A DNA stretch of 64,000 nucleotides, taken from an uncultured Candidatus Saccharibacteria bacterium (lineage in GTDB: Bacteria; Patescibacteriota; Minisyncoccia; Phycocordibacterales; UBA918). This document shows, piece after piece, positions 1 to 64,000 of this stretch. Where the stretch lies: positions 120 to 64,119 of the forward strand of contig CAZKFF010000001.1 in NCBI GenBank assembly GCA_964552045.1, read 5' to 3'. Every line of letters starts with the position of its first letter. Position 1 is the first letter of the stretch. A program made the position numbers and the translations under genes. The notes beneath the pieces were generated by a model, which was not told where the DNA came from, did not search any database, and worked only from the letters and a program-made list of their open reading frames with translations.

Positions 1-30
1 AGTAGATCAATCCACAGCGACGACTACAAA

Positions 31-219
31 ATGATTATAAAGCGCCTCAAAGAGGCGCGCCTTGAAGTTGGTCTATCCCAGCAAGATGTAGCGGACAAAC
101 TTGATAAACCACAATCTTACGTTTCAAAAATTGAGTCTGGTGAGCGGCGTTTGGATGTTGCTGAAATGAAGGCGTTTGCAAAAATTTACAAAAAGCCGTT
201 GGATTACTTCGTGAATTAG
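31..219 (+). CDS. XRE-family helix-turn-helix transcriptional regulator; candidate controller (C) protein of the adjacent restriction-modification system
   Basis: 62 aa with the Cro/C1-type HTH signature (LSQQDVADKL...SYVSKIESG). Lies 4 nt upstream of a co-oriented ORF and is convergent with a DNA MTase, the classic C-R-M layout. Confidence 0.7.
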   Translation: MIIKRLKEARLEVGLSQQDVADKLDKPQSYVSKIESGERRLDVAEMKAFAKIYKKPLDYFVN

Positions 220-223
220 ACCC

Positions 224-922
224 ATGCCTAAGAATAAGAAAGACACAGTTAAAGAATCGATCTCTCTCATAGAGTCTATTGCAAAAAAGAGACAGAGGCT
301 TTCTGTTGAGGAAGCAAGGGTTTTGATTAGTGAAATTACTAAACTCACAAAAATTCTCTTGGTTTCCAGTGGATTCCCTATAAGAGATGTGACCAGACTT
401 ACCACAAAACTTAGGGACGCTGGACGTAGGTCACCCCCGTGGACACCTTATTCAGGTCGAGTTCCGGGCAGACCTCAAGACGGAGCGGATGGCAATCGGC
501 GCTTGAGATGGCTATTTCCAAAAACCCATAAGTTTTATGCTGACGAAATTACAGCGACATTGGTCGAGGTGAAATATTATCTACAAGTACTGTCTATGAC
601 CAATGCGCCCAAGCTCCCAAAAGGTGCATTCGAGGGGACATTTGATTGGCTTGTGAAGCACAAAATATCACCCGGTGCGTATTTAGACCCAATACAGTTG
701 GTTCCAATTGATCTAAAAGTGATTCTTAATGAGTTAAGAAATCTCCACTCAGGGCATTTGGTGCCGCTAGATCGTAGTGGCAAGCATGAGCCAGCGAATA
801 CTTTTCTTGTCTATGCACGAAGTAACCAGCTTCAAGGAAATTTGACGCTAAATGAACTACTCGACTTAATGAAGCGAATCCTAGACAAACACCACAGCGA
901 GCTGCATGACGAGATTATATAG
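224..922 (+). CDS. hypothetical protein; putative type II restriction endonuclease, inferred from context
   Basis: 232-aa intact ORF directly downstream of the C-like HTH gene. Its stop overlaps the stop of the convergent MTase gene. No nuclease motif recognised by eye, so the assignment rests only on the C-R-M arrangement. Confidence 0.35.
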   Translation: MPKNKKDTVKESISLIESIAKKRQRLSVEEARVLISEITKLTKILLVSSGFPIRDVTRLTTKLRDAGRRSPPWTPYSGRVPGRPQDGADGNRRLRWLFPKTHKFYADEITATLVEVKYYLQVLSMTNAPKLPKGAFEGTFDWLVKHKISPGAYLDPIQLVPIDLKVILNELRNLHSGHLVPLDRSGKHEPANTFLVYARSNQLQGNLTLNELLDLMKRILDKHHSELHDEII

Positions 923-2909
923 CTAACACTTCCTCTAGTTCATTTATTCCAGAAGTGAGGTCGTCTATCGCTTTTTGCCGCGCACTCTCCCCGTCCCTTA
1001 TCCTTTTTACAACCTTTTCGTAAACTTTTTTGTCTTTTGGAACTGGAATTTTTAGATTACCAATGTACTCAGGCGTAATCTCATCAATTACAGAACCATA
1101 AACACCACGCGCTATTGTCTCTTGTGCATATCTCGTTTTAAGGAAAGCAAATAAATACTCCGATGCCATTTTTTCTTGGTCGGGAATAACTCTAATTACA
1201 TGTTCTGAAAATGCATAACCGTCCCATGCTTGAGGTACCGTCGAAACAATTCCGACAGAACCGCTTCTGGTAATAAGGATCCAGCCTTTTTTCACTTTCA
1301 ACTCTTCTATCTTTTTATTTTCCAGACTCATCCACTTATCAGCCCGTAATAGGAGTTGAGTGACGTTAGTTCCACCTAAGAAAGGGACGGCTTCTTGACT
1401 TGGCTCAACGTAGTTTCTTGCAAAACGCCCGGGAAAAAAAATATTTTTAACAACATTATTTAGCTCAACGTACTCCCACTGTTTGTTGTGAGTTTTGCTA
1501 GTAGGTTTGACTGCTTTATGTGATTTGTAATAGCGGGCGTCGAATCTCAAAAGAGGGTCTTCACTAATTTGTTTAGGTGTGACCTTGAAGCTAATTTCTG
1601 AACTAAATTTCTTTTTCTTTTTAAAGTTCGAGTAGTCAGCCTCAACAACATGAAAATCACTTAAAATTTGATCTGTAACAGAACCGTCACGCTCTCTAAC
1701 GTATGTAGGATTTCCTCGTCTATCGTGTCCAATCCACTTAGGAGTGGACATGAAGATTTCGGGATCCGAATCTAAATCTATTTGCTCTAAAGGTTTTTTC
1801 CTTCTTTTCAAAACCAGTAGCGACGCTTTAGTCCCAGTGTGAGGCTGAAAAGTTTCTGGCGGCAGATCAACAACAGCTAAAATCTGCGCGTGTCTCAGAA
1901 TCCATTGGCGGACAAAAAGAGTTTGTGGACCAGAAACAATCTGATAAGGAACAACTATTGCCAACCTACCGGCATCAGGTTTAAGAAGTCTTATATTTCT
2001 CTCAATAAACAAAATATCAGGAGCACGCTGTACAACGGCAGACTCGTCACCAAATAAACCAGTCCTCGTATATTTTTTTGCTAAGTCAAATTGAGAAAGG
2101 AGTTCCGGATCTTTGATCGTAATCTTTGTACCAAAAGGAGGGTTGGTTGCGAGGCAGGAATAACTGCTTTCGTTAAGTCTACTTGAGGGATCAATTTTGA
2201 GAGAATCGCCATTAGCAACAAAATCTACATCTTGAGCACCTAGCTGAAACGACATTGTTGAATTTGCTATTTCCGAAAGCTCTTTATCGAGCTCCTGTCC
2301 AGCAATTGACTCTTTTGCAAGTTTTCTTGCTTTTTCTTCATCACCGTCAGCCAGTTTTTTTATGTGTTTGAGTGCTGCCATCAAAAACCCCCCTGTGCCT
2401 GCACAAATATCAGCAAAGTTGTCTCCTTTTAGAGGATTGAAATCAAGTAGCTTTATAGATAATTGGGTGACTCTTTGGTCGGTAAAAAATTGACCTCCAT
2501 TTGATTTCGTCCAGTGTGATCTAAAGATTTCCATTGAGTCGCCAAATACATCTCGTTCGGAAGTGAGGATATCAATGTCAAAGATTTTTTCGTAAACATG
2601 CGCAATGTTTAAGTCAGTGAGATTTATCTCATTTCCATCCTCGTAAAATCTGGACTGCTTATTAGCTGCCCCAAAATTCTTTCTAACAAAGCTTGCTACA
2701 TTCTTCACATCAATAGCCTGACCATTTAATCTATGTCCCCTTGAGGAGAGTGGGGGTTTGTTGATTTTATTCTTCTCGGCATAAGCCAGAGCCCTATATA
2801 TTTTTCCAACCTCCTTAGCAATAGCTGTAGGAACCTTCACCGGAGAATTGGCGTATAGGTAGTCATAAATGGAGTTCACTCGTGATTCAAGATGTATGAT
2901 CGTACTCAT
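915..2909 (-). CDS. N6-adenine DNA methyltransferase (gamma class) with fused C-terminal HsdS-like target recognition domain
   Basis: Motif I DICAGTGGFLMAA and motif IV TNPPFG are present. The C-terminal about 180 aa (GWILITRSGSVGIVSTV...NLKIPVPKD) match the type I specificity-subunit TRD pattern. Start moved to MSTIIHLE (Met-15 of the track ORF), 7 nt after a TATAAT box. Confidence 0.8.
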   Translation of the reverse strand: MSTIIHLESRVNSIYDYLYANSPVKVPTAIAKEVGKIYRALAYAEKNKINKPPLSSRGHRLNGQAIDVKNVASFVRKNFGAANKQSRFYEDGNEINLTDLNIAHVYEKIFDIDILTSERDVFGDSMEIFRSHWTKSNGGQFFTDQRVTQLSIKLLDFNPLKGDNFADICAGTGGFLMAALKHIKKLADGDEEKARKLAKESIAGQELDKELSEIANSTMSFQLGAQDVDFVANGDSLKIDPSSRLNESSYSCLATNPPFGTKITIKDPELLSQFDLAKKYTRTGLFGDESAVVQRAPDILFIERNIRLLKPDAGRLAIVVPYQIVSGPQTLFVRQWILRHAQILAVVDLPPETFQPHTGTKASLLVLKRRKKPLEQIDLDSDPEIFMSTPKWIGHDRRGNPTYVRERDGSVTDQILSDFHVVEADYSNFKKKKKFSSEISFKVTPKQISEDPLLRFDARYYKSHKAVKPTSKTHNKQWEYVELNNVVKNIFFPGRFARNYVEPSQEAVPFLGGTNVTQLLLRADKWMSLENKKIEELKVKKGWILITRSGSVGIVSTVPQAWDGYAFSEHVIRVIPDQEKMASEYLFAFLKTRYAQETIARGVYGSVIDEITPEYIGNLKIPVPKDKKVYEKVVKRIRDGESARQKAIDDLTSGINELEEVLAI

Positions 2910-2920
2910 ACATAAATTAT

Positions 2921-2958
2921 ATGCAAAATTTGCACAATGCAAAATTTGCATTGTGCAT
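2921..2958 (-). promoter_or_regulatory. tandem 14-bp direct repeats (ATGCAAAATTTGCA x2, each near-palindromic) overlapping the -35/spacer of the MTase promoter; candidate operator. TATAAT lies 7 nt upstream of the ATG, suggesting a leaderless mRNA
   Basis: Read directly from the sequence: atgcaaaatttgcaca / atgcaaaatttgcatt, 17 nt apart. On the minus strand it reads tgcaaattttgcaTATAATttatgtATG. Confidence 0.45.
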
Positions 2959-3005
2959 AACTTACTCAGGCAACTTCCTGTAACAAACGGGACATATCCG
3001 GGTCT

Positions 3006-3950
3006 TTACAGAACCTTACCTTTTGACCAGTACTCCTCAAACGCACTGCGAGCATCATCATAATTTTCTGACAAACTCACTTCTGATCGTTGTCCAGCAG
3101 ATATTGCATTCACGTTTGGTACGTTTCTCAGATACCCAACACCATCGAGAATCCATCGATCATGTGTGTCTCGTATCAATTTACTGTCTATAGTTGCCCA
3201 GGTTGTTTTGATACCTTTGTTTTCCATCTCCTGTTTGAACCGTTTGAAGTACCTTCGTACGTCGCTTCCCAAATTTACGTCTCCCATGTCCAAAGATAGA
3301 ATGCGTATTTCTTTTATTTTCTCTGCATCAGCAACACTCCATAACCATTCCAGCGCCTCTTTCTGGAAATGTTTATCGAGCCATGAAATGGATCCCTCAC
3401 ATTCTCCAAGTACTCGCTTTATCCAGAGGATGTTAGAGAATGGTCGCGATGGGTCAATAAAGATATTTTTTGGCGTATGAGGAGTATCGGGTGAGATAAG
3501 TACTTTCACAGCCCTAGTTTTCTTGTTGTAGGTGATAACACCTGCGTAATTCAAGAAGTCTAGGAAATGCGTCAATGGCTCGTTGGAATCATAGAACCAA
3601 AAGCCCGTAGCCTTTAGGACCGTAAGTACTTGATCAACAGTTACGTCCGATACTCCCCACAAATATTGCTGTAATGCAATCGTGGGAGGAAAGGATAGAA
3701 GCAAGTGCCTTAACATCTCGGTTTCCTCTCCATCACGGCGGATGTACAGCGACTCAAATATCGCTCGTCCGGCCTCAGAAAGCTCACCTGTAGCACCGAC
3801 ATCAAAAACTCCAAGCTCTTCCCAGAAAGTATAGTCGTCTCCCAGTTCATACCGATCTACTGAACCGTTCTCACCAGCCGCCTGTATATAAGGCAGCATT
3901 TTCTTCCAGTTATTCTGTGGCAGAAGTGTTGTCGTTTCCGTGTTTATCAT
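3006..3950 (-). CDS. hypothetical protein (island protein B), second gene of a two-gene operon of unknown function
   Basis: 314-aa ORF with AT-rich island composition. It overlaps the upstream ORF by 41 nt. An alternative start at Met-18 (3899) would leave a 10-nt gap. The C-terminal segment THDRWILDGVGYLRNVPNVN loosely resembles a PLD-type HxK..D..N signature but is not canonical. Confidence 0.55.
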   Translation of the reverse strand: MINTETTTLLPQNNWKKMLPYIQAAGENGSVDRYELGDDYTFWEELGVFDVGATGELSEAGRAIFESLYIRRDGEETEMLRHLLLSFPPTIALQQYLWGVSDVTVDQVLTVLKATGFWFYDSNEPLTHFLDFLNYAGVITYNKKTRAVKVLISPDTPHTPKNIFIDPSRPFSNILWIKRVLGECEGSISWLDKHFQKEALEWLWSVADAEKIKEIRILSLDMGDVNLGSDVRRYFKRFKQEMENKGIKTTWATIDSKLIRDTHDRWILDGVGYLRNVPNVNAISAGQRSEVSLSENYDDARSAFEEYWSKGKVL

Positions 3951-4707
3951 TTTCCTTTGGCTTTGCGTCTGTTACTGCTTTGTCCAGTGCTGCGATCTCA
4001 CTTCCAAACTTTCCGATGGCAAATAAGTACGCGATTTCTGTAGGGTAAGAAATTACAATACCGCTCGGTAACTCGACTTCCTGCATCCCCGTTTTAACTT
4101 GACGTTCTGACTTCTCTGCTCCAAACCGCTGTGATTGCGAGTGTTCACTATTGTCGGTTTCTTCGTCTGTCGTATCTGCCGTGTCTTTAGAGATGGCCTC
4201 ACTAACAATGCCGTTAGAGTACAAGCCTGCAAATTCAAGAGAATCCTTGAATGTTTGCACTACAGTATCGGCAACCTTGCGGCCTATTCCGAATTGTCTG
4301 ACAAGAATGTTGTTAAGAGTAGGAGGAACTGCACGTCCCGAATATTCACTGATGAGAGACTCAAACAACTTCGGATGCTTCGCCGCCTCTAATATTGCAG
4401 CATTTTTCTCCTCCTCTGTTGTATAATGAAGTATCTGCTCAGCAAGATCAGAGTTCTTATATGCGTTACCTTTGCGCTCTAAGAGTCCGTAATGTACCAG
4501 AGCTGCAACTTTAGGGGCTGAAGCACCGCTAAGCGTTGCGTAACCCATAGAAACAGCTGCAGAAGCCCGGTCAAACTGAGATTTAGGATAAGCAGCGATA
4601 AGTTTCTTACTGTACTCAACAGCTTCACCAAGAGGGATGGCGGGGTACGCTGTGCTCCGTTCTCTCTTTGTAGTCTTCTTCGCCTCTGTATTTTGATTGT
4701 CAGTCAT
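3910..4707 (-). CDS. hypothetical protein (island protein A), first gene of the two-gene operon
   Basis: 265 aa from MTDNQNTEAKK; the track ORF extends 7 codons further. Acidic C-terminal tail and no recognisable motif. Co-oriented with and overlapping the downstream ORF. Confidence 0.55.
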   Translation of the reverse strand: MTDNQNTEAKKTTKRERSTAYPAIPLGEAVEYSKKLIAAYPKSQFDRASAAVSMGYATLSGASAPKVAALVHYGLLERKGNAYKNSDLAEQILHYTTEEEKNAAILEAAKHPKLFESLISEYSGRAVPPTLNNILVRQFGIGRKVADTVVQTFKDSLEFAGLYSNGIVSEAISKDTADTTDEETDNSEHSQSQRFGAEKSERQVKTGMQEVELPSGIVISYPTEIAYLFAIGKFGSEIAALDKAVTDAKPKENDKHGNDNTSATE

Positions 4708-4914
4708 AATAATTTTATTTAATCCCATTCCAGTTGGGAGTTTTGTAATACTTAAAATATACTCTCTGTACTATATGCTTGTCAAGCGCAATCTTTACTT
4801 TGTGAAAAATGCCAGAATAACCCAGTAAAGTAGCCATTTTTATATCTATAAGAAACGAGTTACAAAGCGACATGCACCATATTTTTTGTAGTACAGAAAA
4901 GTCTTTGGGTACTT

Positions 4915-5775
4915 TGTAACATGGGGAGCAACCCCGCCCGCCAGGGCGGGGTTTGTGCGCGCACGGGTGGGAGCCGTGAACACGGCATGGGGCAAGCACA
5001 TAAGGCAGCGCCGTCGGGCTATTTCCGCTAGGAGCGTCCAGGGCTAAAGGACGAGCGCCGACGTTAATTTGCAATACAGAAATCTAGCAGCGGAAGCGAC
5101 ACCACAAACGCGCTATTGAAAACGAGGATGGGGGTTGTGCGAGGGCGGACTCCGAAGGCACGTTAAACGAAGCCGCAAAGCGCAAGTAAAGTACAAACGC
5201 AATGAAGCACTGAAGACGCTAATGAATCACTGCGAGGAGGAGCCCGACGCTGGGGGAAGGATTCCTTCCTTCCCCCAATCTAGTGTCCTGCCTTTTCCAC
5301 CGCCCCGCAGGGCGGAATGGAAAAGAAAAGCAGGACCCATAGGCACCTAGGCGCTCGTAGCCCTAGCGGAAATAGCCCGAGGCGGATGCCGAGGGTGCCT
5401 CCCTTTAGCCTCTGGACTACCATAGAAATCTAGGAAATGGCACGAGGCACCGAATTGGAAGCGCCTTCCTTCTTCCACGTTTAGTGGAAGAACGCCCGGA
5501 AGAAAAAATCCTTTTCCATATCCAAAAAAATATCCCCCGCCAAAAAAGAAAAAGGAATACTGCAAAGGATTTTTCTGGAGGGCGTACCGCCGGAACGGAG
5601 TGGAGGCGGAAGGAGGCGCGTATCGAGTTACCACGCAAGCGGAGCGTACGATTCGGTCTCAAGCCACCACGCGCTCCGCGCGGGCGGATCACTTCTCGCT
5701 ACGCTCGAAAAAAGTTCGGATTTCATCATATAGACGGAGCTGAGGAATTTAGGAACCCCGCGCACGCGGGGTTTT
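4915..5775. ncRNA. candidate structured non-coding RNA region of unassigned class (GC-rich, ORF-poor, multiple stable hairpins)
   Basis: No credible ORF, only overlapping Arg-rich junk ORFs on both strands. Hairpins at 4926-4956 (10 bp), 5273-5297 (10 bp), 5306-5322 and 5468-5486. An intrinsic terminator on the + strand at about 5748-5775 closes the region. Weak, inconclusive similarity to the RNase P P4 region (AGAACGCCCGGAAGA). Confidence 0.25.
5748..5775 (+). terminator. rho-independent terminator (aaccccgcgcacgcggggttttt)
   Basis: 8-bp GC-rich stem with a 4-nt loop, followed by a run of 5 T. Confidence 0.6.
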
Positions 5776-5832
5776 TAAATTTCTGAAGCTCCGGCGGAGA
5801 AAGCAACCGAGTTGCTTTCGTCAGGATTCGAA

Positions 5833-5878
5833 AGGAATTTGCATATTTCCGCTATTCCTAATGCGGAAATGCAAATTC
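5833..5878. repeat. long imperfect inverted repeat (17-19 bp arms, 10-nt spacer): ggaatttgcatatttccgc-tattcctaat-gcggaaatgcaaattcc
   Basis: Read directly from the sequence. The right arm is the reverse complement of the left arm apart from a 2-nt bulge. Confidence 0.7.
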
Positions 5879-5951
5879 CCGGGCAGGTAAATCTTATGAA
5901 TGTAACGAATTAGATTTGGACGCCGAATCCTGCCGCCGGAGCCAAACAGGG

Positions 5952-5986
5952 CGAGACTTCCGATTTCGGGAGTCTTTTTCTTTATT
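5952..5986 (+). terminator. rho-independent terminator-like hairpin (agacttccg-attt-cgggagtct) followed by ttttctttattt
   Basis: 9-bp stem containing one G-U pair, then a T-rich tract. Lies about 140 nt upstream of the 6123 gene. Confidence 0.4.
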
Positions 5987-6122
5987 TGAACCGTCATTGA
6001 AGAATTCGAAAATCTGAATGGATGATTTTATTGACTGGATCCTGTAAGTTTCGAAATTCATGCCGCCCGTCCAATTCACACTGATCCAGTAAAAAGACGG
6101 TTTTGTGTGCTATTTTTAAGCC

Positions 6123-7295
6123 ATGAGGAAATTCTTCCTGCTGTTTGGGTTTCTCGCACTCCTTCTTTTGTTGTCAGCGCTGTATCTTCTCTGGGGAAGA
6201 TCACCCGCGGAAACACTGCCCACTTATTTTTCATATACTGATGAAGAACTTCAGATGATCCGTGGTCTCCATTCAGATAAGGCCATCACATTTGAAGATC
6301 TCCAGGCATGGGACGACGCCATCTTCAATCTGATCCAGGAGAACAAGACCGGTACAACAAAGGCCTCGCAGATATATACGTATCTTCTGGTGGCACAGCG
6401 CGATGCAGCTTTCATATCCTATAACGATACCGGCAAATTCCGCGGGAGCATTGATGCAGTTTCCAAGGGGGTTATCTGCGCATTCATGCCTGATGATTGC
6501 CTCTATATCACAACAGACAGCGATGCATATTCTGATGCGCTCGCTCAGATCGTGCTCGCTAAGGTCGAAAAGCGAATCGCGGATGACCAAAGCCAGCTGC
6601 ATACATATCCGCTGCAGTCAGAGGATCCCTATTGGTTGAACAAACGCGATGAAGCATTCAACGGACAGGACGTCGGATCATGGATGCCCTGGTCGATCGC
6701 CTCAGTTGCTGATTTCAATCTGCCTCCCCCGCCGGAGCTTGGTTCGGATGAACGAGCGCAGCAGCTGCAGGAAGTGCGGGATGCGGTTGACGGCATCACT
6801 GACGAACAGAAGCGTGCTGTTATCTATTGGGCTGACGGCCCGGGCACGAAGACCGCAGCGGCACAATGGCTCGAATTGGCAACTACGCACATGAAGGAAA
6901 CTGGCATGACCGACCTCCGTAGAATATTCATGATCAGATCGATCCTTGAGATGGCCATTGCTGACACGATCATCGCTTCTCACGATGTCAAATACACCTA
7001 CTGGGAGCGGCGCCCGGGCTCGCTCGATGCATCAATCGTGACGGTCATACCGACTCCGAACCATCCGAGCTATCCGTCAAACAGCGCAGCGATCGGCATG
7101 ACTGCGGCAACGGTCATGGCATACTTCTTCCCTGAAAAGTCATCAGAATGGCTCAGCATTGCCGAGGAAATAGGCAATACGCGCGTATGGTCCGGCATAC
7201 ACTTCCCACTTGACGTACAGGAGGGCTATGCACAGGGGAAAAAGATCGCCGAAGCGGTGCTCCAGAAAGAATTCGGGGACAGCCAGCCTCAGTAA
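6123..7295 (+). CDS. secreted PAP2-superfamily protein (acid phosphatase / vanadium-haloperoxidase-like)
   Basis: N-terminal signal/TM segment. PAP2 motifs present: KYTYWERRP (KX6RP), PSYPS and RVWSGIHFPLD (RX5HX3D). Confidence 0.7.
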   Translation: MRKFFLLFGFLALLLLLSALYLLWGRSPAETLPTYFSYTDEELQMIRGLHSDKAITFEDLQAWDDAIFNLIQENKTGTTKASQIYTYLLVAQRDAAFISYNDTGKFRGSIDAVSKGVICAFMPDDCLYITTDSDAYSDALAQIVLAKVEKRIADDQSQLHTYPLQSEDPYWLNKRDEAFNGQDVGSWMPWSIASVADFNLPPPPELGSDERAQQLQEVRDAVDGITDEQKRAVIYWADGPGTKTAAAQWLELATTHMKETGMTDLRRIFMIRSILEMAIADTIIASHDVKYTYWERRPGSLDASIVTVIPTPNHPSYPSNSAAIGMTAATVMAYFFPEKSSEWLSIAEEIGNTRVWSGIHFPLDVQEGYAQGKKIAEAVLQKEFGDSQPQ

Positions 7296-7304
7296 GTCTC
7301 TATC

Positions 7305-8300
7305 GTGATCATTTTTTATAAACTTGGCAGAAGATTGTTCGCAGGCTATGTGCTGCTTGCACTTTTTGTTGCAGTCACCGGCGGCATTGGCGTCTATGTA
7401 TCGCAACAGATCAGCGACTCCTTCTTGACTACCGCCAACAATGCGACCCCTGCTATCCGGGCGTTGTTCGAAATAAAGAGCACACTCAATGACATCGACA
7501 CGCTGACCGCCGATTTCGAACTGGCGAAGAATCCGGCGGTATCCGCTGAGCCGTCGCAGGAAATCAATGTACTGCGAAGCGGATTGATCGGACAGATCGA
7601 GCGCATGGGCGACAAGATCACCCAGTATCGTGAGACGAGTACGAATGCAAACGAAGCCGAGATCGTGCAAAAGATTGTCGATCAGAATGACCGCATCATT
7701 TCCAAAGCGCTTGGATTCATTGAACTTACGGAGAACACCGACGGACAAACACTCACACAACAACGGGATGCGCTTCGAAACGAAGCAGCGACCATGCATA
7801 AGATCATCGATGCAGTGATAACCCGCGAGATACAAAGCATCCAGATCGATACTGAAAATTCAAAGAAACTTGCCGATTCGCTTATTGTTATTATCACAGC
7901 CATTGCGCTGTGCGCTTTTGTCATTGCACTCCTGGTCGGGTTTTTTCTCTCAAACTATATATCCCGGTCAACGCAGATACTGCTCGATGCGATCGGCAAA
8001 GTGAAAGACGGGGTTCTCTCTGTTGATATCCCCCTGCATACCAAAGACGAAATGGGCCTGATCGGAGAAAGTTTCAGAGACCTTGCACACAAACTGCAGA
8101 TCGCGCAGCAGAAAATAGAACGGAATGCAGATGAGCTGGCCGCGACAAATCAGGCGCTCTATGACAAGAATGCGGAGCTGGAAAAATTCAACAAAATGAT
8201 GATCGGGCGGGAGATAAAAATGGTCGAACTGAAAGAAGAGATCAGGCAGCTGAGGTCAGACGGTTCTTCTTCGCAACCTGATGCTTCGCACCAGAGTTAA
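7305..8300 (+). CDS. membrane protein with a periplasmic sensor-like region and a HAMP domain, no recognisable output domain
   Basis: Two TM segments flank an about 170-aa loop. HAMP-like segment STQILLDAIGKVKDGVLSVDIPLHTKDEMGLIGESFRDLAHKL, then a coiled coil. Confidence 0.6.
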   Translation: MIIFYKLGRRLFAGYVLLALFVAVTGGIGVYVSQQISDSFLTTANNATPAIRALFEIKSTLNDIDTLTADFELAKNPAVSAEPSQEINVLRSGLIGQIERMGDKITQYRETSTNANEAEIVQKIVDQNDRIISKALGFIELTENTDGQTLTQQRDALRNEAATMHKIIDAVITREIQSIQIDTENSKKLADSLIVIITAIALCAFVIALLVGFFLSNYISRSTQILLDAIGKVKDGVLSVDIPLHTKDEMGLIGESFRDLAHKLQIAQQKIERNADELAATNQALYDKNAELEKFNKMMIGREIKMVELKEEIRQLRSDGSSSQPDASHQS

Positions 8301-8307
8301 AGTCTCT

Positions 8308-8475
8308 ATGAAGCACAAAAAAATACTCTATGTGGTATGCGCACTTTTCGCTATTTCCTGTGGCGTGTTCATGTTCGTGTACGGTGAAATGGACGACAGT
8401 CCTGGAGGACAGCTGCTCGGGCTTCTTCTGGCTATCGCTGGTATCGGTATCATCATCAAAAAGGTGAAGGGATGA
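8308..8475 (+). CDS. small two-TM membrane protein
   Basis: 55 aa, MKHKKILYVVCALFAISCGVFMFVY...LLLAIAGIGIIIKKVKG. Starts 8 nt after the stop of the HAMP protein. Confidence 0.4.
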   Translation: MKHKKILYVVCALFAISCGVFMFVYGEMDDSPGGQLLGLLLAIAGIGIIIKKVKG

Positions 8476-8507
8476 GCTTCCACACAAATCCCTCCACGCA
8501 CAGACAA

Positions 8508-9008
8508 TCAGGCTCGTTTCTTCTTTTCTAGTAACTCCTGAAGCTGTACAACCAGTTTCTGCAGCGTTTTGATCTTTTCTTCCAGAGCCTTTACATCAGT
8601 GTCAGATGCCGCTTGCGCTGCCGCCTGTTTTCCCCAGCAGGATCGTGCCGAATTCCACGGATCGGTGCCCTGCATCATGTATAAGTGTTTTGCATAAGCG
8701 AGATTCCCTCCCAGGGTGGTAATGTCGTGGCCCAGCGCTTTTGCTGCAGTATCATGCACACGCTCATATATCTGAAATACGCCGACCATGCCGCCTCCCC
8801 ATCCTCCACGGAGCGGCAATCCGTCACTTCCAAACTGGCGGAACTTTGACTCGCACTGTGCAATTGCGATCATCACCGGAATATCGCTAAAAAATGATTT
8901 CACCTCTTCTTCGGTCGAAGAAGCAAAAGTTATGTGCGGCACAAAAAATGTTCCCACGAGGAGCGCACAAAGCAGGTACAACGCACCTGCTGCAGGTATT
9001 CTTCTCAT
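8508..9008 (-). CDS. secreted lytic-transglycosylase/lysozyme-like domain protein with a C-terminal coiled coil
   Basis: Signal peptide present. AQCESKF...GMVGVFQIY resembles the SLT E-S...GLMQ core. The call is tentative. Confidence 0.4.
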   Translation of the reverse strand: MRRIPAAGALYLLCALLVGTFFVPHITFASSTEEEVKSFFSDIPVMIAIAQCESKFRQFGSDGLPLRGGWGGGMVGVFQIYERVHDTAAKALGHDITTLGGNLAYAKHLYMMQGTDPWNSARSCWGKQAAAQAASDTDVKALEEKIKTLQKLVVQLQELLEKKKRA

Positions 9009-9159
9009 CTTCCCATTTTAGCAACCTCTTCACGTGAGACAAGCTCTGCGTTTGCCTGCAATGCACGAGCTTCATCATCCCTTCATAACTCTTTCATCAC
9101 AATCTGGTGAAGTATGTGGGGTAGTCACAAAACTACACTTATTTGCTTAAATATATTAT

Positions 9160-9906
9160 ATGTCCCACACAAAAACAGTTCCTTACGCAGCAGCAGTGCT
9201 TGCAACAGTGCTAGTAGCAATGATGTCAACAACGGCATTCGCATTCCATTCGCCAGAGCATTACAGTCTTTTTGGCGAAGCAGCATATGTCTCTCCGGGT
9301 AATGCCTCCAACCGTGCTGTTGACCTCAGCTCTGATACCGACCCAGGATATGGCGGTATAGCATTCAGCGTAGAGGATGGAACCACCTTCGCAGATCTGG
9401 AGACTCTGAGCACTGATTACATGTTTGAAGCGGATGATTCGTGTGAAGGCGGTTCACCGCGTTTCCAAATTGGTCTTGAAGATGAGGACAGCGGCGACTC
9501 AGGAAACATCTTTGTCTACTTTGGTAGTGAGCCCAATTACAACGACTGCCCTTCCGGAGTCTGGACCAATACAGGTGACCTTCTTGGCTTTGGTTCGGTG
9601 GATTCGAGCCAGCTTGATGGCGGCACATTCTATGACTCATATGCAGACGCACTCGCGGCATATGGCGACTACACCGTTACCGAACTCTCGCTCGTAGTTG
9701 ATGCCGGATGGGCTGCAGAAGACGCTGAACAATCCGTGACAATAGACAACTCACAGGTCAACGATACGCTCTTCACGTATGAGATCCCGACCCCTGCTTC
9801 AAAAGATGAATGCAAGAAAGGGGGCTGGATGAACCGTGCTGACGACAACGGCAACGCGTTCAAGAATCAGGGACAGTGTGTCTCGTTTGCTGCACACCAG
9901 CAATAA
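9160..9906 (+). CDS. secreted acidic hypothetical protein
   Basis: Signal peptide MSHTKTVPYAAAVLATVLVAMMSTTAFA. Rich in D/E/G/S, with C-terminal cysteines. Confidence 0.55.
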   Translation: MSHTKTVPYAAAVLATVLVAMMSTTAFAFHSPEHYSLFGEAAYVSPGNASNRAVDLSSDTDPGYGGIAFSVEDGTTFADLETLSTDYMFEADDSCEGGSPRFQIGLEDEDSGDSGNIFVYFGSEPNYNDCPSGVWTNTGDLLGFGSVDSSQLDGGTFYDSYADALAAYGDYTVTELSLVVDAGWAAEDAEQSVTIDNSQVNDTLFTYEIPTPASKDECKKGGWMNRADDNGNAFKNQGQCVSFAAHQQ

Positions 9907-10112
9907 CAAGCCGGCAAAGACACAGAAAGAAAACCACCCCTGGGGTGGTTCTTTCTGTGTCTCATAAGGCTGCAGCTGCGTATGAAGACGAGATGAAGAC
10001 AGGATACCACTGTGTATAAAAATCCTTTATGTTGAGCCGGTTTCTTATGCAGTTCCCGGCATGTATTCTTAGGTGTACAGTCTTGTCCACTTTTATTATG
10101 ATGTGACGTACA

Positions 10113-12173
10113 GTGAAGCGATACTCTGAAAAACTCTGGCCGATCACGAACAAAGGACTACTAGCCTATATTCTCGTATTTGCAGTGTATCTTGCGGCGG
10201 CTAAGTTCTCGCTCTTTGTTTTCTTTGTTTTTGATACGAATCCAGCGCTTATCTGGCCGCCGGTCGGACTTGGCCTGGCAGCAACGATCCTCTTCGGATA
10301 CCGCATGTGGATCCCCATCTTCCTCGCTCATTTTCTTGCCTACTTTTCTGAGTTTCCTGATGCGCTCACACTCTCTGCTCTGTTCGCTGCATCGTACGCG
10401 CTCCAGGCAGTGGCCGGACGATACATATTCTTCGCGCTCGATTTCGAAAGCACCTTTGAAAAGGTGCGGAATACTATCATCTTCATCATCTGTTGCTTTT
10501 TTATAACAATGATAGAACCGACGCTCGTCACCGCCATACAGATAGCTACCGACACGCTCTGGAACAGCAGTCCGCAGATCACCTGGGCACGGTCGTGGGG
10601 GGCGGGCCTCTTCAGCGCACTCGTCTACACCCCATTCATACTGTTCTGGTTCGGGCCGTTCAAAATGGCATCCCTTTCGGTCAAAGAGCGGCTAGAAATG
10701 CTGCTCGCGTTTACGCTCCTGGTGGTTGTCAACTATACCGTCTTCTGGACAGAAGCCGCGCAGTTCCTCGGTATCTTCATCATCTTTCTTCTTCCTGCAG
10801 TGCTTATCTGGTTTGCGCTCCGCCTCCATCCCCGCTGGCTGTCTCTGGCGATCTTCATCACCTCCGTCCATGGCGTTGCGGGCATGCTGTTTACCCCATC
10901 CGGACCAGCAGAGCTCGGCGGGCAGCTTCTTTCTGCTGAGATATACATATGCCTTATTGCGGCAATCTTTTATGTGTTCGCCGCAGTGGTAGACGAACGC
11001 CGGACTGCATATAAGGAACTGCAGCATGCGTACAAGGTCACATCTGAATCAGACAAAGCAAAAAACGAATTCATCGCCATACTCGCGCACGAATTACGCA
11101 ATCCGCTTGCACCGATCATCAGCTCGCTCGAGTTTTTGAAGCACAAACAGCAGGATGCGGAAACCCATGAAGTGCTTGAGAACGTCAGCCAGCATGCGCT
11201 CATGATACGCCGACTTCTTGATGACCTGCTCGACCTCGCGCGACTGTCGCAGAACAAGATAAAGCTCCGCAAAGAGAATGTGTCAGCCTCAAAGATCGTC
11301 CAGGAATCGCTTGAAAGCATTGTCCATCATGCAAAGGAACGAAACCTGAATATCGTCCAGAAGAGCCCGAAAGAGGACATACTATTCTTCGCCGATCCTG
11401 TGCGCATGAAACAAGTGATCATTAATCTGCTCCATAATGCGTGCAAATATACCAATCCCGGAGGTACGATCACGCTCGGCTACGGGGTTGCAGACGGTAA
11501 TTTCTTTGTGAGGATCGACGACACGGGAATCGGCATGGCCCCTGAACTCATTGCCCACATCTTTGAGCCGTTCCGGCAGCTTGCTGATGGTTCTAACTAC
11601 GGGACAGGTCTCGGGATCGGGCTCTTCCTCACACTGAAGCTTGTCGAGATACACGAGGGCCGCATTGACGTGTACAGCGAGGGTCCAGGGAAAGGAAGTT
11701 CCTTCACCATACGCATCCCCATGCCCGTCTCCCTCCAGGAAAAGGTCAAGGAAACAGAGACGGAAATCACCAAACAGGTTGTCGAAAGCCCCGCCGAATC
11801 CGCTCAGAAGCAGCGTATTCTCATCGTGGATGACAATGAGGCTGCCGCAAACATCCTTCAGAAACTATTGAAACTGAACAAGTACGCAACTGCAGTTGCG
11901 TACTCAGGCAGGCAGGCGCTTGACCTGCTTCCCACATTTGCTCCGCATGTCATATTCCTCGATATCGGTATGCCTGACATGGACGGTTATCAAACAGCGC
12001 AGAAAATACGTGAACACGCCTGGAGCGGCACCATTGTCGCTTTGAGCGGATACGGACAGGAGTCCGACAAAGAGAAAACCCGCGCAGCAGGATTTGACCA
12101 TCACCTGGTGAAACCGGTCGGTATCGAGGATATCGAGATGATTCTCGCACGCATCCGTACCGCAGAGACATAG
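10113..12173 (+). CDS. hybrid sensor histidine kinase / response regulator (polytopic N-terminal sensor, HisKA, HATPase, C-terminal receiver)
   Basis: HisKA H-box FIAILAHELRNPLAPI. ATPase G-boxes DDTGIGM and GTGLGIGL. Receiver RILIVDDNEAAANIL...LDIGMPDMDGY. Confidence 0.85.
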   Translation: MKRYSEKLWPITNKGLLAYILVFAVYLAAAKFSLFVFFVFDTNPALIWPPVGLGLAATILFGYRMWIPIFLAHFLAYFSEFPDALTLSALFAASYALQAVAGRYIFFALDFESTFEKVRNTIIFIICCFFITMIEPTLVTAIQIATDTLWNSSPQITWARSWGAGLFSALVYTPFILFWFGPFKMASLSVKERLEMLLAFTLLVVVNYTVFWTEAAQFLGIFIIFLLPAVLIWFALRLHPRWLSLAIFITSVHGVAGMLFTPSGPAELGGQLLSAEIYICLIAAIFYVFAAVVDERRTAYKELQHAYKVTSESDKAKNEFIAILAHELRNPLAPIISSLEFLKHKQQDAETHEVLENVSQHALMIRRLLDDLLDLARLSQNKIKLRKENVSASKIVQESLESIVHHAKERNLNIVQKSPKEDILFFADPVRMKQVIINLLHNACKYTNPGGTITLGYGVADGNFFVRIDDTGIGMAPELIAHIFEPFRQLADGSNYGTGLGIGLFLTLKLVEIHEGRIDVYSEGPGKGSSFTIRIPMPVSLQEKVKETETEITKQVVESPAESAQKQRILIVDDNEAAANILQKLLKLNKYATAVAYSGRQALDLLPTFAPHVIFLDIGMPDMDGYQTAQKIREHAWSGTIVALSGYGQESDKEKTRAAGFDHHLVKPVGIEDIEMILARIRTAET

Positions 12174-12227
12174 GACACATCATCTCTTCATGTACTTCAT
12201 ATATGCTCTGTATGGAGTTCTTTAACC

Positions 12228-12791
12228 ATGAGGTATGACATGCCTTCCAAAACACGGCCAAAGCCTGCCTTCGCCTCACTTGCAGAAGCGGCAGAAGCAC
12301 AGAAGCGCATCGGGACATTGTTGCGGCAGATACACGCATGTGAAGATCAGTTTGAAAAGGAACGGGAAGTCATAGACAAGAAGGAAGACGACGCCATCCG
12401 TCCACTGCAGGCAGAAGCGCTGGAGCTCGGCAAACAGGTCTATGCGTTCGCCGTACAGCACAAAACCGAGCTTACCGACGGCGGCACACACAAGACCGTG
12501 AAACTTCCGATGCGCGCCGGCTCCTTCGCATGGTACACCACCCCTCCGGCGATCACGATCGAGAACGCACAGGAGGTGCTGCAGCGCATCAAGGAACTCG
12601 GCCTGCTGCGGTTCGTCAGGACCAAAGAGGAAGTGAACAGAGAGGCACTCCTCCAGGAACACACAATCGCCTCCACGATCGCGGGCGTGACAGTGTCCCG
12701 GCAGGACAAGTTCGCCATAAAACCAACCGGCGTCAAAGTACGACTTGAGTGCAATACGAAGACCAAGCGCTGGAAGATCGCCCTCCCGTAA
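12228..12791 (+). CDS. phage Mu Gam-like DNA-end-binding protein (Ku-like host-nuclease inhibitor family)
   Basis: From memory, ELTDGGTHKTVKL...LGLLRFVRTKEEVNREALLQE...IAGVTV aligns residue-for-residue with Mu Gam (ELTNGGKVKTANL...LGLQRFIRTKQEINKEAILLEP...VAGITV). Confidence 0.75.
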   Translation: MRYDMPSKTRPKPAFASLAEAAEAQKRIGTLLRQIHACEDQFEKEREVIDKKEDDAIRPLQAEALELGKQVYAFAVQHKTELTDGGTHKTVKLPMRAGSFAWYTTPPAITIENAQEVLQRIKELGLLRFVRTKEEVNREALLQEHTIASTIAGVTVSRQDKFAIKPTGVKVRLECNTKTKRWKIALP

Positions 12792-12827
12792 TATACTTTC
12801 TCTGGAGCCGCCTTCAGGCGGCTCCTT

Positions 12828-13031
12828 TTATTTGTGCTTCTTCTGTGGCAAGCCCGTGCGCTTTGTACTCGCCAATTCATGAAGCTCTTTTTTTGTCATT
12901 GATTCATACATTCCTTTGGATGCGCCCTTCAGCTCGCTTTTCTTTGTCTCACCCCTTTTTGCCGAAAGCGCAGCGCCTGCTGCCATCTGCTGCTTCTTTG
13001 ATTTTGCTGGCATAGTATTATCTTTATCCAT
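12828..13031 (-). CDS. small basic conserved hypothetical protein
   Basis: 67 aa, Lys-rich. Followed on the opposite side by a plausible terminator hairpin at about 12795-12822 (ggagccgccttcaggcggctcc). Confidence 0.4.
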   Translation of the reverse strand: MDKDNTMPAKSKKQQMAAGAALSAKRGETKKSELKGASKGMYESMTKKELHELASTKRTGLPQKKHK

Positions 13032-13875
13032 TAATTACCTCTCCCCCGTTGACATGAATGGTCTGTCCGGTGATGTACGTCGCGTCCCGTGACGCCAGAA
13101 AAATAATTGCGGGGGCAACCTCGTCCGGCTGGCCCGGACGTTTCATAGGCACCTGCTGCCCGAAGCTCGCCACCTTTTCCGGCGGAAATGTCGAGGGTAT
13201 CAACGGCGTCCAGATGGGTCCGGGCGCCACCGCATTGACACGCACATTTTTCTTGATGAGATTGCGCGACAGCGATCGGGTGAATGCCACAATAGCGCCT
13301 TTGGTGGAAGAATAATCCAAGAGCTGTGGACTGCCTGCATACGCAGTGATCGATGCGATATTGATGATCGATGAACCGCCTTCCATATGCGGAACAGCAG
13401 CCTGCGTCATATAGAACATGGAAAATATATTGGTGGCGAAGGTCTGCTGTAACTGCTCCTCCGTAATATCTTCTATGTTCTTTTGGGGATGTTGTTCCGC
13501 AGCATTGTTGCATAGAACATCAATACGCCCGAAGAGGCCCATAGTTTCTGTCACCACCCGAACACACTCCTCCTTCTTGCTGATGTCGGCTGATATCGAT
13601 AAGACTTCGCTGTCCGTTTCTTCGATCAGCTGGCGGGTCTTTTGTGCATCCTCGTGTTCATTCAAATAGACAATGACAACCTTCGCCCCTTCCTTGGCAA
13701 ACCCTATCGCCGTTGCTTTGCCTATGCCGCTGTCACCGCCGGTTATGATCGCCACCTTACCTTCGAACTTTCCTGCGCTGCGATAATCGCGCATCTCATC
13801 CTGCGGCTTTGGCTCCATCGGTTGTGTCCGTCCCGGCTGGACGTTTTGATGCTGCATTGGAAGGGTGTTATTCAT
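13024..13875 (-). CDS. short-chain dehydrogenase/reductase, general-stress-protein-39 (YdaD/YhdF)-like
   Basis: GKVAIITGGDSGIGKA Rossmann motif, NNAA, and the catalytic YSSTK. The N-terminal extension is typical of the YdaD family. Confidence 0.8.
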   Translation of the reverse strand: MNNTLPMQHQNVQPGRTQPMEPKPQDEMRDYRSAGKFEGKVAIITGGDSGIGKATAIGFAKEGAKVVIVYLNEHEDAQKTRQLIEETDSEVLSISADISKKEECVRVVTETMGLFGRIDVLCNNAAEQHPQKNIEDITEEQLQQTFATNIFSMFYMTQAAVPHMEGGSSIINIASITAYAGSPQLLDYSSTKGAIVAFTRSLSRNLIKKNVRVNAVAPGPIWTPLIPSTFPPEKVASFGQQVPMKRPGQPDEVAPAIIFLASRDATYITGQTIHVNGGEVING

Positions 13876-13977
13876 GAAATTTATTCTAAAAAACTCCTAT
13901 GAAGAAGACATGAATGGCACACGCAAACGTTCAGCTTGCACTGAGAGAGAAAAACGAGATAATATGCGCAACTAAAA

Positions 13978-14586
13978 ATGATCACACAAAAAAGAACTCG
14001 CAGAGCTTCCGCACAGAAGCATTCCGTGCAGGTTCCGGAACAGAAGAGCCTTCCATTATTCATACACGCACCGGCACGTTCGGTACAATATTTCGGCGTA
14101 GTCAACTATGCAACCACCGAGCGCGTCATTGAAGAGATTGCCGGCCTTGTTACAGAATCACCCTATGAGGAGATATACCTCTCGGTTACGTCTGCGGGCG
14201 GTCCGACCGGCACTGCCATGAGCTTTTACGACCACATGCAGTATGTGCTCAAGCCAAATCTGGTCACCATCGGTTCAGGTGATGTGGATTCTTCGGGTAT
14301 CATCATATTCTTATCCGGCAATAAGCGATTCATCACCAAGAACACCACGCTGCTGCTTCATCGCGCAGGACGGGTCTTTGACGAGGGTAAGCGGCTGACT
14401 GCGGCGGAGCTTGAGGCAATGTACCGTGAGGATTACCTTAAGGACTTTCAGTACGCTTCAGTGCTTGCTGAACGGTCGAATGGAAGGCTTACTGCGCAGA
14501 AAGCACTGCAGCTGATGGACAACAATGTCATTCTCACGCCGGTTGAAATGATCTCATACGGACTTGCGGACTCTATTCTGGAGTAA
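13978..14586 (+). CDS. ClpP/S14-family serine-protease-like protein
   Basis: Collinear with ClpP: SAGGPTGTAMSFYDHMQ, TIGSGDVDSSG (Ser), LLLHRAG (His), and a C-terminal ISYGLADSIL matching ClpP AVEYGLVDSIL. The start codon is uncertain. Confidence 0.55.
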   Translation: MITQKRTRRASAQKHSVQVPEQKSLPLFIHAPARSVQYFGVVNYATTERVIEEIAGLVTESPYEEIYLSVTSAGGPTGTAMSFYDHMQYVLKPNLVTIGSGDVDSSGIIIFLSGNKRFITKNTTLLLHRAGRVFDEGKRLTAAELEAMYREDYLKDFQYASVLAERSNGRLTAQKALQLMDNNVILTPVEMISYGLADSILE

Positions 14587-14687
14587 CAGCAATTAGCTCG
14601 TCACGTTTTAATCAGAGCTTCATGCCCACCGAGTACAGTTGATGTATGGTCGAATTTTAAAAGATCAACCATAACAAACACAATTGT

Positions 14688-14876
14688 ATGGCAGACAATA
14701 ATACGGACAAGCGCGGTTTCGCTTCAATGGATGCTGAAAAGCAGCGTGAAATTGCAAGCAAGGGCGGCAAAGCCGCTCATGAAAAAGGGACAGCGCATGA
14801 GTTCGACTCAGCAGAGGCTCGCGAAGCGGGCCGCAAAGGTGGACAAGCTCGTGGCGGCGGCAACAATAATGAATAA
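14688..14876 (+). CDS. KGG-repeat stress-induced protein (YciG/GsiB-like)
   Basis: SKGGKAAHEKGTAHEFDSAEAREAGRKGG matches the KGG motif family. Confidence 0.8.
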   Translation: MADNNTDKRGFASMDAEKQREIASKGGKAAHEKGTAHEFDSAEAREAGRKGGQARGGGNNNE

Positions 14877-14955
14877 TAATGCTCTCTAATACCACATCTA
14901 CGTTTCCCCCCACAAAAATGGACTCCGTTCCCGCGGAGTCCATTTTGTAATGAAA

Positions 14956-15966
14956 TTACCAGGCATCAATAGAACTCATGCATGCATCACGGCGTTCGGC
15001 ATTGAGTGACTCACACAGAAGTATATATGCATTCCGATCTTCCTCTCCGCGTCCAATGAACTGCCAACTTGCGCCTTCCCGACACAAGGCCTGTGCGTGT
15101 TCGTGCGGCATGGTATTACACTCTTTAATGACCACATCGTACGCATAGCGGGACTGCTCGGTTATCGTGTTCCCGATTCCTTGGAAGCAGGCATTGGAAT
15201 TGGCCGTACCCACAGAAAGCTCCGCACAGAGCTCTCCCATCCTCTTATAGTCATTGCTCAAATGCCTCGCCCACCATTGTGGCTGCTCCTGAAAGCAGGA
15301 AGCCTGGAACTGTTCCGGCAGGCTTATGCACGGTAGATACATGTTTTCTCCCAACGGACGGTAATAATCTTCGGAAGGCTCCTCCATAGTGTGAAAATTA
15401 TATTCCATAAATACCCCGCCGGTGCATCCGCCGGTTGGTTTTGCTGAAATGGTCGTGCACCAGGTAAGTGCATCGAGAAGATTCTCATAACCAGTGTAGA
15501 CCAACAAACCATGCCCCAAGCCATGCTGACAGCGGGTATCTACCGATCCATACTTTTCCTTGCAGGCAGCATCAAGTTCAGGGAGTATCTCGATCCCCTT
15601 GGCATAAATGGCTGCGTTAAAAAAGCCATGGTAGCATCCGAAACCAAAGGAACCGTCGCACTCTCCGAGCCCTTTCATATCGTATTCCTCATACAGCAAC
15701 TCCCCGAGCATGTGCATGAGTGTATGCGTCTGCGTACCCCGCTGTGTTATTTCTTCGATGATACGGCCATAGACATCCTGCGGTTCGTGCTGCTTAAAAA
15801 GCTCTCGCCATGCTTCTTTCTGCTGCAGCAACACCTCATTGGGCGAGAGTGCACGCACCTCGATGTTTCTGCTCTCTGCTGCATCCCACTGCGCGTATGC
15901 AGCAAACCCGAGAAGCGCTACGCCGATTGCACACAGTGTAACTGTATATGTATGTGCTTTTTTCAT
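14956..15966 (-). CDS. secreted Cys/His-rich hypothetical protein
   Basis: Start moved to MKKAHTYTV..., a signal-anchor 2 nt downstream of the upstream gene's stop. Contains many Cys plus HGLGHG and CYHGF motifs. Confidence 0.55.
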   Translation of the reverse strand: MKKAHTYTVTLCAIGVALLGFAAYAQWDAAESRNIEVRALSPNEVLLQQKEAWRELFKQHEPQDVYGRIIEEITQRGTQTHTLMHMLGELLYEEYDMKGLGECDGSFGFGCYHGFFNAAIYAKGIEILPELDAACKEKYGSVDTRCQHGLGHGLLVYTGYENLLDALTWCTTISAKPTGGCTGGVFMEYNFHTMEEPSEDYYRPLGENMYLPCISLPEQFQASCFQEQPQWWARHLSNDYKRMGELCAELSVGTANSNACFQGIGNTITEQSRYAYDVVIKECNTMPHEHAQALCREGASWQFIGRGEEDRNAYILLCESLNAERRDACMSSIDAW

Positions 15967-15968
15967 AC

Positions 15969-16661
15969 TTATTGGCTTTGTTGCAGGCACGCAGACAGCT
16001 GTGCTGTCTGCGTCCATCCGCATTCTCCCCCTTGCTGGCGTTCGCAGACAGCATCCTGATAGCATGCGTACGCTTCTCGGTATTCGCAGGTCGAGGCCAG
16101 GTCTGGATCGTCACTGCACAGTTGGGCCGAGCAGCCACCGACATAACACGCTCCCGCAGTTGGATCTTCAGCAGGTTCAGTCTCAGCACCAGACCGCTTC
16201 ACCACTTCGAACTCAAACACGTACTCGTCTTGTTCTATGGTCCTCGTGGATATGCTTTTCGGGTCCACACCCGTGAATGTAATTCGCTCTGCTTCGGTTG
16301 TAAGGATATCTCCGAGCGCCAGCGTATCTGTACTTGTCCCTAATCCGGACACAGTCTGCAGCACAACCCGGACGGTTCCTGCCTGAATGCACTGCACATC
16401 ACTCGGGCATCTGCTGTCCTCGGTTATTTCGAGCACCGTGATGTGAACCCCTTCAAAGGCTGCTGTTCCCCCCACAGACAGCTGCACATCTCCATATGGC
16501 AGCAGTTGAAGCGTATCGGTCTGCGTGGCCGGATCAGGGTGCATTTTTCCCCCGTCCTGCAGGGGCGCATTTTCATTGGAATTCCAACGAACAAACACTG
16601 CTGCGGTAACGCACAGTATGCACAGTACCGCAAGGAGGATGGCCAGCACGTCCTTTTGCAT
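15969..16661 (-). CDS. membrane-anchored hypothetical protein with a Cys-rich C-terminal domain
   Basis: N-terminal TM segment. C-terminal ACYVGGCSAQLCSDD...CEYREAYACYQDAVCERQQGGECGW carries eight cysteines. Confidence 0.55.
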   Translation of the reverse strand: MQKDVLAILLAVLCILCVTAAVFVRWNSNENAPLQDGGKMHPDPATQTDTLQLLPYGDVQLSVGGTAAFEGVHITVLEITEDSRCPSDVQCIQAGTVRVVLQTVSGLGTSTDTLALGDILTTEAERITFTGVDPKSISTRTIEQDEYVFEFEVVKRSGAETEPAEDPTAGACYVGGCSAQLCSDDPDLASTCEYREAYACYQDAVCERQQGGECGWTQTAQLSACLQQSQ

Positions 16662-16681
16662 ATGCCGTCAGTATAGCATCA

Positions 16682-17455
16682 TTACTCTTCCTGCAGCCTG
16701 TTTGCATGCAAGATCGTCCCTGTGACCGCTTCGCGTTCGCCGTGTATGAATGAGAGGACCAATGCTGCAGCCTCATCGGGTGTGCGTATCTTCCCGGCTT
16801 TGGGATCGCTTTCGATCAGAGTTCGTATCTCATCGGTGATCCATCCGGTGTCCGTGGGTCCAGGATCGACCGCATTGATGGTGATGCCCAGAGTGCGCAG
16901 CTCGAGTTCGAGCTGAAGTGTCAGCATTTCAAGCCCCGCTTTGGTTATCGCATACGGCAACTCCCCTTCCATGATCCCCAATGACTGCCCCGATGTGAGA
17001 TTCACGATCCGCCCTCCAGTCTCCTTCCTGAAGTGCTGTACGAACTCCCGGCACAGAAGCACTGCTGCGCGAACATTCACGGCATAGTGCGCATCAAGCA
17101 GGGCTGCATCCACATCCATAAATGACTGACGAGTGGACACACATGCGTTGTTGATGAGCATGTCCGGTGTGCCGAAAGTGCGGACAACTTCTCGCATAAG
17201 CTGTGCGGGTGTTTCACTATCGCTTAAGTCCGCCTCGAATGCTGCAGCTTGTCCACCGCATTTCTGAAACTCTGCGGCGAACGCAACCGGATCCTCCTGA
17301 CTTCCCTGCAGATTCCCTCCCTCGTCATACGCCCGCCAATAGGTATAAAAAATGGACGCCCCTTTTTTCGCAAGAGCCGTACAGACCGCGTATCCAATGC
17401 CGGACCTGCGTCCAACACCGGTTACAAGCGCCACTTTTCCGTCCAATGCTTTCAT
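16682..17455 (-). CDS. short-chain dehydrogenase/reductase family oxidoreductase
   Basis: GKVALVTGVGRRSGIGYA and YAITKAG motifs. Start moved to MKALDGKV. Confidence 0.75.
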   Translation of the reverse strand: MKALDGKVALVTGVGRRSGIGYAVCTALAKKGASIFYTYWRAYDEGGNLQGSQEDPVAFAAEFQKCGGQAAAFEADLSDSETPAQLMREVVRTFGTPDMLINNACVSTRQSFMDVDAALLDAHYAVNVRAAVLLCREFVQHFRKETGGRIVNLTSGQSLGIMEGELPYAITKAGLEMLTLQLELELRTLGITINAVDPGPTDTGWITDEIRTLIESDPKAGKIRTPDEAAALVLSFIHGEREAVTGTILHANRLQEE

Positions 17456-17535
17456 ATCCCGATTATACAGACTTTTGGAGAAGCGCCTAGACACTGTTAC
17501 TGTTGTGTTCTAAGCTAGAGCATAAGGAGGAACAC

Positions 17536-17814
17536 ATGGGACAGATGCTGCACTGCGATAGTTCCGTCCTTCGTGGAGAAATGATCTTCGAGGACAGGGC
17601 GCATTTCTATCCGCCCCATCTGCTTGAAGCCTGGAAGAAAAAGCTTCAAGAACGTACCTGCCAAGCCGTTGAATGGCAATACGTCGATGGCAGGTTCGTC
17701 CAGCTGTACACTACTGGCGATCCTGACACGGTCACCGACGAAATGCGCTGCGGAGGGCTCGACATCGAGACATTCGCACGCACATACTTTGCTTCACAGC
17801 AAAAGCCGCCGTAG
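17536..17814 (+). CDS. hypothetical protein
   Basis: AAGGAGG ribosome-binding site 6 nt before the ATG at 17536. Ends just before an intrinsic terminator. Confidence 0.4.
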   Translation: MGQMLHCDSSVLRGEMIFEDRAHFYPPHLLEAWKKKLQERTCQAVEWQYVDGRFVQLYTTGDPDTVTDEMRCGGLDIETFARTYFASQQKPP

Positions 17815-17828
17815 GCGGCTTTTTTTTG
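17800..17828 (+). terminator. rho-independent terminator (aaaagccgccgtaggcggcttttttttgg)
   Basis: 7-bp GC stem followed by 8 T. Confidence 0.7.
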
Positions 17829-17927
17829 GGCGTGTCCAGGTCATAGCTGTTTCTTCATGGAGTCTTCATAAAAACTTCATACACTCGGGTGTCTGGCTCA
17901 ACAGATATATTGTACTATTAAGCAATT

Positions 17928-18602
17928 ATGCGAATACTCGTGATCGAAGACAACGTGAAGCTTGCAGAGTCCATTAAGAAGGGCTTGGCTAAAAATGGCT
18001 ATGCCGCAGACTGTATTTATGACGGGCAGGAAGCGGCTGAGCAGTTGTTCATGAACAATCAGGATTATGACGCCGTCATTCTCGACCTCATGCTCCCCAA
18101 CCGCAGCGGGCTTGATATCTGCATGGCGGCACGTGAGCGCGGTATCAGCACTCCGATCATCGTATTGACGGCAAAAGACGAGAAGGCCGATTCCATCGTA
18201 CTTCTCAATGCCGGGGCAGACGATTACATGGTCAAGCCTTTCGCATTTGAAGAGCTTCTTGCCCGTATCCGCGCGGTGACGCGCCGTCCGAGCGAGGCGC
18301 TTCCGACAGAATTGAGCGTGCACGATGTCCGACTCAATGTGAACACGAGAAAGGTATTTGTCGGCAATGAAGAAGTGGCATTTACCCTGAAGGAGTTTGC
18401 AATACTCGAACTCTTCATGCGCAATCCAGACCGCGTGCTCACGCGCGAGTTCATTCTTGATCACGTGTGGGACTTCAATTTTAATTCATTAAGCAATGTG
18501 GTAGACGTTCATGTTAAGAATCTCAGACAAAAACTGGCAACTACTAAACAAGGAGATATCATTGAAACAGTTACCGGTGTGGGTTACCGCATCAAGGCGT
18601 AA
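17928..18602 (+). CDS. OmpR-family two-component response regulator
   Basis: Receiver MRILVIEDNVKL...LDLMLP plus a winged-helix C-terminus ending ...VTGVGYRIKA. Confidence 0.9.
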   Translation: MRILVIEDNVKLAESIKKGLAKNGYAADCIYDGQEAAEQLFMNNQDYDAVILDLMLPNRSGLDICMAARERGISTPIIVLTAKDEKADSIVLLNAGADDYMVKPFAFEELLARIRAVTRRPSEALPTELSVHDVRLNVNTRKVFVGNEEVAFTLKEFAILELFMRNPDRVLTREFILDHVWDFNFNSLSNVVDVHVKNLRQKLATTKQGDIIETVTGVGYRIKA

Positions 18603-19650
18603 CTATCAAAGTAACATCTTTACACGCACGTGGTGGAACATAGTCATATTCCACACTTTTTTCGTGCTCGTTATGGTCATCGTCTTCGGCTATGTGCTCT
18701 ACTACACAAAACTTAATTTGTTTTCGACCGTCAATAATATGCTCGACGTGATCATCCAGGGCGGGACCGTCGATGCCGCCTTGATCACCCGCACCTCGAG
18801 CGCGCTCGATCGGATCAATTTTCTCGTATTGTCCAGCATGGTGTTCTTTGCTGCAATAACCGGAGTCCTCGCAGCACACATCACACTTGTGCCGACGCGC
18901 AATGAGTTTGCCCAGCGCAAGAAATTCATTACTGCGGTGGCGCACGAGCTGCGTACTCCGCTTGCGGTCTTGCGGACGAGCAATGAGGTGGCACTGTATG
19001 ACGTATACGACACCGAGTCCGTGCGCAGTACGCTTGAAGAGAATATCGAAGAGACCAAGCATATGGCTAACATTCTCAACAATCTTGTCATCTTCAGCCG
19101 CGTGGAAACGGAGGAATCCCTGTCATTTGAACGGGTCGATCTCAATACCGTACTGCAATCCGTCGGGAAGAAACTGGAGAAATTCGCCGACAAACATGCG
19201 GTGACGCTCGCTATTGAACATTCAGAACTGCCGCTCATCTCTGCAAATCTTACCGCCATTGAGCAGATATTCTATAACCTCATCAAAAACGCGATCATTT
19301 ATTCAAAGCCGGAAGGAGGCACGGTGAACACCAAAGTGACCGCGACGGCAACACACGTCACCATAGCCATAACCGACAACGGTATTGGCATGTCGCAGAG
19401 GAACCTGAAACATATCTTCGAGCCCTTCTTCCGCATCAATCCGGACAGTTCCCCCTCGGCTGCCGGAACAGGACTCGGCCTCGCACTGGTGCTCGAGATC
19501 ATGAAGATCCACAAAGGAACGATCCAGGTGGAAAGCCAGGAAGGGATTGGTACGACCTTCACCCTGCAGTTTCCCCTTGCTGCGGCCACGCTCATCAATG
19601 AACCGCTCCCGCAGAGCGAGCGGTCTGTCACCTTCTCGTTTGAGAAATGA
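18511..19650 (+). CDS. two-component sensor histidine kinase
   Basis: H-box AVAHELRTPLAVL, DNGIGM and GTGLGLAL. The track start overlaps the regulator gene by 92 nt, and the only downstream Met (18673) would cut the first TM helix, so the true start is uncertain. Confidence 0.8.
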   Translation: MLRISDKNWQLLNKEISLKQLPVWVTASRRNYQSNIFTRTWWNIVIFHTFFVLVMVIVFGYVLYYTKLNLFSTVNNMLDVIIQGGTVDAALITRTSSALDRINFLVLSSMVFFAAITGVLAAHITLVPTRNEFAQRKKFITAVAHELRTPLAVLRTSNEVALYDVYDTESVRSTLEENIEETKHMANILNNLVIFSRVETEESLSFERVDLNTVLQSVGKKLEKFADKHAVTLAIEHSELPLISANLTAIEQIFYNLIKNAIIYSKPEGGTVNTKVTATATHVTIAITDNGIGMSQRNLKHIFEPFFRINPDSSPSAAGTGLGLALVLEIMKIHKGTIQVESQEGIGTTFTLQFPLAAATLINEPLPQSERSVTFSFEK

Positions 19651-19674
19651 GCTTCACGCTATGCTCATGCATAC

Positions 19675-20319
19675 ATGCGCATACTTACATGCATGCGCAT
19701 GTTCCAGTCATCTCTGTGGATCAAATACCTTATACTTACAACACTCATCGCCATCGGTGCGTATCAGCTCTTGCAACGGGATTGGCACTCGTTTCTAATG
19801 GTGAGCCAGGCATTTGTCTTCAGTCTCATCCCTACATTTCTACGGAAAGCATATGGTGTGCGCACGCCGCATATCCTGCAGGCAGGAGTCGCTATCTTTA
19901 TGTTTGCGACCATATTCCTCGGTGAAGTAGGCAATTTTTATGAGCGGTTCTGGTGGTGGGATCTCATCTGGCATACGCTCGCCGGGGTCGTGTGCGGTCT
20001 AATCGGCTACATCATCCTCATACTTACCTACCGCAGGCAGAATGTGCAGCTCAACCCCGTCTTCAGTTCCGTGTTCGCAGTTTCTTTCTCGCTTGCCCTG
20101 AGCACTTTCTGGGAAATAATAGAATTCGCCGTCGATCTTGCATTGAATACGAATATGCAACCAAGCGGAAGCGACACAATGTGGGATCTGATTGTGGGCC
20201 TTTTCGGAGCGCTTATAAGCGCAGCAGGTGGCTTCCGGTATCTCCAGTACAGCGAGCATATCGGAATGAACGCCATCATTGACGATGGCGTTCGTAGAAA
20301 TAAGCATCCGTATTGGTGA
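19675..20319 (+). CDS. polytopic inner-membrane protein, YjdF/DUF2238-like
   Basis: Six or seven TM segments. Recalled family motif YERFWWWDLIWHTLAG. Confidence 0.45.
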   Translation: MRILTCMRMFQSSLWIKYLILTTLIAIGAYQLLQRDWHSFLMVSQAFVFSLIPTFLRKAYGVRTPHILQAGVAIFMFATIFLGEVGNFYERFWWWDLIWHTLAGVVCGLIGYIILILTYRRQNVQLNPVFSSVFAVSFSLALSTFWEIIEFAVDLALNTNMQPSGSDTMWDLIVGLFGALISAAGGFRYLQYSEHIGMNAIIDDGVRRNKHPYW

Positions 20320-20324
20320 AGCCT

Positions 20325-20531
20325 TCAGGCGAGGCCGTATGCCTCCCGTACTGCCTTCCAGGCTGCGGTGACCGCGACTTCATTGAGCGTATGCTCGTCA
20401 TCATACGCACGGGAACGTTCGTGCTGCCTCCATACCCGGTCGTATGCTCTCGTGAATATTTTTCGTGCATGGGGCGCTGCAAGCAATGATTTGAATACCG
20501 ACTCAGGGAGCTCCTCTTGTGAATACAACAT
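20325..20531 (-). CDS. chaB: ChaB-family protein
   Basis: 69 aa from MLYSQEELPESV. The pattern ELPE..LP.HA..I....Y...W........AW.AV...Y matches the ChaB fold family; the track ORF is over-extended. Confidence 0.6.
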   Translation of the reverse strand: MLYSQEELPESVFKSLLAAPHARKIFTRAYDRVWRQHERSRAYDDEHTLNEVAVTAAWKAVREAYGLA

Positions 20532-20693
20532 AGAACAAAAATAACTTTTACCTACTAATGCAACTCTACGTTGCCTGTAGTGCAGGTAAGCATACACGGC
20601 CGTCATGAAGAAAACATGAACAGGTCGCACATCATTTTCTTTTCATGTTTGCTGCATATAATCGGTATTATGAGCCGTCTAACCTCTCTGCAT

Positions 20694-21203
20694 ATGGAAA
20701 ATCTATCCGCGGTGTATCTCTTTATGATCAACAATATGTGGGACATTGAAAATCAGCTTGTCCTGCAGTTGCCGAAGCTGAGTGCTCTTTGTACCAACCC
20801 AGAGCTGCATCAGACGCTTCAAGATCACGCACAACAGACGCAGGATCATAAAATGCGTCTGGAGGAGCTGCTGCAGCACCACCTGCAGCAGCTCTCCTAC
20901 GAGCAGGACAGCGCCTTTGAAGCCTTCCTTCAGAATGCCGCATCCACTGTTGCGCTTATTTCAGACAACAATGTGAAAGATGCATATGTTCTGGCATCTG
21001 CATCGACCATTGAGCATATTGAAATATCGCGCTATGAAACACTGCTGGAATGGGCAAAGCTTTTAAATGACGAACTCGGCATTGAGCTACTGAGGCGCAC
21101 CCTTGAGGAAGAAGCGGCAGCGCAAGCGAACATATCCTCGCTCGCTGTAGGTACGGTTTTTAAGCTCGGTCTTGATGAAAAAGCCGCTGAAAGCGGCAAG
21201 TGA
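20694..21203 (+). CDS. DUF892 (YciE/YciF-like) ferritin-like stress protein
   Basis: From MENLSAVYLFMINNMWDIENQLVLQLPKLSALCTNPELHQTLQDHAQQTQDHKMRLEEL, matching the DUF892 N-terminal consensus. The track start is upstream in a likely non-coding leader. Confidence 0.7.
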   Translation: MENLSAVYLFMINNMWDIENQLVLQLPKLSALCTNPELHQTLQDHAQQTQDHKMRLEELLQHHLQQLSYEQDSAFEAFLQNAASTVALISDNNVKDAYVLASASTIEHIEISRYETLLEWAKLLNDELGIELLRRTLEEEAAAQANISSLAVGTVFKLGLDEKAAESGK

Positions 21204-21379
21204 ACGGTCATATACAGAACCGGAGCAATAGCGTTGTGGCCTGTGTGATTCCGATGCGTGGCGTTACTGTGATATGCGCTTGTTCCACAGCAAGATCACT
21301 TTCTCGATGAGGGTCCGAACGACATCCTGCGTGGGGCGGTCGAAGAAAGTGCGAGCAAAGGGAGTGAAATGACGAGCCA

Positions 21380-22126
21380 TCACTGCAGCGGAGCAAAAAT
21401 CATCGTGCCGTTGTCCCTGTTGAGGTTCAACCGTAAGAGATCTTCATCAATGACGAATGAATCAGTGAGCATAAGGTCATTCGTATATGCGGTCTCCAGA
21501 GAGCCCTCACAGTACATTTTCGTTGCGATAGCAGGACTCAGGCTCAACACCTCTTTGTCAACCACGAACGTACCGGACAGCGCATTACAGTCAGTTGAAC
21601 TTGTATACTGCTCTGTCGGCAGAAATGACAGCACAAACGACTCTCCATCCGGTTTTACCGTACTGCCGTCGGCTTTCTCTGTGCGCTGCCAGACCCAGGC
21701 ATTTCCCAGGAGAGGACTCTCCACCTTCTGTGCCTTACCCGTAACCTCCAATGAGTCAGTTACGGAAAAAATACCCTGTATTGGATACTTCTCCCAATAA
21801 TCAGTGCTGAGATCTTCGATAGGTGTCATAACACCCGATGCGCTGATCATATCCCCTGCAACCAGAGCGGGCGCAGGTACCGAAAGCAGTCCAAGGTCAA
21901 GCGCATAATATGCTCCGTTGATATTCCTGATGCCAGCTGCGCAGTCAGCGGTCGGTTGCTCCATGTGATCTGTCGTCGGAAGACACAGGTATTCACCTTC
22001 CATGCTCACCGATTCTTTATTCGGCGCATCAGCCTGCTTTTCCTGATAGATGTAGCTGTTGAGCCAAAAGAACGCGAGTACAAGGAGCATGAAGATCCCA
22101 CCGACTCCCAGTGCAATTTTTTTCAT
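21380..22126 (-). CDS. membrane-anchored META/HslJ-like domain protein
   Basis: N-terminal TM segment. C-terminal CNALSGTFVVD...MYCEGSLETAYTNDLMLTDSFVIDEDLLRLNLNRDNGTMIF matches the META/DUF306 pattern. Confidence 0.55.
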   Translation of the reverse strand: MKKIALGVGGIFMLLVLAFFWLNSYIYQEKQADAPNKESVSMEGEYLCLPTTDHMEQPTADCAAGIRNINGAYYALDLGLLSVPAPALVAGDMISASGVMTPIEDLSTDYWEKYPIQGIFSVTDSLEVTGKAQKVESPLLGNAWVWQRTEKADGSTVKPDGESFVLSFLPTEQYTSSTDCNALSGTFVVDKEVLSLSPAIATKMYCEGSLETAYTNDLMLTDSFVIDEDLLRLNLNRDNGTMIFAPLQ

Positions 22127-22264
22127 GCCTGCAGTATATCATTTTTGAGTAACGTGTCCTGCTGTCTCCTAAAGCGTATCAGCCTTCAAAAACAAGTGGA
22201 CGTGTACAACGCCTAAAAATAGAGTATAGTCGGTGCGGGTAATAGCAACAGGCGGGGAATACAC

Positions 22265-22723
22265 ATGGCGTATACACGCGATCACGGCGCGCTCGCGCTC
22301 CGGTACCTTATGGTGCGGAGCAAAGATGGACTGACCCACTATGAAAAATTGCACGGGGCGCTTTTCTTTCAGGAAAACTTCTCTACTTTCCTGCAACACG
22401 GCAGAGAGTGCCACCGGTGCGCGTGCGAAGCGCATGTGCCCTACTTCAGTGTTCTGCTCGCCTTCCGCCTGTACGGCGGCATTACAAGCGAACCTGACGA
22501 TCTTTTTTTATGGATGTGCTACATCTATGTGCTGTATATCATGGAGCAGGATGTGTTCGACATCGGTCAAGCGGGCTACTCGCGCATGCAGTACTATGCG
22601 TCGGAGCTTGGCGTGCGCGAAGAGGACATGCTCATCTTCTACCGGGAGCTCGCTGACGATCTTTGGGAACTCCGTTTGGAGAAACTTGTCGGTTTGCCGG
22701 TGCGCGTGAAGCTCGCATCGTAA
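22265..22723 (+). CDS. hypothetical protein
   Basis: 152-aa ORF ending at a bidirectional terminator. Confidence 0.4.
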   Translation: MAYTRDHGALALRYLMVRSKDGLTHYEKLHGALFFQENFSTFLQHGRECHRCACEAHVPYFSVLLAFRLYGGITSEPDDLFLWMCYIYVLYIMEQDVFDIGQAGYSRMQYYASELGVREEDMLIFYRELADDLWELRLEKLVGLPVRVKLAS

Positions 22724-22727
22724 GACC

Positions 22728-22765
22728 TGCAAAAAGGCGCCGCAAACTGCGGCGCCTTTATCAGT
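22728..22765. terminator. bidirectional terminator hairpin (aggcgccgcaaactgcggcgcct) between convergent genes
   Basis: 10-bp GC-rich stem flanked by A-run and T-run sequence on either side. Confidence 0.6.
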
Positions 22766-22769
22766 TATT

Positions 22770-23987
22770 TTAATCTATGAGCTTCCACAGGCCCGAATCC
22801 TCTTCTCCGTCGATTTTGAAGATCGCAACGCCCCGGAGCCCATATTCCTCTGCAAGCGCCATCTTCTCCTCTATGGCACCGTCATCACTGTAGCCCACGT
22901 ATCGCACCGGCACGGTCATCCCGGTTGCGTTCGCAAACAGCAGCGCTTTTGCTGCAGCCTCATTGCCCTGCCGTGTTCCCTCCGGAGTCGGCAACGCGTT
23001 GAGCACCTTGTAAATCGACGACTCAGGGAAATACGTGTAGCTGAGCTCCCCCGCTTTATTGCGTCCTGGTTCGACGTCATATTCCTCAGCGATATCAAGA
23101 ATGTCAGGGATATTCAGTGCGCCGATGCGCTTGTAATTGCTATACCAATTGGGCGCAACAGCAATTTCGTAATGATACCCGTATGTCGGAATCCCAAGCA
23201 GTATCTTGTCCTCAGGAATGTCCTCAAGCGCAAGCTTGATGACCTTCTCCACCCAGTCAGCGTCCGATACCGGGAAGTACGGTTCGCCTGACTTAGACTC
23301 ATTGAGGTGCAGGTCAGCACGCTGCTGATCGTACGCCATGATCTCAACCCGATCGCAGTATTCCCCGATCGCTTCATAGTCATTGGCATACTCTAAAACC
23401 TCGGGTACATTCGTATAGAGCGAGGACGGCGGCGTGCGAGCCTCTACGGTACACGTGAGCATCTTATCCTCATCCTCGAGCTCGTCCTTCAACTCCTTTA
23501 GGAATTGTGAGAAGTGGTCTTTTGTGGAGGAGAGCTTCTCCTCATAGTCGATATCAATGCCGTCAAAGTCGTGCTCCTCCACCTCATCCATGATCGCATC
23601 AATGTGCTTTTTGCGGAGGCTCTTATAGCTTAAGTTCGCGTGCACGCTGCCGCCGTCGCTTGTCATGACCGTCGGAATTACCTCCACGTGGTTCTTGCGG
23701 GCAAGCTTGATGAATTTCCTCCATTCGCTGTCGGAAAGCCCTGCCAAGTCCTTGATGCTGCCGTCGCTTTGGAGAGTGTATGCAAACGGGAATACCATGT
23801 CGAGATCATCAATGTGCTTCGTCGCATCCTTGACCCCTTTGGAGTCAGCCCAGTATGGGATCCAACCGGAAACCTCGAGATCCTCATACTCGGCGGCAAA
23901 CGCAAAGATGGGGAATGAGTTGAAGATGATAAGCAATCCGATTGCGGTTACGAGCGCGTGAAATAACAAACGTTTAACTAAAGTCAT
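22770..23987 (-). CDS. secreted glycoside hydrolase family 18 (chitinase-like) protein
   Basis: GH18 catalytic motif FDGIDIDYE. N-terminal signal/TM segment. Confidence 0.8.
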   Translation of the reverse strand: MTLVKRLLFHALVTAIGLLIIFNSFPIFAFAAEYEDLEVSGWIPYWADSKGVKDATKHIDDLDMVFPFAYTLQSDGSIKDLAGLSDSEWRKFIKLARKNHVEVIPTVMTSDGGSVHANLSYKSLRKKHIDAIMDEVEEHDFDGIDIDYEEKLSSTKDHFSQFLKELKDELEDEDKMLTCTVEARTPPSSLYTNVPEVLEYANDYEAIGEYCDRVEIMAYDQQRADLHLNESKSGEPYFPVSDADWVEKVIKLALEDIPEDKILLGIPTYGYHYEIAVAPNWYSNYKRIGALNIPDILDIAEEYDVEPGRNKAGELSYTYFPESSIYKVLNALPTPEGTRQGNEAAAKALLFANATGMTVPVRYVGYSDDGAIEEKMALAEEYGLRGVAIFKIDGEEDSGLWKLID

Positions 23988-24074
23988 ATATACAAATATG
24001 ACGCCTTGAACTACAATCTCTTACACAGCAACGCGCGCTGTTCTGTTGCGTAGTGCGCAACGTGATGCATACCT

Positions 24075-24674
24075 ATGAAATTCTCTGAAAACACAAAATA
24101 CATGGCTGCCACGATCGGCCTTCTGCTGCTCTGCGCAGCCTATGGACTCTATCACTATGGGGATACGCTCAGAGAGCGGTTCTTCCCTGTTGCTACACAG
24201 GCAGTGCATGTCCATGCCGATTTTTCTTTTTATATACTCGGAGAGAGGGTCGATCTCACCGCAGAGAAGTACCAGTCGAGCGCAGAAAGTGTGAAGCATC
24301 CTGATGTACATTTCCACGACGGAGTCGATACGCTGATCCACCGGCATGCGGACGGCACCACGCTCGGCACATTCATGGCGTCGCTCGGGTTTACGCTGAC
24401 CGATTCGTGTGTCACTACGGACACGGGAGCGGAATACTGCACCGACGATACCAATGCGCTGCTATTGTTTGTAAATGGCATGGTTGCTGATAGTCCTTCA
24501 ACGTATATTACCCAGGAGGAAGATCGTCTCCTTTTGTATTACGGCGATCCTCAGTCGGCCGATATACGCCGGCTCCAGGCAGAGATCACTGATGAAGCGT
24601 GCATATACTCCGGAAACTGTCCCGAGCGTGGAGAGCCTCCGTTTGAGACCTGCGGTTTAACGTGTGAGATATGA
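24075..24674 (+). CDS. membrane-anchored hypothetical protein
   Basis: N-terminal TM segment. His/Asp-rich with C-terminal cysteines. Its stop overlaps the start of the next gene (ATGA). Confidence 0.45.
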   Translation: MKFSENTKYMAATIGLLLLCAAYGLYHYGDTLRERFFPVATQAVHVHADFSFYILGERVDLTAEKYQSSAESVKHPDVHFHDGVDTLIHRHADGTTLGTFMASLGFTLTDSCVTTDTGAEYCTDDTNALLLFVNGMVADSPSTYITQEEDRLLLYYGDPQSADIRRLQAEITDEACIYSGNCPERGEPPFETCGLTCEI

Positions 24675-25003
24675 ATCCTGTGCAGGGTAGTTTCAGCAGC
24701 AGAGTGTGGGAGCTGGCACTGTCCATTCCCGAAGGCCGCGTCACCACATACGGCGCACTTGCCAGAGCTGCAGGTGGCACTGGTATGGCAGCACGCAGCA
24801 TAACGAGCATACTCTCAAAATCGCCGAATGTTCGCGCTATTCCCTTCCACCGCATAGTCTACGCAAACGGCAGGGTCTGGCTCGACCCCGCGCATGAAAA
24901 AAATCGCCGCGCTTTGTACAAGAAAGAGCGTATACTCGTCGATGCAAATGGACGCATCACAAATTTTGATGAGGTTTTCTATGATTGCCGTGAGCAATTT
25001 TGA
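24671..25003 (+). CDS. MGMT-family alkyltransferase-like protein lacking the active-site Cys (Atl/YbaZ-like)
   Basis: DNA-binding wing TTYGALARAAGG...AARSI. IPFHRIV stands where Ogt has PCHRVV, so the cysteine is absent. Confidence 0.55.
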   Translation: MNPVQGSFSSRVWELALSIPEGRVTTYGALARAAGGTGMAARSITSILSKSPNVRAIPFHRIVYANGRVWLDPAHEKNRRALYKKERILVDANGRITNFDEVFYDCREQF

Positions 25004-25147
25004 CAGTATATGAAGTGTGTGTTATGTTGTACGCAACTTAAGAAACTCGTGTGGGGCTCTTGAGATGCAGACGGACCAGTCTTGGCGTTTGATTTATTTA
25101 CCTGCACAGCCCAAGCCGTTTTCGGCTTTAACACAAACCTAAACCCA

Positions 25148-26479
25148 ATGAATACAACATATAACCGACAGGGTCGGAGCGGCAATTCGAGCTCACATCC
25201 CCGTCAAACAGGCGCACGCGGCGGGCATTCCCGCTCTTTTAGTCATACACGCCCCTCACATGCACCCTCACATCACAGATCATCACGACCAAAGAGAACG
25301 TTTCATGGCGGTTCGAGCCGCTCCTGGAGTTCGCACCGCGATAACAGCGACCGTCGTCGGGGAGGACGCAAAATGCCGACATTCGATCCCTCGCAGTTCA
25401 TCAACAAGAATCCGGTAGATCAGAAAGAGGTGGCATACGAAGCAAAGCATAAGTTCACCGATTTCGGGCTCGACAAGAAGTTCGCATATACCATCACCTC
25501 AGGCGGAATGACCGTTCCGACCCCCATCCAGGACCAGATCATTCCGATCATTCTTGATGGAAAAGACGTTATTGGTCTCGCTGAGACAGGAACCGGAAAG
25601 ACGGCTGCATTTCTGATCCCACTCATTCAGAAAACCCTCAAAGAATATGGCCGACAGACACTGATTCTTGCACCGACACGGGAACTCGCCATCCAGATCG
25701 AAGATGAGCTGCGCAAGCTTTCTTCTGGCTTCAAACTCTTCTCTACCATTTGTGTCGGAGGTACGAGTATCCGGCCGCAGATACAAGGATTGCGCAGGAA
25801 GAACCATTTCATCATCGGGACGCCAGGTCGCGTACTCGACCTTATCGAACGCGGTAATATTCGTCCGCAGCACATCCGTACGGTAGTCCTTGATGAAGCT
25901 GACCGAATGCTCGACATGGGGTTCATTCATGATATGCGTAAGATCCTTGAAGACATTCCCACCAATCACGAAACGCTTTTCTTTTCAGCGACCATGTCAA
26001 AAGAGATCGAAAAGCTTGTGCTTGACTTCCTTCATGAGCCGGTGACGGTATCGGTGAAGAAGAAAGACGTGACCAACAGCATACAGCAGGATGTCGTACG
26101 GTACGGAAACCACAACAAATTCGAAACGTTGGTCGAGCTTTTGAACAGTGATGAATGCAAGCGCGTGCTTATCTTCGGGGCGATGAAGCACAGCGTTGAG
26201 AAGCTCAGCAATGAACTGTCGCGCGCCGGCATCCGTTCGGAATCGATCCATGGCAACAAATCACATGGCCAACGCCAGACAGCGCTCAAGAAGTTCAAGA
26301 GCGGCAATGCAAAAGTGCTTGTGGCAACTGACGTTGCCGCGCGCGGCATCCACGTGGACGGGGTCACGCACGTCATCAATTATGACCTGCCGAATACCTT
26401 TGAGGATTATGTGCACCGCATCGGCCGCACTGGCCGCGGCAGTGCCAAAGGCAAGGCTCTGACATTTGTACAGGAATAA
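25148..26479 (+). CDS. DEAD-box ATP-dependent RNA helicase with an Arg/Ser/His-rich N-terminal extension
   Basis: Q-motif, AETGTGKT, DEAD (VLDEADRMLDMGF), SAT and HRIGRTGR. Start taken at MNTTYNRQ; the track ORF begins 22 codons earlier. Confidence 0.85.
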   Translation: MNTTYNRQGRSGNSSSHPRQTGARGGHSRSFSHTRPSHAPSHHRSSRPKRTFHGGSSRSWSSHRDNSDRRRGGRKMPTFDPSQFINKNPVDQKEVAYEAKHKFTDFGLDKKFAYTITSGGMTVPTPIQDQIIPIILDGKDVIGLAETGTGKTAAFLIPLIQKTLKEYGRQTLILAPTRELAIQIEDELRKLSSGFKLFSTICVGGTSIRPQIQGLRRKNHFIIGTPGRVLDLIERGNIRPQHIRTVVLDEADRMLDMGFIHDMRKILEDIPTNHETLFFSATMSKEIEKLVLDFLHEPVTVSVKKKDVTNSIQQDVVRYGNHNKFETLVELLNSDECKRVLIFGAMKHSVEKLSNELSRAGIRSESIHGNKSHGQRQTALKKFKSGNAKVLVATDVAARGIHVDGVTHVINYDLPNTFEDYVHRIGRTGRGSAKGKALTFVQE

Positions 26480-26667
26480 ACAAAAGCGCGAACCCGAAGG
26501 GGTCCGCGCTTTTGTAACAGAGCCATATGTTCTTTTCATCGTACTTTCATGGATCGGGTGTAAGAAATCCTGGGTTGATGCGTCTTAGCGCACGGGAGGA
26601 GGCAATTTGTTGCGTGTATGTGCAGCAGCCCACAGTAACTACATTCTCACAACAGGGTACCTCCTAT

Positions 26668-27033
26668 ATGAAAGTACATCGTGTTCTTCGTGCAGTCCTG
26701 CTTGCGACTGCAGTGTCTTTCGGCGTAACTGGTGTTGCGTCCGCCGCTGAGACCTGCAGAGCAAGCTGGTATGGCCCCGGCTTCAATGGCAATACCATGG
26801 CCAATGGAAACCGGTTCAACCAGAACGATGCGTCAGTGGTCGCCCACAAGACACTCCCGTTCGGCACAAAGGTCCGCATCACCAATCTCGACAACGGAAA
26901 GGCCATCATCGCCGTTGTACAAGATCGCGGGCCGTACCATAAGGGACGTTGCGTCGACGTCTCGAAGGCAGGGGGTGAGAAGCTTGGGCTCATCGGGCCC
27001 GGCACTGCGCGTGTACGCGTGCAAACACTCTAG
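26668..27033 (+). CDS. RlpA-like double-psi beta-barrel (DPBB) domain secreted protein
   Basis: Signal peptide MKVHRVLRAVLLATAVSFGVTGVASA, then ETCRASWYGPGFNGNTMANG...HKTLPFGTKVRITN, matching the RlpA/expansin-like DPBB pattern. Confidence 0.65.
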   Translation: MKVHRVLRAVLLATAVSFGVTGVASAAETCRASWYGPGFNGNTMANGNRFNQNDASVVAHKTLPFGTKVRITNLDNGKAIIAVVQDRGPYHKGRCVDVSKAGGEKLGLIGPGTARVRVQTL

Positions 27034-27073
27034 CCGCACCGCTCAAGGGTATTTGTGACCATTGAGCAACCAT

Positions 27074-27107
27074 CCAGGGCTTCCTGCGCATGCGCAGGAA
27101 GCCCTTT
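27074..27107 (+). terminator. rho-independent terminator (gggcttcctgcgc-at-gcgcaggaagccc, then ttttcc)
   Basis: Perfect 13-bp palindrome followed by a T-run. Confidence 0.7.
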
Positions 27108-27137
27108 TCCATAGAATGCTTGGTATACTTCAGGTAT

Positions 27138-27206
27138 ATGAAAGCGATCATCGGAGCTATTCTGCTGTTTGTCTGCCTTTTGCTGCTCAACGCATTCTTC
27201 TCTTAA
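27138..27206 (+). CDS. possible 22-aa hydrophobic micropeptide (MKAIIGAILLFVCLLLLNAFFS)
   Basis: ATG preceded by a tatact -10-like box and a weak aggt. The product is entirely hydrophobic. Lies between two terminators. Speculative. Confidence 0.2.
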   Translation: MKAIIGAILLFVCLLLLNAFFS

Positions 27207-27331
27207 TTGACAAAGCAGCTTTATATTGTAAAGTTGGCCTGGAATTCCTGTCCGTATGGACAGGTCGCTGGCGCGCCAGTAGGAGGGTACCGCTTCTGCC
27301 CTGGATAAGAAGCCGCATGAGGATATGCACC

Positions 27332-27646
27332 ATGCCTGCACCCAACACAGTCCATATATCCGACGGACCGGGCAAGTTCGAATTGCTCGTTTCTCTCTTC
27401 GAGGGCAACAAGGTCCCGCGCACCAAGGTGCGATTCAAGATCTCCAATGGCCGCATCAGTGACCGGGATACCGAGAATCTTGATGTGGCTATCACGATGG
27501 TCGCGCAGGAAGACGGGTCGGGAGACTCGTGGCTCTTCGAGGGTTACACGCGCGATTCACCGCGCGGCAAGGTCCATGGCCTCTACTCGACCAGAAGCCG
27601 TTCCGGCTGGTATGCCCGCGGTGCTTCATATCTGCAAATGCAGTAA
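27332..27646 (+). CDS. hypothetical protein
   Basis: GAGGA ribosome-binding site 8 nt before the ATG at 27332. The track ORF runs upstream through a terminator, so the longer start is rejected. Followed by a terminator. Confidence 0.45.
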   Translation: MPAPNTVHISDGPGKFELLVSLFEGNKVPRTKVRFKISNGRISDRDTENLDVAITMVAQEDGSGDSWLFEGYTRDSPRGKVHGLYSTRSRSGWYARGASYLQMQ

Positions 27647-27650
27647 ATCA

Positions 27651-27690
27651 GCATGACCTTTTGACCCCGGAGGTATCAACCTCCGGGGTC
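27651..27690 (+). terminator. rho-independent terminator (gaccccggaggt-atcaa-cctccggggtc, then atatttatt)
   Basis: 12-bp perfect stem followed by a T-rich tail. Confidence 0.65.
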
Positions 27691-27694
27691 ATAT

Positions 27695-28684
27695 TTATTG
27701 TTCTGCCATGTAGAGTCCGAGATGCCCCATAGCACCGCGCAATGGATCAGAGGTCATATTTTCATACAGCGCTTCGGTTGAGATCACATCGCCGGGCTTT
27801 AACTCTATATTCCGAACTCCATGCGGCGTATCAAAGCGATATGCGTCATCTGCTGAACGTTTCGTTTCAAAAACCTCAATGACCTCTCCGTTCTTCTTGA
27901 CCGTAAGCGACTTCCCTCCTTCCCAGCCGTGCAGGTGTGCACCCCAGTAGACGATGCGCGAGGGCTCTTCTACACGCAGACGCGAAGCGTCGTTCGCTTC
28001 AGTGGTACCCCCGAATATATACGACTCTGTGTGCGGAGGAACAGTAAATGTGTGCGACAGCTCTCTACAGGGAGTATCAGACAGTCGCAACAGATGATAC
28101 GAGAGCGGTTTCAATGCCGACGTGTCCCCTTCTGCTTGAAGCAGATCGAACTGCAGTGAGACATCCGTATACGTCTCACCCGGACCAAGCGGCGGCTGCG
28201 GATTATGGAACATCGCATCGAGCAGAAGCGGAGTGCCTTTTGGGATAAATACACCAAATCCATCGGGGAAATGTGATTCAGGACTATGCTGCTGGTCTTG
28301 AGACACAGAGACCAGCGGACGAGGGCTCTCTTCGGGACACTCCTGATCACGCTCATCAAGCCTGAATATCGTCCCGTGATGAAGCGTGAGCGCAGGAGCG
28401 CCGTGTACCTCATAGCGCATCCCCACTACCCACATATCGTGCGGAGCGCGGTATTCGCCCGAGCGTACATTGACATGATGGCCGTCGTCGCTGATAGAAT
28501 CCACCCCCACCGTGTGATCATGCGGCGGTAATATCGGGATCGTTTCAGTCTCTAAAGTAAGCACTGCTGCGCTTTGAGCGGTGAAAACCTGTAGCCCAAC
28601 AAAGGCAGCGGCTGCGGTACATAGGAGGGACGCAATTACGAACGAGCGTTTCAAAGCTGAGATGATATATCGGATAACATACAT
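27695..28684 (-). CDS. secreted hypothetical protein
   Basis: Start moved to MYVIRYIISALKRSFVIASLLCTAAAAF (signal peptide). The longer track ORF would overlap the upstream gene and its terminator. Confidence 0.5.
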   Translation of the reverse strand: MYVIRYIISALKRSFVIASLLCTAAAAFVGLQVFTAQSAAVLTLETETIPILPPHDHTVGVDSISDDGHHVNVRSGEYRAPHDMWVVGMRYEVHGAPALTLHHGTIFRLDERDQECPEESPRPLVSVSQDQQHSPESHFPDGFGVFIPKGTPLLLDAMFHNPQPPLGPGETYTDVSLQFDLLQAEGDTSALKPLSYHLLRLSDTPCRELSHTFTVPPHTESYIFGGTTEANDASRLRVEEPSRIVYWGAHLHGWEGGKSLTVKKNGEVIEVFETKRSADDAYRFDTPHGVRNIELKPGDVISTEALYENMTSDPLRGAMGHLGLYMAEQ

Positions 28685-28756
28685 GATATGAAAAGTATAG
28701 CAGAGCTCTCTGGACGCCCGGTGCTTGTGGCGCTGTGCCAAGATAAAAAAATAAGG

Positions 28757-28785
28757 CCCGCAGACAATGTTGTCTGCGGGCCTAA
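28757..28785 (-). terminator. rho-independent terminator (ggcccgcagacaa-tg-ttgtctgcgggcc) with a T-run on the minus strand
   Basis: 13-bp perfect stem. The minus-strand reading continues with tttttttatctt. Confidence 0.7.
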
Positions 28786-28794
28786 GGATCGGTC

Positions 28795-29289
28795 TTAGGA
28801 CTGCATCGTGCCGAAGGGATAGCTGCCCAGAACTTTCTGGTTCTTCTTCGCGTCGCGTTGGAGGAGAACAAGGCTCTGTGCACGGTGCTGTGCACCGGGT
28901 CCGAAAGTTCTTCCGTTCACCGTTGATACATGCGGACGGAAGCCGGCCCCTGTCCACTTCAGGTTCTTCACGGCGCCACCCTTCTCGACAATGCTGCACA
29001 ATAGCCGCGTATGCAGCAGATCGAGTACGCTGTCGCGCACAAGCACATGAACCGGCACATCATTTTCCGGACCGAACAGTGCGGGATCGCCGGAGGCGAG
29101 TGCGATATAGCCCTCGCACACAGCCGCCGCAAGCGACGCGAGTTCATCTGCAAGAGAGTCCGGATCGGCTTTTTCTCCCAACGTGAACCACTGCATGAGC
29201 GTGCAGTGGAGCGGCAGCGACTCGTTTGGCCCATACGCTGAGCCGGCGAGCATGTCTTCTATCGGCAAAACAACAAGATATTCATGCAT
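28795..29289 (-). CDS. 2H phosphoesterase superfamily protein (LigT / 2'-5' RNA ligase-like)
   Basis: Two H-x-T/S-x motifs at the expected spacing (LHCTLM and PHVSTV). Confidence 0.55.
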   Translation of the reverse strand: MHEYLVVLPIEDMLAGSAYGPNESLPLHCTLMQWFTLGEKADPDSLADELASLAAAVCEGYIALASGDPALFGPENDVPVHVLVRDSVLDLLHTRLLCSIVEKGGAVKNLKWTGAGFRPHVSTVNGRTFGPGAQHRAQSLVLLQRDAKKNQKVLGSYPFGTMQS

Positions 29290-29374
29290 CGGAAGTCTCC
29301 CAAGGAATCAAGGAACTGCCGCCACACTACAACAGGAATGTTCAAAAGTCTACGATCAAATAAATCCTTCAGAA

Positions 29375-29719
29375 TCAGTCAATTCGCAACCACTCTCCAT
29401 TATGGTACTTAGCGACCGAATGACCGCCCACAGGAATGCCGTCACTGCCGAAGAAAGTCACATGCACCGCTGTTTCCATGCTTCTGTTCTCAGGATAGCT
29501 GCCTTCCCTTCCATAGGAATATTCAGTTGTTCCTCCATCACTGTCCTGTTCTTTCAGTCTGATCTCCCACAGGTATACCCCTTTCTCATCTTCTTTCTTC
29601 CGTATCTCTTCGTATTCTTTCCCTTCAACAAGTTCCTCAAACACCGCGGCAATTTCATCCTCTGAAGGAACTTTCTCGGACGCGTTTTCAAATGTTGGCG
29701 GTTTTTCTATCATAGTCAC
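29375..29719 (-). CDS. acidic hypothetical protein
   Basis: 114-aa ORF, Glu-rich. Confidence 0.4.
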   Translation of the reverse strand: MTMIEKPPTFENASEKVPSEDEIAAVFEELVEGKEYEEIRKKEDEKGVYLWEIRLKEQDSDGGTTEYSYGREGSYPENRSMETAVHVTFFGSDGIPVGGHSVAKYHNGEWLRID

Positions 29720-29838
29720 AGTCTACCATTGTGTGATGCAACGTCATGGTCAGGATGTAACATAGCAAGCATTTATTGACTTTTATTATTTTCATGCTAT
29801 TATATAAACACACTATTTACCCATCACAGGAGGCTATA

Positions 29839-30234
29839 GTGCCTGATCTTCGCATTGAACTTTCCAAGGAAACCGTGGCGATCATCGCCAAGAAGACGGG
29901 CAAGGATACCGCAGGTGTCATGGCATTGCTCATCGACTCTGCGGTCGAGTCGGCTTTCGCGTCTGTCGGCAAGGAGCTCGACCTCAAACAAAGCGACTTC
30001 TGGGCTCGTACGAACGAGTGCCACTCGGACGTCACCGTGGTGTTCGTCGACGTGACCATGCTCATGAAGCCGAACCGGACCCCCACGGTGCGCAAGAAAC
30101 TCGCCGAAGGGATCAAGCTCGGCCTCAGCCAGCTTCTGCGGTTTGGGGGCAACAATACGAGCGGCATCAATGTCCTCGTCTGGATCAGCATGAAGGATCC
30201 CGACGCCGACTACGCCGAGACCAATCCCGACTGA
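29839..30234 (+). CDS. hypothetical protein
   Basis: AGGAGG ribosome-binding site 7 nt upstream of a GTG at 29839; the track ATG further upstream has no RBS. Internal duplication, possibly a tautomerase-like fold, but not supported. Confidence 0.4.
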   Translation: MPDLRIELSKETVAIIAKKTGKDTAGVMALLIDSAVESAFASVGKELDLKQSDFWARTNECHSDVTVVFVDVTMLMKPNRTPTVRKKLAEGIKLGLSQLLRFGGNNTSGINVLVWISMKDPDADYAETNPD

Positions 30235-30597
30235 GGCTTTTATGCCTCAGGGTGTGGCAACAATTCAAAGGCTTGGAGATCTGCAAGGATCCCGAGCCTT
30301 TTATTCTTATATGAGTTCAAAACGAATGATCTTCACTGGCGTATCAGCCCTTACCCTGTCTCCATAGTACTGCCGGTAATGTGCATACATATCTTCTTCG
30401 CTCTCGTACTTCTCATGGCCGTCAAAATCTTCAGTCGTCACCTCCCCCATTTTCTTTTCCCGTACTGACACGAGCTTCGCCTGTACGAATTTCTCTCCCG
30501 TATCCCAGTTGATCAGATCAACTTCATCACCCTCCTTTTCTAGCTCTCACTTCAAAGAGGACTCAAACCAACTCAAATTATGCTAATGTTGCTCAAT

Positions 30598-31410
30598 ATG
30601 AAGCCATATATTGTGCTTGATAAACGAGTCGGCGAGACACCCCTCTCTTGTTTGGAGGACTACAGAGCTGCGCATTCAGAGTTTGCAGATGTTCCCATGG
30701 CATATGCAGGCAGGCTTGACCCGATGGCATCGGGGAAGCTTTTGATATTGCTCGGAGAAGAGTGTAAGGTGCAGGAAAAATACCACAATCTCGACAAGGA
30801 ATATGAATTTGAGATTCTGTTCGGCGTCAGTTCTGACTCAGGCGATGTGCTCGGGCTGTTGGAGCACAGCAGCAAAAGCATTGTCGCTCGTGCAGACATC
30901 ATCAGTGTCCTGCGTGAGCTTGAAGGAGAGGTTGAACTGCCCTATCCGCACTTCTCTGCAAAGACGGTAAAAGGAAAGCCCCTCCACACCTGGAAAGTTG
31001 AAGGCCGCATCAATGAGGTAACTATCCCCACAAAGCATTCGCACATATATAAGCTCGAACTTCGGGATATACAGACCAAAACCACACAGGAAGTGTATGA
31101 CTACTCCACACAAAAAATCGAAACTATCCCGAAGGTGACCGATACCCGCAAGGCATTAGGCAATGACTTCCGCCGTGCTGAAGTGCGCGACTCCTGGAAG
31201 CAATTCCTGATGCATGCACAGTCAGATCAGCAGTTCACCGTAGCGAAGCTTCGCTGCGTCTGTTCTTCCGGCACCTATATGCGCACACTTGCAGGAGTGA
31301 TCGCAAAAACGCTCGGCACCACGGGCCTCGCATATTCCATACACCGGACGCAGATAGGCGTCTACACAAAACTCCCCTTTAACTGGGGTGTGTGGCGCAC
31401 AAAATACTAA
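30598..31410 (+). CDS. truB: tRNA pseudouridine synthase, TruB family
   Basis: GRLDPMASGKLLILLGE matches the catalytic-Asp motif of TruB (GTLDPLATGVL). Start taken at MKPYIVLDKRV. Confidence 0.65.
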   Translation: MKPYIVLDKRVGETPLSCLEDYRAAHSEFADVPMAYAGRLDPMASGKLLILLGEECKVQEKYHNLDKEYEFEILFGVSSDSGDVLGLLEHSSKSIVARADIISVLRELEGEVELPYPHFSAKTVKGKPLHTWKVEGRINEVTIPTKHSHIYKLELRDIQTKTTQEVYDYSTQKIETIPKVTDTRKALGNDFRRAEVRDSWKQFLMHAQSDQQFTVAKLRCVCSSGTYMRTLAGVIAKTLGTTGLAYSIHRTQIGVYTKLPFNWGVWRTKY

Positions 31411-31420
31411 GCGTCAGACC

Positions 31421-33403
31421 TCAATGCTTTCCGAGGCTCTGCAGTTGCTTGTACTTGCTGATATAGTCGTCAACGGTGACCACCAGCTCTGCATGGCTCC
31501 AGATAAGCGGCGCCGTTGAGAGATGCTCACCCGTGTGCGGATGTATCTGCTCGGGAAGCACTCCTCCCTTGGTTGCGTGCGCGCAGGTCCACTGCAGTAT
31601 CTCGTACGGGCGCTTGAGGTCGCTCAATTTCTTTGCAGTAAGGATATGGTATTGTGCCACCCATAGGGTGGTGATCACCCATGGATTAGGGCTCCCCGCA
31701 TCCTGCATCGTATAGTAATTGTCCCGTTCATATCGCACGTAGCCTTCGCTCTGCGCGTGCACGCGGAGTTTCTCTTCCACGGTCTTGAATGCGTCCTTGA
31801 TGCGTGGGTCATCAGCATCCACTACCCCGAAATACAGCGGGCCAAAGAAACTGCTGAGGTCAACGGTCATGTCGTATGTCGGATCTTCGGACTCCGATGC
31901 GTGTATGTGCTTGATGAACATCTTAATATCGCTACTGTAGAGGTGCTCAAGGATCGCGCTCTGCATGCGCTGCGCAACTGCGCTGTATGTGCGAGCCGAT
32001 TCGTCCTTCCCGAGCAGATTTGCGAAATGCGCGGCAGCGACCAGACCCCCGTAAACGCATGAAGCGGTGTAGGTGGAGATGCCAAATTTCTCTTCCCAGA
32101 GATCGTAGGAATTCCGCGGCAGGCCATACTCTGCCTCAATGAATTCGCACAGGAAATCGGCAGCCTTTTCAATGAACGGATTGTAGAGCGATTCGATGAA
32201 TTCGATATTTTTGGTGAGCTCATAGTGGCGCCAGAGCATATAGAGCGGCAATGCGGTCTCATCCTCCTGGATTGGCAGCTGCGGGACGCCATTGTGCATC
32301 CACGGGTGCCATGAACTGCCAAGGGTGCCGTCGGCGCGGTATTTGTGCATGAGATATCCGTCACGCTCAAGGCGGTCGCAGACAAAGGTGAAGAAGCGCG
32401 CGGTGACGTCGGTGTACCCCATACGGTCGAGCGCGTGTGCAACAAAAGCACCGTCACGCGGCCACACGTAGCTGTACGTATCGCGTCCATGATGAAGCAT
32501 ATCCGTATCGCTCGACGCAATAATCGCTCCGCGGTTGTCAGTATGCACCCGGATGGTGGTAAGCGATCGCTTGAAGAGCGTCTGCAGTTCCGGGGACAAA
32601 AGCGACAAATCACGATCCTCCTTATCAACCCATGCCTTCCAGTAATTCTTTGTTGAAAGAAGCAGCTGATCGGGAGACTCCTCAAGCACTTGCGTATTGA
32701 GGTCGTGTACGTCAGCGATGGTCTGTCCGCACACGATCCAGTAATCAATCTCGGTATGCGAAAGCGCGTCCATCTCGCAGGTGATGCCGATGACAGAATC
32801 AACCGAGCCGTGTTCAATCGGATTTTTCTCCAGGATGCCGTCCTGAGCATCGTGGAACGTGCCATCCTTTCCTTCTATACCGAACAGGCCGATGTTGTAG
32901 TCAGTGAACTGCTTCCCTTCATGGAATGCATTGACGAGGAAGCTACAGTGGCCTTTGTAGTGCACTAAGGCCCGGACGCGCGGATCATAAAAACCCGTAT
33001 CTCCCCTGCGCGATTCGGAGATACGGAACTGCTGGGAGAAGAAGACCTTTATCTCCCGCTTCTCATCACGCTCATTGCCAAGTGTGAACGACCGTATGAA
33101 GACATCCTTTTCGTTATGGACCGCGTCGGCGCTTGAAAGCGTCACGCCGATGGTGTTATTGACCGCATGCAGGCTGCCCACCACCGTCTCCGCGTCCGAA
33201 CCGACAACGATCTCCCATGACGGATCATCAAGCCAGAAAAGTGCTCCGTCAACATAGACACCGATACGATGCACAAAGTTTCCTGACGCGCCGCTCACAT
33301 GATTGCTGTGCCCGACAAACGGGAAATAGAAATCACGCACCTGGCCGCGGTAATCGAGGCCGACAAGCATGTTTCCATTTCCTAACGTGACAGCGCGGGC
33401 CAT
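31421..33403 (-). CDS. glycoside hydrolase family 15 protein (glucoamylase/glucodextranase-like)
   Basis: From memory, a 660-aa GH15-like architecture with conserved YSYVWPRDGAFVAHAL and IRVHTDNRGAIIASSDTD segments. Confidence 0.7.
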   Translation of the reverse strand: MARAVTLGNGNMLVGLDYRGQVRDFYFPFVGHSNHVSGASGNFVHRIGVYVDGALFWLDDPSWEIVVGSDAETVVGSLHAVNNTIGVTLSSADAVHNEKDVFIRSFTLGNERDEKREIKVFFSQQFRISESRRGDTGFYDPRVRALVHYKGHCSFLVNAFHEGKQFTDYNIGLFGIEGKDGTFHDAQDGILEKNPIEHGSVDSVIGITCEMDALSHTEIDYWIVCGQTIADVHDLNTQVLEESPDQLLLSTKNYWKAWVDKEDRDLSLLSPELQTLFKRSLTTIRVHTDNRGAIIASSDTDMLHHGRDTYSYVWPRDGAFVAHALDRMGYTDVTARFFTFVCDRLERDGYLMHKYRADGTLGSSWHPWMHNGVPQLPIQEDETALPLYMLWRHYELTKNIEFIESLYNPFIEKAADFLCEFIEAEYGLPRNSYDLWEEKFGISTYTASCVYGGLVAAAHFANLLGKDESARTYSAVAQRMQSAILEHLYSSDIKMFIKHIHASESEDPTYDMTVDLSSFFGPLYFGVVDADDPRIKDAFKTVEEKLRVHAQSEGYVRYERDNYYTMQDAGSPNPWVITTLWVAQYHILTAKKLSDLKRPYEILQWTCAHATKGGVLPEQIHPHTGEHLSTAPLIWSHAELVVTVDDYISKYKQLQSLGKH

Positions 33404-33406
33404 GGA

Positions 33407-33814
33407 CTATGACACAATATAGTTACGCAAGTGCATCTCAACGATCTTCTGGGCACGCTCTTTCTTCTTCGCGGTGCGCAGCGCCTGCGCGCAGTGTGCA
33501 TCGCCCAGCACATGTTCGACCCAATCCGCAAAATCGTTCTTCTCTTTCGTGACATGATGGAGGAATATCTCGTCATCCATCGAACCGAACGCGAGCTGTA
33601 AATCCGCGAGATTGCGGAGGATCTGTCCGTCGCGCGACCAGAAACACTCCCCATCAATGGCGCACACCATCGCACGAAACTCACTCTTCTTTGATGGAGT
33701 TTTTGTTGCCGGGGCTTTCCGTTCGGAAGTCCGTTTCGAGGTTGCTTTCTTAGCGGCGATCTTTTTTGCCGCTTTTTTTGGTTTGGTCTTGATTGAAGAC
33801 GTAGGCATAGGCAT
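33407..33814 (-). CDS. hypothetical protein with a Lys/Ala-rich histone-H1-like N-terminal tail
   Basis: N-terminus KPKKAAKKIAAKKATSKRTSERKAPATKTPSKK, then a conserved-looking C-terminal domain. Confidence 0.45.
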   Translation of the reverse strand: MPMPTSSIKTKPKKAAKKIAAKKATSKRTSERKAPATKTPSKKSEFRAMVCAIDGECFWSRDGQILRNLADLQLAFGSMDDEIFLHHVTKEKNDFADWVEHVLGDAHCAQALRTAKKKERAQKIVEMHLRNYIVS

Positions 33815-35159
33815 TGCTTAGTTTATGCGAATAAATGGCCAATACAGAGGCGACAAAATCAACCGTCTTGCCAAACCAATCTTTCAGCTGGTCTGCAAAC
33901 GTCTGTTCATATACCTCCTCCACAACACGTTCCCTCTGTACCTCAGTGAGTCGCTTCGCTTCTACTGCATGTTGTACCCTTAATTGTAAATCACACAGCG
34001 CGTTCATGAAAGCAATATATGCATCATATGGGGATTGGTACGGAGAGAAGTATGCGTGCACATCTCCGTCGTTGGACCACTTCGTGCACATATAATAGAA
34101 ATGATCGGAGGTCTGCAGCTTGCGCCACGTCTCAATGAGTTCCTTGTCTTCCGTATAGAGCACGTCTTTCTCAAGCGCATAGATGGCACGTATCGCATCC
34201 TTCTGAATATCGTTGCCGGTCCATGCAGTGAGGTCGCGGTCGGTGTCGGCCCAGGTGAGTATGTTCGGCACATCTATCTCTCCGACTGCATCGTAGGTTG
34301 CGATGGTCTCAGACGGGGTCATGAAGGATGTGTCCGGATGACGCGTCAGAAGCGCAGGCAGTGCTTTCATAAAATTGAAGATGCCAGTGTCCTCCCACTG
34401 ATGCTCGCCGAAGGTCTCATAATCCATGAAGAGATTAATGGTGTTCCCGTCTCCATGATGCGCATGGATCCACTGCGCATAGGTTTCAGCCGAGAGCGGA
34501 TAGCTTGCCCACTGCTTATTGCCGAAACGGAACGCAACATCGTCCGAGAGTTTGTAATTCTTCAGGAGCACTTTGATCCTGCTGCATCCGACCGGTTTGT
34601 ACACATAGTTCGGGCTCCGCCATCCCAGAACCGGATCCCACCCTTCGGCCATGATGCCGAGGTAGCCATGATCATCGCACCATTGCGCAAGGTCGTTGCG
34701 GTACGACAGTTCTGTGTTGCGGAACACCCGCGGGGTATAGCCGAACAGCTCATGGACGCGCTTCGCGTGCTGCGCGACCTGCCGCTCGAACTCCGGCACC
34801 GAGTAGAAGAACGCAAGCGAGTGATGATAGGTGTCAGCGAGGATCTCGACGCGTCCGGTCGCCACCAGTTCTTGGAAGCTTTCGAGGACATCGGGCGCAT
34901 ATGCTTCGAACTGATCAAGCACAGTCCCTGAGAATGACAAAGCAAACCGGAACTGGTCATGCTCTCCCAAGAGCTGTTTCAGCACGCGGTTCATCGGGCG
35001 GTACGATTTTTCTGCGACCTTCTCCACGATCTTCCTGTTATTGAGATCGCTCTCGCTCCCGTCGTTGAAGTACTGATTATCATTGCCAATATCGAATACC
35101 CGATAGCGCTTGACGCGATATGGCTGGTGCACATGAAAATACGGACAGACAGTAAGCAT
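33750..35159 (-). CDS. glycoside hydrolase family 57 protein (alpha-amylase / branching-enzyme-like)
   Basis: N-terminal MLTVCPYFHVHQPYR is the GH57 signature. Start moved to Met-23 of the track ORF. Confidence 0.75.
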   Translation of the reverse strand: MLTVCPYFHVHQPYRVKRYRVFDIGNDNQYFNDGSESDLNNRKIVEKVAEKSYRPMNRVLKQLLGEHDQFRFALSFSGTVLDQFEAYAPDVLESFQELVATGRVEILADTYHHSLAFFYSVPEFERQVAQHAKRVHELFGYTPRVFRNTELSYRNDLAQWCDDHGYLGIMAEGWDPVLGWRSPNYVYKPVGCSRIKVLLKNYKLSDDVAFRFGNKQWASYPLSAETYAQWIHAHHGDGNTINLFMDYETFGEHQWEDTGIFNFMKALPALLTRHPDTSFMTPSETIATYDAVGEIDVPNILTWADTDRDLTAWTGNDIQKDAIRAIYALEKDVLYTEDKELIETWRKLQTSDHFYYMCTKWSNDGDVHAYFSPYQSPYDAYIAFMNALCDLQLRVQHAVEAKRLTEVQRERVVEEVYEQTFADQLKDWFGKTVDFVASVLAIYSHKLSNAYAYVFNQDQTKKSGKKDRR

Positions 35160-35161
35160 GG

Positions 35162-36373
35162 CTATGTAAGCAATTCTACCAAACGCCGGTACAAAGAGAT
35201 AACCTTTGACGCAGCATGTTCCCACGAAAGCTTCTTGATCTCGTGTTTTCCTTCGCGCACCAGCTGATCCTTCATGACCGGATACCGGAGCGAGGCAAGT
35301 ATCTTGTTTGCCATTTCCTCGACGTCCCAGAAATCGACCTTGAGCACATGGGATACGACCTCAGAGACTCCTGACTGTTTGGAGATAAGCGACGGCGCGC
35401 CGTGCTGGATCGCTTCAAGCGGCACAAGTCCGAACGGTTCGGATACCGACGGCATGACTACGAGATCGACGCTCTGATACATCCGGTCGCGCTCCTCGTA
35501 CCACAACGCTCCAGCGAAGATGACGTTGTCTGACAGCCCCAAAGCGCCCACCTTATGCATGATCTGCGCGGTCATGTCTCCCTTGCCTGAAATGACGAAC
35601 ACCACATTTGGGTCGGCATCCACAACCTTGCGAGCCGCCTCAACGAAATAGTCCACTCCCTTCTGGATAGTGATGCGCCCATGGTAGAGCACGATCTTCT
35701 TGCCCTGCGCTTTCAGTTCCTGCAGTGCCGGTTCGTGGCGGAGCGGCTCATTGACATCGCAGCCATTGTGCACGACCTCTACCTTCTGCGGATCGGCATC
35801 GTGCTTCTCAATGATGATATTCCTGGTGAAGTTGCTCACCGTCACAATGCAGTCAGCAAGGGCAAACGCCTCTTTTTCGATCTTGAAAACCTCAGGATCG
35901 ATATTGTCGCTTGCTGCCTGGTCGAATGCGGTTGCATGGACGTGGAGCACGAGCGGTTTGCCGGTTGCTTTCTTCGCCGCGACTCCCGCAAGATACGCCG
36001 TCCAATCGTGCGCATGGATGATGTCGAACTCCTCTTCGAGCGCTATCTGCGCCGCCTTGTGCGCGAATGCGTGGACCTCCTCAAGGATCGTCCGTGAATA
36101 CAACCTCCGCTTGCCATATTCGTCGTAGACATCGATAAGCGTCTGCGATCCCGCATACGGCACCAAACCGGAAGGAACTTCCCGATACTTGATCATCTTT
36201 TCTACATCAGCGAAGATGAATCTGCCATCGCCATGCACCGGCTGCGAACGCGGCAATACGAAAATGACCTCGATGCCTCCGCGGGCGAGCTCACGAGAAA
36301 GACCCTGGCAGGCTATGCCAAGTCCTCCGGTGGTATGAGGCGGGTAATCCCAGCCAAAAGTAAGGACTTTCAT
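35162..36373 (-). CDS. GT-B glycosyltransferase (group 1, glycogen/alpha-glucan synthase-like)
   Basis: N-terminal GWDYPPHTTGGLGIACQGLSRELARGGIEV and LVLHVHAT. Lies upstream of and adjacent to the GH57 gene. Confidence 0.7.
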   Translation of the reverse strand: MKVLTFGWDYPPHTTGGLGIACQGLSRELARGGIEVIFVLPRSQPVHGDGRFIFADVEKMIKYREVPSGLVPYAGSQTLIDVYDEYGKRRLYSRTILEEVHAFAHKAAQIALEEEFDIIHAHDWTAYLAGVAAKKATGKPLVLHVHATAFDQAASDNIDPEVFKIEKEAFALADCIVTVSNFTRNIIIEKHDADPQKVEVVHNGCDVNEPLRHEPALQELKAQGKKIVLYHGRITIQKGVDYFVEAARKVVDADPNVVFVISGKGDMTAQIMHKVGALGLSDNVIFAGALWYEERDRMYQSVDLVVMPSVSEPFGLVPLEAIQHGAPSLISKQSGVSEVVSHVLKVDFWDVEEMANKILASLRYPVMKDQLVREGKHEIKKLSWEHAASKVISLYRRLVELLT

Positions 36374-36489
36374 GTACGGAAGAAGTACACTGCGGGTGGT
36401 ATGAAATGTACAGAAAGCGCGAGGGAATACTGCAGTGTTACCTCATATTATCACGTTACACTGAGCGGTTTATTGAGTTATATACTGTA

Positions 36490-36518
36490 TTGACGTCGTA
36501 CAATCTCTCTGCTACTAT
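36490..36518 (+). promoter_or_regulatory. sigma70-like promoter (TTGACG-17 nt-TACTAT) about 10 nt upstream of the bL33 start codon
   Basis: Read directly from the sequence: ttgacgtcgtacaatctctctgcTACTATtgccccactATG. Confidence 0.4.
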
Positions 36519-36527
36519 TGCCCCACT

Positions 36528-36707
36528 ATGTCACAAGAACGACTCATACGAATGGTTACCAAGGGCGACGAGAACGGCGTCGGCAAAAACCATGTCTACT
36601 ACACAACCTACAACAACAAGGTCAAGAAAGACCCGAGCAAGAAGTACGAGGCTAAGAAGTACAATCCGGTCGCAAAGAAGCATACCGTGTACACGCAGAA
36701 GAAATAA
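36528..36707 (+). CDS. rpmG: 50S ribosomal protein bL33, non-zinc (C-) form; absent from the ORF track because it is only 59 aa
   Basis: MSQERLIRMVTKGDENGVGKNHVYYTTYNNKVKKDPSKKYEAKKYNPVAKKHTVYTQKK aligns with E. coli L33 ([46 protein letters not shown]). A terminator follows. Confidence 0.7.
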   Translation: MSQERLIRMVTKGDENGVGKNHVYYTTYNNKVKKDPSKKYEAKKYNPVAKKHTVYTQKK

Positions 36708-36708
36708 A

Positions 36709-36745
36709 GAAAAAGATCGCCTACAGGCGATCTTTTTCTTTATTC
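36709..36745. terminator. bidirectional terminator hairpin (aagatcgcc-tacag-ggcgatctt, then T-run)
   Basis: 9-bp stem. Serves both the + strand gene ending at 36707 and the convergent gene ending at 36740. Confidence 0.6.
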
Positions 36746-37771
36746 GTGTTCCATTGCCGATTCGTACGCTCCGGTATCCGCAAGGCTATTGAGGCGCAGT
36801 CGCTTCAGTAGTGCCTCCTGCGCTGCAGGAATGTTCTCTTCCTTGCCCTGCCAGGTCTTCAAAACCGGCTCCTCAATGCCGCGTGAATACGAGAATGCAA
36901 ACTCCCATGGCAGATCATCTCGCTTGTTCTCCTGTTCTGCGATCGCGTCGAGGTTCGCTGTCGCACGTTCGGGAGTCTGGCCACCGGAGAGGAATACAAT
37001 GCCGCCGACATTCTCCGGCACAGCGTTCTTGAAGGTGCGCAACGTGGCTTCGGCCACTTCCGCAGGAGCAGTCTGGTCCGGATGTTCGCTTCCGGCGAGG
37101 ACCATGCTGCTTTTGAGGATAAGGCCCCTGCAATCGACTTTTTGTTCATCGAGGGCGTCGAACACGATCTGGAGTGTCTGTGTAGTGACCGCCTCGGCTC
37201 TGCGCAGATCGTGGCTTCCTGCATGCAGCACCTCAGGTTCGACCATGGGAACGATACCCGCTTCCTGACAGAGCGCGGCATACCGTGCGAGTGAAAACGC
37301 ATCAGCCCGGATATTCTCGATGGTGGGGGTCGATGCGCCGATAGTAATGACCGCCCTCCATTTAGCTGCGCGCGCACCCATATTGTAGTAATCAGCCAGG
37401 CGTTTGCTCAGATCATCGAGCCCTTGGGTCACCACTTCCCCGGGAAAATTGGTGTGCGGTACAGTGCCCTTATCCACCTTGATGATGGGGATGATGCCCT
37501 TCGCGATCAAAAGGTCGGCGAACACCACTCCGTCATCAGTATGATTGCGGATGGTGCCGTCATGCATGATGACACCGGTGACATACTGCTCAATGCCCAT
37601 AGTGGTGAACAGAAGCTGGCGGTACTTCCGCCGCATCTCCGCTTCTTCCGGAACGCCCACAGCCTTCAGCTGCCTGTTCATTGATGTGGGACTCTGGTCC
37701 GCTGCCAAGATACCCTTTCCTTTTGATACGAGAGCCTGCGCAGTATCGTACAGTTTTTGATGATCAGCCAT
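36740..37771 (-). CDS. fba: fructose-bisphosphate aldolase, class I
   Basis: KGKGILAADQSPTS and overall class I FBA collinearity. Start taken at MADHQKLYDTAQ. Confidence 0.8.
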   Translation of the reverse strand: MADHQKLYDTAQALVSKGKGILAADQSPTSMNRQLKAVGVPEEAEMRRKYRQLLFTTMGIEQYVTGVIMHDGTIRNHTDDGVVFADLLIAKGIIPIIKVDKGTVPHTNFPGEVVTQGLDDLSKRLADYYNMGARAAKWRAVITIGASTPTIENIRADAFSLARYAALCQEAGIVPMVEPEVLHAGSHDLRRAEAVTTQTLQIVFDALDEQKVDCRGLILKSSMVLAGSEHPDQTAPAEVAEATLRTFKNAVPENVGGIVFLSGGQTPERATANLDAIAEQENKRDDLPWEFAFSYSRGIEEPVLKTWQGKEENIPAAQEALLKRLRLNSLADTGAYESAMEHE

Positions 37772-37822
37772 ATCTCTAGTGTAACGCGTCCTGTTGTGGA
37801 AAAAGCGTCGTAATGTGAGCAA

Positions 37823-38593
37823 CTATGCCCTGATCTTCCACCCGATCTTGAAAAGATACACCACTAACGTACCCAATCCGAACAGAAGCGTGAGGATGAC
37901 CGCCAATCCGATCAGTGGATCGGCTTCGCTGACATCGATCATGCTCTTGCGTATGCCGTTTATGAAATAGAAGAATGGATTGAGGAGTGTAATGGTCCGT
38001 GCAAGTTCAGGGAGCATGGTAAGTGAATAGAAAATGCCGCCAAGATAGGTGAACGGCGTGATGATGAATGTATTGAGCATCTGCAGCTGTTCGAAGCCTT
38101 CTGCCCACAGCGCAACCAGCATGCCGAGCATCGCGAAGATCGCTGCAACTGCTGAGATGTAGAACACGAACTCCAGAGGGTCATTGAGTGTCACCGCGCC
38201 GAAGAGGAGTCCCACTACAATGATGAGAAATGCGACCATAAGCGCGCGGATGACTGCGGCGAACACGAATCCGAATATCATTTCTATGTATGAGAACGGT
38301 GCAATAAGGATCTCTTCAATACCGCGCGAAAAACGCATGAAGTAGAGCGCTGAGGAGGCACTCGCAAACGACGCGTTGATAATGGAAAGCATCAGAATGC
38401 CCGGAAAGACGAACGTGATATACGGTACGCCGTTTATCTCATCAATAGCCGATCCGATGACGCTGCCAAATATGAATATATAGAGCCCTGCAGATATCAC
38501 CGGAGCAGCAAGCGTCTGAATGACCACGCGGAAGGTGCGGGTTATTTCCCTGCGCACGAATGTTCCGAGACCGATCCAATTTATTCCGTTCAT
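37823..38593 (-). CDS. ABC-2 family transporter permease
   Basis: Six TM helices. Start taken at MNGINWIGLG, 1 nt after the stop of the upstream ATPase gene. Confidence 0.75.
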   Translation of the reverse strand: MNGINWIGLGTFVRREITRTFRVVIQTLAAPVISAGLYIFIFGSVIGSAIDEINGVPYITFVFPGILMLSIINASFASASSALYFMRFSRGIEEILIAPFSYIEMIFGFVFAAVIRALMVAFLIIVVGLLFGAVTLNDPLEFVFYISAVAAIFAMLGMLVALWAEGFEQLQMLNTFIITPFTYLGGIFYSLTMLPELARTITLLNPFFYFINGIRKSMIDVSEADPLIGLAVILTLLFGLGTLVVYLFKIGWKIRA

Positions 38594-38594
38594 A

Positions 38595-39335
38595 TTATTT
38601 CGCATTCGATGAACCAGTAATCTCCAAATACCGTTCTTCGAGGCTCTTCCCTCCCTCAAGGAACGATTCCTTCGTGCCCTCCGCGACGATTTTTCCATGG
38701 TTGATGATGCCGATGTACTCGCACAGATGCTGCACCTCCTCAAGATAATGCGACGTAAGGATGATCGTCTTGCCGCTTTCGTTCATCTCCTGCAGATAAC
38801 GCCATAGCTGGCGGCGCTGTTCGACATCGACCCCGGCAGTCGGCTCATCGAGAATAAGCAGATCAGGCGTATGCACCAGGGCCCGGCCGAGCATGACGCG
38901 GCGCTTGAGTCCGCCCGAGAGCTTCTGGAACTTCACATTGCGATGCTCCTCCAGATCGAACTGCGCGATCAGCTCATTGACCTTTGCGTCGCGCTGCGCT
39001 TTAGGCGTACCATAATAACCTGCCATGTAGTCCATCAGCTGCGCTGGGGTTGAGAAGATGTCAACATTGAACTCCTGCGGAGAGAGACCTACCTTTGTAC
39101 GAGCTTTTTTATATTCCTTCACTACATCGGTCCCATCAACGAGAATTGATCCGGAAGTCGGCTGGGCAATGCCGGTGATGCAGTGGATGGTCGTCGATTT
39201 CCCTGCACCATTCGGACCGAGCAGTCCGTAGAACGTTCCGCGTGGTATAGTCAGAGAAAGATCGTCAACGGCAACCTTATCGCCGTATCTCTTCGTCAGA
39301 TTTTTGATCTCGAGCATCGGTGTTGCGTTTTGCAT
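38595..39335 (-). CDS. ABC transporter ATP-binding protein
   Basis: Walker A GPNGAGKST, signature LSGGLKRR, Walker B LILDEPTAGVD. Confidence 0.9.
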   Translation of the reverse strand: MQNATPMLEIKNLTKRYGDKVAVDDLSLTIPRGTFYGLLGPNGAGKSTTIHCITGIAQPTSGSILVDGTDVVKEYKKARTKVGLSPQEFNVDIFSTPAQLMDYMAGYYGTPKAQRDAKVNELIAQFDLEEHRNVKFQKLSGGLKRRVMLGRALVHTPDLLILDEPTAGVDVEQRRQLWRYLQEMNESGKTIILTSHYLEEVQHLCEYIGIINHGKIVAEGTKESFLEGGKSLEERYLEITGSSNAK

Positions 39336-39349
39336 GGCGTAAGTTTACC

Positions 39350-40096
39350 ATGCGTTTTATGACGCAAGAAGAGCGGTGGCTTCTGGAGGCGTACGGCGGC
39401 AAAAAAACCTCCGGTTTTTTTGCCGCCTTCAAACGCCTGCAGCAGGGCGAACCGCTCGCGTATATCATCGGAAGCATTCCATTCCTCAATACAACCATTT
39501 ATCTTGATTCCCGGCCGCTTATTCCTCGCGCCGAAACAGAATATTGGGTATCGCTGGCAGTGGACGATATACGGCAATCCGGCATACAAGCGCCGAAAGT
39601 GCTCGACCTGTGCGCCGGCTCCGGCTGTATTGGTGTGGCTGTCGCTCATCACATTCCTCAGGCAATGGTGCACTTTGCTGAAATCGACCGGATACACCAC
39701 GACACGATCAGAAAGAATATCAGGAGCAATGGCATAGATGAGTCACATACGGACGTTATGGGCGGAAATCTGTTCGAAGCAGCACTCCCGCCGTACGATT
39801 ACATTCTTTCGAATCCTCCCTATATACCTGAGGGAAGCGAACGTGTCGCCCAAAGTGTCAGGGATCATGAGCCGAAGCTGGCTCTCTACGGCGGCAAAAA
39901 CGGGACAGATATCATTGCACGCATCCTCACACACACGCCGCATTATCTTGCCGCAACCGGCACCCTCTTTATCGAGCATGAACCCGAACAGTCTGCAGCG
40001 ATCGCCATACTTGCCCGTAAAAACGGTCTGGTCGCTGTTACACACAGCGACCAGTACGGCGTCTCTCGCTACAGCACAGTTGCTGTGGCACAATAG
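39350..40096 (+). CDS. prmC: release-factor glutamine N5-methyltransferase (PrmC/HemK family)
   Basis: GEPLAYIIG, RPLIPRAETE, VLDLCAGSGCIG and the catalytic NPPYI. Confidence 0.8.
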   Translation: MRFMTQEERWLLEAYGGKKTSGFFAAFKRLQQGEPLAYIIGSIPFLNTTIYLDSRPLIPRAETEYWVSLAVDDIRQSGIQAPKVLDLCAGSGCIGVAVAHHIPQAMVHFAEIDRIHHDTIRKNIRSNGIDESHTDVMGGNLFEAALPPYDYILSNPPYIPEGSERVAQSVRDHEPKLALYGGKNGTDIIARILTHTPHYLAATGTLFIEHEPEQSAAIAILARKNGLVAVTHSDQYGVSRYSTVAVAQ

Positions 40097-40107
40097 AAGG
40101 AACACGT

Positions 40108-40314
40108 ATGGCACTTGATGCATTTTTATCTACCGGACTGCAGGCGCTTTTCTATCTCATCACGCTCATCTTTGTTTTGTATTCGCTCTTCATCGCCTAC
40201 CACTGGTTCACCTACGGCAGCAGCAGAACAACCGCGACAATTTCTTTGGCCATCTACCTCCTGGTGAGCGCGCCGCTTTTCCTGACTATGGCGTTCAGTC
40301 TGAGTGTCCTGTAA
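40108..40314 (+). CDS. small two-TM membrane protein
   Basis: 68 aa and hydrophobic. Immediately upstream of the PH-domain membrane protein. Confidence 0.45.
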   Translation: MALDAFLSTGLQALFYLITLIFVLYSLFIAYHWFTYGSSRTTATISLAIYLLVSAPLFLTMAFSLSVL

Positions 40315-40318
40315 AAAT

Positions 40319-40858
40319 ATGATATTTGAAAAAATCCAGCTGGAAGAAGACGAAGCGGTCATTGCGCTCATCAGGCGTCATTGGTTCTATGTATTCAAGC
40401 AGGTCATGGTTATCTTTGTACTTATGCTCATGCCCGTTTTCGTCCCGCTGCTTTTGCATTCCTATCCCGCTGTCTCCGCTCTGCTCGCGTCCTATACGCC
40501 GCATCTGTTTTTCCTCTACGCATTCTGGCTTTTGCTGCTTTGGATGATGCTCGCCATGATCTGGACCGACTATTATCTGGACATATGGACCATCACGAAT
40601 CGGCGCATCATCAAGGTCGACCAGATCGCACTTTTCAGACGTCAGACGGCGAGCTTCCGTCTGGAGCGGTTGCAGGATATACATGTCGAAATAAACGGCA
40701 TCATCGCCACGCTTCTTGATTATGGGACCATACACGCAGAGACAGCGAGCGGACATGATGACGATTTCACCGCAGTGTATATGCCGAAGCCGCAGGAGAT
40801 AAAAGCGCTCATACTCAAAGCGTCCGATGCACTCATAGAAAAAACGCCGGCCGTTTAA
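40319..40858 (+). CDS. bacterial PH-domain (bPH_2/YdbS-like) membrane protein
   Basis: Two TM helices, then WTITNRRIIKVDQIALFRRQTASFRLERLQDIHVEINGIIATLLDYGTIHAETAS, matching the bPH_2 pattern. Confidence 0.6.
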   Translation: MIFEKIQLEEDEAVIALIRRHWFYVFKQVMVIFVLMLMPVFVPLLLHSYPAVSALLASYTPHLFFLYAFWLLLLWMMLAMIWTDYYLDIWTITNRRIIKVDQIALFRRQTASFRLERLQDIHVEINGIIATLLDYGTIHAETASGHDDDFTAVYMPKPQEIKALILKASDALIEKTPAV

Positions 40859-42327
40859 AAGGAGAACCTTCGCACTTTCCAGTAGAGGTCTTCTTCCAGA
40901 ACCTCTCCGAGATACATCTTCCCGTCTGGCAGGAACAATTTACTCTCAGTCATACTTCCTGCACTCACAATGGGAACATCATTCCAGACAGCACTCACCT
41001 TCAGCATCGCATCAAGCTGGTACTCAAGCGAAAAGGGGTCTGTGAACCACGAATGAGAGATCGGATGGGCGATGAAATCAGGATATCGATAGTGTTGCGC
41101 CATGCGCACGCCGTACGGCACCATGGTCTCGAAGCAGAACAATATACCCGGCAGATGCTGCGGATATGAAGCCTCATCATGTACTGTTCCGGGCTCAAAA
41201 CGGGTGAAATCCTCCACGTGTGCCATCTCTTCGTCGCTTAAGAAGAACGAGAGCAGGAACCGGTACATATATGACAGATATTCACCCTGCGGGACCAGAT
41301 AGCGCTTGTCGAAAAAATAAGCCGCATTATCCCGGAGATCGTACATATGTGCACGAAGAACATCCACGCCGCGGTCATCAACCGCCGGGCCGCTGTCGAC
41401 GATGACGGTATCTGTCTTCTGCGTCTGCGCGTGCGCCCACAAAAGCAGTGCCTCTGTATCAGTGAATGCGCTTTCGAGCTGTGCGTCTTCCGACAAAATG
41501 ATCGTATCGGGTCCGTTGCGGAGTGCGCTCCCGACCGCCTTCTTCAATTCCTCATGCTTGACCTGTGCCGCACCTTCCTGCGATTCAAACCGATGGCTGA
41601 AATAGGTCTCAATCGCGATCACTTCCCTTCCAAGGGTTGCGTGTTCATGAACAGTGACAACAGGAAGGAGCATAGACGCGGCAACTGCAACCGTCGTAAT
41701 CACGACGGTTGCAGCCTGCGTGCGTCTGCTGTGTACACACAAGATGAACGTGCACGTACCGATGAGTGCAGCAATATATGAAAGACCATATACCCCCGCA
41801 ATTGCAGCAAGCTGCAGCATGTGTGGCTCCTCTGCGAGCAGATAACCCAGATAGCCATAGCTGAATCCCATGTTCAAAAAACTTCCCGGGCCGAATGCAT
41901 ACACAGAAAACAGGAATGATCTGAATATCTCAGTTGCCACCCACAACAGCGGGACAAACAACAGCGTTCTCGGAACGTTCAACATGCACGCCCGGGTAAT
42001 GACTGCGAATACTCCCCCACTTATGCCCATGGCGCTTGAGGTGAGCACCCAATAGACACCGATGGCTGCAAGCTGGATAACAACCGGAGCCTCTGCCAAC
42101 CACTGTATGGGAAAGGTGCTCCATACCCAAAAGAATGATCCGCCGTAATGCAACGTCCCAGCAAGCGTCCCGTAGAGGAACAGCCGCATAGGCGACCGCT
42201 CAAGGCGCACGCCATATAAGAAAAAGAAAAGACCAGGTATGAAACACCAGAAGCAGGCAGAGTAGACGAACGAGACCGCAAAAAACAGGCCGCTTAAGGT
42301 GAAGGCAGGTAATGGACGTATCCGCAT
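40855..42327 (-). CDS. lnt: apolipoprotein N-acyltransferase-like protein (polytopic N-terminus plus C-terminal CN-hydrolase domain)
   Basis: Six to seven N-terminal TM helices. The C-terminal nitrilase-type domain has a Cys in ILFCFETMVPY, where Lnt has ICYEIIFP. Start taken at MRIRPLPAFTL. Confidence 0.6.
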   Translation of the reverse strand: MRIRPLPAFTLSGLFFAVSFVYSACFWCFIPGLFFFLYGVRLERSPMRLFLYGTLAGTLHYGGSFFWVWSTFPIQWLAEAPVVIQLAAIGVYWVLTSSAMGISGGVFAVITRACMLNVPRTLLFVPLLWVATEIFRSFLFSVYAFGPGSFLNMGFSYGYLGYLLAEEPHMLQLAAIAGVYGLSYIAALIGTCTFILCVHSRRTQAATVVITTVAVAASMLLPVVTVHEHATLGREVIAIETYFSHRFESQEGAAQVKHEELKKAVGSALRNGPDTIILSEDAQLESAFTDTEALLLWAHAQTQKTDTVIVDSGPAVDDRGVDVLRAHMYDLRDNAAYFFDKRYLVPQGEYLSYMYRFLLSFFLSDEEMAHVEDFTRFEPGTVHDEASYPQHLPGILFCFETMVPYGVRMAQHYRYPDFIAHPISHSWFTDPFSLEYQLDAMLKVSAVWNDVPIVSAGSMTESKLFLPDGKMYLGEVLEEDLYWKVRRFSF

Positions 42328-42384
42328 GGGTCCATTATACGGCACGCGTCGTATCAAAGAGGTGCGGCGCTGCATACAGCAAAA

Positions 42385-42427
42385 AGGCGGTGCACAGCAT
42401 TTCCTTAAAGGAAATGCTGTGCACCGC
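42385..42427 (-). terminator. rho-independent terminator with a 19-bp perfect stem (ggcggtgcacagcatttcc-ttaaa-ggaaatgctgtgcaccgcc)
   Basis: On the minus strand the hairpin is followed by ttttt. Lies just downstream of the gene ending at 42439. Confidence 0.75.
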
Positions 42428-42438
42428 CGCTCGCGCAC

Positions 42439-42969
42439 CTAGCCGCCCGCTTTGAACGCGGGACCGGTCATGTCTTCGAAGTAGAAGAACCGGAGTGTGT
42501 CGTCGCCCACAGACCGCAGCGCGATGCCCGCAGGGGCCATGTCAACCGCGCGGATAAGGAGATGCGCCGGCCGGTGATCCAGATCCTTCCTGCTCGGAGG
42601 AAGGGTGAATGTGGTTTCCGTGTTGCCGGCGATCTCGTCAGCGACAGGAATGAAGCTCGACACGATGTAGTTGAGGTCCGAGACGAACCAGTCGAACTGT
42701 TCCTGAGAATCGAAGACCTGCGCCACCTCCACGGCAGCTCCGTCGTCGAAGGTGAAGTAGAGACCCTTACAGACCCAGAGCTTGAAGTCGCCCTGCGTTG
42801 TTTCGGTCACACTCCCGTCTTCAGCGTAGCTGAGCGTGCCATATTCACCGTCAAACCGTGCATTGCAGCCGGAAGCTTCGTGAGTGGCCTCCTGCGCCGC
42901 AGCGTACGAAACGACGGCGGGAGCGAAGAATACCGCAAGGCATGCAGCCGTGCGAAGAAGTGTATGCAT
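42439..42969 (-). CDS. secreted hypothetical protein
   Basis: Start taken at MHTLLRTAACLAVFFAPAVVSYAAA (signal peptide). The track ORF is over-extended. Confidence 0.5.
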   Translation of the reverse strand: MHTLLRTAACLAVFFAPAVVSYAAAQEATHEASGCNARFDGEYGTLSYAEDGSVTETTQGDFKLWVCKGLYFTFDDGAAVEVAQVFDSQEQFDWFVSDLNYIVSSFIPVADEIAGNTETTFTLPPSRKDLDHRPAHLLIRAVDMAPAGIALRSVGDDTLRFFYFEDMTGPAFKAGG

Positions 42970-43145
42970 GTCCGCCTCCATGGCGTTTTGTAAATAACTG
43001 GATAGACCTGACTGAACTGTAAATTGTAAATCAGTGTTTGTCAATACCTCTCTATGAAGCCCGTATGAAGCAAAAAGAGCGATGCGCTGAGCTTTCGAAA
43101 GAAAGCATGTGCGCATCGCCCTTGCCTACAATGTGCTCGCATACT

Positions 43146-43397
43146 TCACCACACAGTGAAGTCGGGAGCGACGCAGAGATCCTCGTTCTCCGGAGTTTCC
43201 TCCAGAGTGAAGACGTACTCGTCTTCGCCGACCTTCTTCAGGCCGGCGTCGGCGCAGTACACCTGCTCGCCCTCCGCGATCTGCAGCACGATGGGCTCAT
43301 CGACGAAGAGGTCGTCGATGACGATCTCATCAGCAATGGCCGCCGGTGCAATGCTGAGCATCAGAACCGCAAGTGCGGCAACAGTGACTTTGGACAT
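43146..43397 (-). CDS. small secreted acidic protein
   Basis: Signal peptide MSKVTVAALAVLMLSIAPAAIA. 83 aa. Confidence 0.45.
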   Translation of the reverse strand: MSKVTVAALAVLMLSIAPAAIADEIVIDDLFVDEPIVLQIAEGEQVYCADAGLKKVGEDEYVFTLEETPENEDLCVAPDFTVW

Positions 43398-43604
43398 CTG
43401 TCCCTCCTGTAAAGTTCTCGATCAGCTATTGATCTTGAAGACTACTATATACTATTTAGAACATTTTGTCAAGTAATCAGCAAGAGCCCGTATATAACAC
43501 GAAACGCGGCTCCGAGGCAAAGAACACCCAACTGAGCCGTTTTCTGAGCCGCATAGTACCTGTCAGTATTTGCAGAAACGCACAGCCTCCCCTACAATCT
43601 TCAT

Positions 43605-44837
43605 ATGAGCAAAGAAAAACTCCCCACGGAGCCCTACAAGGGTGTCCGTGACTTTTACCCTGAAGATATGGCTGTACTGCAGTACATTTTTTCTGTATGG
43701 TCGCACACAGCAGAATCGTTCGGTTATGAGCGGTATGACGCTTCGATCCTCGAACCCGCTGAGCTCTACCGCAGCAAGACAAGCGATGAAATAGTCAATG
43801 AGCAGACATATACCTTTATCGATCGCGGTGGCCGTGAAGTTACGCTCAGACCTGAAATGACTCCAACAGTCGCGCGCATGATCGCTCAACGCCGCCGGGA
43901 TCTTTCCTTTCCGGTACGATGGTATTCGATCCCGAACCTGTTCCGTTATGAGCGCCCACAGCGCGGTCGGTTGCGCGAACACTACCAGCTCAACTGCGAC
44001 ATGTTCGGTGCAGACGATTACACGGCAGACGTCGAACTGATCGCGCTCGCTTCGCAGATGCTCTTGAATTTCGGCGCAGAGCCCGACATGTTTGAAATAC
44101 GTCTCAATGACCGTAGCTGGCTTGATGCGATATTCAGCGATTACGGATTCACTGTGGAAGAGAAACAGCGGATGCTCGCACTCCTTGACCGCAAAGAAAA
44201 GATCGACAACTTCGACGAAGAAGCGCAAAAGATCGCCGGCAGACCCTTCGTACTGCCTGAGCAAATTGCGGAGGACAGCAATCTTGCTCGGGTGCGCGCA
44301 GGACTGCGTGAACTCGGCATAGAAAATGTCAGGATCTCACCTTCGACCGTACGCGGATTTACATACTATACGGGTACTATCTTTGAGATCTTCGATGTAT
44401 CCGGAGAGAATAAGCGATCACTTCTTGGCGGCGGACGCTACGATGATCTCACGGGACTGTTCAGCTCCGAGCCGATCTGCGGCATCGGTTTTGGAATGGG
44501 CGACGTCACCATGCGGGATTTTCTGGAGACGCACAACCTGCTGACCTCGCACATCACTGCTCCGCTGTTGGCTATCATCCCGACCGACGCTCGGCTCAAT
44601 CTGGAAGGTCAGCGCCTCGCCCAGGAATTCCGCTCAGCAGGCATCTCTGCATCTGTTGATATTTCAGGCAAGAAGATCGGCAAGAAAATAAGTGATGCTG
44701 CGGAAGCATTTGTCACGTATGCGCTCGTGCTCGGTGATGATGAGATGCAGTCGCACATCTTTACGGTGAAAAACCTCGGGGAGAAAACTGAATTCTCTGG
44801 TACACTTGCAGAACTTATTGCTAATATTGCTGCATGA
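43605..44837 (+). CDS. hisS: histidine--tRNA ligase
   Basis: Class II motifs; GVRDFYPEDM, TLRPEMTPTVARM, GGGRYDDL and GFGMG are all HisRS-typical. Confidence 0.9.
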   Translation: MSKEKLPTEPYKGVRDFYPEDMAVLQYIFSVWSHTAESFGYERYDASILEPAELYRSKTSDEIVNEQTYTFIDRGGREVTLRPEMTPTVARMIAQRRRDLSFPVRWYSIPNLFRYERPQRGRLREHYQLNCDMFGADDYTADVELIALASQMLLNFGAEPDMFEIRLNDRSWLDAIFSDYGFTVEEKQRMLALLDRKEKIDNFDEEAQKIAGRPFVLPEQIAEDSNLARVRAGLRELGIENVRISPSTVRGFTYYTGTIFEIFDVSGENKRSLLGGGRYDDLTGLFSSEPICGIGFGMGDVTMRDFLETHNLLTSHITAPLLAIIPTDARLNLEGQRLAQEFRSAGISASVDISGKKIGKKISDAAEAFVTYALVLGDDEMQSHIFTVKNLGEKTEFSGTLAELIANIAA

Positions 44838-45412
44838 TGCGCTACGTAGTCTTTGATCTTGAAACACAGAATATATTCCAGGACGTCGGCTCAACCGATG
44901 TGACTTCGCTTGATATCTCAGTAGCGAGCATGTACGACTCTGTTGAGGATACATACACGACCGTAAGCGTAGACGAACTTCACACGCTGTGGCCGATCAT
45001 AGAAAAGGCGGATGCGCTTGTGGGATACAACAGCAATCATTTCGATATTCCGTTGCTCAATAAATATTATCCGGGCGATCTGACCCACATCAAAAGCATT
45101 GATATTCTCGAATCAATACGTGAGTCCCTTGGCCGACGGTTGCGACTTGATTCTGTTGCGCAGGCGACCATAGGTGCGAAGAAGAGCGCAGACGGGCTCC
45201 AGGCTGTGCGCTGGTGGCGCGAAGGTAAGATTAATGAGATCAAAAAATACTGTGAACAGGATGTTCGTGTCACCAAAAAGGTCTTCGATTATGCCTTAGC
45301 CCACGGCCATGTGCTCTTCAAGGACGGGTACCGCAAACGAGAGATACCTTTGGATACCTCTTCATGGAGCGTCAAGGAAGATGCGACGCTTACGCACTCC
45401 CTCCCCTTTTGA
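44834..45412 (+). CDS. DEDDh-family 3'-5' exonuclease
   Basis: Exo I VFDLETQ, Exo II YNSNHFDIPLL, Exo III YCEQDVRVT. Overlaps hisS by 4 nt. Confidence 0.7.
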   Translation: MMRYVVFDLETQNIFQDVGSTDVTSLDISVASMYDSVEDTYTTVSVDELHTLWPIIEKADALVGYNSNHFDIPLLNKYYPGDLTHIKSIDILESIRESLGRRLRLDSVAQATIGAKKSADGLQAVRWWREGKINEIKKYCEQDVRVTKKVFDYALAHGHVLFKDGYRKREIPLDTSSWSVKEDATLTHSLPF

Positions 45413-46222
45413 TCAACCGAAGAAGAAGACGAACACTACGAATCCTGCGAGAATGATACGATACCAGATGAATGGCCAGAGCGTGTGCGTGCGGACGAAG
45501 CCGAGCAGAAAATGAATTGCAAGAAGCCCGGTAATGAATGCAGTGACTGAACCGATGAAGACCGGACCCCACGCAATGGGAGCATCAGAAACGATCAACT
45601 CGAGCAGTTTTTTCAGACCTGCACCGGTGATTACCGGCAATGCCAGCAAGAACGCGAAGCGCGCAGCTTCTGGGCGTGACAACCCCATGAGCATACCGCC
45701 CGCTATGGTTGCACCTGAACGGGACATTCCGGGAATGAGCGCGAGCACCTGAAACAGTCCGATCTTGAAGCCCGAGAGTACGGTTACCTCGTTGGTGCGG
45801 ACGGTGGTCTGGTATTTATATTCCGCATAGATGAAGAACAGTGAACCGGCGACCAAAACGCCTGCAACAAGAAGCGGCGAACGGAAGGTGGATTCCATGA
45901 CCGATTCAAGCAACAGTCCGAAGATCACTGCGGGAATGGTTGCTATCATAAGCGCGTACAGCAGTGTCTCTTCTTTCTTATTCACCGGCAGTCTCCCCAA
46001 TTTTCGTAGCCCTGTCTGCGTCAAAAGCCAGATGTCGGGAAAGAAATACACGAATACAGCAGCAACAGTTGCAAGCTGCAGGACTGCATCCACTGCAAGC
46101 CCCTGCGCGTCATTGAGACCAAAAACCGTACGGGCGAGAATCAGGTGTCCTGTTGATGAAACGGGCAAAAATTCGGTCAGACCTTGGACGATACCCAGGA
46201 AGAGTGCCTCTATCGTTGTCAT
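45413..46222 (-). CDS. uppP: undecaprenyl-diphosphate phosphatase
   Basis: LGIVQGLTEFLPVSSTGHL N-terminal signature and eight TM helices. Confidence 0.85.
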   Translation of the reverse strand: MTTIEALFLGIVQGLTEFLPVSSTGHLILARTVFGLNDAQGLAVDAVLQLATVAAVFVYFFPDIWLLTQTGLRKLGRLPVNKKEETLLYALMIATIPAVIFGLLLESVMESTFRSPLLVAGVLVAGSLFFIYAEYKYQTTVRTNEVTVLSGFKIGLFQVLALIPGMSRSGATIAGGMLMGLSRPEAARFAFLLALPVITGAGLKKLLELIVSDAPIAWGPVFIGSVTAFITGLLAIHFLLGFVRTHTLWPFIWYRIILAGFVVFVFFFG

Positions 46223-46318
46223 ACCTGTATTGTAGCCTTATATAGAGGCATTTTCCAAGGAGCATCCTGTACAATTGTGGTATACTGCAGGCATATACAC
46301 TAAACACATCAACATATT

Positions 46319-47110
46319 ATGGATGAACGCACTCCACAGGAAGCTGTAGAACCACAGACCCCTCCGATTGCCGCAGCAAAACCGACGCGCAATTCTCTTG
46401 CCATTCCCGTCTCGATCGTGTTCGGATTTGCCCTGGTAGCAGCAGCTGTATTCTTCAATGGCAACGCGCTTCCTTTTGTTTCACCCGCAGACAATGACGG
46501 CACGCTTTTGGATACTGAGGAGCCGACAACAGGTGAGATACGCGCCGTTGATGAGACAGATCATGTGCGCGGCAATCCCAATGCACCCATTGTCATGGTT
46601 GAATACTCAGACTATGAATGCCCGTTCTGCAAGAACTTCCATGAAACCATGCGTCAGATCATGAACGCGTACGGTACGGACGGAAAGGTGGCATGGGTGT
46701 ACCGTCACTTCCCGCTCGAACAGCTTCACCCGAGCGCGCCGTATATCGCGCAAGCGTCTGAATGTGTAGCTGAGCTCGGCGGCAACGATGCGTTCTGGAA
46801 ATTCACCGATCTGGTGTTTGGCGAACGGGCAGCTAATGAACCGACCAATACCGCACGTCTGACCGAATTTGCAACAACCGCCGGGGTGAGCGGCACAGCC
46901 TTCGACGCCTGCGTTGCCGAGGGTCGCACCAAAGCGCGGGTAGAGGCTGACTTCGCCGATGCGGTTAAAGCCGGCGGCAAAGGTACGCCGTATACGCTTG
47001 TGCTCGTCGGCGGACAGCAGGGCGTTATAAGCGGCGCACAGCCGTATGCGACAGTAAGCAAAATCCTTGATACGCTCATCGAACAGATCGAAGGCGGGAC
47101 TCAGGAATAA
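46319..47110 (+). CDS. DsbA-like thioredoxin-fold thiol-disulfide oxidoreductase (membrane-anchored)
   Basis: TM anchor followed by a CPFC active site in a thioredoxin-like context (YSDYECPFCKNFH). Confidence 0.75.
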   Translation: MDERTPQEAVEPQTPPIAAAKPTRNSLAIPVSIVFGFALVAAAVFFNGNALPFVSPADNDGTLLDTEEPTTGEIRAVDETDHVRGNPNAPIVMVEYSDYECPFCKNFHETMRQIMNAYGTDGKVAWVYRHFPLEQLHPSAPYIAQASECVAELGGNDAFWKFTDLVFGERAANEPTNTARLTEFATTAGVSGTAFDACVAEGRTKARVEADFADAVKAGGKGTPYTLVLVGGQQGVISGAQPYATVSKILDTLIEQIEGGTQE

Positions 47111-47118
47111 TGCCGAAT

Positions 47119-47153
47119 GACAAAGCCCGGCGCCAAAGGCGCCGGGCTTTGTC
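47119..47153. terminator. bidirectional terminator, 16-bp perfect stem (gacaaagcccggcgcc-aaa-ggcgccgggctttgtc)
   Basis: Lies between the convergent genes ending at 47110 and 47152. Confidence 0.7.
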
Positions 47154-50148
47154 ATTGCCTGCGCTGCAAGAGCGCGGCATATGTACAGTAGTCACAGACC
47201 TTCTCATCGCAGGGGATTGCAAGAAATTCACCATGTATGATCTCTGTTGTAACGCGCAGGATCTCCTCACGCAATGCCTGTATATCTTCGTCAGTTATCT
47301 CGAACACCTCTTCGTGGATCACTCCCTTTGCATCTGGTTCTATGAATGAGAGCACACCGGTTCTGCATGCGTAGCGCTCGTCGCCGTACAGCGAAAGCAG
47401 GAGTGCGTAAAAAGTGAGCTGACGTTTGTATTCCCCGTTGCCTGCCTGGGTCTTCCCTTCAATGGCATTGCGGGTCTTTGGTTTGCCGGTCTTATAATCC
47501 ACCACACGCAGTACTCTTCCCTGCGCATCGATATCCAGCCGGTCGAGCGTGCCGGTGAGCGTAAGCTCGGGAAATGCAGCGATACCCGTCTGCAAAACAA
47601 CGCTGATGGAAAATTCCTCTTTGACTGTTTCGGGAAGAGACGAATACATTGCGCCGATATACGGAAAGAGGCTCCGCATGCCTTTTTCGTGGAGCTGCGC
47701 ATACTCTTCCTGTGAGAGGGGCAATTTCGACAGTGCGGACTCAAGCCACTGCTTGATGTACGGGTCGCCGGGAAGCTCCCCATGCTTTGTATGATGCGCG
47801 GTTACTTTCTGCATAACCCCATGGATCACCGTTCCAAATAGCAGTGGCATTGCACGCACCTCAGGAATACGCAGTACATTCCGGTACAGATAGTTCCAGG
47901 GGCTTTGCAGATAATTGTTCAGTGCTGTAGCAGAAAGTCCCCGTTCCCGCAGCATGTAGGCAAGAAACGCTGCATCGATCTCAGCTGCAGCCGGAACAGT
48001 GCAAAGCGACGCCACAGGATCGAATGCGTCCTCAGCAGCTTCAGTGTTCAAAACCGTCACCTGTTTTGGAGCGATCTCACCCAGCAGCCGTGAGGCGATG
48101 AGCGATTTGCCGTCGCTGTTTTTTTGCGCATGCGAAAGGGTAAGCGTCTCTTTAGCACGCGTCATCGCCACAAACAAGAGCCGGCGCTCATCGTCATACT
48201 GATCGAACATATCCGCATCAATGTGACGGGTCAGTGGTACATCGAAATTGTTCCGGTGCGCTGAGCCGCCCCAGTTGGCATCGTGGAGATGCGGAACAAA
48301 CACATGCGCGAATTCGAGCCCTTTTGATTTATGTGCCGTAAGAACCTGCACTGCATGCGTATGCAATGCAAGGTAGGGAGCATTGAGAGGAAGTCTGTAC
48401 TGCATGTATGCGCAGAGCGAATCATACACATCTTTCAGTGTAGTCGTCTGCTTCTGCAGCGAGAGTATATCGAACTCATCATAGAGACGGCGTATGACCT
48501 TCCCATTCTCGACAGCGTCCGAAGAGAGCGCCATCTGCAGCAGCCCGCTTTCCTGCAGCAGATATTCCAATACGCGGGAAGGACTCTGCACCACTTCACG
48601 CCTGCGCGCTTCTTCGAGCACCGAGGCGATGCGCAGGAATTTTTCGGGCTCGGACACCCGTGCCTCTTCCAAAAGTTCCCGATCTGCAATGAGACTCCAG
48701 AGCGGTACAGAAAAGCTGCGTGCAGACAATACTTTCAAAAGATCATCAGGGGCGATCCCCCAGTATGCCCCATGGAGGAGCGTGAACAGCTGCCGTTCTG
48801 AATCGTGGGATACAGCAGCCCCGATGAGATTGAACACAGACGTGGTCAACGGGTGCTGCAAAATGTCCCCATCAGCAGTTGCCTCAACCGCAATGCCTCT
48901 TTTCCGCAAAAGCGACGCAAACTGCTCCACCTCTCTGTTGGTCCGTACAATGACGGCTATCTCTTCGCTGTGCACGCCCTCTGCAATATGCTTCTCGATC
49001 GCATCAGCCACCCACGTATCTTCGACAGTCTGGTGGGAGAACGACGCGTTGTATACTGCTCCCTTTGCTCCAGGTTGAGCCTGAAGCGGAATACGCAGAT
49101 CAGAAGCAGGACTCTCACCGGCAGTGATAAGACTGAAAGCAGCGTCAAGTATGGCCTGCCCTGAGCGGTAATTATGCGTCAAAGCGATGGTGGCTGTACC
49201 GGTAAAGGAATCCTCAAAGTAAAGGAAATTCTCAAGCGAAGCTCCCTGAAACCGGTAGATCGCCTGTTTTTCATCCCCCACTACGAACACATTCGGACTG
49301 GCGTGGTAAGAACTGAGCAGTTCGAGAATACGATTCTGGCTGCCGTTCACATCCTGGTGCTCATCCGCAAGGATGTACTGGTACTGTTCCTGTAGATCCA
49401 AAAGCATATCTTCATGCTGCTGCAGCGAGCGGATACTCTCAACGATCATATCTTCGAAATCAAAGAGACGGCGTTCCTGCAGTAGCGCTTCATATGCCCG
49501 ATAGACCAGAAGCAATTCCTTATTCTTTGCAATGCTCTTCTCCTTCTTCTGATAGTCGCCACGGACCTTTCCCTTATGCGGACCTTTGGTATGCATCTTT
49601 TCCATACCCAAAAGGACATGCTCCTGTGCGCCGATGATCGACGCCAAACCGTCTGGGTCGACGTTCTCCTGCTTCAGTGCGGAGAGTATCCGCAGTAGCG
49701 CAGTGACATAATAGGAAGGATCACCGAGCGGGCGGAGCAGACGAAATCCGTCCGATTGCAAGATGTGCTCAATAATATCTATCTTCTCAAGCTCGCTTGC
49801 CGGACGGCCGCCGATAATGCGCGCATATGCATCGGGATAGTCAGTTATAAGCTGCTGACAGAAGCCGTGGAATGTGGCGATCCTTACCCGGTAGGCCTGT
49901 GCCCCTGCGTATTTTGCGAGACGCTCGCGCATAGCCGACGCGCCTGACTCCGTGAATGTAAGCGCGAGGATATTTTCCGGCTGTATATCCGTCTCCATCA
50001 GTATCTTGGCTATGCGGAGCGTCAGTATCTGGGTCTTCCCGGTACCAGGACCGGCAATGACCATGACCGGCCCTTCTATTGTATCCACCGCCTTTTTTTG
50101 CTCAGCATTGAGCTTCCCGTAGGCTTCGTTGAATGCCGTTTCGTGCAT
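47152..50148 (-). CDS. UvrD/PcrA-family SF1 helicase fused to a C-terminal RecB/Cas4-like PD-(D/E)xK nuclease with a Cys cluster (AddA-like)
   Basis: Walker A AGPGTGKT and UvrD motifs. C-terminal GTLDRLDID...VVDYKTGK (RecB motifs II-III) plus C...CDEKVCDYC. Confidence 0.8.
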   Translation of the reverse strand: MHETAFNEAYGKLNAEQKKAVDTIEGPVMVIAGPGTGKTQILTLRIAKILMETDIQPENILALTFTESGASAMRERLAKYAGAQAYRVRIATFHGFCQQLITDYPDAYARIIGGRPASELEKIDIIEHILQSDGFRLLRPLGDPSYYVTALLRILSALKQENVDPDGLASIIGAQEHVLLGMEKMHTKGPHKGKVRGDYQKKEKSIAKNKELLLVYRAYEALLQERRLFDFEDMIVESIRSLQQHEDMLLDLQEQYQYILADEHQDVNGSQNRILELLSSYHASPNVFVVGDEKQAIYRFQGASLENFLYFEDSFTGTATIALTHNYRSGQAILDAAFSLITAGESPASDLRIPLQAQPGAKGAVYNASFSHQTVEDTWVADAIEKHIAEGVHSEEIAVIVRTNREVEQFASLLRKRGIAVEATADGDILQHPLTTSVFNLIGAAVSHDSERQLFTLLHGAYWGIAPDDLLKVLSARSFSVPLWSLIADRELLEEARVSEPEKFLRIASVLEEARRREVVQSPSRVLEYLLQESGLLQMALSSDAVENGKVIRRLYDEFDILSLQKQTTTLKDVYDSLCAYMQYRLPLNAPYLALHTHAVQVLTAHKSKGLEFAHVFVPHLHDANWGGSAHRNNFDVPLTRHIDADMFDQYDDERRLLFVAMTRAKETLTLSHAQKNSDGKSLIASRLLGEIAPKQVTVLNTEAAEDAFDPVASLCTVPAAAEIDAAFLAYMLRERGLSATALNNYLQSPWNYLYRNVLRIPEVRAMPLLFGTVIHGVMQKVTAHHTKHGELPGDPYIKQWLESALSKLPLSQEEYAQLHEKGMRSLFPYIGAMYSSLPETVKEEFSISVVLQTGIAAFPELTLTGTLDRLDIDAQGRVLRVVDYKTGKPKTRNAIEGKTQAGNGEYKRQLTFYALLLSLYGDERYACRTGVLSFIEPDAKGVIHEEVFEITDEDIQALREEILRVTTEIIHGEFLAIPCDEKVCDYCTYAALLQRRQ

Positions 50149-50211
50149 GAGACTTATTATAGACCAAAAAGAAAAGGCCCGCCGAGGCGGACCCTTTGGT
50201 TTTGTTGTACG

Positions 50212-51303
50212 TTAGTCGAGCAATTCGAGTTTGCGCGTATCAGCGCTTACCACGCCTGCTATCGTACGGATATGCGGCATAAGCTCCGGCACACCCTCCT
50301 GGAGCGCCTGAAGCGACTGGTCGAGCATGTAGCGCACCTTCTCCTTCTTGAGCGCTGCTCCGAAGGCGCCTTCTTCGTGACGATGAAGCGCCGCGATCAA
50401 GAGCAGGACGCCAGGCTCCTTTGGGATCCGCCCAGCGTTCAGGTTGCCCTGGACGATGGACCCGGCGACCCTGACATTGTCAGGCCACGCCAGCGAATAC
50501 GGACCGATGATGAGCGCCGTATTCGGCATGTGCAGCCAGTCGAAGCCGCGCCCGACAGCGATCACCTGCTCACGGTGCTCAAAGTCCATAGGCTTCTTAC
50601 CGGAGTTCCGAACCTTCTGTACATGCCGGATGTTTCCCTCAACGAGCGGGATGAGGTCCATCAGCATGCGAGTGCTCATGTTCGGATACAACTCGTCGAG
50701 CAAAACCCGGATATCAATGTCCGTTATGGAGCTGTCGAGCTCAGCCACGCGCAGCTCTTTTCCGCCTTCGCCGTGGAAGATGAGCGATTCCTCGTCGGTC
50801 TCGATACCGATAGCGATCGCATATGCAGCTGGACCTTTGATGTCGGCACTACCCACAGCACGATTGAACTGCTCCTGCAGCTTGAACGCCTCGGCTTGTG
50901 CAGCGTCTGTATCGTACTCGAATCCGGCGCAGCCGCGATGATGATCCCCTTTCGAGAAATGATAGGAGCTCATCACCAGGACTTCACGCCCTTTGGCGAT
51001 CGGAAAGTTCACACCGTCCCGAATGAGTTCCTGGAAAAAGGGCCATCCATAGTCGAATTTGCCGCCGATGTTCCGGAACGGCTGCAGAATGCCCGGCGGG
51101 GTTTCCGTGTACAGGGAAATGTTAAGCCGACCATCCATGCACTTCAGGACGAGAATCTCTGTCGGATGCTGTGCACGGTACAGGCGACGTTTCAGTTGTG
51201 CATCAGGATTGACGAATGCTGCGCTCTGCGCCTCATTGCGGTCCATAATGAACTTGACAATATCCCCCTCAATGACTCTATTGTTGTAGTTTTCCATAAA
51301 CAT
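50212..51303 (-). CDS. hypothetical protein with beta-carbonic-anhydrase-like metal-binding motifs
   Basis: KCMDGR (CxDxR) and HHRGCAG (HxxC) at a beta-CA-like spacing. Long divergent C-terminal region. Confidence 0.35.
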   Translation of the reverse strand: MFMENYNNRVIEGDIVKFIMDRNEAQSAAFVNPDAQLKRRLYRAQHPTEILVLKCMDGRLNISLYTETPPGILQPFRNIGGKFDYGWPFFQELIRDGVNFPIAKGREVLVMSSYHFSKGDHHRGCAGFEYDTDAAQAEAFKLQEQFNRAVGSADIKGPAAYAIAIGIETDEESLIFHGEGGKELRVAELDSSITDIDIRVLLDELYPNMSTRMLMDLIPLVEGNIRHVQKVRNSGKKPMDFEHREQVIAVGRGFDWLHMPNTALIIGPYSLAWPDNVRVAGSIVQGNLNAGRIPKEPGVLLLIAALHRHEEGAFGAALKKEKVRYMLDQSLQALQEGVPELMPHIRTIAGVVSADTRKLELLD

Positions 51304-51444
51304 GCTGGCTCTCCCTTGGATTAAGAACTGATAGCAATCGAGGATGATATACCTATTTTAGCCAGGGCACAAGCATTGAGTGTGGGTACCCAGAAAATAA
51401 CCTGGACGCAAAAAATGCGCCGCAAACCCGGCGTTTTTCATCTG

Positions 51445-52224
51445 CTACGCCGCATCATCAAGGTAGAGTTCGTACACGGTAGCCACAAACAACGGCAGGA
51501 CCAGAGCGAGCAATAGTTCCTCAACGGGAACCACCTCCCCAAAAAGCGTAAAGGTGAAAAGGTAGTCATGTACATATGCAAAGACCTTATGCGTATTCCC
51601 TACGGCCAGTACCACGCCGCACAGAAGCGGTACCCAGGCGATAAGGCAAAATGAAAACAACTTCTCAAAGAACCGCACGGAAAGTGAACGGTGAACAGCA
51701 AGAGCAGCAATGCTCGACGCGATACATATGCCGATGATCCACAAGTAGGAATGCGTGAAAAATATCCCATGGAGGAGATAGTGGTGGAGCGCGATGAGTC
51801 CGAGTATGCCCGCAGTGAATACTCCAAAGGCAACAAAGCGCACGCGAGCGCTTGAGGTCGTATACCGGCCATCATCGAAAATGAGCTCATACAGCAGTGC
51901 AAGGAAGAGCGTCTGCAGGACCGAAGAAAGAATGATCTCTACAGGGACCAACCCGAAGATCCGCAGCTCATCAACGCCAAGGGTATACCAGATACCGTAT
52001 ATATGGGCAATGCCCTCGAGCAATAGTCCCATACCCGCACCAAAAACGATCACCGCAAACACAACTGCAGGTGGTGCGGCAGAGAACCGCGCCAAGAAAT
52101 ATGACGGCAGGCCGAACAGCACGAGTGACGTGAGCAGGAGTCCGGCTTCAAAGCTGTAGAGCGCATACGTTCCGAGCGCGTAGTATACAAGCGCGGAGAA
52201 TCCGAGAAGAACCGTTCTGTGCAT
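51445..52224 (-). CDS. polytopic membrane protein, possibly lycopene-cyclase-domain family
   Basis: Internal duplication, each half carrying a P-x-E-E/I motif (GLVPVEIIL and VVPVEELLL). Start taken at MHRTVLLGF. Confidence 0.35.
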   Translation of the reverse strand: MHRTVLLGFSALVYYALGTYALYSFEAGLLLTSLVLFGLPSYFLARFSAAPPAVVFAVIVFGAGMGLLLEGIAHIYGIWYTLGVDELRIFGLVPVEIILSSVLQTLFLALLYELIFDDGRYTTSSARVRFVAFGVFTAGILGLIALHHYLLHGIFFTHSYLWIIGICIASSIAALAVHRSLSVRFFEKLFSFCLIAWVPLLCGVVLAVGNTHKVFAYVHDYLFTFTLFGEVVPVEELLLALVLPLFVATVYELYLDDAA

Positions 52225-52391
52225 ATGGAGATATTGTAGCACCACAAAAAGAGCCGAGAACAGAGTCCTCGGCCTTTTTGTGAAGAAGCGAATACTTGCA
52301 GCTTCTGCAAGACCTTTTGTGTCAGATTCGATCCGAAGTAAGAATCTGTCCAAAAGGTGTACAGCTTCTGTAAGAAGTATAACTTTTGTTC

Positions 52392-53705
52392 TTAGTATGA
52401 TTTCAAACGTCTCGCTTTCTCGTGCTGCCGTATCTTTTCCAATGCCTTCGCTTCGATCTGACGGATACGCTCGCGGGTAACACCAAACTCTTTCCCCACT
52501 TCCTCGAGCGTATGGTACGTCCCGTCCAGCAGACCGTGACGCATCTCCAGGATTTTACGTTCCTTTTCCGAAAGCGAATCGAGGATCTCCTGGATCTGAT
52601 CAGTAAGAATGCTGTGTGCGACTTCCTGGTCAGGCGAAGTTATCTTGTCGTCAGCGATGAAGTCAGAGAGTCGTGAGCGGTCATCATCATCACCGATCGG
52701 CAGCTCAAGTGAAATGGTGTCCTGACTGATCTTCTCGATCTGATAGATCTTATCGACTTCAACCCCCATTTCAGTTGCGATCTCTTCTGGCATCGGATCG
52801 CGTCCGAGGTCCTGCGAGAGCCGGCGTGATACCTGCTTGTATTTCGCCATAGTCTCGACCATGTGTACCGGAATGCGGATGGTCCGCGACTGGTCAGCGA
52901 GTGCACGGGTGATCGCCTGACGGATCCACCAAGTAGCGTACGTCGAGAATTTGAATCCCTTGGTATGGTCAAACTTATCAACTGCCTTGAAGAGACCGAG
53001 ATTTCCCTCTTGGATGAGGTCGAGCAGCGTAAGGTCCGGTGAGCGACCTACATATTTCTTCGCGATAGAGACTACCAGACGCAGGTTTGCGCGCGCAAGC
53101 AAATTGCGCGCTTCTTCGTCGCCCTCGACAATGCGCTTGGCAAGCGTACGCTCTTCAAGCGCGGTCAAAAGCGGATACTGTCCGATCTCTCGCAGATACA
53201 TCTGAATGGAGTCATAGCCGCTTTCATTGCGTTTGTATGAATTCTTGCGTTCGAGCAGCTCCACGCTGGGATCTTCTCCGAGCATGCCGCCGCTTTGCAG
53301 AACATCAATGCCGGCAACACCAAAACGCTCGTACATTTCGTCGAGGAACGGAACATCCTTTTCTATCTGCGGGAAATACTTCAGGATCTCGTCGAACGTG
53401 ACGTAGCCGCGCTCTCTGCCCAGACGCATCAATTCTCCGGCCTTTGCCTCAAGTATCTTTTGGTTCTTGCTTAATTTCAGCGGCACGCTCTTTTTCGCCG
53501 GGGCTTTCTTTGTTGCAGCTTTCTTTGCGGGTGCCTTCTTCGCAGGTTTCTTTAGAGCAGTCTTCTTCGCACTTTTCTTTGGCTTTATGTTTTTGGCTTT
53601 TGCAGGGGTTTTTACTGCTTTCTTAGCCACTTTTTTTGTTGCCTTTTTAACGACTTTTTTGGTCGCTTTTTTCGTTGTTTTTTTGGTTGCCTTTTTTGCA
53701 GCCAT
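52392..53705 (-). CDS. rpoD: RNA polymerase primary sigma factor (sigma-70/RpoD) with a Lys/Ala-rich histone-H1-like N-terminal extension
   Basis: Region 2 [18 protein letters not shown]...[14 protein letters not shown] and region 4 [23 protein letters not shown]. The N-terminal about 75 aa are AKKA/TKKA repeats. Confidence 0.9.
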
Positions 53706-53739
53706 AATGGGACAACTATACAGTAAATCTTTAAAAAAT

Positions 53740-55500
53740 CTAGTCCCCTAGAAAATGCTGAACGCCGAATATTCTGGAAGAGAGTGTCCGCTGCACCTCT
53801 GATATTTCAGACAGACAGCGGGCAACGTGCTTCTCATCCTCGACCATTTCTGCCTGTTTGAGCTCCTCCTTGAGGTCCTGAACCTTCTGCCGTGCCACAT
53901 GCCGGGAGAGCTCATTGAGTTTGTCGCTTATTTCTTCTGAGAGCTGTTTGGCCGATACCGAACCAACATATGATTCAATAGTGAATGAGATCGGACTGAC
54001 CTCTTCCGGCTGCAGGGCATAGTTCTCAATACCGATCTTCTCGCCGGTAACATCAAAAAATGCATCCGCAAGCCTTTCCTTGCGTTGGCCTGCCAATACC
54101 GTATGCAGCACCACGAGATATTTTTTCAATTCTTCACTGCGCCCCTGCGCCTCTTTCGGACCGGATGTCTCTCCGGCTACCTTCGTCTCCGGCACGTGGA
54201 CGCCTAACGGTTTCTCCGACTGTTCGGTCAGCCGTTCCACCTCGTACTGTATCGCATCCTTGCTTGTTCCCGTGCGTTCTGCGATCACTCCCTCGAAATG
54301 ATCCTGGTCCATTTTATTGGCGATCTTCGCAACGAAAGGCAGTACTTCTTCGCGCACGCGGAGCTTATAGCTGCGTTCATTCTTCTTTTCGGTTTCGAGC
54401 ACATCAAGCAGATACTCGACCACCGGTTTCGCCCCACCGACGATCTTGCGGAACTTTGCTATATCCTCACGCACCATATCAGCAGGGTCTTTGCCGCCGA
54501 TCATATTGGCAACCTTGATGTCGATGCCGCGCGGCAGCATGATGTCGGCGGCCCGCTTTACTGCAGCTACCCCTGCCCTATCCGCATCGAGCGCGAGCAC
54601 AACCCGGTTGGAAAGACGCTGGAGGAGCATGACGTGGTGCGGCGTTAAAGCTGTACCGGAGACAGCCACAGCGTTGGTGTAGCCTGCCTGATGCGAAAGT
54701 ACAACATCGAATTGACCCTCAACAACGAGCGAGAAATCAAGGTGACGAATACCCTGTTTGGCCTTGTCGTAGCCAAAAAGTATCTCTGATTTATTGAACA
54801 GTTCCGTTTCGGGCGAATTGACATACTTCGGCGCTTCGCTGTCTTTGCTCAGAATACGTCCCGAGTACGCAACCACCTTTCCGTTTGCATCACAGATTGG
54901 AAACATAATCCGGTCACGGAACAGGTCATAGGGTTCCTTCCCCGCGTCTGCTCCTTTGATCAGGCCAACTTTCAGAAGCTCCTGTCTGGTAAAGCCCTTG
55001 CGTTCCATATGCTCTTTAAGTTCTCTCCAGCCGTGCTGCGGAGGACCTGGCGCATATCCAATGCGCCATTTCGCAATGGTTTCTGCAGACACTCCTCTGT
55101 TAGTAAGGTACTGCAGGACTTCAGGATTCTTTTCGCGGCATTCCTCAAAGAAACGGGTCGCTTCTTCAAGCGCATCGAACAGACGTTCGCGCTGCGATCT
55201 TTTCTGCGGATCCTCCGGGGTGAGCTCGATCCCTGCCTTTGCCGCAAGAATGCGGAGCGCCTCCTTGAAATCAACCCCCTCCATCTTCTGTATGAAGGTG
55301 AAAATATCCCCGCCTTGGCTTGAGGAAAAGCAGTAGTACATACCTCTATCGGGCGAGACATAGAACGACGGTGTGCGTTCATTGGTGAACGGAGACTTTC
55401 CCTTGAAGTTCTTCCCCGCCTGATGAAGCTCAACATACGGAGACACGACGTCGACAATAGACAATCGTTCCTTGATACGTTCAACTGAGTCAGACGCCAT
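53740..55500 (-). CDS. dnaG: DNA primase
   Basis: TOPRIM domain [16 protein letters not shown] and an N-terminal zinc-binding-domain homolog. Lies upstream of rpoD (macromolecular-synthesis operon). Confidence 0.85.
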
Positions 55501-55529
55501 AGTACGGCTATTTTACACCAAAAACACAT

Positions 55530-55565
55530 AAACAGCCCGGAGTGAGTACCGGGCTGTTTAGGGTG
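55530..55565 (-). terminator. rho-independent terminator downstream of rpoC (aacagcccgg-...-ccgggctgtt, T-run on the minus strand)
   Basis: About 10-bp perfect stem. The minus-strand reading continues tatgtgtttttgg. Confidence 0.6.
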
Positions 55566-55582
55566 CCTTTTGGGCTTATATT

Positions 55583-58500
55583 CTATCCCTCTTTCTGGAC
55601 ATCTTCGATCATCTGGGATTTCTGTGATCCCTTGAAACCGGTACCGGCAGGGATAAGCTTTCCGATGATCACATTCTCCATCAATCCGGCAAGATTGTCG
55701 TTGCTTCCCTTCACTGCCGCATTGATCAGAACACGGGTTGTGTTCTGGAATGACGCTGCGGAGAGGAAGCTCTTTCTTGAGAGCGAAGACTCGGTGATGC
55801 CCATGATGAGCTTGCTTGCCTTCGCCGGATCCTTTCCTTCGGCAGCCAATGCATTGTTCGCCTCAACAAAGATCCACTCCTCGACAACCTCTCCCGGAGT
55901 GAAGTGGCTGTCGCCGGAGTTGGTGATCTTTACGCGGCTCATCATCTGCTTGACGATGAGCTCAATATGCTTGCGCGCAATGGTCACACCCTGGAGCTCA
56001 TAGATCTTGTTGATCTCAGAGATGATGTATTCCTGCGTCTGTTCCTTCGTACCGTATTTGAACATGTCCGGCAGGTATGCGGAACCGTCCGTGAGGAGCT
56101 GTCCGGCTTTGACATTCTCGCCCTTGGAGACGATCACGGTTCGTCGATAATTCGCCTCGTATTCGATGATATCGCTCTTCTTCGGCGCATACTTCGAATC
56201 CTTGGCAGGAACCACCACGATGATCTTCTCTTTTCCTTCCGTGCGGATCTCGCTTACAAAACCGTCGGTCTTGGAGATGACTGCAGGGTTCTTCGGAAGA
56301 CGCTTTTCAAAGACCTCCTCTACGCGGGGCAGACCCTGCGTCACGTCTCCGCCGACTGCCGAGGTACCTCCGGCGTGCTTTGTGTTCATCGTGAGCTGTG
56401 TACCTGGTTCACCGATCGCCTGTGCAGCGACCGTACCAACAGCCTCGCCGATATCGACGAGCGCATTGGTGGTGAGGTCCACTCCGTAACACTGCTGGCA
56501 GACACCGCGCAGTGTATTGCAGGTCATAGGTGAACGGACGACAACCGACGCTGCGGTCGATCCTTCAACAGCGAGCGCGTCGCGCCGCGTGAGCATGTGA
56601 CCCTTCTTGAACAAGATGGTACCATCCTGGTCAACAACATCAGCGGCAAGCACGCGGCCTTTGATCGCCTTCGAGAATGCGATCTGAATTCCTGATGCGC
56701 TGAGGCGTCCGATAGAAACTCCTTCCTTGGTCTTGCAGTCGGCCTCAGTAACGATCGCATCCTGTGCAACGACGAAGAGACGTCGAGTAAGGTATCCTGC
56801 TTTCGCTGTCTGGAGCGCGGTGTCCGCAAGTCCCTTGCGGGAGCCGTGCGTGGTGATGAAGTACTCGATCGGACTCATACCTTCCTTCATGGAAGAAATG
56901 ACCGGAAATTCGAGCGTTTCACCGCGCGTGTTGACAATGAGTCCCTTCATACCGATCATCTGTGCGATCTGCCGCATTGATCCTCGTGCTCCTGACTTCC
57001 AGAGGTCATATGCAGAGCCATTCGGATTCATGCGGTCAGGGATGACCTCCTCGAGCGAACTCTTGGTACGGTGCCAGATCTCGATGATCATACGGCGTCG
57101 TTCGTCGCGGGACAGAAGTCCCTGCTCGAAATGCTCTATGATTGCACGCTCTTCTTCGCGTGCGTCTGCGATGATCTGCTGCTTTTCCTTGGGCACAATC
57201 ACTTCGTCAATGCCCCAAGTTGTTCCGGAAACAGTTGCATATTTGAAACCGAATTTCTTGATCTTGTTTACAACAGATGGAACCACATCAACTCCCTGAT
57301 CGTCGATAAGATCGAGTACGACCCCGAAGAGATCCCGCTGGGTCACCAGCTGGTTAATGTATGCATGATCAGACGGAAGTACGCTGTTGAATAAGAGACG
57401 TCCAACCGATGTTTCAAAGAGCTGGCCTTCAAATTGCGCATACTTTGGCGTGTTTGTTGCGAGTACCTTTATCTTTGCACGGAAGTCAACAATGCCATAG
57501 TCATACGCATTGATCGCATCGTTTGGTGAGGCGAAGAATTTGTTTTCCCCTTTCGCTCCCTCGATTATCTTCGTCATCCAGAATGAGCCGAGCGCCATAT
57601 CCATGAGCGATTCAGACACCACCGGCTCGCTTGAACCCGGCTTGAGCACGTTCTTGTTTGCTGAGATGATCTCCCGGGCTTCCATCTGCGCCTCGTCTGA
57701 AAGCGGCACATGCACTGCCATCTGGTCTCCGTCGAAGTCAGCATTGAATGCTTTACATACCAATGGATGCACCTGGATGGCGTTGCCTTCAATCAGTACC
57801 GGGCGGAATGCCTGGATACCCTGTCGGTGGAGTGTCGGCGCACGGTTAAGGAGTACATGCTTACTTGAGATCACTTCCTCAAGGATCGCCCATACTTCCG
57901 GCACGCCGTCCTCAATGAGACGCCCAGCGCCGCGGATGTTGTACGCAAGTTCCTGTCGGAGAAGCTTGGAGATCACGAACGGACGGAACAGCTCGAGCGC
58001 CATATGCTTCGGCAGACCGCACTGGTCGAGCTCGAGGTCTGGACCGATGACGATCACTGAACGGCCTGAATAGTCCACACGCTTACCAAGGAGGTTCTGA
58101 CGGAAGTATCCCTGCTTTGACTTCAGATAATCAGAAAGCGACTTCAGCGGACGGCGCTGCGCCTGGCTCATCGCTGAGTACGCGGTGTTTCCGTGGCGGA
58201 TCGAGTTGTCGATAAGCGCGTCAACCGCTTCCTGGAGGATACGCTTCTCGTTTCGGAGAATAACGTCAGGCGCCATGATGTCAATGAGTTTCTTGAGGCG
58301 ATTGTTTCGGTTGATCACCCGGCGGTAAAGATCGTTGAGGTCTGATGACGCATGGCGTCCTCCTTCAAGCGCGACCATAGGACGCAATGCTGGCGGGATG
58401 ACCGGAATACGGTTGAGGAACATCCATTCAGGACGAACGCCTGAGTGGATCATGCCGCGTATGAGATTGAGCCGCTTATCGAGCTTTGCCCGGTCAGCGA

Positions 58501-59242
58501 CGCCAGCCTTTTCGCGCTGGGCCTCAAGTTCTTCCTTCAGTTTAGTGAGATCAATGTTCTTGAAGAGCTCGTAGATGGACTCTGCACCGATCTTCGCCTC
58601 AAAGAGCGTCGAATATTTCACTGAGAACTTGTGGAATGAGGTCTCGTCGAGAACGGTACCCTGCGTGAGACTCTCGATCTCGTTCTTTGTCTCGGTCATG
58701 CGTGTCTTCAGTGCCTCGCGAGCTTCTTCGTTCTGCAATTCCTTGAGCTTTGATTTGTACTCAGTATCGAGCTCTTTCAGAAGACGTGCACGCTCCTCTT
58801 CTGAAACTTTCGTGACAATGTATCCTGCAAAGTAGATGACCTTCTCGACGGAAGCTGCGGTGATGCCGAGGATCAATGCAATACGGCTTGGCACGCCGCG
58901 CAAGAACCAGATGTGTGAGACCGGTACGCAGAGCTCAATGTGACCCATGCGTTCGCGACGGACGATAGCGCGAGTGACTTCAACACCGCACTTCTCACAG
59001 ACGATACCCTTGTAGCGGATGCCGCGGTACTTCTTACACGAACATTCGTAGTCCTCAACAGGTCCAAAGATGCGCTCGTCGAACAGGCCGTGCTTTTCAG
59101 GGCGCTGCGTTCGGTAGTTGATGGTCTCCGGCTTGGTGACCTCGCCATATGACCACTCAAGGATCTTGTCAGGCGATGCGAGCTTGAGGCTCACTTCGCT
59201 GAATTGAGTGGGGGTTCCTCGTTTTTGTGTATTTGGATTCAT
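55583..59242 (-). CDS. rpoC: DNA-directed RNA polymerase subunit beta'
   Basis: 1219 aa. NADFDGD catalytic motif, zinc-binding Cys clusters, overall collinearity. Confidence 0.95.
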   Translation of the reverse strand: MNPNTQKRGTPTQFSEVSLKLASPDKILEWSYGEVTKPETINYRTQRPEKHGLFDERIFGPVEDYECSCKKYRGIRYKGIVCEKCGVEVTRAIVRRERMGHIELCVPVSHIWFLRGVPSRIALILGITAASVEKVIYFAGYIVTKVSEEERARLLKELDTEYKSKLKELQNEEAREALKTRMTETKNEIESLTQGTVLDETSFHKFSVKYSTLFEAKIGAESIYELFKNIDLTKLKEELEAQREKAGVADRAKLDKRLNLIRGMIHSGVRPEWMFLNRIPVIPPALRPMVALEGGRHASSDLNDLYRRVINRNNRLKKLIDIMAPDVILRNEKRILQEAVDALIDNSIRHGNTAYSAMSQAQRRPLKSLSDYLKSKQGYFRQNLLGKRVDYSGRSVIVIGPDLELDQCGLPKHMALELFRPFVISKLLRQELAYNIRGAGRLIEDGVPEVWAILEEVISSKHVLLNRAPTLHRQGIQAFRPVLIEGNAIQVHPLVCKAFNADFDGDQMAVHVPLSDEAQMEAREIISANKNVLKPGSSEPVVSESLMDMALGSFWMTKIIEGAKGENKFFASPNDAINAYDYGIVDFRAKIKVLATNTPKYAQFEGQLFETSVGRLLFNSVLPSDHAYINQLVTQRDLFGVVLDLIDDQGVDVVPSVVNKIKKFGFKYATVSGTTWGIDEVIVPKEKQQIIADAREEERAIIEHFEQGLLSRDERRRMIIEIWHRTKSSLEEVIPDRMNPNGSAYDLWKSGARGSMRQIAQMIGMKGLIVNTRGETLEFPVISSMKEGMSPIEYFITTHGSRKGLADTALQTAKAGYLTRRLFVVAQDAIVTEADCKTKEGVSIGRLSASGIQIAFSKAIKGRVLAADVVDQDGTILFKKGHMLTRRDALAVEGSTAASVVVRSPMTCNTLRGVCQQCYGVDLTTNALVDIGEAVGTVAAQAIGEPGTQLTMNTKHAGGTSAVGGDVTQGLPRVEEVFEKRLPKNPAVISKTDGFVSEIRTEGKEKIIVVVPAKDSKYAPKKSDIIEYEANYRRTVIVSKGENVKAGQLLTDGSAYLPDMFKYGTKEQTQEYIISEINKIYELQGVTIARKHIELIVKQMMSRVKITNSGDSHFTPGEVVEEWIFVEANNALAAEGKDPAKASKLIMGITESSLSRKSFLSAASFQNTTRVLINAAVKGSNDNLAGLMENVIIGKLIPAGTGFKGSQKSQMIEDVQKEG

Positions 59243-59264
59243 ACTTTTTACTTTCTATTGAGGA

Positions 59265-62200
59265 CTAATAATTTCGTTCTTCATGCTCTTCCCGCTTCAG
59301 ATCGACATCAAGCGAGAGTCCGCGGAGCTGATTAACAAGCACATTGAATGCAGCCGGCGTGTGCGGATGCGCGATCTTCTCGCCGCGCACGATCGCATCG
59401 AATGCTGCTGAACGTCCAACAATATCGTCTGACTTGATGGTGAGCATTTCGCGAAGCGTATACGCCGCTCCATATCCGAGCAATGCCCATACTTCCATTT
59501 CTCCGAATCGCTGACCGCCGATCTGTGCCTTACCTCCGAGCGGCTGCTGGGTAATAAGCGAGTAGGGGCCGATAGATCGCATGTGGATCTTGTCCTCCAC
59601 CATGTGATGGAGCTTGAGGATATACATGTAGCCCACTGCTGTACGCTGCTCGAACTCCTCACCGGTACGTCCGTCGCGGAGCTGGATCTTTCCGTCTTCC
59701 GGAATGCCTGCTTCTGCGAGCTCTGCCTTGATCTCGGCTTCAGTTGCCGATGCAAATGGCGGCACGATCGCCTGATAACCGAGCGTATTTGCTGCCATAC
59801 CGAGGTGAAGCTCAAGGATCTGCCCGAGGTTCATACGTGACGGAACTCCCAGCGGGGTGAGAATGATATCCACCGGACGTCCGTCTTCCATGTATGGCAT
59901 ATCTTCTTCAGGAAGTATACGTGAGATGACTCCCTTGTTACCGTGTCGTCCTGCGAGCTTGTCTCCCACGGAGACATTACGCACCTGTGCGATCGTGATA
60001 TGGATCTTCTTGATGACACCGCTTTCGAGCTGGTCGCCGTTTTCGCGCGAGAATATCTTGACGCCGATGACGCGGCCGCGCTTTCCTGCCTCAAGGCGCA
60101 GTGAAGAATCCTTTACATCCTTCGCCTTCTCTCCGAAGATAGAACGCAAAAGCCGCTCTTCTGGAGTAAGCTGCGCTTCTCCCTTCGGCGTTACTTTACC
60201 GACGAGGATATCGCCGGGACGAACTTCAGCGCCGATGCGGATGATGCCGTTCTCATCAAGGTTGCGAAGTTTCAGTTCGCTCACGTTCGGAATGTCTGGA
60301 GTGGTGACTTCAGGTCCAAGCTTCGTGTCACGTACGGAGACATCGAGTTCATCGAGGTGGATCGTTGCAAACTTGCTGTTCTTAACGAGACGCTCAGAGA
60401 TGATGATCGCGTCTTCGTAGTTGGCGCCGTTCCAGCTCATGAATGCGACGAGCGCATTCTGTCCGACCGCCATCTGTCCCTGGTCTGTCGATGAGGTGTC
60501 AGCAAGCAGATCGCCGCGCTTTACCTTCTGTCCGACTGTCACTGCTGCCCGGTGATAGAATGCCGAGAAGTCGTTGGTACGCTGGAATGTGGTGAGCTCA
60601 TACTCATGCTTCTTCCCTTCCTTATTCTTGACCACAATATGTCGCGCATCAGCTTCGACAACCTCTCCTGCTTCTGCAGCGATGATAACGCGTCCGGTGT
60701 CCTTTGCGGCCATGCCTTCAATACCTGTTGCTACAATTGGCGCCTCAGGCACGATGCACGGAGTCGCCTGCTTCTGCATGTTCGAACCCATGAGCGTACG
60801 GTTCGCGTCGTCGTGATTGAGGAACGGGATCATCGAGGTTGCCACAGAAAATGCCTGGTTGGTTGCAATATCCATGTAGTCGACCTCCTTGCGTGAAGCA
60901 AGGAGCGGCTCGCCGTTTCGTCGTGCTTCGACGATGTCAGGCTTGATCTTCCCCTTTTCATCCACCTCTACCGCAGCATGGGCAATGACAAAGCCTTCTT
61001 CTTCATGCGCATTGAGATACACCACCTCTCCGGTAAGTACGCCCTTTTCAACCTTCACATACGGGGTCTCGATGATACCGAAGCGGTTCACGCGTGCGTA
61101 CATCGAAAGACGCAGGATCAGACCGATGTTTGGTCCTTCCGGCGTATGGATCGGACAGAGTCGTCCGTAGTGGCTTGGATGCACGTCGCGCACCTCAAAG
61201 CCGGCGCGCTCGCGCGTGAGTCCGCCTGGTCCAAGTGCTGAGAGCGTACGGAGTCCTTCGAGCTCTGCGAGGATGTTCTGCTGTGGCATGAACTGTGAGA
61301 GCTGGTTGGTAGTGAAGAATTCCTTGATCGCAGCCTGGAGCGGTCGCGGATTGATGATCTGCATTGGAAGCGATGTCTCTGCCTCGATCGTGGACATGCG
61401 GTCCTGGATATTTCGCTTCATGCGGGTCATACCGACGCGGACGCGCTGCTGGAGCATTTCGCCGAAGTAGCGAACACGACGGAAGCCGAGGTGGTCGATG
61501 TCATCAGGCTGGGCTCCAGGCTCATGATTGAGCTTGATGATGTTCGAGATGATCAGACGCAAATCCTCAAGCGTGATCGTACGTTCGTCTGTGGCCTTCT
61601 TGTCCGTTGGACGTCCATTGCGCTCATTGAAATGATGCCGTCCGATCTCTGAGAGATCGTAACGGTCAGCCGAGAAGATCGAGTTCACGAACTCGCGCGC
61701 ATTCTCGACGGTCGCAAGGTCCCCGTCGCGGAGACGCTTATATATCTCGATGTATGCATCCTCAACCGTCTTCGACGGATCCTTCGCAAGGGTGGCCTTT
61801 ATGTATTCGCTCCCCCGCTCCACGTCCTTGAAGAGGTTCACCATCTCCTTTTCATCGCTCAATCCGAATACCCGGAGGAGTGAGGTCACCGGGATCTTCT
61901 TCTTGCGGTCGATCTTGATGTAGATGACTCCATCATGCTCAGACTCGATCTCAACCCATGCGCCGCGTGCCGGGATGATCTTGGCGCCGAAGTAGGTGCG
62001 GCCTTTCAGTTCCTGTGCAGTGAAGAATACACCGTACGAACGCGCGAGCTGCGGTACGATGACACGCTCCACGCCATTGATGATGAATGTGCCATGTTCG
62101 GTCATGACTGGAATATCTGTCATGAAGATCTCCTGGTCCTTTTCGCTTTCAAATGTCTTGTTCTTCAGGACCACCGTCGCACGCAACGGAGCATCGTACG

Positions 62201-62477
62201 TGAGCTTATTCTCCTTAGCGTATGCAGGCGTGCACTTCGGATTTCCGAGTTCGTATTTCTTGAACTTGAGTTCGAACTTCTTGTCAGAATAATCGGCGAT
62301 AGGAGAAAACTCCTGGAAGATCTGCTTGAGTCCTTCCTCCACGAACCACTTGAACGATTCACGCTGCGGCTCAATAAGGTCCGGCAGGTCAACGAGCGGA
62401 TCCTTCGCGAGCTTGAATCGCTTCTGGGGCATCGCTCCCACAGAAGCGTACTCCTCTGCCTTTGGCTTGGTATTCAT
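59265..62477 (-). CDS. rpoB: DNA-directed RNA polymerase subunit beta
   Basis: 1070 aa. Conserved rif-region and catalytic segments. Ends 22 nt upstream of rpoC. Confidence 0.95.
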   Translation of the reverse strand: MNTKPKAEEYASVGAMPQKRFKLAKDPLVDLPDLIEPQRESFKWFVEEGLKQIFQEFSPIADYSDKKFELKFKKYELGNPKCTPAYAKENKLTYDAPLRATVVLKNKTFESEKDQEIFMTDIPVMTEHGTFIINGVERVIVPQLARSYGVFFTAQELKGRTYFGAKIIPARGAWVEIESEHDGVIYIKIDRKKKIPVTSLLRVFGLSDEKEMVNLFKDVERGSEYIKATLAKDPSKTVEDAYIEIYKRLRDGDLATVENAREFVNSIFSADRYDLSEIGRHHFNERNGRPTDKKATDERTITLEDLRLIISNIIKLNHEPGAQPDDIDHLGFRRVRYFGEMLQQRVRVGMTRMKRNIQDRMSTIEAETSLPMQIINPRPLQAAIKEFFTTNQLSQFMPQQNILAELEGLRTLSALGPGGLTRERAGFEVRDVHPSHYGRLCPIHTPEGPNIGLILRLSMYARVNRFGIIETPYVKVEKGVLTGEVVYLNAHEEEGFVIAHAAVEVDEKGKIKPDIVEARRNGEPLLASRKEVDYMDIATNQAFSVATSMIPFLNHDDANRTLMGSNMQKQATPCIVPEAPIVATGIEGMAAKDTGRVIIAAEAGEVVEADARHIVVKNKEGKKHEYELTTFQRTNDFSAFYHRAAVTVGQKVKRGDLLADTSSTDQGQMAVGQNALVAFMSWNGANYEDAIIISERLVKNSKFATIHLDELDVSVRDTKLGPEVTTPDIPNVSELKLRNLDENGIIRIGAEVRPGDILVGKVTPKGEAQLTPEERLLRSIFGEKAKDVKDSSLRLEAGKRGRVIGVKIFSRENGDQLESGVIKKIHITIAQVRNVSVGDKLAGRHGNKGVISRILPEEDMPYMEDGRPVDIILTPLGVPSRMNLGQILELHLGMAANTLGYQAIVPPFASATEAEIKAELAEAGIPEDGKIQLRDGRTGEEFEQRTAVGYMYILKLHHMVEDKIHMRSIGPYSLITQQPLGGKAQIGGQRFGEMEVWALLGYGAAYTLREMLTIKSDDIVGRSAAFDAIVRGEKIAHPHTPAAFNVLVNQLRGLSLDVDLKREEHEERNY

Positions 62478-62518
62478 AACTATGACTACGAATGATTATT
62501 CGGCAATACAAAACACAA

Positions 62519-62560
62519 AAACCACGCACGGTGCGTGTTCATTCTTGTATTTATTTTTGC
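62519..62560 (-). promoter_or_regulatory. hairpin plus U-tract in the rpoB 5' leader; candidate attenuator
   Basis: The minus strand reads gaacacgcaccgtgcgtggtttttgtgttttg about 50 nt upstream of the rpoB ATG. Confidence 0.35.
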
Positions 62561-62786
62561 ACGGTTACTAATGGCATCACGTACGTGATTGATGTTTGTA
62601 AAAACGGTCTCTTGCGAAAGTGTTCCCGCACTTTCTCACGTCGCTTTTACTCCCTCCTTTGAAGCGGCTGTACCGCTTTTTCCCAACCCTGCATCTAGCA
62701 ATCGTAACTCACTCCTTAGATTTGCGTTGTGGGCGGCATTGTACAGAATTTATCAAAAACAGTCAATGGGTCTTGTTGTACACGAC

Positions 62787-62813
62787 ACAAAAACCTGCAT
62801 TGCTGCAGGTTTT
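62787..62813 (-). terminator. terminator hairpin downstream of the 62850..63320 gene (aaacctgca-ttgc-tgcaggttt)
   Basis: 9-bp stem with T-runs on both strands. An AT-rich agtaaat repeat tract follows at 62818-62848. Confidence 0.5.
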
Positions 62814-62849
62814 TGCTCTTCTATATATAGTAAATAGTAAATATAGTAA

Positions 62850-63320
62850 TTACTTGAGCAATCTGATCTTGCCGATCACCGGCAATTCCTTCATCTGACC
62901 CTGCGCAGCGTTGATGATGCCGAGTATGGCGAGCACCAAAAATGCGAGGTTAAGAAGCGGCAGGAGGAATACACCCATCATGTAGAGGATCATGACAAGC
63001 ATGTTTCCGACCACGTAGAGCGCCACCCAGCCGATAAGCAAAATAAGCTGCTGGTTCGCATGGAAACGGGCAAATGCATTATTCTTTGATGACTCCTGCA
63101 GAAGCGGCAAGAAGAAGAGGAACGGCAGGATATACCCCAATATCGCATAGAGCTTGTGATCCCCGACTTCATCGTTCTGTGCAGTCTCTGCTGCGGGAGC
63201 AGTTTCTGCAGAGGCTGCAGCTGCCGTAGCAGCAGCTTGTGTGTCCATAGTGCTCTGGTCCTGTGTTCCTTCTGCCTGTGGAGCTGTCGTCGGCTCCATA
63301 GAATCTCCTTGATCGTCCAT
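62850..63320 (-). CDS. DUF4870-like membrane protein with an acidic, low-complexity N-terminus
   Basis: YAILGYILPFLFFLPLL...FARFHANQQLILLI matches the DUF4870 core (FHANQAL). Confidence 0.55.
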   Translation of the reverse strand: MDDQGDSMEPTTAPQAEGTQDQSTMDTQAAATAAAASAETAPAAETAQNDEVGDHKLYAILGYILPFLFFLPLLQESSKNNAFARFHANQQLILLIGWVALYVVGNMLVMILYMMGVFLLPLLNLAFLVLAILGIINAAQGQMKELPVIGKIRLLK

Positions 63321-63379
63321 GATATATGAATTTAAACTGTGTAATTACTGAAAATCTAAACTGTACATATTCTAGCACA

Positions 63380-64000
63380 TCAGTTCTTGTTGTCCTGCCG
63401 ATATTTCTCTATCTGTGCATGGTGCCCTGAGAGAAATACTTTCGGAACAGGATATTTTTTCCCTTTGTACATAAAATGCTCAGGACGGGTATACATTTCC
63501 CCGCTAGATACCCGTGCCTCTTCGCGCGACTCGAACGTACCCAACACCCCGGGGATCTGCCGGGACACGCTGTCGATGATACACAGCGCCGGCAGCTCTC
63601 CACCGGTGAGCACAGAGTCTCCCACTGAAACCTCCTCAGCCTTGAGGATCTTTTTTACGCGCGAGTCGATCCCCTCATATCGTCCTGAGATAAGGACAAG
63701 GTGTTCGTACTTCTCTGTCAACTTCTTCGCCATAGTTGTGTCAAATTTCTTCCCGCGTGGAGACATGATGAGGGTCTTTATTTTCGTGTGGTCTTTCCTG
63801 CGTCCAACGGCTTTTTCCCAGGCCCGCAATATCGGTTCAGCGTACATGACCATGCCCGGCCCCCCTCCATACGGTTTGTCATCCACCTTCTTATGCTTGT
63901 TCTTTGAGAAGTCTCGAGGGTTGTAATACGACACTGCTATTTTTTTGCCGCGTATCTTTGCCCCTTTACCCTTGTCGGTTTTCTGCGCGCGGCCCAAAAC
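63380..64000 (-). CDS. trmD: tRNA (guanine37-N1)-methyltransferase, N-terminally truncated by the window edge
   Basis: VDDKPYGGGPGMVM...LISGRYEGIDSRV matches the TrmD core. The ORF runs to the end of the window. Confidence 0.8.
   Translation of the reverse strand, partial: VLGRAQKTDKGKGAKIRGKKIAVSYYNPRDFSKNKHKKVDDKPYGGGPGMVMYAEPILRAWEKAVGRRKDHTKIKTLIMSPRGKKFDTTMAKKLTEKYEHLVLISGRYEGIDSRVKKILKAEEVSVGDSVLTGGELPALCIIDSVSRQIPGVLGTFESREEARVSSGEMYTRPEHFMYKGKKYPVPKVFLSGHHAQIEKYRQDNKN

What the first reader, a model, noticed from the sequence alone, without database searches (positions are those of the whole stretch)
1..4750. Compositionally distinct (AT-richer) island carrying a C-R-M restriction-modification system
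By eye the first 4.7 kb is well below the GC content of the rest of the window. It contains an XRE-type HTH gene, a 232-aa ORF 4 nt downstream of it, and a convergent gamma-class N6-adenine MTase with an HsdS-like TRD. This is the typical controller / endonuclease / methyltransferase arrangement. The left boundary lies outside the window.
Basis: partly seen in the sequence, partly recalled or inferred. Interest (0 to 1): 0.55.

Follow-up and report, generated by a model that had tools for sequence, protein, structure and literature searches.

The report
AT-rich island with controlled restriction-modification system
The first 4.9 kb of the window is a horizontally acquired, AT-rich mosaic island: an ordinary but previously unannotated restriction-modification system (regulator, DNA-cutting enzyme, protective methylase), followed by an unrelated two-gene cassette of unknown function.

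Summary
Window 1-4750 has 42.1% GC against 52.0% for the rest, about 10 SD below same-size windows. All four complete island ORFs have lower GC3 than all 48 other ORFs.

The C-R-M reading is supported.
- **C:** a 73-aa XRE-type HTH protein whose start lies 33 nt left of the window. A conserved tandem palindromic C-box sits just upstream.
- **R:** the 232-aa ORF is an HNH nuclease of the DraIII type II endonuclease superfamily.
- **M:** a gamma-class N6-adenine methylase fused to a single HsdS-type recognition domain.

R and M sit tail to tail in 42 of 42 informative loci from many phyla, plus one Acinetobacter plasmid. An HTH gene lies upstream of R in about 40% of loci.

Two GCA-N5-TGC sites sit in the M promoter. 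The motif occurs there in 35 of 44 loci. I infer this is the recognition sequence and that M regulates itself, as in AhdI.

The island is a mosaic. Genes 3006-4728 form a separate, conserved two-gene cassette (a winged-helix protein and a winged-helix plus PLD-fold protein). Close relatives sit beside other R-M systems. Its function is unknown.

Verdict: a new member of a known kind, of moderate interest.

The parts
1..219 (+). Controller (C) gene: XRE/HTH_3 protein. The in-window ATG is at 31, but the real start is 33 nt left of the window (73 aa). The C-box lies at about window -47 to -17, outside the window.
   Evidence: Pfam HTH_3 5.5e-17. Logan contig L001 92-313 encodes the 73-aa form. 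C-box ATCCCATTTTGGGAT-T-ATACCATATTAGGAT at L001 47-77 is conserved in L002, L003 and, less well, L010. An HTH_3 gene sits upstream of R in 19 of 29 candidate upstream ORFs, about 45 loci in all.
224..922 (+). Restriction endonuclease gene (232 aa): HNH / beta-beta-alpha-metal nuclease, a remote member of the DraIII superfamily. Predicted catalytic residues are His178, Asn192 and Asn201. It contains no cysteine.
   Evidence: Model pLDDT 89.6. Foldseek hit to 4L0K (R.DraIII) at E 1.9e-5, probability 1.0. The profile aligns the SGH..N..N.LQGN motif with the Cas9 HNH domain. hhalign against a DraIII-related family gives 99.9%, E 4.6e-32. More than 622 homologs, all labelled 'hypothetical'.
915..2951 (-). 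Methyltransferase gene: gamma-class N6-adenine MTase fused to one HsdS-type target-recognition domain and a C-terminal helix. The probable real start is Met15 at 2909. It overlaps the R gene tail to tail by 8 nt.
   Evidence: Pfam N6_Mtase plus Methylase_S. Motif positions. Nearest solved relatives are type I HsdM proteins and RM.BsaXI. Convergent partner of R in 42 of 42 informative loci. The TRD is 38-67% identical in the diverged loci (99% in the near-identical L046/L047).
2916..2957 (-). M promoter and operator. A promoter-like TTTGCA-16-TATAAT lies at 2943-2916. Two GCA-N5-TGC sites (2923-2933 and 2939-2949, 16 bp apart) lie in or beside a 12-bp-stem palindrome at 2931-2957. This is the predicted recognition sequence and autoregulatory site.
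   Evidence: The motif occurs within 150 nt upstream of M in 35 of 44 loci, 21 of them with two copies. Its density is 8.6 per kb against 0.23 per kb background, and it ranks first of 640 symmetric 3+N+3 patterns. The spacer varies while the triplets are constant. It is absent upstream of R (3 of 46). AhdI is the precedent.
3006..3950 (-). Cassette gene 2 (314 aa): N-terminal winged-helix region plus C-terminal PLD-fold domain, with invariant H263-D-R265-W. Not part of the R-M system.
   Evidence: No family hit in Pfam or PADLOC, none in NCBIfam at E<=0.1, and only a non-significant PHROGs hit (E 0.016). 203 homologs, mostly Patescibacteria. Model pLDDT 93.3. Foldseek hits TrmBL2, MITD1, NucT and Zucchini. 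No homolog in any of the 44 R-M loci.
3910..4728 (-). Cassette gene 1 (272 aa): probable winged-helix DNA-binding protein. It overlaps gene 2 by 41 nt.
   Evidence: 46 homologs on the same contigs as 314-aa homologs. An upstream partner overlaps or abuts the 314-aa homolog in most of about 60 loci. Weak profile match to a winged-helix region only.
4729..4910 (-). Conserved 5' region and promoter of the cassette, and the right end of the island.
   Evidence: About 180 nt is 76% identical to the region upstream of the 272-aa homologs in L056-L058. Promoter-like TTGACA-18-TATATT at 4785-4756, 11 of 12 matches. DNA homology to L057 and L056 ends at 4907 and 4918. GC rises from 0.31 to 0.60 here.

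Best explanation
Window positions about -50 to 4910 are a horizontally acquired mosaic island made of two independent modules.

**Module 1 (about -50 to 2990)** is a type IIP restriction-modification system built like AhdI.
- A weak leaderless C-R operon is switched on late by the 73-aa HTH controller. The controller binds a strong distal 15-bp palindrome and a weaker proximal one.
- The 232-aa R protein is a DraIII-like HNH nuclease. It presumably acts as a homodimer, with His178 as general base and Asn201 as metal ligand.
- The convergent M gene encodes a type-I-like methylase with one recognition domain. It presumably dimerises to read a symmetric bipartite site and methylates the adenine in each half.
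- Two GCA-N5-TGC sites overlap the M promoter. I infer that GCANNNNNTGC is the recognition sequence. By my own recollection this is the BstAPI/ApaBI specificity. I also infer that binding or methylation of these sites throttles M transcription once the genome is protected.

**Module 2 (3006 to 4910)** is a separate two-gene cassette (272-aa winged-helix protein, 314-aa winged-helix plus PLD-fold protein). It has its own promoter and its own evolutionary history. Its role is unknown. My best guess is a DNA-targeting selfish or defence cassette that tends to sit in variable regions beside R-M systems.

**Shown:** composition, domain content, fold, homology, gene linkage, and conservation of the motifs.
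**Inferred:** enzymatic activity, the recognition sequence, both regulatory loops, and any role for the cassette.
For: **Composition:**

**R is a nuclease of a restriction-enzyme family:**

**M architecture:**

**Strict R-M linkage:** tail-to-tail pairing in 42 of 42 informative loci spanning Patescibacteria, Proteobacteria, Bacteroidota, Cyanobacteria, Chloroflexota and an archaeon, plus an 8.7-kb Acinetobacter plasmid.

**Controller:** HTH_3 gene 4 nt upstream of R. An HTH_3 gene is in the same position in 19 loci, drawn from several lineages. The tandem 15-bp palindromes 16 bp apart are conserved upstream of C.

**Operator and specificity:**. The TRD is as conserved as the catalytic domain, which fits one shared specificity. 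AhdI shows the same logic experimentally: convergent MS and CR units, its own site in the MS promoter, and two C-protein sites (PMC2275141).

**Mosaic structure:** window 129-2979 is 92% nt-identical to L046, which lacks the cassette. Window 3017-4907 is 88% identical to L057, which carries a different R-M system. In L046 the module is also AT-rich (0.41 against 0.53-0.55) and flanked by a 30-nt direct repeat.
Against: - No activity data exist, and REBASE could not be searched.
- R itself does not reach Pfam DraIII (no hit at E<=0.1). It also lacks the eight zinc ligands that DraIII needs.
- The C protein's best matches are generic XRE proteins. Characterised C proteins score only about 1e-3 to 1e-5.
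- GCANNNNNTGC is not avoided in the window. There are 49 sites against 28 +/- 5 expected, so genome statistics give no independent support for the predicted specificity.
- Nine of 44 loci, in two divergent clades, lack the promoter motif.
- The closest relative, L046, has a truncated C gene, so R can persist without C.
- The left flank of the island could not be retrieved.
Confidence: 0.8

Rival explanations
1. All five genes form one multi-gene, methylation-associated defence system (MADS-like or type-I-like). In this reading the 272-aa and 314-aa proteins work together with the methylase.
For: The cassette is on the same strand as M and ends 54 nt upstream of it. M gives partial NCBIfam hits to MAD2 (4.4e-60) and MAD5 (4.7e-50). 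Close cassette relatives lie directly beside other R-M systems in L048, L051, L056, L057, L059 and L060.
Against: The MAD2 and MAD5 scores are far under their cut-offs (204 against 720 bits, 171 against 400 bits). None of the 44 R-M loci has a cassette homolog, and none of about 70 cassette loci has this R, M or C. The two parts are separate DNA-homology blocks. M has its own promoter and operator, conserved in L046 without the cassette. Most distant cassette loci have housekeeping neighbours. No HsdR-like gene is in the island.
Confidence: 0.06
2. The HTH gene and the 232-aa ORF are a toxin-antitoxin-like pair (XRE antitoxin plus toxin) that happens to lie beside an orphan methylase.
For: The HTH protein scores best against antitoxin-type and phage-repressor-type XRE models (TIGR03070 at 9.8e-7, RstR at 8.5e-6). 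The tight two-gene operon resembles a toxin-antitoxin layout.
Against: The 232-aa gene is always paired with the methylase, but with an HTH gene in only about 40% of loci, and those HTH genes come from unrelated lineages. The R fold and profile match a type II restriction enzyme family. The tandem operator layout is that of a C-box.
Confidence: 0.04
3. The system is a decaying or inactive remnant. M acts as a solitary methylase, and R is silent or non-functional.
For: The predicted site is not avoided in the window. The nearest relative has lost the 5' half of its C gene. R-M genes often decay after transfer.
Against: All three ORFs are intact. Every family-invariant residue of R is present, since invariance was defined on alignments that include it. 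The C-box and M operator are intact. The 8-nt R/M overlap is preserved in the closest relative, L046.
Confidence: 0.1

Closest known systems
AhdI restriction-modification system (Aeromonas hydrophila; GACNNNNNGTC), as described in PMC2275141
   Same: Both have two convergent transcription units, C-R and the methylase. The methylase is type-I-like, with an HsdS-type recognition domain reading a symmetric 3+N5+3 site. The system's own site lies in the methylase promoter. The C protein has a strong distal and a weaker proximal binding site.
   Different: Here M and S are fused in one polypeptide, whereas AhdI has separate M and S subunits. There are two sites 16 bp apart over the -35 region, rather than one site over the -10 element. 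The predicted target differs (GCA-N5-TGC). Nothing here has been tested experimentally.
R.DraIII (PDB 4L0K, Pfam PF21586; CACNNN^GTG), PMC3996161
   Same: Similar size (232 aa against about 227 aa by my recollection). Both have a two-domain layout with a C-terminal beta-beta-alpha-metal HNH site. The catalytic His and Asn fall at nearly the same positions (H178/N201 here, H183/N202 in DraIII). Both have a gapped palindromic target, predicted in this case. The whole-chain fold match has E 1.9e-5, and the profile-profile link to PF21586 members is 99.9%.
   Different: Only about 16% identity. There is no direct Pfam hit. There are no cysteines, so the two structural zinc sites of DraIII are absent. 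A long invariant basic loop (residues 61-96, RDAGRRSPPW...GRPQDGADGNRR) is unique to this family. Residue-level superposition was not checked.
BstAPI / ApaBI (GCANNNNNTGC; specificity from my own knowledge of REBASE, not verified here)
   Same: They have the recognition sequence that I predict from the conserved sites in the M promoter.
   Different: This family may or may not include them.
Characterised controller proteins (C.Esp1396I 3CLC, C.BclI 2B5A, C.AhdI)
   Same: A small HTH_3 protein encoded immediately upstream of R, with a tandem palindromic operator in front of its own gene.
   Different: Sequence similarity is marginal (E about 6e-4 to 9e-4). The operator half-sites are ATCCCA/TGGGAT rather than the GACT/AGTC type (the latter from memory).

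Membership tests
Type II restriction-modification system | A DNA methyltransferase with intact catalytic motifs | tested here: met
   Pfam N6_Mtase 3.1e-26. Motif I DICAGTGGF at residue 181 and motif IV NPPF at residue 270.
Type II restriction-modification system | A separate, adjacent endonuclease gene that is evolutionarily linked to the methylase | tested here: met
   HNH/DraIII-like fold and profile. Convergent pairing in 42 of 42 informative loci and on one plasmid.
Type II restriction-modification system | Both enzymes act on the same defined DNA sequence | not testable with these tools
   Only an inference from GCA-N5-TGC sites in M promoters. Needs methylome and cleavage assays.
C-protein (controller) regulated R-M | A small HTH protein encoded just upstream of R and co-oriented with it | tested here: met
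   73-aa HTH_3 protein whose stop lies 4 nt before the R start.
C-protein (controller) regulated R-M | A C-box, meaning tandem palindromic operators upstream of the C gene | tested here: met
   ATCCCATTTTGGGAT and ATACCATATTAGGAT lie 16 bp apart (start to start) and end 15 nt before the ATG. The same pair is present in L002 and L003 and partly in L010. It lies outside the window, on contig L001.
C-protein (controller) regulated R-M | Significant sequence similarity to characterised C proteins | tested here: inconclusive
   PADLOC Control_protein 1.5e-5, and PDB C.Esp1396I 6.4e-4 and C.BclI 8.5e-4. However, generic XRE proteins score better (3EUS at 3e-14).
HNH / His-Me finger nucleases | A beta-beta-alpha fold carrying a general-base His and a metal-ligand Asn | tested here: met
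   Strands 174-178 and 193-197 followed by a helix. Invariant H178, N192 and N201. These align to the Cas9 HNH motif.
DraIII family (Pfam PF21586) | A match to the family model at the gathering score | tested here: not met
   No Pfam hit at E<=0.1 for the 232-aa protein. It is related only through intermediates: P0326 scores 62 bits and P0332 34 bits against a cut-off of 27, and hhalign of A2 against A8 gives 99.9%.
DraIII family (Pfam PF21586) | Two structural zinc sites made of Cys/His ligands, essential in DraIII | tested here: not met
   The protein has zero cysteines. The DraIII requirement is described in PMC3996161.
Gamma-class N6-adenine methyltransferase with HsdS-like TRD | Motif order I, then IV (NPPF), then a C-terminal recognition domain matching Methylase_S | tested here: met
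   Positions 181, 270 and 469-641. Methylase_S 1.6e-10.
MADS (methylation-associated defence system) | MAD2 and MAD5 equivalog scores, plus the remaining mad genes | tested here: not met
   204 bits against a cut-off of 720, and 171 bits against 400. No other mad-like genes were found among the five island ORFs.
Type I restriction-modification system | An HsdR helicase-nuclease subunit encoded with M and S | tested here: not met
   The five island ORFs are all accounted for, and none is helicase-like.
Genomic island (horizontally acquired) | Composition and codon usage unlike the host, with the same DNA found in other genomic contexts | tested here: met
   Composition. A 92% nt-identical R-M block and an 88% identical cassette block occur in unrelated contexts.
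Genomic island (horizontally acquired) | Mobility genes or defined ends (integrase, tRNA, flanking repeats) | tested here: inconclusive
   No integrase and no tRNA. A 30-nt exact inverted repeat brackets the island (L001 1-30 against window 5501-5530), but the left flank is missing.

The most novel reading that the evidence does not exclude
The 272-aa and 314-aa pair (window 3006-4910) would be a new two-gene DNA-targeting module, made of a winged-helix protein plus a winged-helix protein with a PLD-fold domain bearing an invariant H-D-R-W site. It would function as a defence or addiction cassette, or as a vehicle that travels with type II R-M systems in Patescibacteria. Separately, the R family would be the unannotated sequence family behind the BstAPI/ApaBI specificity. 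That specificity would be readable directly from the conserved self-sites in the methylase promoters.
Probability: 0.25. Interest if true: 0.6.

Novelty: new member of a known kind. Interest (0 to 1): 0.4.

Why it matters
- It gives a function to a widespread protein family. More than 600 members across many bacterial phyla, an archaeon and a plasmid are annotated only as 'hypothetical' and match no Pfam, NCBIfam or PADLOC model.
- It links that family to the DraIII restriction enzymes and predicts its recognition sequence from conserved self-sites in the methylase promoter. That trick could be reused for other systems with type-I-like methylases.
- It shows that the AhdI regulatory design recurs in a fused M-S form.
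- It flags a conserved two-gene cassette that sits beside several different R-M systems in candidate-phyla-radiation bacteria and has no known function.

Tried and rejected
**Direct family searches**
- Direct family searches of the 232-, 314- and 272-aa proteins found nothing significant. Pfam, NCBIfam and PADLOC returned nothing apart from a far sub-threshold Pfam hit for the 272-aa protein (CARF-assoc_HTH, E 0.01), PHROGs gave only weak hits (endonuclease VII at 0.0036), and only the 232-aa protein was run singly against PDB.
- PDB profile searches for the cassette proteins gave only chance-level hits.

**Retrieving the source contig**
- I tried to fetch the 134,405-bp source contig to see the left flank. 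The exact proteins are 'not on record'.
- The genome-collection scan did not contain the source genome.
- Only a 1459-nt Logan contig, L001, extends 94 nt to the left.

**Structure libraries**

**Non-coding region and other collections**
- Rfam and tRNA scans of the non-coding region 4750-6120 found no family.
- The phage collection has no homolog of R.
- A literature search for BstAPI together with HNH returned no papers. The two papers that mention GCANNNNNTGC have nothing on this family.

**Genome statistics**
- Site avoidance cannot support the predicted specificity, because the site is over-represented rather than under-represented.

**Ideas rejected**
- That the M-promoter palindrome is a C-protein site: the motif occurs in loci without C and differs from the C-box.
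- That the cassette is part of the R-M system: see the first rival explanation.
- A possible sequence link between the L046 target duplication and the 3' end of the 314-aa gene. It rests on a match of only 12-18 nt and was left as unexplained.
Full report
**1. The observation**

GC per kb is 0.39-0.45 over window 1-5000 and about 0.52 afterwards. Window 1-4750 has GC 0.421 and the rest 0.520. Among same-size sliding windows elsewhere, the mean is 0.521, the sd 0.0097 and the minimum 0.493. The island is therefore about 10 sd low.

GC3 of the four complete island ORFs is 0.335-0.433. All 48 other long ORFs have higher values (0.596 +/- 0.054, minimum 0.438). The island ORFs' codon-usage divergence is about twice the median.

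The low-GC tract ends near 4900. The 200-nt windows go from 0.31 at 4701-4900 to 0.60 at 4901-5100.

- HTH at 31-219 (+).
- The 232-aa ORF at 224-922 (+), after a 4-nt gap.
- The convergent 678-aa ORF at 915-2951 (-), overlapping R by 8 nt.

**2. The methylase**

Pfam gives N6_Mtase at 3.1e-26 (residues 132-387) and Methylase_S at 1.6e-10 (residues 490-641). Motif I (DICAGTGGF) is at residue 181, NPPF at 270 and the TRD starts at 469, which is the gamma-class order. The nearest solved relatives are type I HsdM subunits and RM.BsaXI.

NCBIfam reports MAD2 and MAD5 similarity, but at 204 and 171 bits against cut-offs of 720 and 400. This is therefore not a MADS system.

The protein is a type-I-like M-S fusion with a single TRD and a C-terminal helix. 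By analogy with half-size S subunits, it should dimerise and read a symmetric bipartite site. That last step is inference.

**3. The 232-aa protein is a restriction endonuclease of the DraIII superfamily**

It has no direct family hit. It does have more than 622 homologs. The top 120 are 53-92% identical, about 220-230 aa long, all labelled 'hypothetical', and carry no Pfam domain.

Invariant residues include S176-G-H178, P181, H188, N192, S200-N201 and Q204-G205. The family profile aligns this block to the Cas9 HNH motif (vDHViP...N...N..kGN). The E-value is only 0.17, but the alignment is motif for motif.

An AlphaFold model built on 117 sequences has pLDDT 89.6 and pTM 0.87. It shows strands at 174-178 and 193-197 followed by a helix. 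Foldseek against the PDB returns four chains of 4L0K as the only hits with E<=1e-3 (1.9e-5, probability 1.0, 187 columns, TM 0.42-0.47). Cas9, Gme and McrA HNH domains follow.

4L0K is R.DraIII, a homodimeric type IIP enzyme that cuts CACNNN^GTG. Its HNH site uses H183 and N202, and it has two essential zinc sites (PMC3996161).

An exhaustive profile search found a second tier of distant relatives. Two of them pass Pfam PF21586 'DraIII' (62 and 34 bits against a cut-off of 27). A profile-profile comparison of the two families gives 99.9% probability and E 4.6e-32 over 178 columns. It aligns NR..RW, AP.LP and the whole HNH block.

The protein has no cysteine, so the DraIII zinc sites are absent.

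**4. Gene linkage**

A scan of one genome per species found 44 loci. In all 42 that extend far enough, a homolog of the 678-aa methylase lies convergent and immediately downstream of the R homolog. The same pair sits on an 8.7-kb Acinetobacter plasmid, annotated 'hypothetical protein' plus 'N-6 DNA methylase'.

R is more conserved than M in every locus. The TRD is as conserved as the catalytic domain, at 38-67%. This fits a set of isoschizomers.

None of these loci contains a homolog of the 314-aa or 272-aa proteins.

**5. The controller**

The HTH gene really starts 33 nt left of the window and encodes 73 aa (Logan contig L001).

Just upstream lie two palindromes, ATCCCATTTTGGGAT (perfect) and ATACCATATTAGGAT (imperfect). 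They are 16 bp apart start to start and end 15 nt before the ATG. The same pair is present in L002 and L003 and partly in L010, in otherwise diverged DNA. This is the layout of a C-box. In AhdI, the strong distal site activates and the weak proximal site represses.

An HTH_3 gene occupies the same position in 19 loci (18 of 45 related loci plus the window's own, L001), and these genes come from several unrelated lineages. Some look like textbook C proteins (LSQEELA...RTYISGIERG.RN).

Sequence similarity of this particular protein to solved C proteins is marginal. The closest R-M relative, L046, retains only the 3' half of the C gene. C is therefore dispensable for persistence.

**6. Predicted recognition sequence and M autoregulation**

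The M gene has a promoter-like TTTGCA-16-TATAAT at 2943-2916, which would start transcription at about the Met15 ATG (2909). A 12-bp-stem palindrome lies at 2931-2957. The whole stretch is conserved in L046, where M is called from the equivalent of Met15.

Within it are two GCA-N5-TGC sites 16 bp apart, at 2923-2933 and 2939-2949.

Across 44 loci:
- The 150 nt upstream of M contains this motif in 35 loci, 21 of them with two copies, usually 15-17 bp apart.
- The motif density is 8.6 per kb against 0.23 per kb in the rest of the loci.
- It ranks first of all 640 symmetric 3+N(0-9)+3 patterns. The runner-up, TGC-N7-GCA, is the same motif extended by one base.
- The outer triplets are constant while the spacer varies freely (AATTT, CTTTC, CGAAT, GAACC and others). 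The proximal TGC often abuts a TTGAC -35 element.
- The motif is not found upstream of R (3 of 46).

Only R and M are common to all these loci, and the motif has the form expected for a dimer of single-TRD subunits. The simplest reading is that this is the system's own recognition site, used for feedback on M. This is exactly what has been shown for the AhdI MS promoter.

By my own recollection of REBASE, GCANNNNNTGC is the BstAPI/ApaBI specificity. I could not test whether those enzymes belong to this family.

Two caveats apply. The site is not avoided in the window (49 sites against 28 +/- 5 expected). Two divergent clades, nine loci in all, lack the promoter motif.

**7. The island is a mosaic**

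Window 129-2979 is 92% nt-identical to L046 8300-11149. There the R-M block sits alone between housekeeping genes of a 53-55% GC genome. It is itself 41% GC and is flanked by a 30-nt direct repeat (28 of 30 matches).

Window 3017-4907 is 88% identical to L057 and 81% identical to L056. In those loci the 272-aa and 314-aa pair lies beside quite different R-M systems.

The junction between the two modules is at about 2980-3016.

**8. The cassette**

The 314-aa family has 203 detected members and the 272-aa family 46. Both are mostly from Patescibacteria, and they share contigs. The two genes overlap by 41 nt here and overlap or abut in most of about 60 loci. About 180 nt of upstream DNA, with a strong promoter-like site at 4785-4756, is conserved.

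The 314-aa model (pLDDT 93.3) has a helical winged-helix N-terminal half and a PLD-fold C-terminal half. Its best matches are TrmBL2, MITD1, NucT, FAM83 and Zucchini. H263-D-R265-W266 is invariant. This resembles the HxK signature, but with Arg in place of Lys, so catalysis is uncertain.

The 272-aa protein has only a weak winged-helix match.

Neighbours of close relatives:
- An EcoRI system (L048).
- GmrSD/HNH plus an EcoRI-type methylase (L051, L057, L059, L060).
- A DpnII C-M-R-M system (L056).
- Nothing related in Mycolicibacterium boenickei (L053).

Among 142 neighbouring ORFs from 57 loci, the commonest families are EcoRI_methylase (5), GmrSD_N (4), HNH (4) and Phage_integrase (3). Most of the rest are housekeeping genes. 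The adjacency to R-M systems therefore holds for the close clade only.

Function remains unknown. I rate a defence, addiction or mobility role at about 25%.

**9. Surroundings**

The host is a bacterial chromosome carrying rpoB (1070 aa), rpoC and dnaG. The short rpoB and the relatives' taxonomy suggest a candidate-phyla-radiation bacterium, but this is a guess.

Right of the island lies an approximately 850-nt GC-rich non-coding element (4927-5775). It is bounded by two similar hairpins and contains nested long inverted repeats. Its predicted folding is extreme on both strands (z -8.3 and -12.5). It has no Rfam family.

The first 30 nt of L001, about 65-94 nt left of the window, are an exact inverted copy of window 5501-5530. 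The island is thus bracketed by an inverted repeat of unknown full length. I could not obtain the left flank.

**10. Verdict**

The system is an AhdI-style, C-controlled type IIP R-M system. Its nuclease is a zinc-less remote DraIII relative, and its methylase is a fused M-S protein. It is a new member of a known kind.

Three things go beyond the routine:
- A function for a large 'hypothetical' protein family.
- A recognition sequence predicted from promoter self-sites.
- An unexplained companion cassette.

Confidence:
- R-M with controller: about 0.85-0.9.
- The GCANNNNNTGC specificity: about 0.6-0.65.
- The two-module mosaic: about 0.85.

Noticed in passing
window 4927-5775: An approximately 850-nt GC-rich non-coding element lies just right of the island. 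It is bounded by two similar hairpins (ACCCCGC..GCGGGGT at 4931-4952 and 5755-5772, the only two in the window). It contains nested long inverted repeats, for example 4991-5032 against 5362-5403. Predicted folding is far stronger than for shuffled sequence on both strands (z -8.3 and -12.5). There is no Rfam, tRNA or tmRNA match. It could be a novel structured RNA or a MITE-like element.
   Followed up: partly
L001 1-30 (about 65-94 nt left of window position 1) and window 5501-5530: An exact 30-nt inverted repeat brackets the island together with the first 600 nt of the GC-rich element. The Logan contig ends inside the repeat, so its full length and meaning are unknown. It could mark a composite element, an inversion, or a repeat family.
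   Followed up: partly
L046 8256-8285 and 11154-11183: In the closest relative, the 2.85-kb R-M block is flanked by a 30-nt direct repeat (28 of 30 matches). The left copy is the 3' end of the upstream NTPase gene. This looks like insertion with a long target duplication. The C gene there has lost its 5' half and its C-box.
   Followed up: partly
window 224-2951 and loci L002-L045: The endonuclease is more conserved than its methylase in every locus, for example 52% against 31% in L036. This is the reverse of the usual pattern. The methylase TRD is as conserved as its catalytic domain.
   Followed up: partly
window 1-64000: GCANNNNNTGC occurs 49 times against 28 +/- 5 expected from dinucleotide shuffles. 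The predicted target is therefore over-represented, not avoided. This may reflect codon or GCA/TGC-rich repeats such as GCAGCAGCTGC, or recent acquisition of the island.
   Followed up: no
window 3026-3052 and L046 11143-11172: The 3' end of the 314-aa gene (CTCCTCAAACGCACTGCGAGCATC) resembles the right-hand junction and target duplication in L046 (CTTCCTTAAACGCACTGCGCTCATC). This could be chance, or microhomology used when the R-M block moved.
   Followed up: partly
window 35700-36792: Two short ORFs (142 and 128 aa) have the most deviant codon usage outside the island, and one has the lowest GC3 there (0.438). They may be a second small foreign insert or spurious ORFs.
   Followed up: no
loci L036, L038, L039, L045 and L024, L025, L029, L040, L042: Two divergent clades of the R-M family (Anaerolineae-like and cyanobacterial) lack the GCA-N5-TGC sites upstream of M. 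The Anaerolineae group carries canonical C proteins. In the cyanobacterial group, M seems to be preceded by coding sequence. Their regulation may differ.
   Followed up: no

Follow-up and report, generated by a model that had tools for sequence, protein, structure and literature searches.

The promoter of the methylase gene (M) of a mobile C-R-M cassette was found to carry two GCA-N5-TGC boxes that recur upstream of M across a large restriction-modification (R-M) family. The cassette, which also encodes a restriction endonuclease (R) and a C protein (C), lies at one end of the window, that is, the whole 64-kb stretch of DNA analyzed here. The comparative sequence evidence presented below supports the view that selection maintains the repeats as a cis-regulatory element in front of M. 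The boxes are most likely the recognition sequence of the cassette itself, and M therefore probably throttles its own gene.

Paired boxes in the methylase promoter

The 14-mer ATGCAAAATTTGCA has two exact matches in the whole window, both on the plus strand in front of M (Table 1). As originally predicted, the two copies are in direct orientation and each is nearly palindromic; their spacing, given in that prediction as 17 nt, is in fact 16 nt from start to start, with 2 nt between the copies. Taken as 16-mers, the copies are 88% identical. Copy 2 together with the next base makes up the perfect 15-mer ATGCAAA-A-TTTGCAT, and a perfect 13+1+13 palindrome, overlooked in the original prediction, is centered on this promoter-distal copy. 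Comparison of the promoters of M homologues revealed that the conserved core of the repeats is GCA-N5-TGC. The promoter-distal box at the center of the 27-bp palindrome is invariant in the closest relatives, and the promoter-proximal box is exact in the window and in the L165 and L001 loci but has one mismatch (GTA) in the L002 group.

Promoters in the window and in the family are predictions. On the M strand, a consensus scan identified a sigma-70-like promoter composed of TTTGCA and TATAAT with a 16-nt spacer, which matches the consensus at 10 of 12 positions. The claim that the repeat pair overlaps the -35 element and spacer of the M promoter was confirmed for this predicted promoter.

Table 1. 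Positions of the cassette genes, boxes, and predicted promoter elements in the window
Feature	Position	Strand	Remarks
Mobile C-R-M cassette, extent in the window	1..2979		includes the boxes and ~30 nt upstream of the boxes
C protein gene, HTH_3	1..219	+	start codon just left of the window; full protein 73 aa
R, 232 aa	224..922	+	convergent with M, tail-to-tail overlap of 8 nt
M, 664 aa	915..2909	-	type I-like N6-adenine MTase with one fused TRD and a long C-terminal helix
M start codon	2907..2909	-	predicted transcription start at the A at 2909, which would be leaderless
Predicted -10, TATAAT	2916..2921	-	consensus scan; TATAAT/TATACT in relatives
Predicted -35, TTTGCA	2938..2943	-	consensus scan only
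14-mer copy 1, ATGCAAAATTTGCA	2921..2934	+	exact match
14-mer copy 2, ATGCAAAATTTGCA	2937..2950	+	exact match
Promoter-proximal GCA-N5-TGC box	2923..2933		fills the -35/-10 spacer, ends 1 nt before TATAAT
Promoter-distal GCA-N5-TGC box	2939..2949		GCAAAATTTGC on the plus strand, GCAAATTTTGC on the M strand; over the predicted -35
Palindrome TGCACAATGCAAA-A-TTTGCATTGTGCA (13+1+13)	2931..2957		as RNA, a 12-bp hairpin

Conservation of the boxes across the family

At least one GCA-N5-TGC box was present within 150 nt of the M start in 80 of the 89 distinct promoter regions, which come from many phyla. Two copies were found in 48 of these regions, and in 39 of the 48 they keep the 16-bp register. 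The density of the motif reached 9.7 sites per kb in the 150 nt upstream of M, compared to 0.22 per kb in the rest of the loci (44-fold), and only two sites were observed in 14.3 kb of sequence upstream of R or C-R units. An unbiased tally of all 3-gap-3 patterns placed GCA-5-TGC first (80/89 loci), and the runners-up, found in 63 and 59 loci, were shifted versions of the same motif. The carriers belong to many bacterial phyla and include one archaeal MAG and one Acinetobacter plasmid, pANC7919.3 of the cultured Acinetobacter sp. ANC 7919. At the protein identity of ~45% found in the family, unselected non-coding DNA would be randomized, and the retention of the boxes counts in favor of selection.

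The GCA and TGC half-sites are conserved while the letters of the N5 spacer and the flanks vary among loci, a pattern typical of a bipartite site that is recognized through two 3-bp half-sites. Within one locus, the N5 spacers of the paired boxes are more alike than those of boxes from different loci, and direct-repeat and inverted versions of the boxes are equally common family-wide. With respect to the predicted -10 element, the placement of the boxes ranges from upstream of the -35 to downstream of the -10; in ~22 loci they are located wholly upstream of the predicted -35. The boxes are absent in the cyanobacterial branch of the family.

The cassette enzymes and the putative recognition sequence

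Pfam identified only the N6_Mtase and Methylase_S domains in M, and the structural model of the protein is composed of an HsdM-like helical N-terminus, a Rossmann core, the TRD, and a terminal helix. The fold matches of this model are type I M subunits, PacII, CamA, and BsaXI. Neither the Pfam search nor the model revealed an HTH domain in M, so recognition of the boxes by this protein would have to rely on its catalytic/specificity apparatus. The TRD and the catalytic part of M are conserved to the same degree across the family, and a single specificity is therefore expected for the family. TRD identity is uniform throughout the family (41-66%), which makes a comparison of TRD divergence between loci with and without boxes uninformative. 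M proteins of the cyanobacterial branch have an N-terminal extension that gave only a sub-threshold match to HSDR_N_2. The cassette proteins obtained only generic names from NCBIfam and PADLOC, exact protein look-ups with the window's C and M and with the 100%-identical P0001 returned no match, and Rfam and tRNA scans of the window also gave no matches.

M combines an HsdM-like N6-adenine methylase with a half-HsdS (a single TRD) and is accompanied by a separate nuclease, which is the make-up of an AhdI-like type II system. Single-TRD HsdM-like enzymes work as symmetric dimers and read 3-N5-3 sequences. The AhdI methylase, for its part, reads GACN5GTC (PMC2275141). The R gene adjoins M in nearly all loci, and the structural model of R (pLDDT 86) matched DraIII (PDB 4L0K) best, although the match is remote (TM 0.36-0.40, identity 17-20%). 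DraIII belongs to the HNH-type type IIP enzymes, and its cleavage site is the gapped palindrome CACNNNGTG (PMC3996161). Like this sequence, the putative target of the cassette is a gapped palindrome with 3-bp half-sites, but its gap is N5 rather than N3. The single-TRD M and the DraIII-like model of R both fit a 3-N5-3 gapped palindrome.

The core of the boxes is identical to the BstAPI/ApaBI specificity GCANNNNNTGC, a comparison made at the level of the recognition sequence. If GCA-N5-TGC is the recognition sequence, the family would be predicted to methylate GCANNNNNTGC and to protect DNA from BstAPI. One point that counts against this assignment is that the target adenines of one box would be 6 bp apart. 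To our knowledge, this is closer than in any type I or IIB sites. In addition, GCANNNNNTGC shows no avoidance, with 49 sites in the window versus 28 expected, and none in the locus flanks either; this is weak or uninformative as counter-evidence, because the cassette is compositionally foreign (GC content of ~40% compared to ~50% in host DNA). Searches of the literature and supplements found no methylome or REBASE-type record on the specificity of the family. Publications on GCANNNNNTGC and on BstAPI or ApaBI methylases and methylomes yielded only cloning uses and MwoI engineering, and the supplements of the prokaryotic epigenome survey contained neither a GCANNNNNTGC-type motif nor the cultured carriers that were sought.

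Candidate readers of the boxes and proposed control of methylase expression

The original prediction favored a dimeric HTH regulator as the reader of the repeats, for example the adjacent C protein, which it described as a 62-aa protein. The corresponding ORF begins at an internal ATG, as the window opens 3 nt past the true start codon of the C gene. The DNA to the left of the window is covered by the L168 locus, which was found via an exact look-up of R and encodes an identical R. A search for the M-promoter repeat upstream of the HTH gene, suggested by the same prediction, returned a different palindrome pair, ATCCCATTTTGGGAT and ATACCATATTAGGAT (ATCCCA-N3-TGGGAT). GCA-N5-TGC is absent from this region in L168, as well as in the relatives L001, L002, L006, L085, and L088. 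That the boxes serve as a C-protein operator at which C occludes the M promoter as it accumulates, as in Esp1396I, appears improbable, even though the cassette has a C gene and the convergent layout of Esp1396I. The M and C boxes are also alike in architecture, both consisting of two 15-bp palindromes with a 16-bp period and 9-10 of 15 positions in common, and several relatives have the flank CACAATG both at the M boxes and at C box 2. However, the positions at which the M boxes (GCA/TGC) differ from the C boxes (CCC/GGG) are exactly the invariant letters of the M boxes, and no C-box-like sequence within 3 mismatches was found in the M promoter. Furthermore, 28 of 30 loci without a C gene carry the boxes, as do all 21 loci that have one, where the C proteins represent at least four different, unrelated subtypes. 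The boxes are intact in the near-identical cassette of L165, whose C gene is cut to a stump, and L107, which has no C gene, has retained the extended palindrome. These data show that C and the boxes of the M promoter are separable modules, with the C gene gained and lost while the boxes remain.

It is also unlikely that the boxes are a dedicated two-site operator, bound by M or by a different cassette protein such as R, while the true target is another sequence. The 16-bp register, kept in most two-box loci despite variable placement, resembles cooperative two-dimer binding, and both the likeness of the N5 spacers within a locus and the lack of motif avoidance in the genome fit such an operator. 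In contrast, M is without an extra DNA-binding domain, the known methylase repressors that act at non-target operators have an N-terminal HTH, and a 3-N5-3 sequence is already the expected target of a single-TRD dimer working with a DraIII-like nuclease. We regard as very unlikely the possibility that the palindrome works as a hairpin, either an intrinsic terminator or an insulator, that prevents transcription of the same-strand genes upstream of M (3006..4728) from running on into the M promoter. A terminator scan did flag 2957..2931 (12 pairs, 5 of them G-C, and the tail AATTTTGCAT with 5 T in an 8-base window), the RNA folds better than its shuffled versions (z = -3.4), and the pair of boxes makes up a long inverted repeat in L095, L101, L102, and L104. 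However, homology to L165 ends at 2979, which puts the upstream genes outside the cassette, whereas the palindrome travels with M; it is also kept in relatives with other or divergent neighbors. Across the family, GCA/TGC is conserved whereas stem pairing is not, inverted boxes are no more common than direct ones, and most relatives are without T-tracts. Hardly credible, finally, is the notion that the repeats are mere promoter elements (a duplicated -35-like TTGCA) or a chance duplication with no trans-acting reader. TTTGCA and TTGCAT are like TTGACA, and TTG or TTGACA frequently comes directly after a box, but the conservation of the 3' half extends equally to the 5' GCA half and to the exact N5 gap, the boxes range over the whole promoter from upstream of the -35 to downstream of the -10, and their enrichment is far beyond chance.

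M itself, which the original prediction had named as an alternative reader, is the likeliest candidate to bind the boxes. We consider it reasonably probable that cognate sites in the M promoter exert negative feedback on M, a control of the self-site type in which repression is the inferred outcome. When the cassette enters a new cell that has no M yet, the promoter would be free and unmethylated, and M would be made at the full rate. As M accumulates, it would bind and N6-methylate the four adenines of the two boxes, whose positions relative to the ATG, also the predicted transcription start, are about -38 and -22 (coding strand) and about -32 and -16 (template strand). Occupancy, methylation, or both would then reduce the use of the M promoter by RNA polymerase and close the feedback loop, while the C protein would work separately through its own palindrome pair upstream of the C-R unit. 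In the ~22 loci with boxes upstream of the -35, methylation alone is expected to have a weak effect, suggesting that the mechanism may vary among loci or use occupancy. The fixed 16-bp register is left unexplained by this scheme, as a type I-like dimer is bulky and would not be expected to occupy the two boxes simultaneously. We hold only tentatively the broader proposal that the enzyme's own target has been made into a two-site operator, whose register recurs across phyla at varying places in the promoter, and that self-site control is general in a large and widespread R-M family. If true, two M dimers, or an M-R assembly, would bind the opposite faces of the DNA in a cooperative manner, the OL/OR logic of C proteins has been copied without a C protein, and the specificities of uncharacterized R-M systems could be read from conserved motifs in M promoters.

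The control design itself is already known from AhdI, CfrBI, and LlaDII. The primary studies behind promoter-methylation control are reportedly those of Beletskaya in 2000 (CfrBI) and of Christensen and Josephsen in 2004 (LlaDII). A 2025 review described the control of R-M genes by promoter methylation as logical but 'apparently rarely used' and named three cases. Probable self-sites are present in the M promoter of ~90% of the family studied here, with or without C, and such feedback would be common if they are confirmed.

In AhdI, methylation of the site in the MS promoter decreases transcription ~2-fold in vitro and ~4-fold in vivo, independently of C.AhdI (Bogdanova et al., 2008; PMC2275141). 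AhdI and the cassette described here share convergent C-R and methylase units, a type I-like adenine methylase (that of AhdI reading a 3-N5-3 gapped palindrome), and two separate palindromic C boxes. The cognate site inside the AhdI methylase promoter mediates the C-independent negative autoregulation that we infer for M. The two systems differ in that AhdI has separate M and S subunits, whereas here one TRD is fused to M, and in that AhdI has one site, GAC-N5-GTC, over the -10, whereas here two GCA-N5-TGC sites in the 16-bp register cover the -35 and the spacer. A leaderless mRNA is a further point of resemblance, that of C in AhdI and, by prediction, that of M here. In comparison with AhdI, the nuclease model here is HNH/DraIII-like. 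For CfrBI and LlaDII, the methylation state of the promoter cognate site(s) is reported to set M expression (PMC3874152, PMC12707154). The CfrBI site lies over the -35 of its M promoter, as the promoter-distal box does over the predicted -35 here, but CfrBI has divergent genes with one common site and no C protein, in contrast to the convergent layout with a C gene, and its switch also raises R expression, whereas the C-R unit here is without such a site. Esp1396I likewise has convergent C-R and M units, and its M promoter also contains a palindromic element; that element is a strong C site bound by C, which limits M synthesis, whereas the element described here differs from the C boxes and is C-independent. 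The SsoII, Ecl18kI, EcoRII, and MspI methylases repress their own genes at the promoter, the effect proposed for M, but they are C5 methylases that use a dedicated N-terminal HTH and a non-target operator.

The ATG at 2909 is the correct start of M, since homologues align from residue 1, and no Shine-Dalgarno-like run was found before it. The TATAAT hexamer is indeed close to this codon, at an exact gap of 6 nt (TATAAT-TTATGT-ATG), the A of the ATG being the 7th base past the hexamer. The proposed leaderless M mRNA is therefore consistent with the geometry of the predicted start. In the window, 23 of 72 long ORFs have a TAnnnT hexamer whose end is 5-9 nt upstream of the ATG, compared to 3.7 at control offsets, and only 7 of the 72 have a Shine-Dalgarno-like motif. 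Judged from sequence, M probably has a leaderless mRNA, like many other genes of the source genome; the arrangement is real but ordinary rather than peculiar to M, being the apparent norm in that genome and recurring in 20 of 83 family promoters.

Repeats in the promoter of the methylase gene

The 14-mer ATGCAAAATTTGCA was found at exactly two places in the 64-kb window, both of them upstream of the methylase gene (M) of a restriction-modification cassette that also encodes a putative restriction endonuclease (R) and a helix-turn-helix (HTH) controller protein (C). The plus strand reads ATTAT ATGCAAAATTTGCA CA ATGCAAAATTTGCA TTGTGCATAAC, and the second copy is the centre of a perfect palindrome. 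The two copies are direct and exact, as the original prediction had described them, with a start-to-start spacing of 16 nt rather than 17 nt. Each contains a GCA-N5-TGC box.

Features of the M promoter and its surroundings in the window
Feature	Coordinates	Strand	Remarks
R	224-922	+	232 aa
M	915-2909	minus	664 aa; N6_Mtase domain and one Methylase_S domain
14-mer copies ATGCAAAATTTGCA	2921-2934, 2937-2950	+	exact match search
Proximal box	2923-2933		GCA-N5-TGC
Distal box	2939-2949		GCA-N5-TGC
Perfect palindrome	2931-2957		13+1+13, centred on second copy
Gene upstream of M	3006-3950	minus	314 aa; outside the cassette common with L165
Gene upstream of M	3910-4728	minus	272 aa; outside the cassette common with L165

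On the minus strand, from which M is transcribed, the order is GTTATGCACAAT-GCAAATTTTGC-ATTGT-GCAAATTTTGC-A-TATAAT-TTATGT-ATG. A consensus scan predicted the promoter TTTGCA, 16-nt spacer, TATAAT, with 10 of 12 positions matching, which places the upstream box across the -35 hexamer. The downstream box occupies the spacer up to 1 nt short of the predicted -10, so that the earlier placement of the repeats over the -35 and spacer was borne out. In the window, methylation would be expected on coding-strand adenines near -38 and -22 and on template-strand adenines at -32 and -16, positions inside the -35 hexamer and beside the -10.

The promoter geometry also fits the leaderless M mRNA that had been proposed: the A of the start codon (2909) is the seventh base past the predicted -10, and inspection of the upstream sequence revealed no Shine-Dalgarno sequence before the ATG. 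Of 83 promoters scored among M homologues, 20 have a predicted -10 whose end is 6-8 nt from the start codon, and 23 of 89 regions have TAnnnT at this offset, compared with a mean of 10 at control offsets. The window has 72 ORFs of at least 150 aa; in 23 of them a TAnnnT hexamer lies with its end 5-9 nt upstream of the first ATG (3.7 at control offsets), and only 7 of the 72 have a Shine-Dalgarno-like motif. Judging from these sequence counts, leaderless mRNAs appear to predominate in the genome. Because such geometry is common in both the window and the family, a leaderless M mRNA is probably real but not special to M.

Conservation of the boxes across M homologues

We gathered M homologues (40-67% identity) from the contigs of genomes and metagenomes and scored 89 distinct M-upstream regions for exact copies of GCA-N5-TGC in the 150 nt before the start codon. 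At least one copy was present in 80 of the 89 regions and two in 48; among the latter, the start-to-start distance was 16 bp in 39 and 15 or 17 bp in 8. The density was 9.7 per kb upstream of M versus 0.22 per kb elsewhere in the same loci, the latter being close to chance expectation. When every trinucleotide-gap-trinucleotide pattern was counted without prior assumption, GCA-5-TGC ranked top (80 of 89 loci), and the next patterns (63 and 59 loci) were its register-shifted echoes. The central five bases and the flanks are variable, with a preference only for A/T and for AT...AT flanks. Among the closest relatives, no variation is seen in the distal 15-mer ATGCAAAWTTTGCAT or in the TGC of the proximal box. 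This family-wide enrichment upholds the view of the repeats as a regulatory site of the M promoter.

By name, the carriers include Parcubacteria, Saccharibacteria, Planctomycetota, Bacteroidota, Chloroflexota, Myxococcota, Cyanobacteria, Spirochaetia, Acidobacteriota, a Methanosarcinales MAG, and others. The 8.7-kb plasmid pANC7919.3 of the cultured Acinetobacter sp. ANC 7919 (L169, NZ_CP156792.1) encodes M and R, and three of its four GCA-N5-TGC sites lie at most 65 nt upstream of M (L169 5593-5646). A cyanobacterial branch of the family (loci L042-L048, L082, and L162-L164; M 34-38% and R ~50% identical) has no GCA-N5-TGC upstream of M and may use a different control solution. Its M proteins carry an N-terminal extension of 150-180 aa with only a weak HSDR_N_2 match (E 0.04).

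Candidate readers of the boxes

In the PDB, M is related by sequence to type I M subunits and BsaXI. Its structural model (pLDDT 82) combines a helical N-terminus resembling that of HsdM with a Rossmann core, one target recognition domain (TRD), and a 37-residue terminal helix, and by fold it matches type I methylases, PacII, CamA, and BsaXI; neither the domain search nor the model and its fold matches revealed an HTH in M. Methylases that combine one TRD with a dimerizing helix read symmetric bipartite sites made up of two short half-sites; the model case is AhdI, which is M2S2 and reads GAC-N5-GTC. The conserved core of the boxes, identical to the BstAPI site (GCANNNNNTGC), fits this pattern. 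AlfI (GCA-N6-TGC) and NgoAV (GCA-N8-TGC) are known examples of GCA-reading TRDs with methylation at the A. Across the M family the TRD is as conserved as the catalytic part, so one specificity is expected throughout. R had no match in domain and family searches including Pfam, NCBIfam, and PADLOC, and it is the tail-to-tail neighbour of M in almost every homologous locus. The best structural match of its model (pLDDT 86) is PDB 4L0K, the HNH enzyme DraIII, which cuts the gapped palindrome CACNNNGTG with 3-bp half-sites (PMC3996161).

Taken at the level of sequence and models, the boxes are most likely the system's own recognition sites in the M promoter, and the methylase itself, one of two readers originally suggested, is the likely one; both specificity and regulation by the boxes are what we infer. 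Such sites would exert negative feedback on M, as in systems with like placement. The AhdI site, which covers the -10, reduces transcription ~2-fold in vitro and ~4-fold in vivo, independently of C (PMC2275141); published summaries describe a CfrBI site overlapping the -35 and name LlaDII as a third promoter-site case (PMC3874152, PMC12707154). The distal box of the window likewise overlaps the -35 as in CfrBI, whereas AhdI has its one site over the -10 and the window has two boxes over the -35 and spacer. The element is probably a further case of the same kind of control, and its new aspects are the two-box 16-bp architecture and the wide family conservation.

The other suggested reader, the adjacent C protein, is not supported. 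The window begins 3 nt past the C start codon and cuts the gene, with homologues aligning from position 1; in L168, a contig encoding an identical R, an ATG stands directly left of that position and C has 73 aa (window 1-219, L168 1-313), so the "62-aa HTH protein" (ORF 31-219) starts at an internal ATG. The originally suggested search for the repeat upstream of the HTH gene found it absent in L168. There, the C promoter (L168 46-91) carries ATCCCATTTTGGGAT-T-ATACCATATTAGGAT, then TATCCTAAAAATAC before the ATG, with a possible -10, TATCCT, ending 8 nt before it. The 15-bp palindromes ATCCCATTTTGGGAT and ATACCATATTAGGAT, with a 16-bp period, are a typical two-palindrome C box. Relatives have a like element upstream of C; none of these elements contains GCA-N5-TGC, only two copies occur in 14.3 kb upstream of all R or C-R units, and the M promoter of the window has no C-box-like sequence within 3 mismatches. 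An HMM built from HTH proteins beside R detected C genes, of several sequence subtypes, in 21 loci, all with boxes, and none in 30 loci with at least 800 nt readable upstream of R, 28 of which retain boxes. In L165, a 92%-identical cassette copy, C is cut down to its last ~30 codons (4907-5000), with R, M, and both boxes intact. C boxes and M boxes do have the 16-bp period in common and agree at 9-10 of 15 positions, a marginal likeness (p estimated at about 0.05) that may allow weak cross-binding by C. The invariant letters of the M boxes are those that differ from the C boxes. A role of the palindrome at 2931-2957 as an intrinsic terminator or insulator hairpin is very improbable: a terminator scan flags it and its RNA folds well (z = -3.4), but it belongs to the cassette, is kept where neighbours differ, and across the family the GCA/TGC triplets are what is conserved, not stem pairing or a T tract. 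The palindrome may insulate incidentally, but that is not its selected function.

Several observations sit less easily with plain self-sites. With 49 GCANNNNNTGC sites in the window versus 28 expected from shuffles, the putative target shows an excess instead of avoidance. Box placement with respect to the predicted promoter varies: entirely upstream of the -35 in ~22 loci, over the -35/spacer in ~12, the window included, over the -10 in ~7, and downstream of the -10 in up to 17, some of the latter promoter calls being doubtful. The inter-box register nonetheless stays at 16 bp. This constraint must be set by the reader of the boxes, and a dimer as bulky as a type I-like one should not be able to occupy both simultaneously. 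N5 spacers of the same locus, direct or reverse-complement, are alike (at least 4 of 5 identical) in 51% of loci versus 23% between loci; the central base of both boxes is T/T in the window (2923-2949) and A/A in L165 (7698-7724). Such matching suggests concerted change or selection for matched boxes. Together, these observations would accommodate a cooperative two-site operator, a novel alternative to the plain self-site that we regard as rather unlikely. Many of the GCANNNNNTGC sites in the window are GCAGC...CTGC-like.

Boundaries and composition of the cassette

L165 has another genomic context, and its homology stops at window position 2979; the boxes therefore travel with the cassette, and the two upstream genes (3006-4728), which had no match in Pfam, PADLOC, or NCBIfam, do not. 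The cassette has a GC content of ~40% versus ~50% in the rest of the window. Over the first 4.7 kb the content is 39-45% (~40% over R and M), and from ~4.7 to 12 kb it is ~47-53%, which suggests that the first 4.7 kb is a compositionally foreign island. The 3' ends of M and R overlap by 8 nt (915-922), so convergent transcription must collide. The L165 cassette is flanked by a 25-bp direct repeat, CGCACTGCGCTCATCCACTTAGAGA (4863-4888 and 7761-7786), which is the 3' end of a neighbouring NTPase gene, and looks like an insertion with a long target duplication.

Follow-up and report, generated by a model that had tools for sequence, protein, structure and literature searches.

The window, a stretch of 64,000 nucleotides, begins with a segment of low GC content. 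Between positions 1 and 4750 the GC fraction is 0.421, compared with 0.520 in the remaining window, and this island is the minimum among 237 sliding windows, whose mean is 0.517 with an sd of 0.02, in agreement with the AT-richer segment marked in the initial annotation. The island carries a C-R-M restriction-modification system and, next to it, two minus-strand genes denoted here as A and B (Table 1). These had been described as co-oriented overlapping reading frames and were found as such in the ORF listing, with 41 nt shared between their ends, an overlap that suggests translational coupling.

Judged from the sequence, the translation start of A is probably Met-8, which is the invariant first residue across 30 homologues; the resulting length agrees with the size of about 265 residues originally proposed. 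An alternative start of B at Met-18, by which the overlap would be replaced by a gap of 10 nt, has to be rejected for three reasons: the LPxxxWK segment (residues 10-16) upstream of it is conserved, with P11 and W15 at 90% or more, an AAGGA ribosome-binding site precedes the ATG at 3950, and homologous A-B pairs in other genomes overlap as well, by 26-44 nt. The promoter-like sequence upstream of A is the top-scoring site of its kind within 2700-6200, and the pair is predicted to have a strong promoter of its own.

The C-R-M system reported beside the pair was recovered likewise. C is an HTH_3 protein, and M matches N6_Mtase (3e-26) and Methylase_S (1.6e-10) of Pfam as well as MTase_II of PADLOC, with Met-15 as its probable true start. 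The putative endonuclease R shows weak matches to HNH and endonuclease VII families of PHROGs within residues 173-225 (E 0.004-0.5). The C and R genes are convergent with M, and the three neighbours are not part of the A-B pair.

Table 1. Features of the low-GC island and their positions in the window.
Feature	Position	Strand	Remarks
C, controller-like HTH gene	31..219	+	HTH_3 5.5e-17; PADLOC Control_protein 1.5e-5, weak
R, putative restriction endonuclease	224..922	+	no family; weak HNH-like signal
M, N6-adenine methyltransferase with one fused specificity (TRD) domain	915..2951	-	Pfam, PADLOC
Promoter of M	2916-2943	-	promoter search
Two tandem palindromes at M	2921-2957		operator-like
Gene B	3006..3950	-	314 aa
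B residues 156-314, MIT_C-like / PB-PLD1-like PLD domain	3009..3485	-	predicted fold
B codons His263-Asp264-Arg265	3156..3164	-	HDR motif replacing canonical HxK; conservation
B residues 1-155, two helical/winged-helix units	3486..3950	-	DNA binding presumed
Gene A	3910..4728	-	272 aa from first ATG; likely 265 aa from ATG at 4707
Overlap of A end and B start	3910..3950	-	41 nt
AAGGA ribosome-binding site of B	~3953-3957	-	3-7 nt ahead of ATG at 3950
Promoter-like TTGACA-18-TATATT upstream of A	4756..4785	-	11/12 matches

The C-terminal domain of protein B

That neither protein belongs to a nameable family was borne out: A and B each match zero families in PADLOC v2 or NCBIfam 20 at E≤1 and none in Pfam or PHROGs, and the PDB sequence search with the A and B profiles yielded no match. 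The resemblance of the C-terminus of B to PLD nucleases, pointed out before, is nevertheless right in substance. The C-terminal half has the α/β fold of the PLD (HKD) superfamily in prediction, and the core of this domain is the KLIRDTHDRWIL...NVPNVN stretch with an arginine at the position of the canonical lysine. The canonical pattern HxK(x)4D(x)6GSxN is replaced by H263-D-R265-W-I-L-D-G...R-N276-V-P-N-V-N; among 118 distant members of the domain the exchange of Lys for Arg is found in 99%, and the spacing to the Asp varies. The HDR motif is invariant in 34 homologues of B and strongly kept in the 118 distant members (H 99%, D 92%, R 99%). Further conserved residues of the domain are P170, N173, W190, D192, F195 and E241, as well as N276, P278, G286 and E290 behind the motif.

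For the PB-PLD1 / MIT_C group a signature has been published in which strand 2 is followed by an Asp or Glu and strand 5 is preceded by His-Asp-Arg (PMC12065111). Both elements are present in B: D192 (D in 86%, E in 13% of the sequences) follows strand 186-191 and H263-D264-R265 lies directly before strand 266-268. PLD domains of the HDR type occur in the defence effectors NsnC of Menshen, BrxL, and DruE of Druantia. The MITD1-like PLD domains of DruE form an active nuclease required for defence, and DruE is the only protein for which nuclease activity of HDR-type domains has been demonstrated (2026 preprint). The eukaryotic MIT_C domain of MITD1 has been presented as a membrane binder and not as an enzyme.

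At the level of sequence profiles, MIT_C (PF16565) does not match B at E≤1; within the family of 122 proteins sharing the B-type domain it is the Pfam family most frequently matched, weakly, by 14 members with a best E of 1.2e-4, which is short of the usual cut-offs, and PLDc_2 is weakly matched by two. An hhalign comparison of the B profile with an approximate MITD1 sequence was not significant. In six of the 122 proteins the B-type domain is located at the C-terminus of GmrSD_N/DUF262 proteins, and other carriers are three SNF2 helicases and one BpuJI_N protein. Fold and active-site-like residues together lead us to predict that B is a nuclease with a C-terminal PLD-fold domain. This catalytic domain type has been known since 2025; only the two-gene system is undescribed.

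With the C-terminal domains of NsnC and BrxL, with DruE and with MITD1, B shares the PLD fold, D192 and H263-D264-R265; in defence proteins of the PB-PLD1 / MIT_C group it is this domain, at the C-terminus, that acts as effector, as in the fusions of the B family. B differs from them in staying under every Pfam threshold, in having winged helices as N-terminal partners instead of an inactive PIN, AAA+/Lon or helicase module, and in its co-encoded partner: a dedicated BrxA-like protein takes the place of a ParB/DUF262 plus ABC ATPase set. Compared with Nuc, NucT, Zucchini, BfiI, NgoAVII R and the PLD of SauUSI, B has Arg at the Lys position of HxK and departs from the (x)4D spacing. Contrary to single-motif HKD nucleases, B lacks a signal peptide or membrane anchor, and where those enzymes bind DNA through B3-like or helicase modules, it has predicted winged helices. 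In the type IV enzyme GmrSD, the place at the C-terminus of GmrSD_N/DUF262 that is taken by relatives of the B domain is usually occupied by a DUF1524 nuclease; the A-B module resembles GmrSD also in that a methyltransferase is not obligatory. In B itself no DUF262/GmrSD_N domain is detected by Pfam, which finds it only in distant relatives sharing the C-terminal domain; lacking such a DUF262/ParB-like NTPase domain, the module would have to sense through the winged helices or A. The Snf2-nuclease of Halomonas has no bearing on B, the nuclease there being of the PD-(D/E)xK type.

Protein A and the conservation of the pair

Protein A is composed of a disordered N-terminus, a winged helix (about 30-100), a helical unit (105-167), an acidic disordered linker (about 181-207), a small unit of a β-hairpin and two helices (215-255) and a disordered tail. 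The long acidic tail attributed to it is more aptly seen as the disordered acidic linker together with a short disordered tail, the two flanking a small folded C-terminal unit. A is predicted to be a BrxA-like multi-winged-helix protein that binds DNA. Relative to BrxA (DUF1819) and to multi-wHTH proteins of the DUF4007/SspB type, it possesses the acidic linker and the C-terminal mini-domain as additional elements, and the BrxA profile (PF08849) matches neither A of the window nor any of 31 homologues at E≤1. The BREX genes BrxB, BrxC, PglX and PglZ are not among the commonest neighbours at 30 loci nor in the gene tables of the loci, and an analogy of A-B to BrxA-BrxB fails on BrxB, which is an inactive STAND ATPase and not a PLD protein. 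A common origin of the N-terminal halves of A and B was likewise dropped, since their in-register alignment by hhalign (E 0.04, probability 1%) is not significant.

The co-occurrence of the two genes across genomes, suggested as a check at the outset, is pronounced. In a census of 30 distinct loci with intact upstream region, which is based on crude ORF calls without a formal background model, a co-oriented gene of about 240-300 codons abuts or overlaps B in all 30. An HMM identified it as a homologue of A in 22 loci, profile-profile comparison did so in five more (94%, E 1e-7), it matches A weakly in two, and one received no assignment; an A-like gene therefore adjoins B in 29/30 loci, nearly always overlapping. 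B is found on roughly 200 contigs, and the pair is sporadically distributed over at least four phyla, namely Patescibacteria, Actinomycetota, Acidobacteriota (Blastocatellia) and Thermotogota (Thermotogae). In Mycolicibacterium boenickei it forms a bare insertion between core genes, with cwsA on one side and the gyrA region on the other. In Methyloligella, comM is split by an island that holds a distant A-like protein on its own, and this case says nothing about B.

The neighbourhood was inspected within 2 kb of the pair, also in line with the original suggestion, and defence genes are present there. Methyltransferases, N6_Mtase among them, are the commonest neighbour family, with at least four unrelated types in varying orientations; further neighbours are an EcoRI restriction-modification system and a GmrSD_N-HNH protein with a methylase. 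Mobility genes comprise large serine recombinases, which in three loci lie about 250 nt upstream of the pair, tyrosine integrases and TrwC. Roughly half of the loci have no recognisable defence or mobility gene within this distance, some neighbours are plain housekeeping genes, and most loci, including that of M. boenickei, are devoid of a linked methyltransferase.

A conserved structured RNA, represented by 78 sequences, flanks the island adjacent to the A-B pair. No Rfam family was found for it in searches of the window, of locus L017 and of eight metagenome loci. The equivalent flank of this RNA in other genomes holds type I HsdR, Shedu SduA and methyltransferase or restriction-modification genes; the RNA beside the island marks a defence hotspot.

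Proposed function and alternative explanations

Since the pair is kept in very different bacteria and is located at a spot occupied by antiviral genes in related genomes, A-B is a credible candidate for a new defence module. The original proposal of a candidate undescribed defence module is supported at that level, as every computational check suggested along with it has turned out in its favour, and each of the findings named in advance as contradicting it failed to appear: no housekeeping homology emerged, B ending in an HDR-type PLD domain, the two genes stay neighbours across genomes, and defence genes lie near them. In the reading we favour, with even odds, A-B is a nuclease module of two genes that is autonomous, spreads horizontally and acts in defence against foreign DNA or in its exclusion. 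Counting against this reading are the lack of matches to the anti-phage models of PADLOC and NCBIfam, the loci with inconspicuous or housekeeping neighbours, the Arg at the position of the catalytic Lys and the membrane binding ascribed to MIT_C of MITD1.

In such a module B would be the effector, holding DNA by its two N-terminal winged-helix units. The active site would consist of His263 as nucleophile, Arg265 where a Lys is usual, Asn276 together with nearby Asn residues, Asp192 and Glu290. Two copies of B would pair into one active site, as in other single-motif PLD nucleases, and this paired site would cut nucleic acid. A, in which the flexible acidic linker joins the winged-helix part to the small C-terminal unit, is presumably produced from the same transcript by coupled translation; it may dock on B and would either restrain B until a trigger arrives or direct it to the target DNA; possibly it also represses the operon. 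As most loci lack a linked methyltransferase, self-protection would be provided by A, or by the requirement for a foreign feature such as modified DNA or a particular structure, and not by methylation. A more specific version, in which A-B is a self-contained, methyltransferase-free immune system mainly of Patescibacteria and Actinomycetota and a BrxA-like multi-winged-helix sensor licenses the HDR PLD nuclease to destroy invading DNA, is put forward tentatively and with some doubt.

Unlikely, but deserving attention, is an addiction module resembling toxin-antitoxin systems, in which B is a DNA-damaging toxin, A acts as antitoxin and autorepressor, and the pair stabilises the island more than it stops phages; this reading overlaps with abortive-infection defence. 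The layout, with one promoter, a winged-helix gene first and an enzyme gene overlapping its end, is by itself compatible with type II toxin-antitoxin systems. AbiE-like modules (AbiEi/AbiEii) share with A-B the order of a winged-helix gene running into an enzyme gene of about 300 codons, whereas the effector B is a predicted PLD-fold nuclease instead of a nucleotidyltransferase and no sequence relationship exists. The faster divergence of A (29% identity between window and Mycolicibacterium, 38% for B), the nearby serine recombinases in three loci and the solitary pair of M. boenickei also fit the addiction module. However, both proteins are far bigger than classical type II toxins and antitoxins, B has presumed DNA-binding units of its own, and the fusion partners of its domain (GmrSD_N, SNF2, BpuJI_N) are of the restriction type. 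Furthermore, IMG/VR viral contigs, GenBank phages and PLSDB plasmids, where addiction modules abound, yielded no relatives of B.

It is improbable that A and B are DNA-binding regulators or chromatin proteins whose PLD-like domain binds a ligand without catalysis, as in TrmB and TrmBL2. The abundance of winged helices in both proteins would be explained, but not the near-invariance of H, D, R, N and E at the PLD catalytic positions in 118 divergent members, nor the fusion of the B-type domain to restriction-type modules. The Pfam profiles of the TrmB winged helix and TrmB_C match neither A nor B, and the sporadic, island-borne spread is atypical of metabolic regulators.

A decidedly small probability is assigned to A and B being accessory or alternative nuclease subunits of the adjacent restriction-modification system, with A, B and M as one BREX-like or type I-like unit. 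All three genes run in one direction, the gap from B to M is a mere 54 nt, M is weakly similar to MAD2 and MAD5 of MADS, the predicted fold of A is BrxA-like, and methyltransferases lead the list of neighbours. Against this, M is provided with a separate promoter, operator-like palindromes and a C-R partner in the window, the adjacent methyltransferases elsewhere differ in type and orientation, and at most loci there is none.

Least probable of all is that the pair, by cutting and targeting DNA, serves to mobilise or integrate its own island: recombinases, integrases and relaxases as neighbours, the clean two-gene insertion in M. boenickei and the patchy spread over phyla would agree, but terminal repeats were searched around the pair in the window and none found, the sole apparent flanking inverted repeat (locus L026) is most likely an assembly artefact, being a perfect 1991-nt fold-back that runs up to the end of the contig, no genome was seen with multiple copies, and PLD nucleases are not known to act as transposases.

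If the pair defends cells, it would be a compact two-gene addition to the known defence repertoire, from lineages (bacteria of the candidate phyla radiation and actinomycetes) whose immune systems have been little mapped and are thinly covered by current detection tools. The actinobacterial copies, for instance in Mycolicibacterium and Microbacterium (sp. MMO-20), make the proposal testable in culturable hosts. A defensive A-B pair would likewise be the most compact context known for the HDR variant of the PLD nuclease, whose catalytic role in BrxL of BREX, Menshen and Druantia is a recent proposal and which also occurs in MITD1, a human protein of cytokinesis. Should A-B indeed be a self-contained immune system, it would represent a restriction mechanism of a new and minimal kind, type IV-like or structure-sensing, and would be the simplest context in nature for studying the MIT_C-type PLD nuclease of BREX, Druantia, Menshen and human MITD1.

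Layout of the A-B locus

The genes for the DNA-binding partner protein A and the predicted PLD-fold nuclease B have 41 nt in common on the minus strand, which bears out the overlapping ORF pair described in the initial annotation. When the window protein is aligned with 30 homologues (31 A-family sequences in all), the first residue that never varies is Met-8 of the A ORF; the most probable start of A is thus the ATG at 4707, yielding 265 aa in agreement with the length of about 265 aa given earlier. For B the start codon is the ATG at 3950, since an AAGGA ribosome-binding site is found just 5′ of it, the segment LPxxxWK (residues 10–16, 5′ of Met-18) is kept in homologues and the overlap of homologous pairs in other genomes amounts to 26–44 nt; these observations rule out Met-18, the alternative start considered previously. 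As the downstream methyltransferase gene M possesses its own promoter-like site and palindromes, A-B is a separate bicistronic unit.

The palindromes, two tandem 13-nt TGCAAATTTTGCA-like elements forming a perfect 13+13 inverted repeat, overlap both the annotated start of M and its promoter-like site and are probably an operator, in which case Met-15, near 2909, is the likely true start of M. The putative restriction endonuclease R displays only a weak HNH/endonuclease VII-like signal (residues 173–225), is not matched in Pfam, NCBIfam or PADLOC, and may represent an uncharacterised REase family.

The AT-rich segment reported earlier was recovered, with a GC content of 0.421 compared to 0.520 for the rest of the window and the minimum among 237 sliding windows. 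The window is chromosomal, as it contains rpoB and rpoC. A gene for a Mu Gam-like protein (Phage_Mu_Gam, E 6e-26), situated among sensor kinase genes, could be a prophage remnant or encode a host DNA-end-binding protein.

Features of the window and of compared loci
Feature	Position	Strand	Remarks
Low-GC segment	1–4750
R	224–922	+	putative restriction endonuclease
M	915–2951		methyltransferase gene, downstream of B
Palindromes	2921–2957
B	3006–3950	-
A	3910–4728	-
A, winged helix	residues ~30–100		predicted model
A, helical unit	residues 105–167		predicted model
A, acidic disordered linker	residues 181–207		predicted model
A, small unit	residues 215–255		hairpin and helices, predicted model
Promoter-like TTGACA-18-TATATT	4785–4756	-	directly 5′ of A; best sigma-70-like site in 2700–6200
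Non-coding gap	4729–6122		1.4 kb
RNA element core	~4945–5410	+	~470 nt; long closing helix, 4991–5032 with 5362–5403
Exact 21-mer of RNA core	5122–5143
22-nt match	5661–5682		L026 5362–5383
Mu Gam-like gene	12228–12791	+
rpoB, rpoC	55.5–62.5 kb
Inverted duplication, L026	1–1991 and 5202–7192		1991 nt
A-like protein locus, L043	3937–9927
DUF378 genes	L003 11452–11646; L006 4374–4583; L008 5408–5605

Predicted structures of A and B

Neither protein is matched at useful thresholds in Pfam, NCBIfam, PADLOC or PHROGs, in line with the initial annotation, which could name no family. For B, 203 homologues were found in a 90%-clustered database, and 1.84 billion representatives searched with its profile yielded 577 relatives at E ≤ 1e-3. 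Its AlphaFold model (pLDDT 89) depicts two helical/winged-helix units (~15–150) followed by a C-terminal alpha/beta domain (~156–314), whose structural relatives, with their scores, are Nuc (13.4), FAM83A (13.4), NucT (12.8), SauUSI (12.6), Zucchini (11.8), TrmBL2 (11.5) and MITD1 (11.2), the last having the lowest rmsd and highest identity among the seven. Near-invariant in 118 divergent domain members are P170, N173, W190, D/E192, F195, E241, H263, D264, R265, N276, P278, G286 and E290; judged from this alignment, H-D-R thus replaces the canonical HxK. The earlier hint at a PLD nuclease is right in substance, Arg taking the place of the canonical Lys. In a Pfam scan of 122 domain-family members MIT_C (PF16565) is the commonest weak match (14 members, best E 1.2e-4), and PLDc_2 is matched in two. 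The signature of the B domain, with an acidic residue following strand 2 and an HDR motif preceding strand 5, is described exactly so in the literature. According to a 2026 preprint, Druantia DruE has an active nuclease site made up by its MITD1-like PLD domains, and the Asp and Arg residues of that site are needed for defence. The domain of B is likewise C-terminal in GmrSD_N/DUF262 proteins, SNF2 helicases and one BpuJI_N-carrying protein, all of them restriction-type architectures.

The A model (46 homologues, pLDDT 82) comprises the four units tabulated. The N-terminal half of A aligns in register with that of B, but short of significance. A distant A-like protein of 299 aa with a different C-terminus stands alone in Methyloligella halotolerans (L043), together with an IS1595 transposase and a DUF3800 gene, in an island splitting the comM/Mg-chelatase gene.

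Conservation of the pair and the adjoining RNA

Seven places were covered by gene tables and one genome per species was scanned, which together gave 30 distinct loci with the upstream region intact; at every one of them a co-oriented gene of ~240–300 aa abuts or overlaps B. Co-occurrence of the two genes, a check proposed at the outset, is borne out by A homologues recognised through an HMM match (22 loci), profile-profile comparison (five; 94%, E 1e-7) or a weak match with the same layout (two); the one left is a co-oriented gene by position. Hosts include members of many Patescibacteria classes and of Actinomycetota (Mycolicibacterium, Microbacterium, Nocardioides, Terrabacter, Asanoa, Phytoactinopolyspora), besides one Blastocatellia and one Thermotogae MAG; viral contigs, phage genomes and plasmids yielded no relative. 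The 30 loci have 135 ORFs at a distance of up to 2 kb from the pair, and the commonest Pfam families in these are N6_Mtase (4 ORFs), Zn_ribbon_recom/Resolvase/Recombinase (3–4), Methylase_S (3), Phage_integrase (3) and EcoRI_methylase (2), EcoRI and TrwC being present likewise; PADLOC matched the corresponding R-M models. At about half of the loci no neighbour of these kinds was recognised.

A small DUF378 gene lies 2.5–3.5 kb from A-B in three otherwise different Patescibacteria contexts, which may be coincidence or reflect a shared insertion region. In L026, a distant MAG, a perfect inverted duplication reaches the contig end and brackets A-B; rather than a true terminal repeat, it most likely represents a fold-back artefact of the assembly.

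The gap 5′ of A is GC-rich, has no long ORF and is far more stably folded than shuffled sequences (z = -9.4); an Rfam search gave no match. Its core is kept in a Minisyncoccia MAG, there too 5′ of A-B, and the exact 21-mer was found in over 120 metagenome contigs; many copies of the element lie close to contig ends. The RNAalifold consensus of 78 distinct homologues (54–82% identity to the window over 522 nt) contains compensatory double changes in 19 of 52 pairs and 330 G-U versus 32 A-C pairs, and folds better on the plus strand than as reverse complement. By these sequence criteria the element is therefore a genuine structured RNA, transcribed from the plus strand as the G-U excess indicates. 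It may represent a so far undescribed RNA from bacteria of the candidate phyla radiation, or else a known RNA that has diverged strongly.

On the 5′ flank of the RNA, where A-B lies in the window, other contigs vary in content and carry many genes for defence and mobility: LexA_DNA_bind, Peptidase_S24 and N6_N4_Mtase fusions (~21 loci), large serine recombinases (7), N6 methyltransferases with S domain (6), type I HsdR (5), EcoRI-like methylases (5) and Shedu SduA_C proteins (5). The location of the A-B island thus resembles a hotspot for defence or integration, giving independent support to the defence-island premise of the initial annotation. In L049 and ~20 similar loci a complete LexA-like repressor (DNA-binding domain and self-cleaving S24 peptidase) is fused to an N4/N6 methyltransferase, which suggests a link between the SOS response and the presence or activity of the methylase. 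Another stretch of the gap, 22 nt long (AAGCCACCACGCGCTCCGCGCG), matches L026 exactly, and looser likeness continues over ~70 nt; in L026 it lies ~570 nt from the pair, and possibly it is an attachment site or regulatory element.

A candidate two-component nuclease module

Given the fold, conserved residues, domain fusions, pairing and genomic context observed here, the best-supported reading of A-B, to which we give an even chance, is a two-component nuclease module. Catalysis by B, contact with A, a trigger and a biological role are proposed. B would bind DNA by its winged helices and dimerise through the one PLD domain it possesses, thereby building a single active site with His263 as nucleophile supported by Arg265, Asn276, Asp192 and Glu290. 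A, probably translationally coupled to B, would bind DNA as well, and its tethered C-terminal unit would either restrain or direct B.

A toxin-antitoxin-like addiction module, compatible with abortive-infection defence, is a distinctly less probable alternative. That both proteins are non-catalytic TrmB-like regulators is improbable. About as improbable, or a shade more so, is a role as accessory subunits of the adjoining R-M system: at least four unrelated methyltransferase types in differing orientations lie beside A-B, which argues against a fixed three-gene system, and in M. boenickei the two genes are inserted by themselves between cwsA and the gyrA region, so that A-B needs no linked partner. 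A mobility function is very improbable.

For the nuclease module, the predicted catalytic domain type of B and the predicted BrxA-like fold of A are both of known kinds; neither PADLOC v2 nor NCBIfam 20 has a system that matches the combination, and none came up in the literature searched. A-B is no surprise in principle, and a solid, testable candidate, the added value of which lies in its lineage distribution and in a minimal setting for a predicted His-Asp-Arg PLD nuclease.
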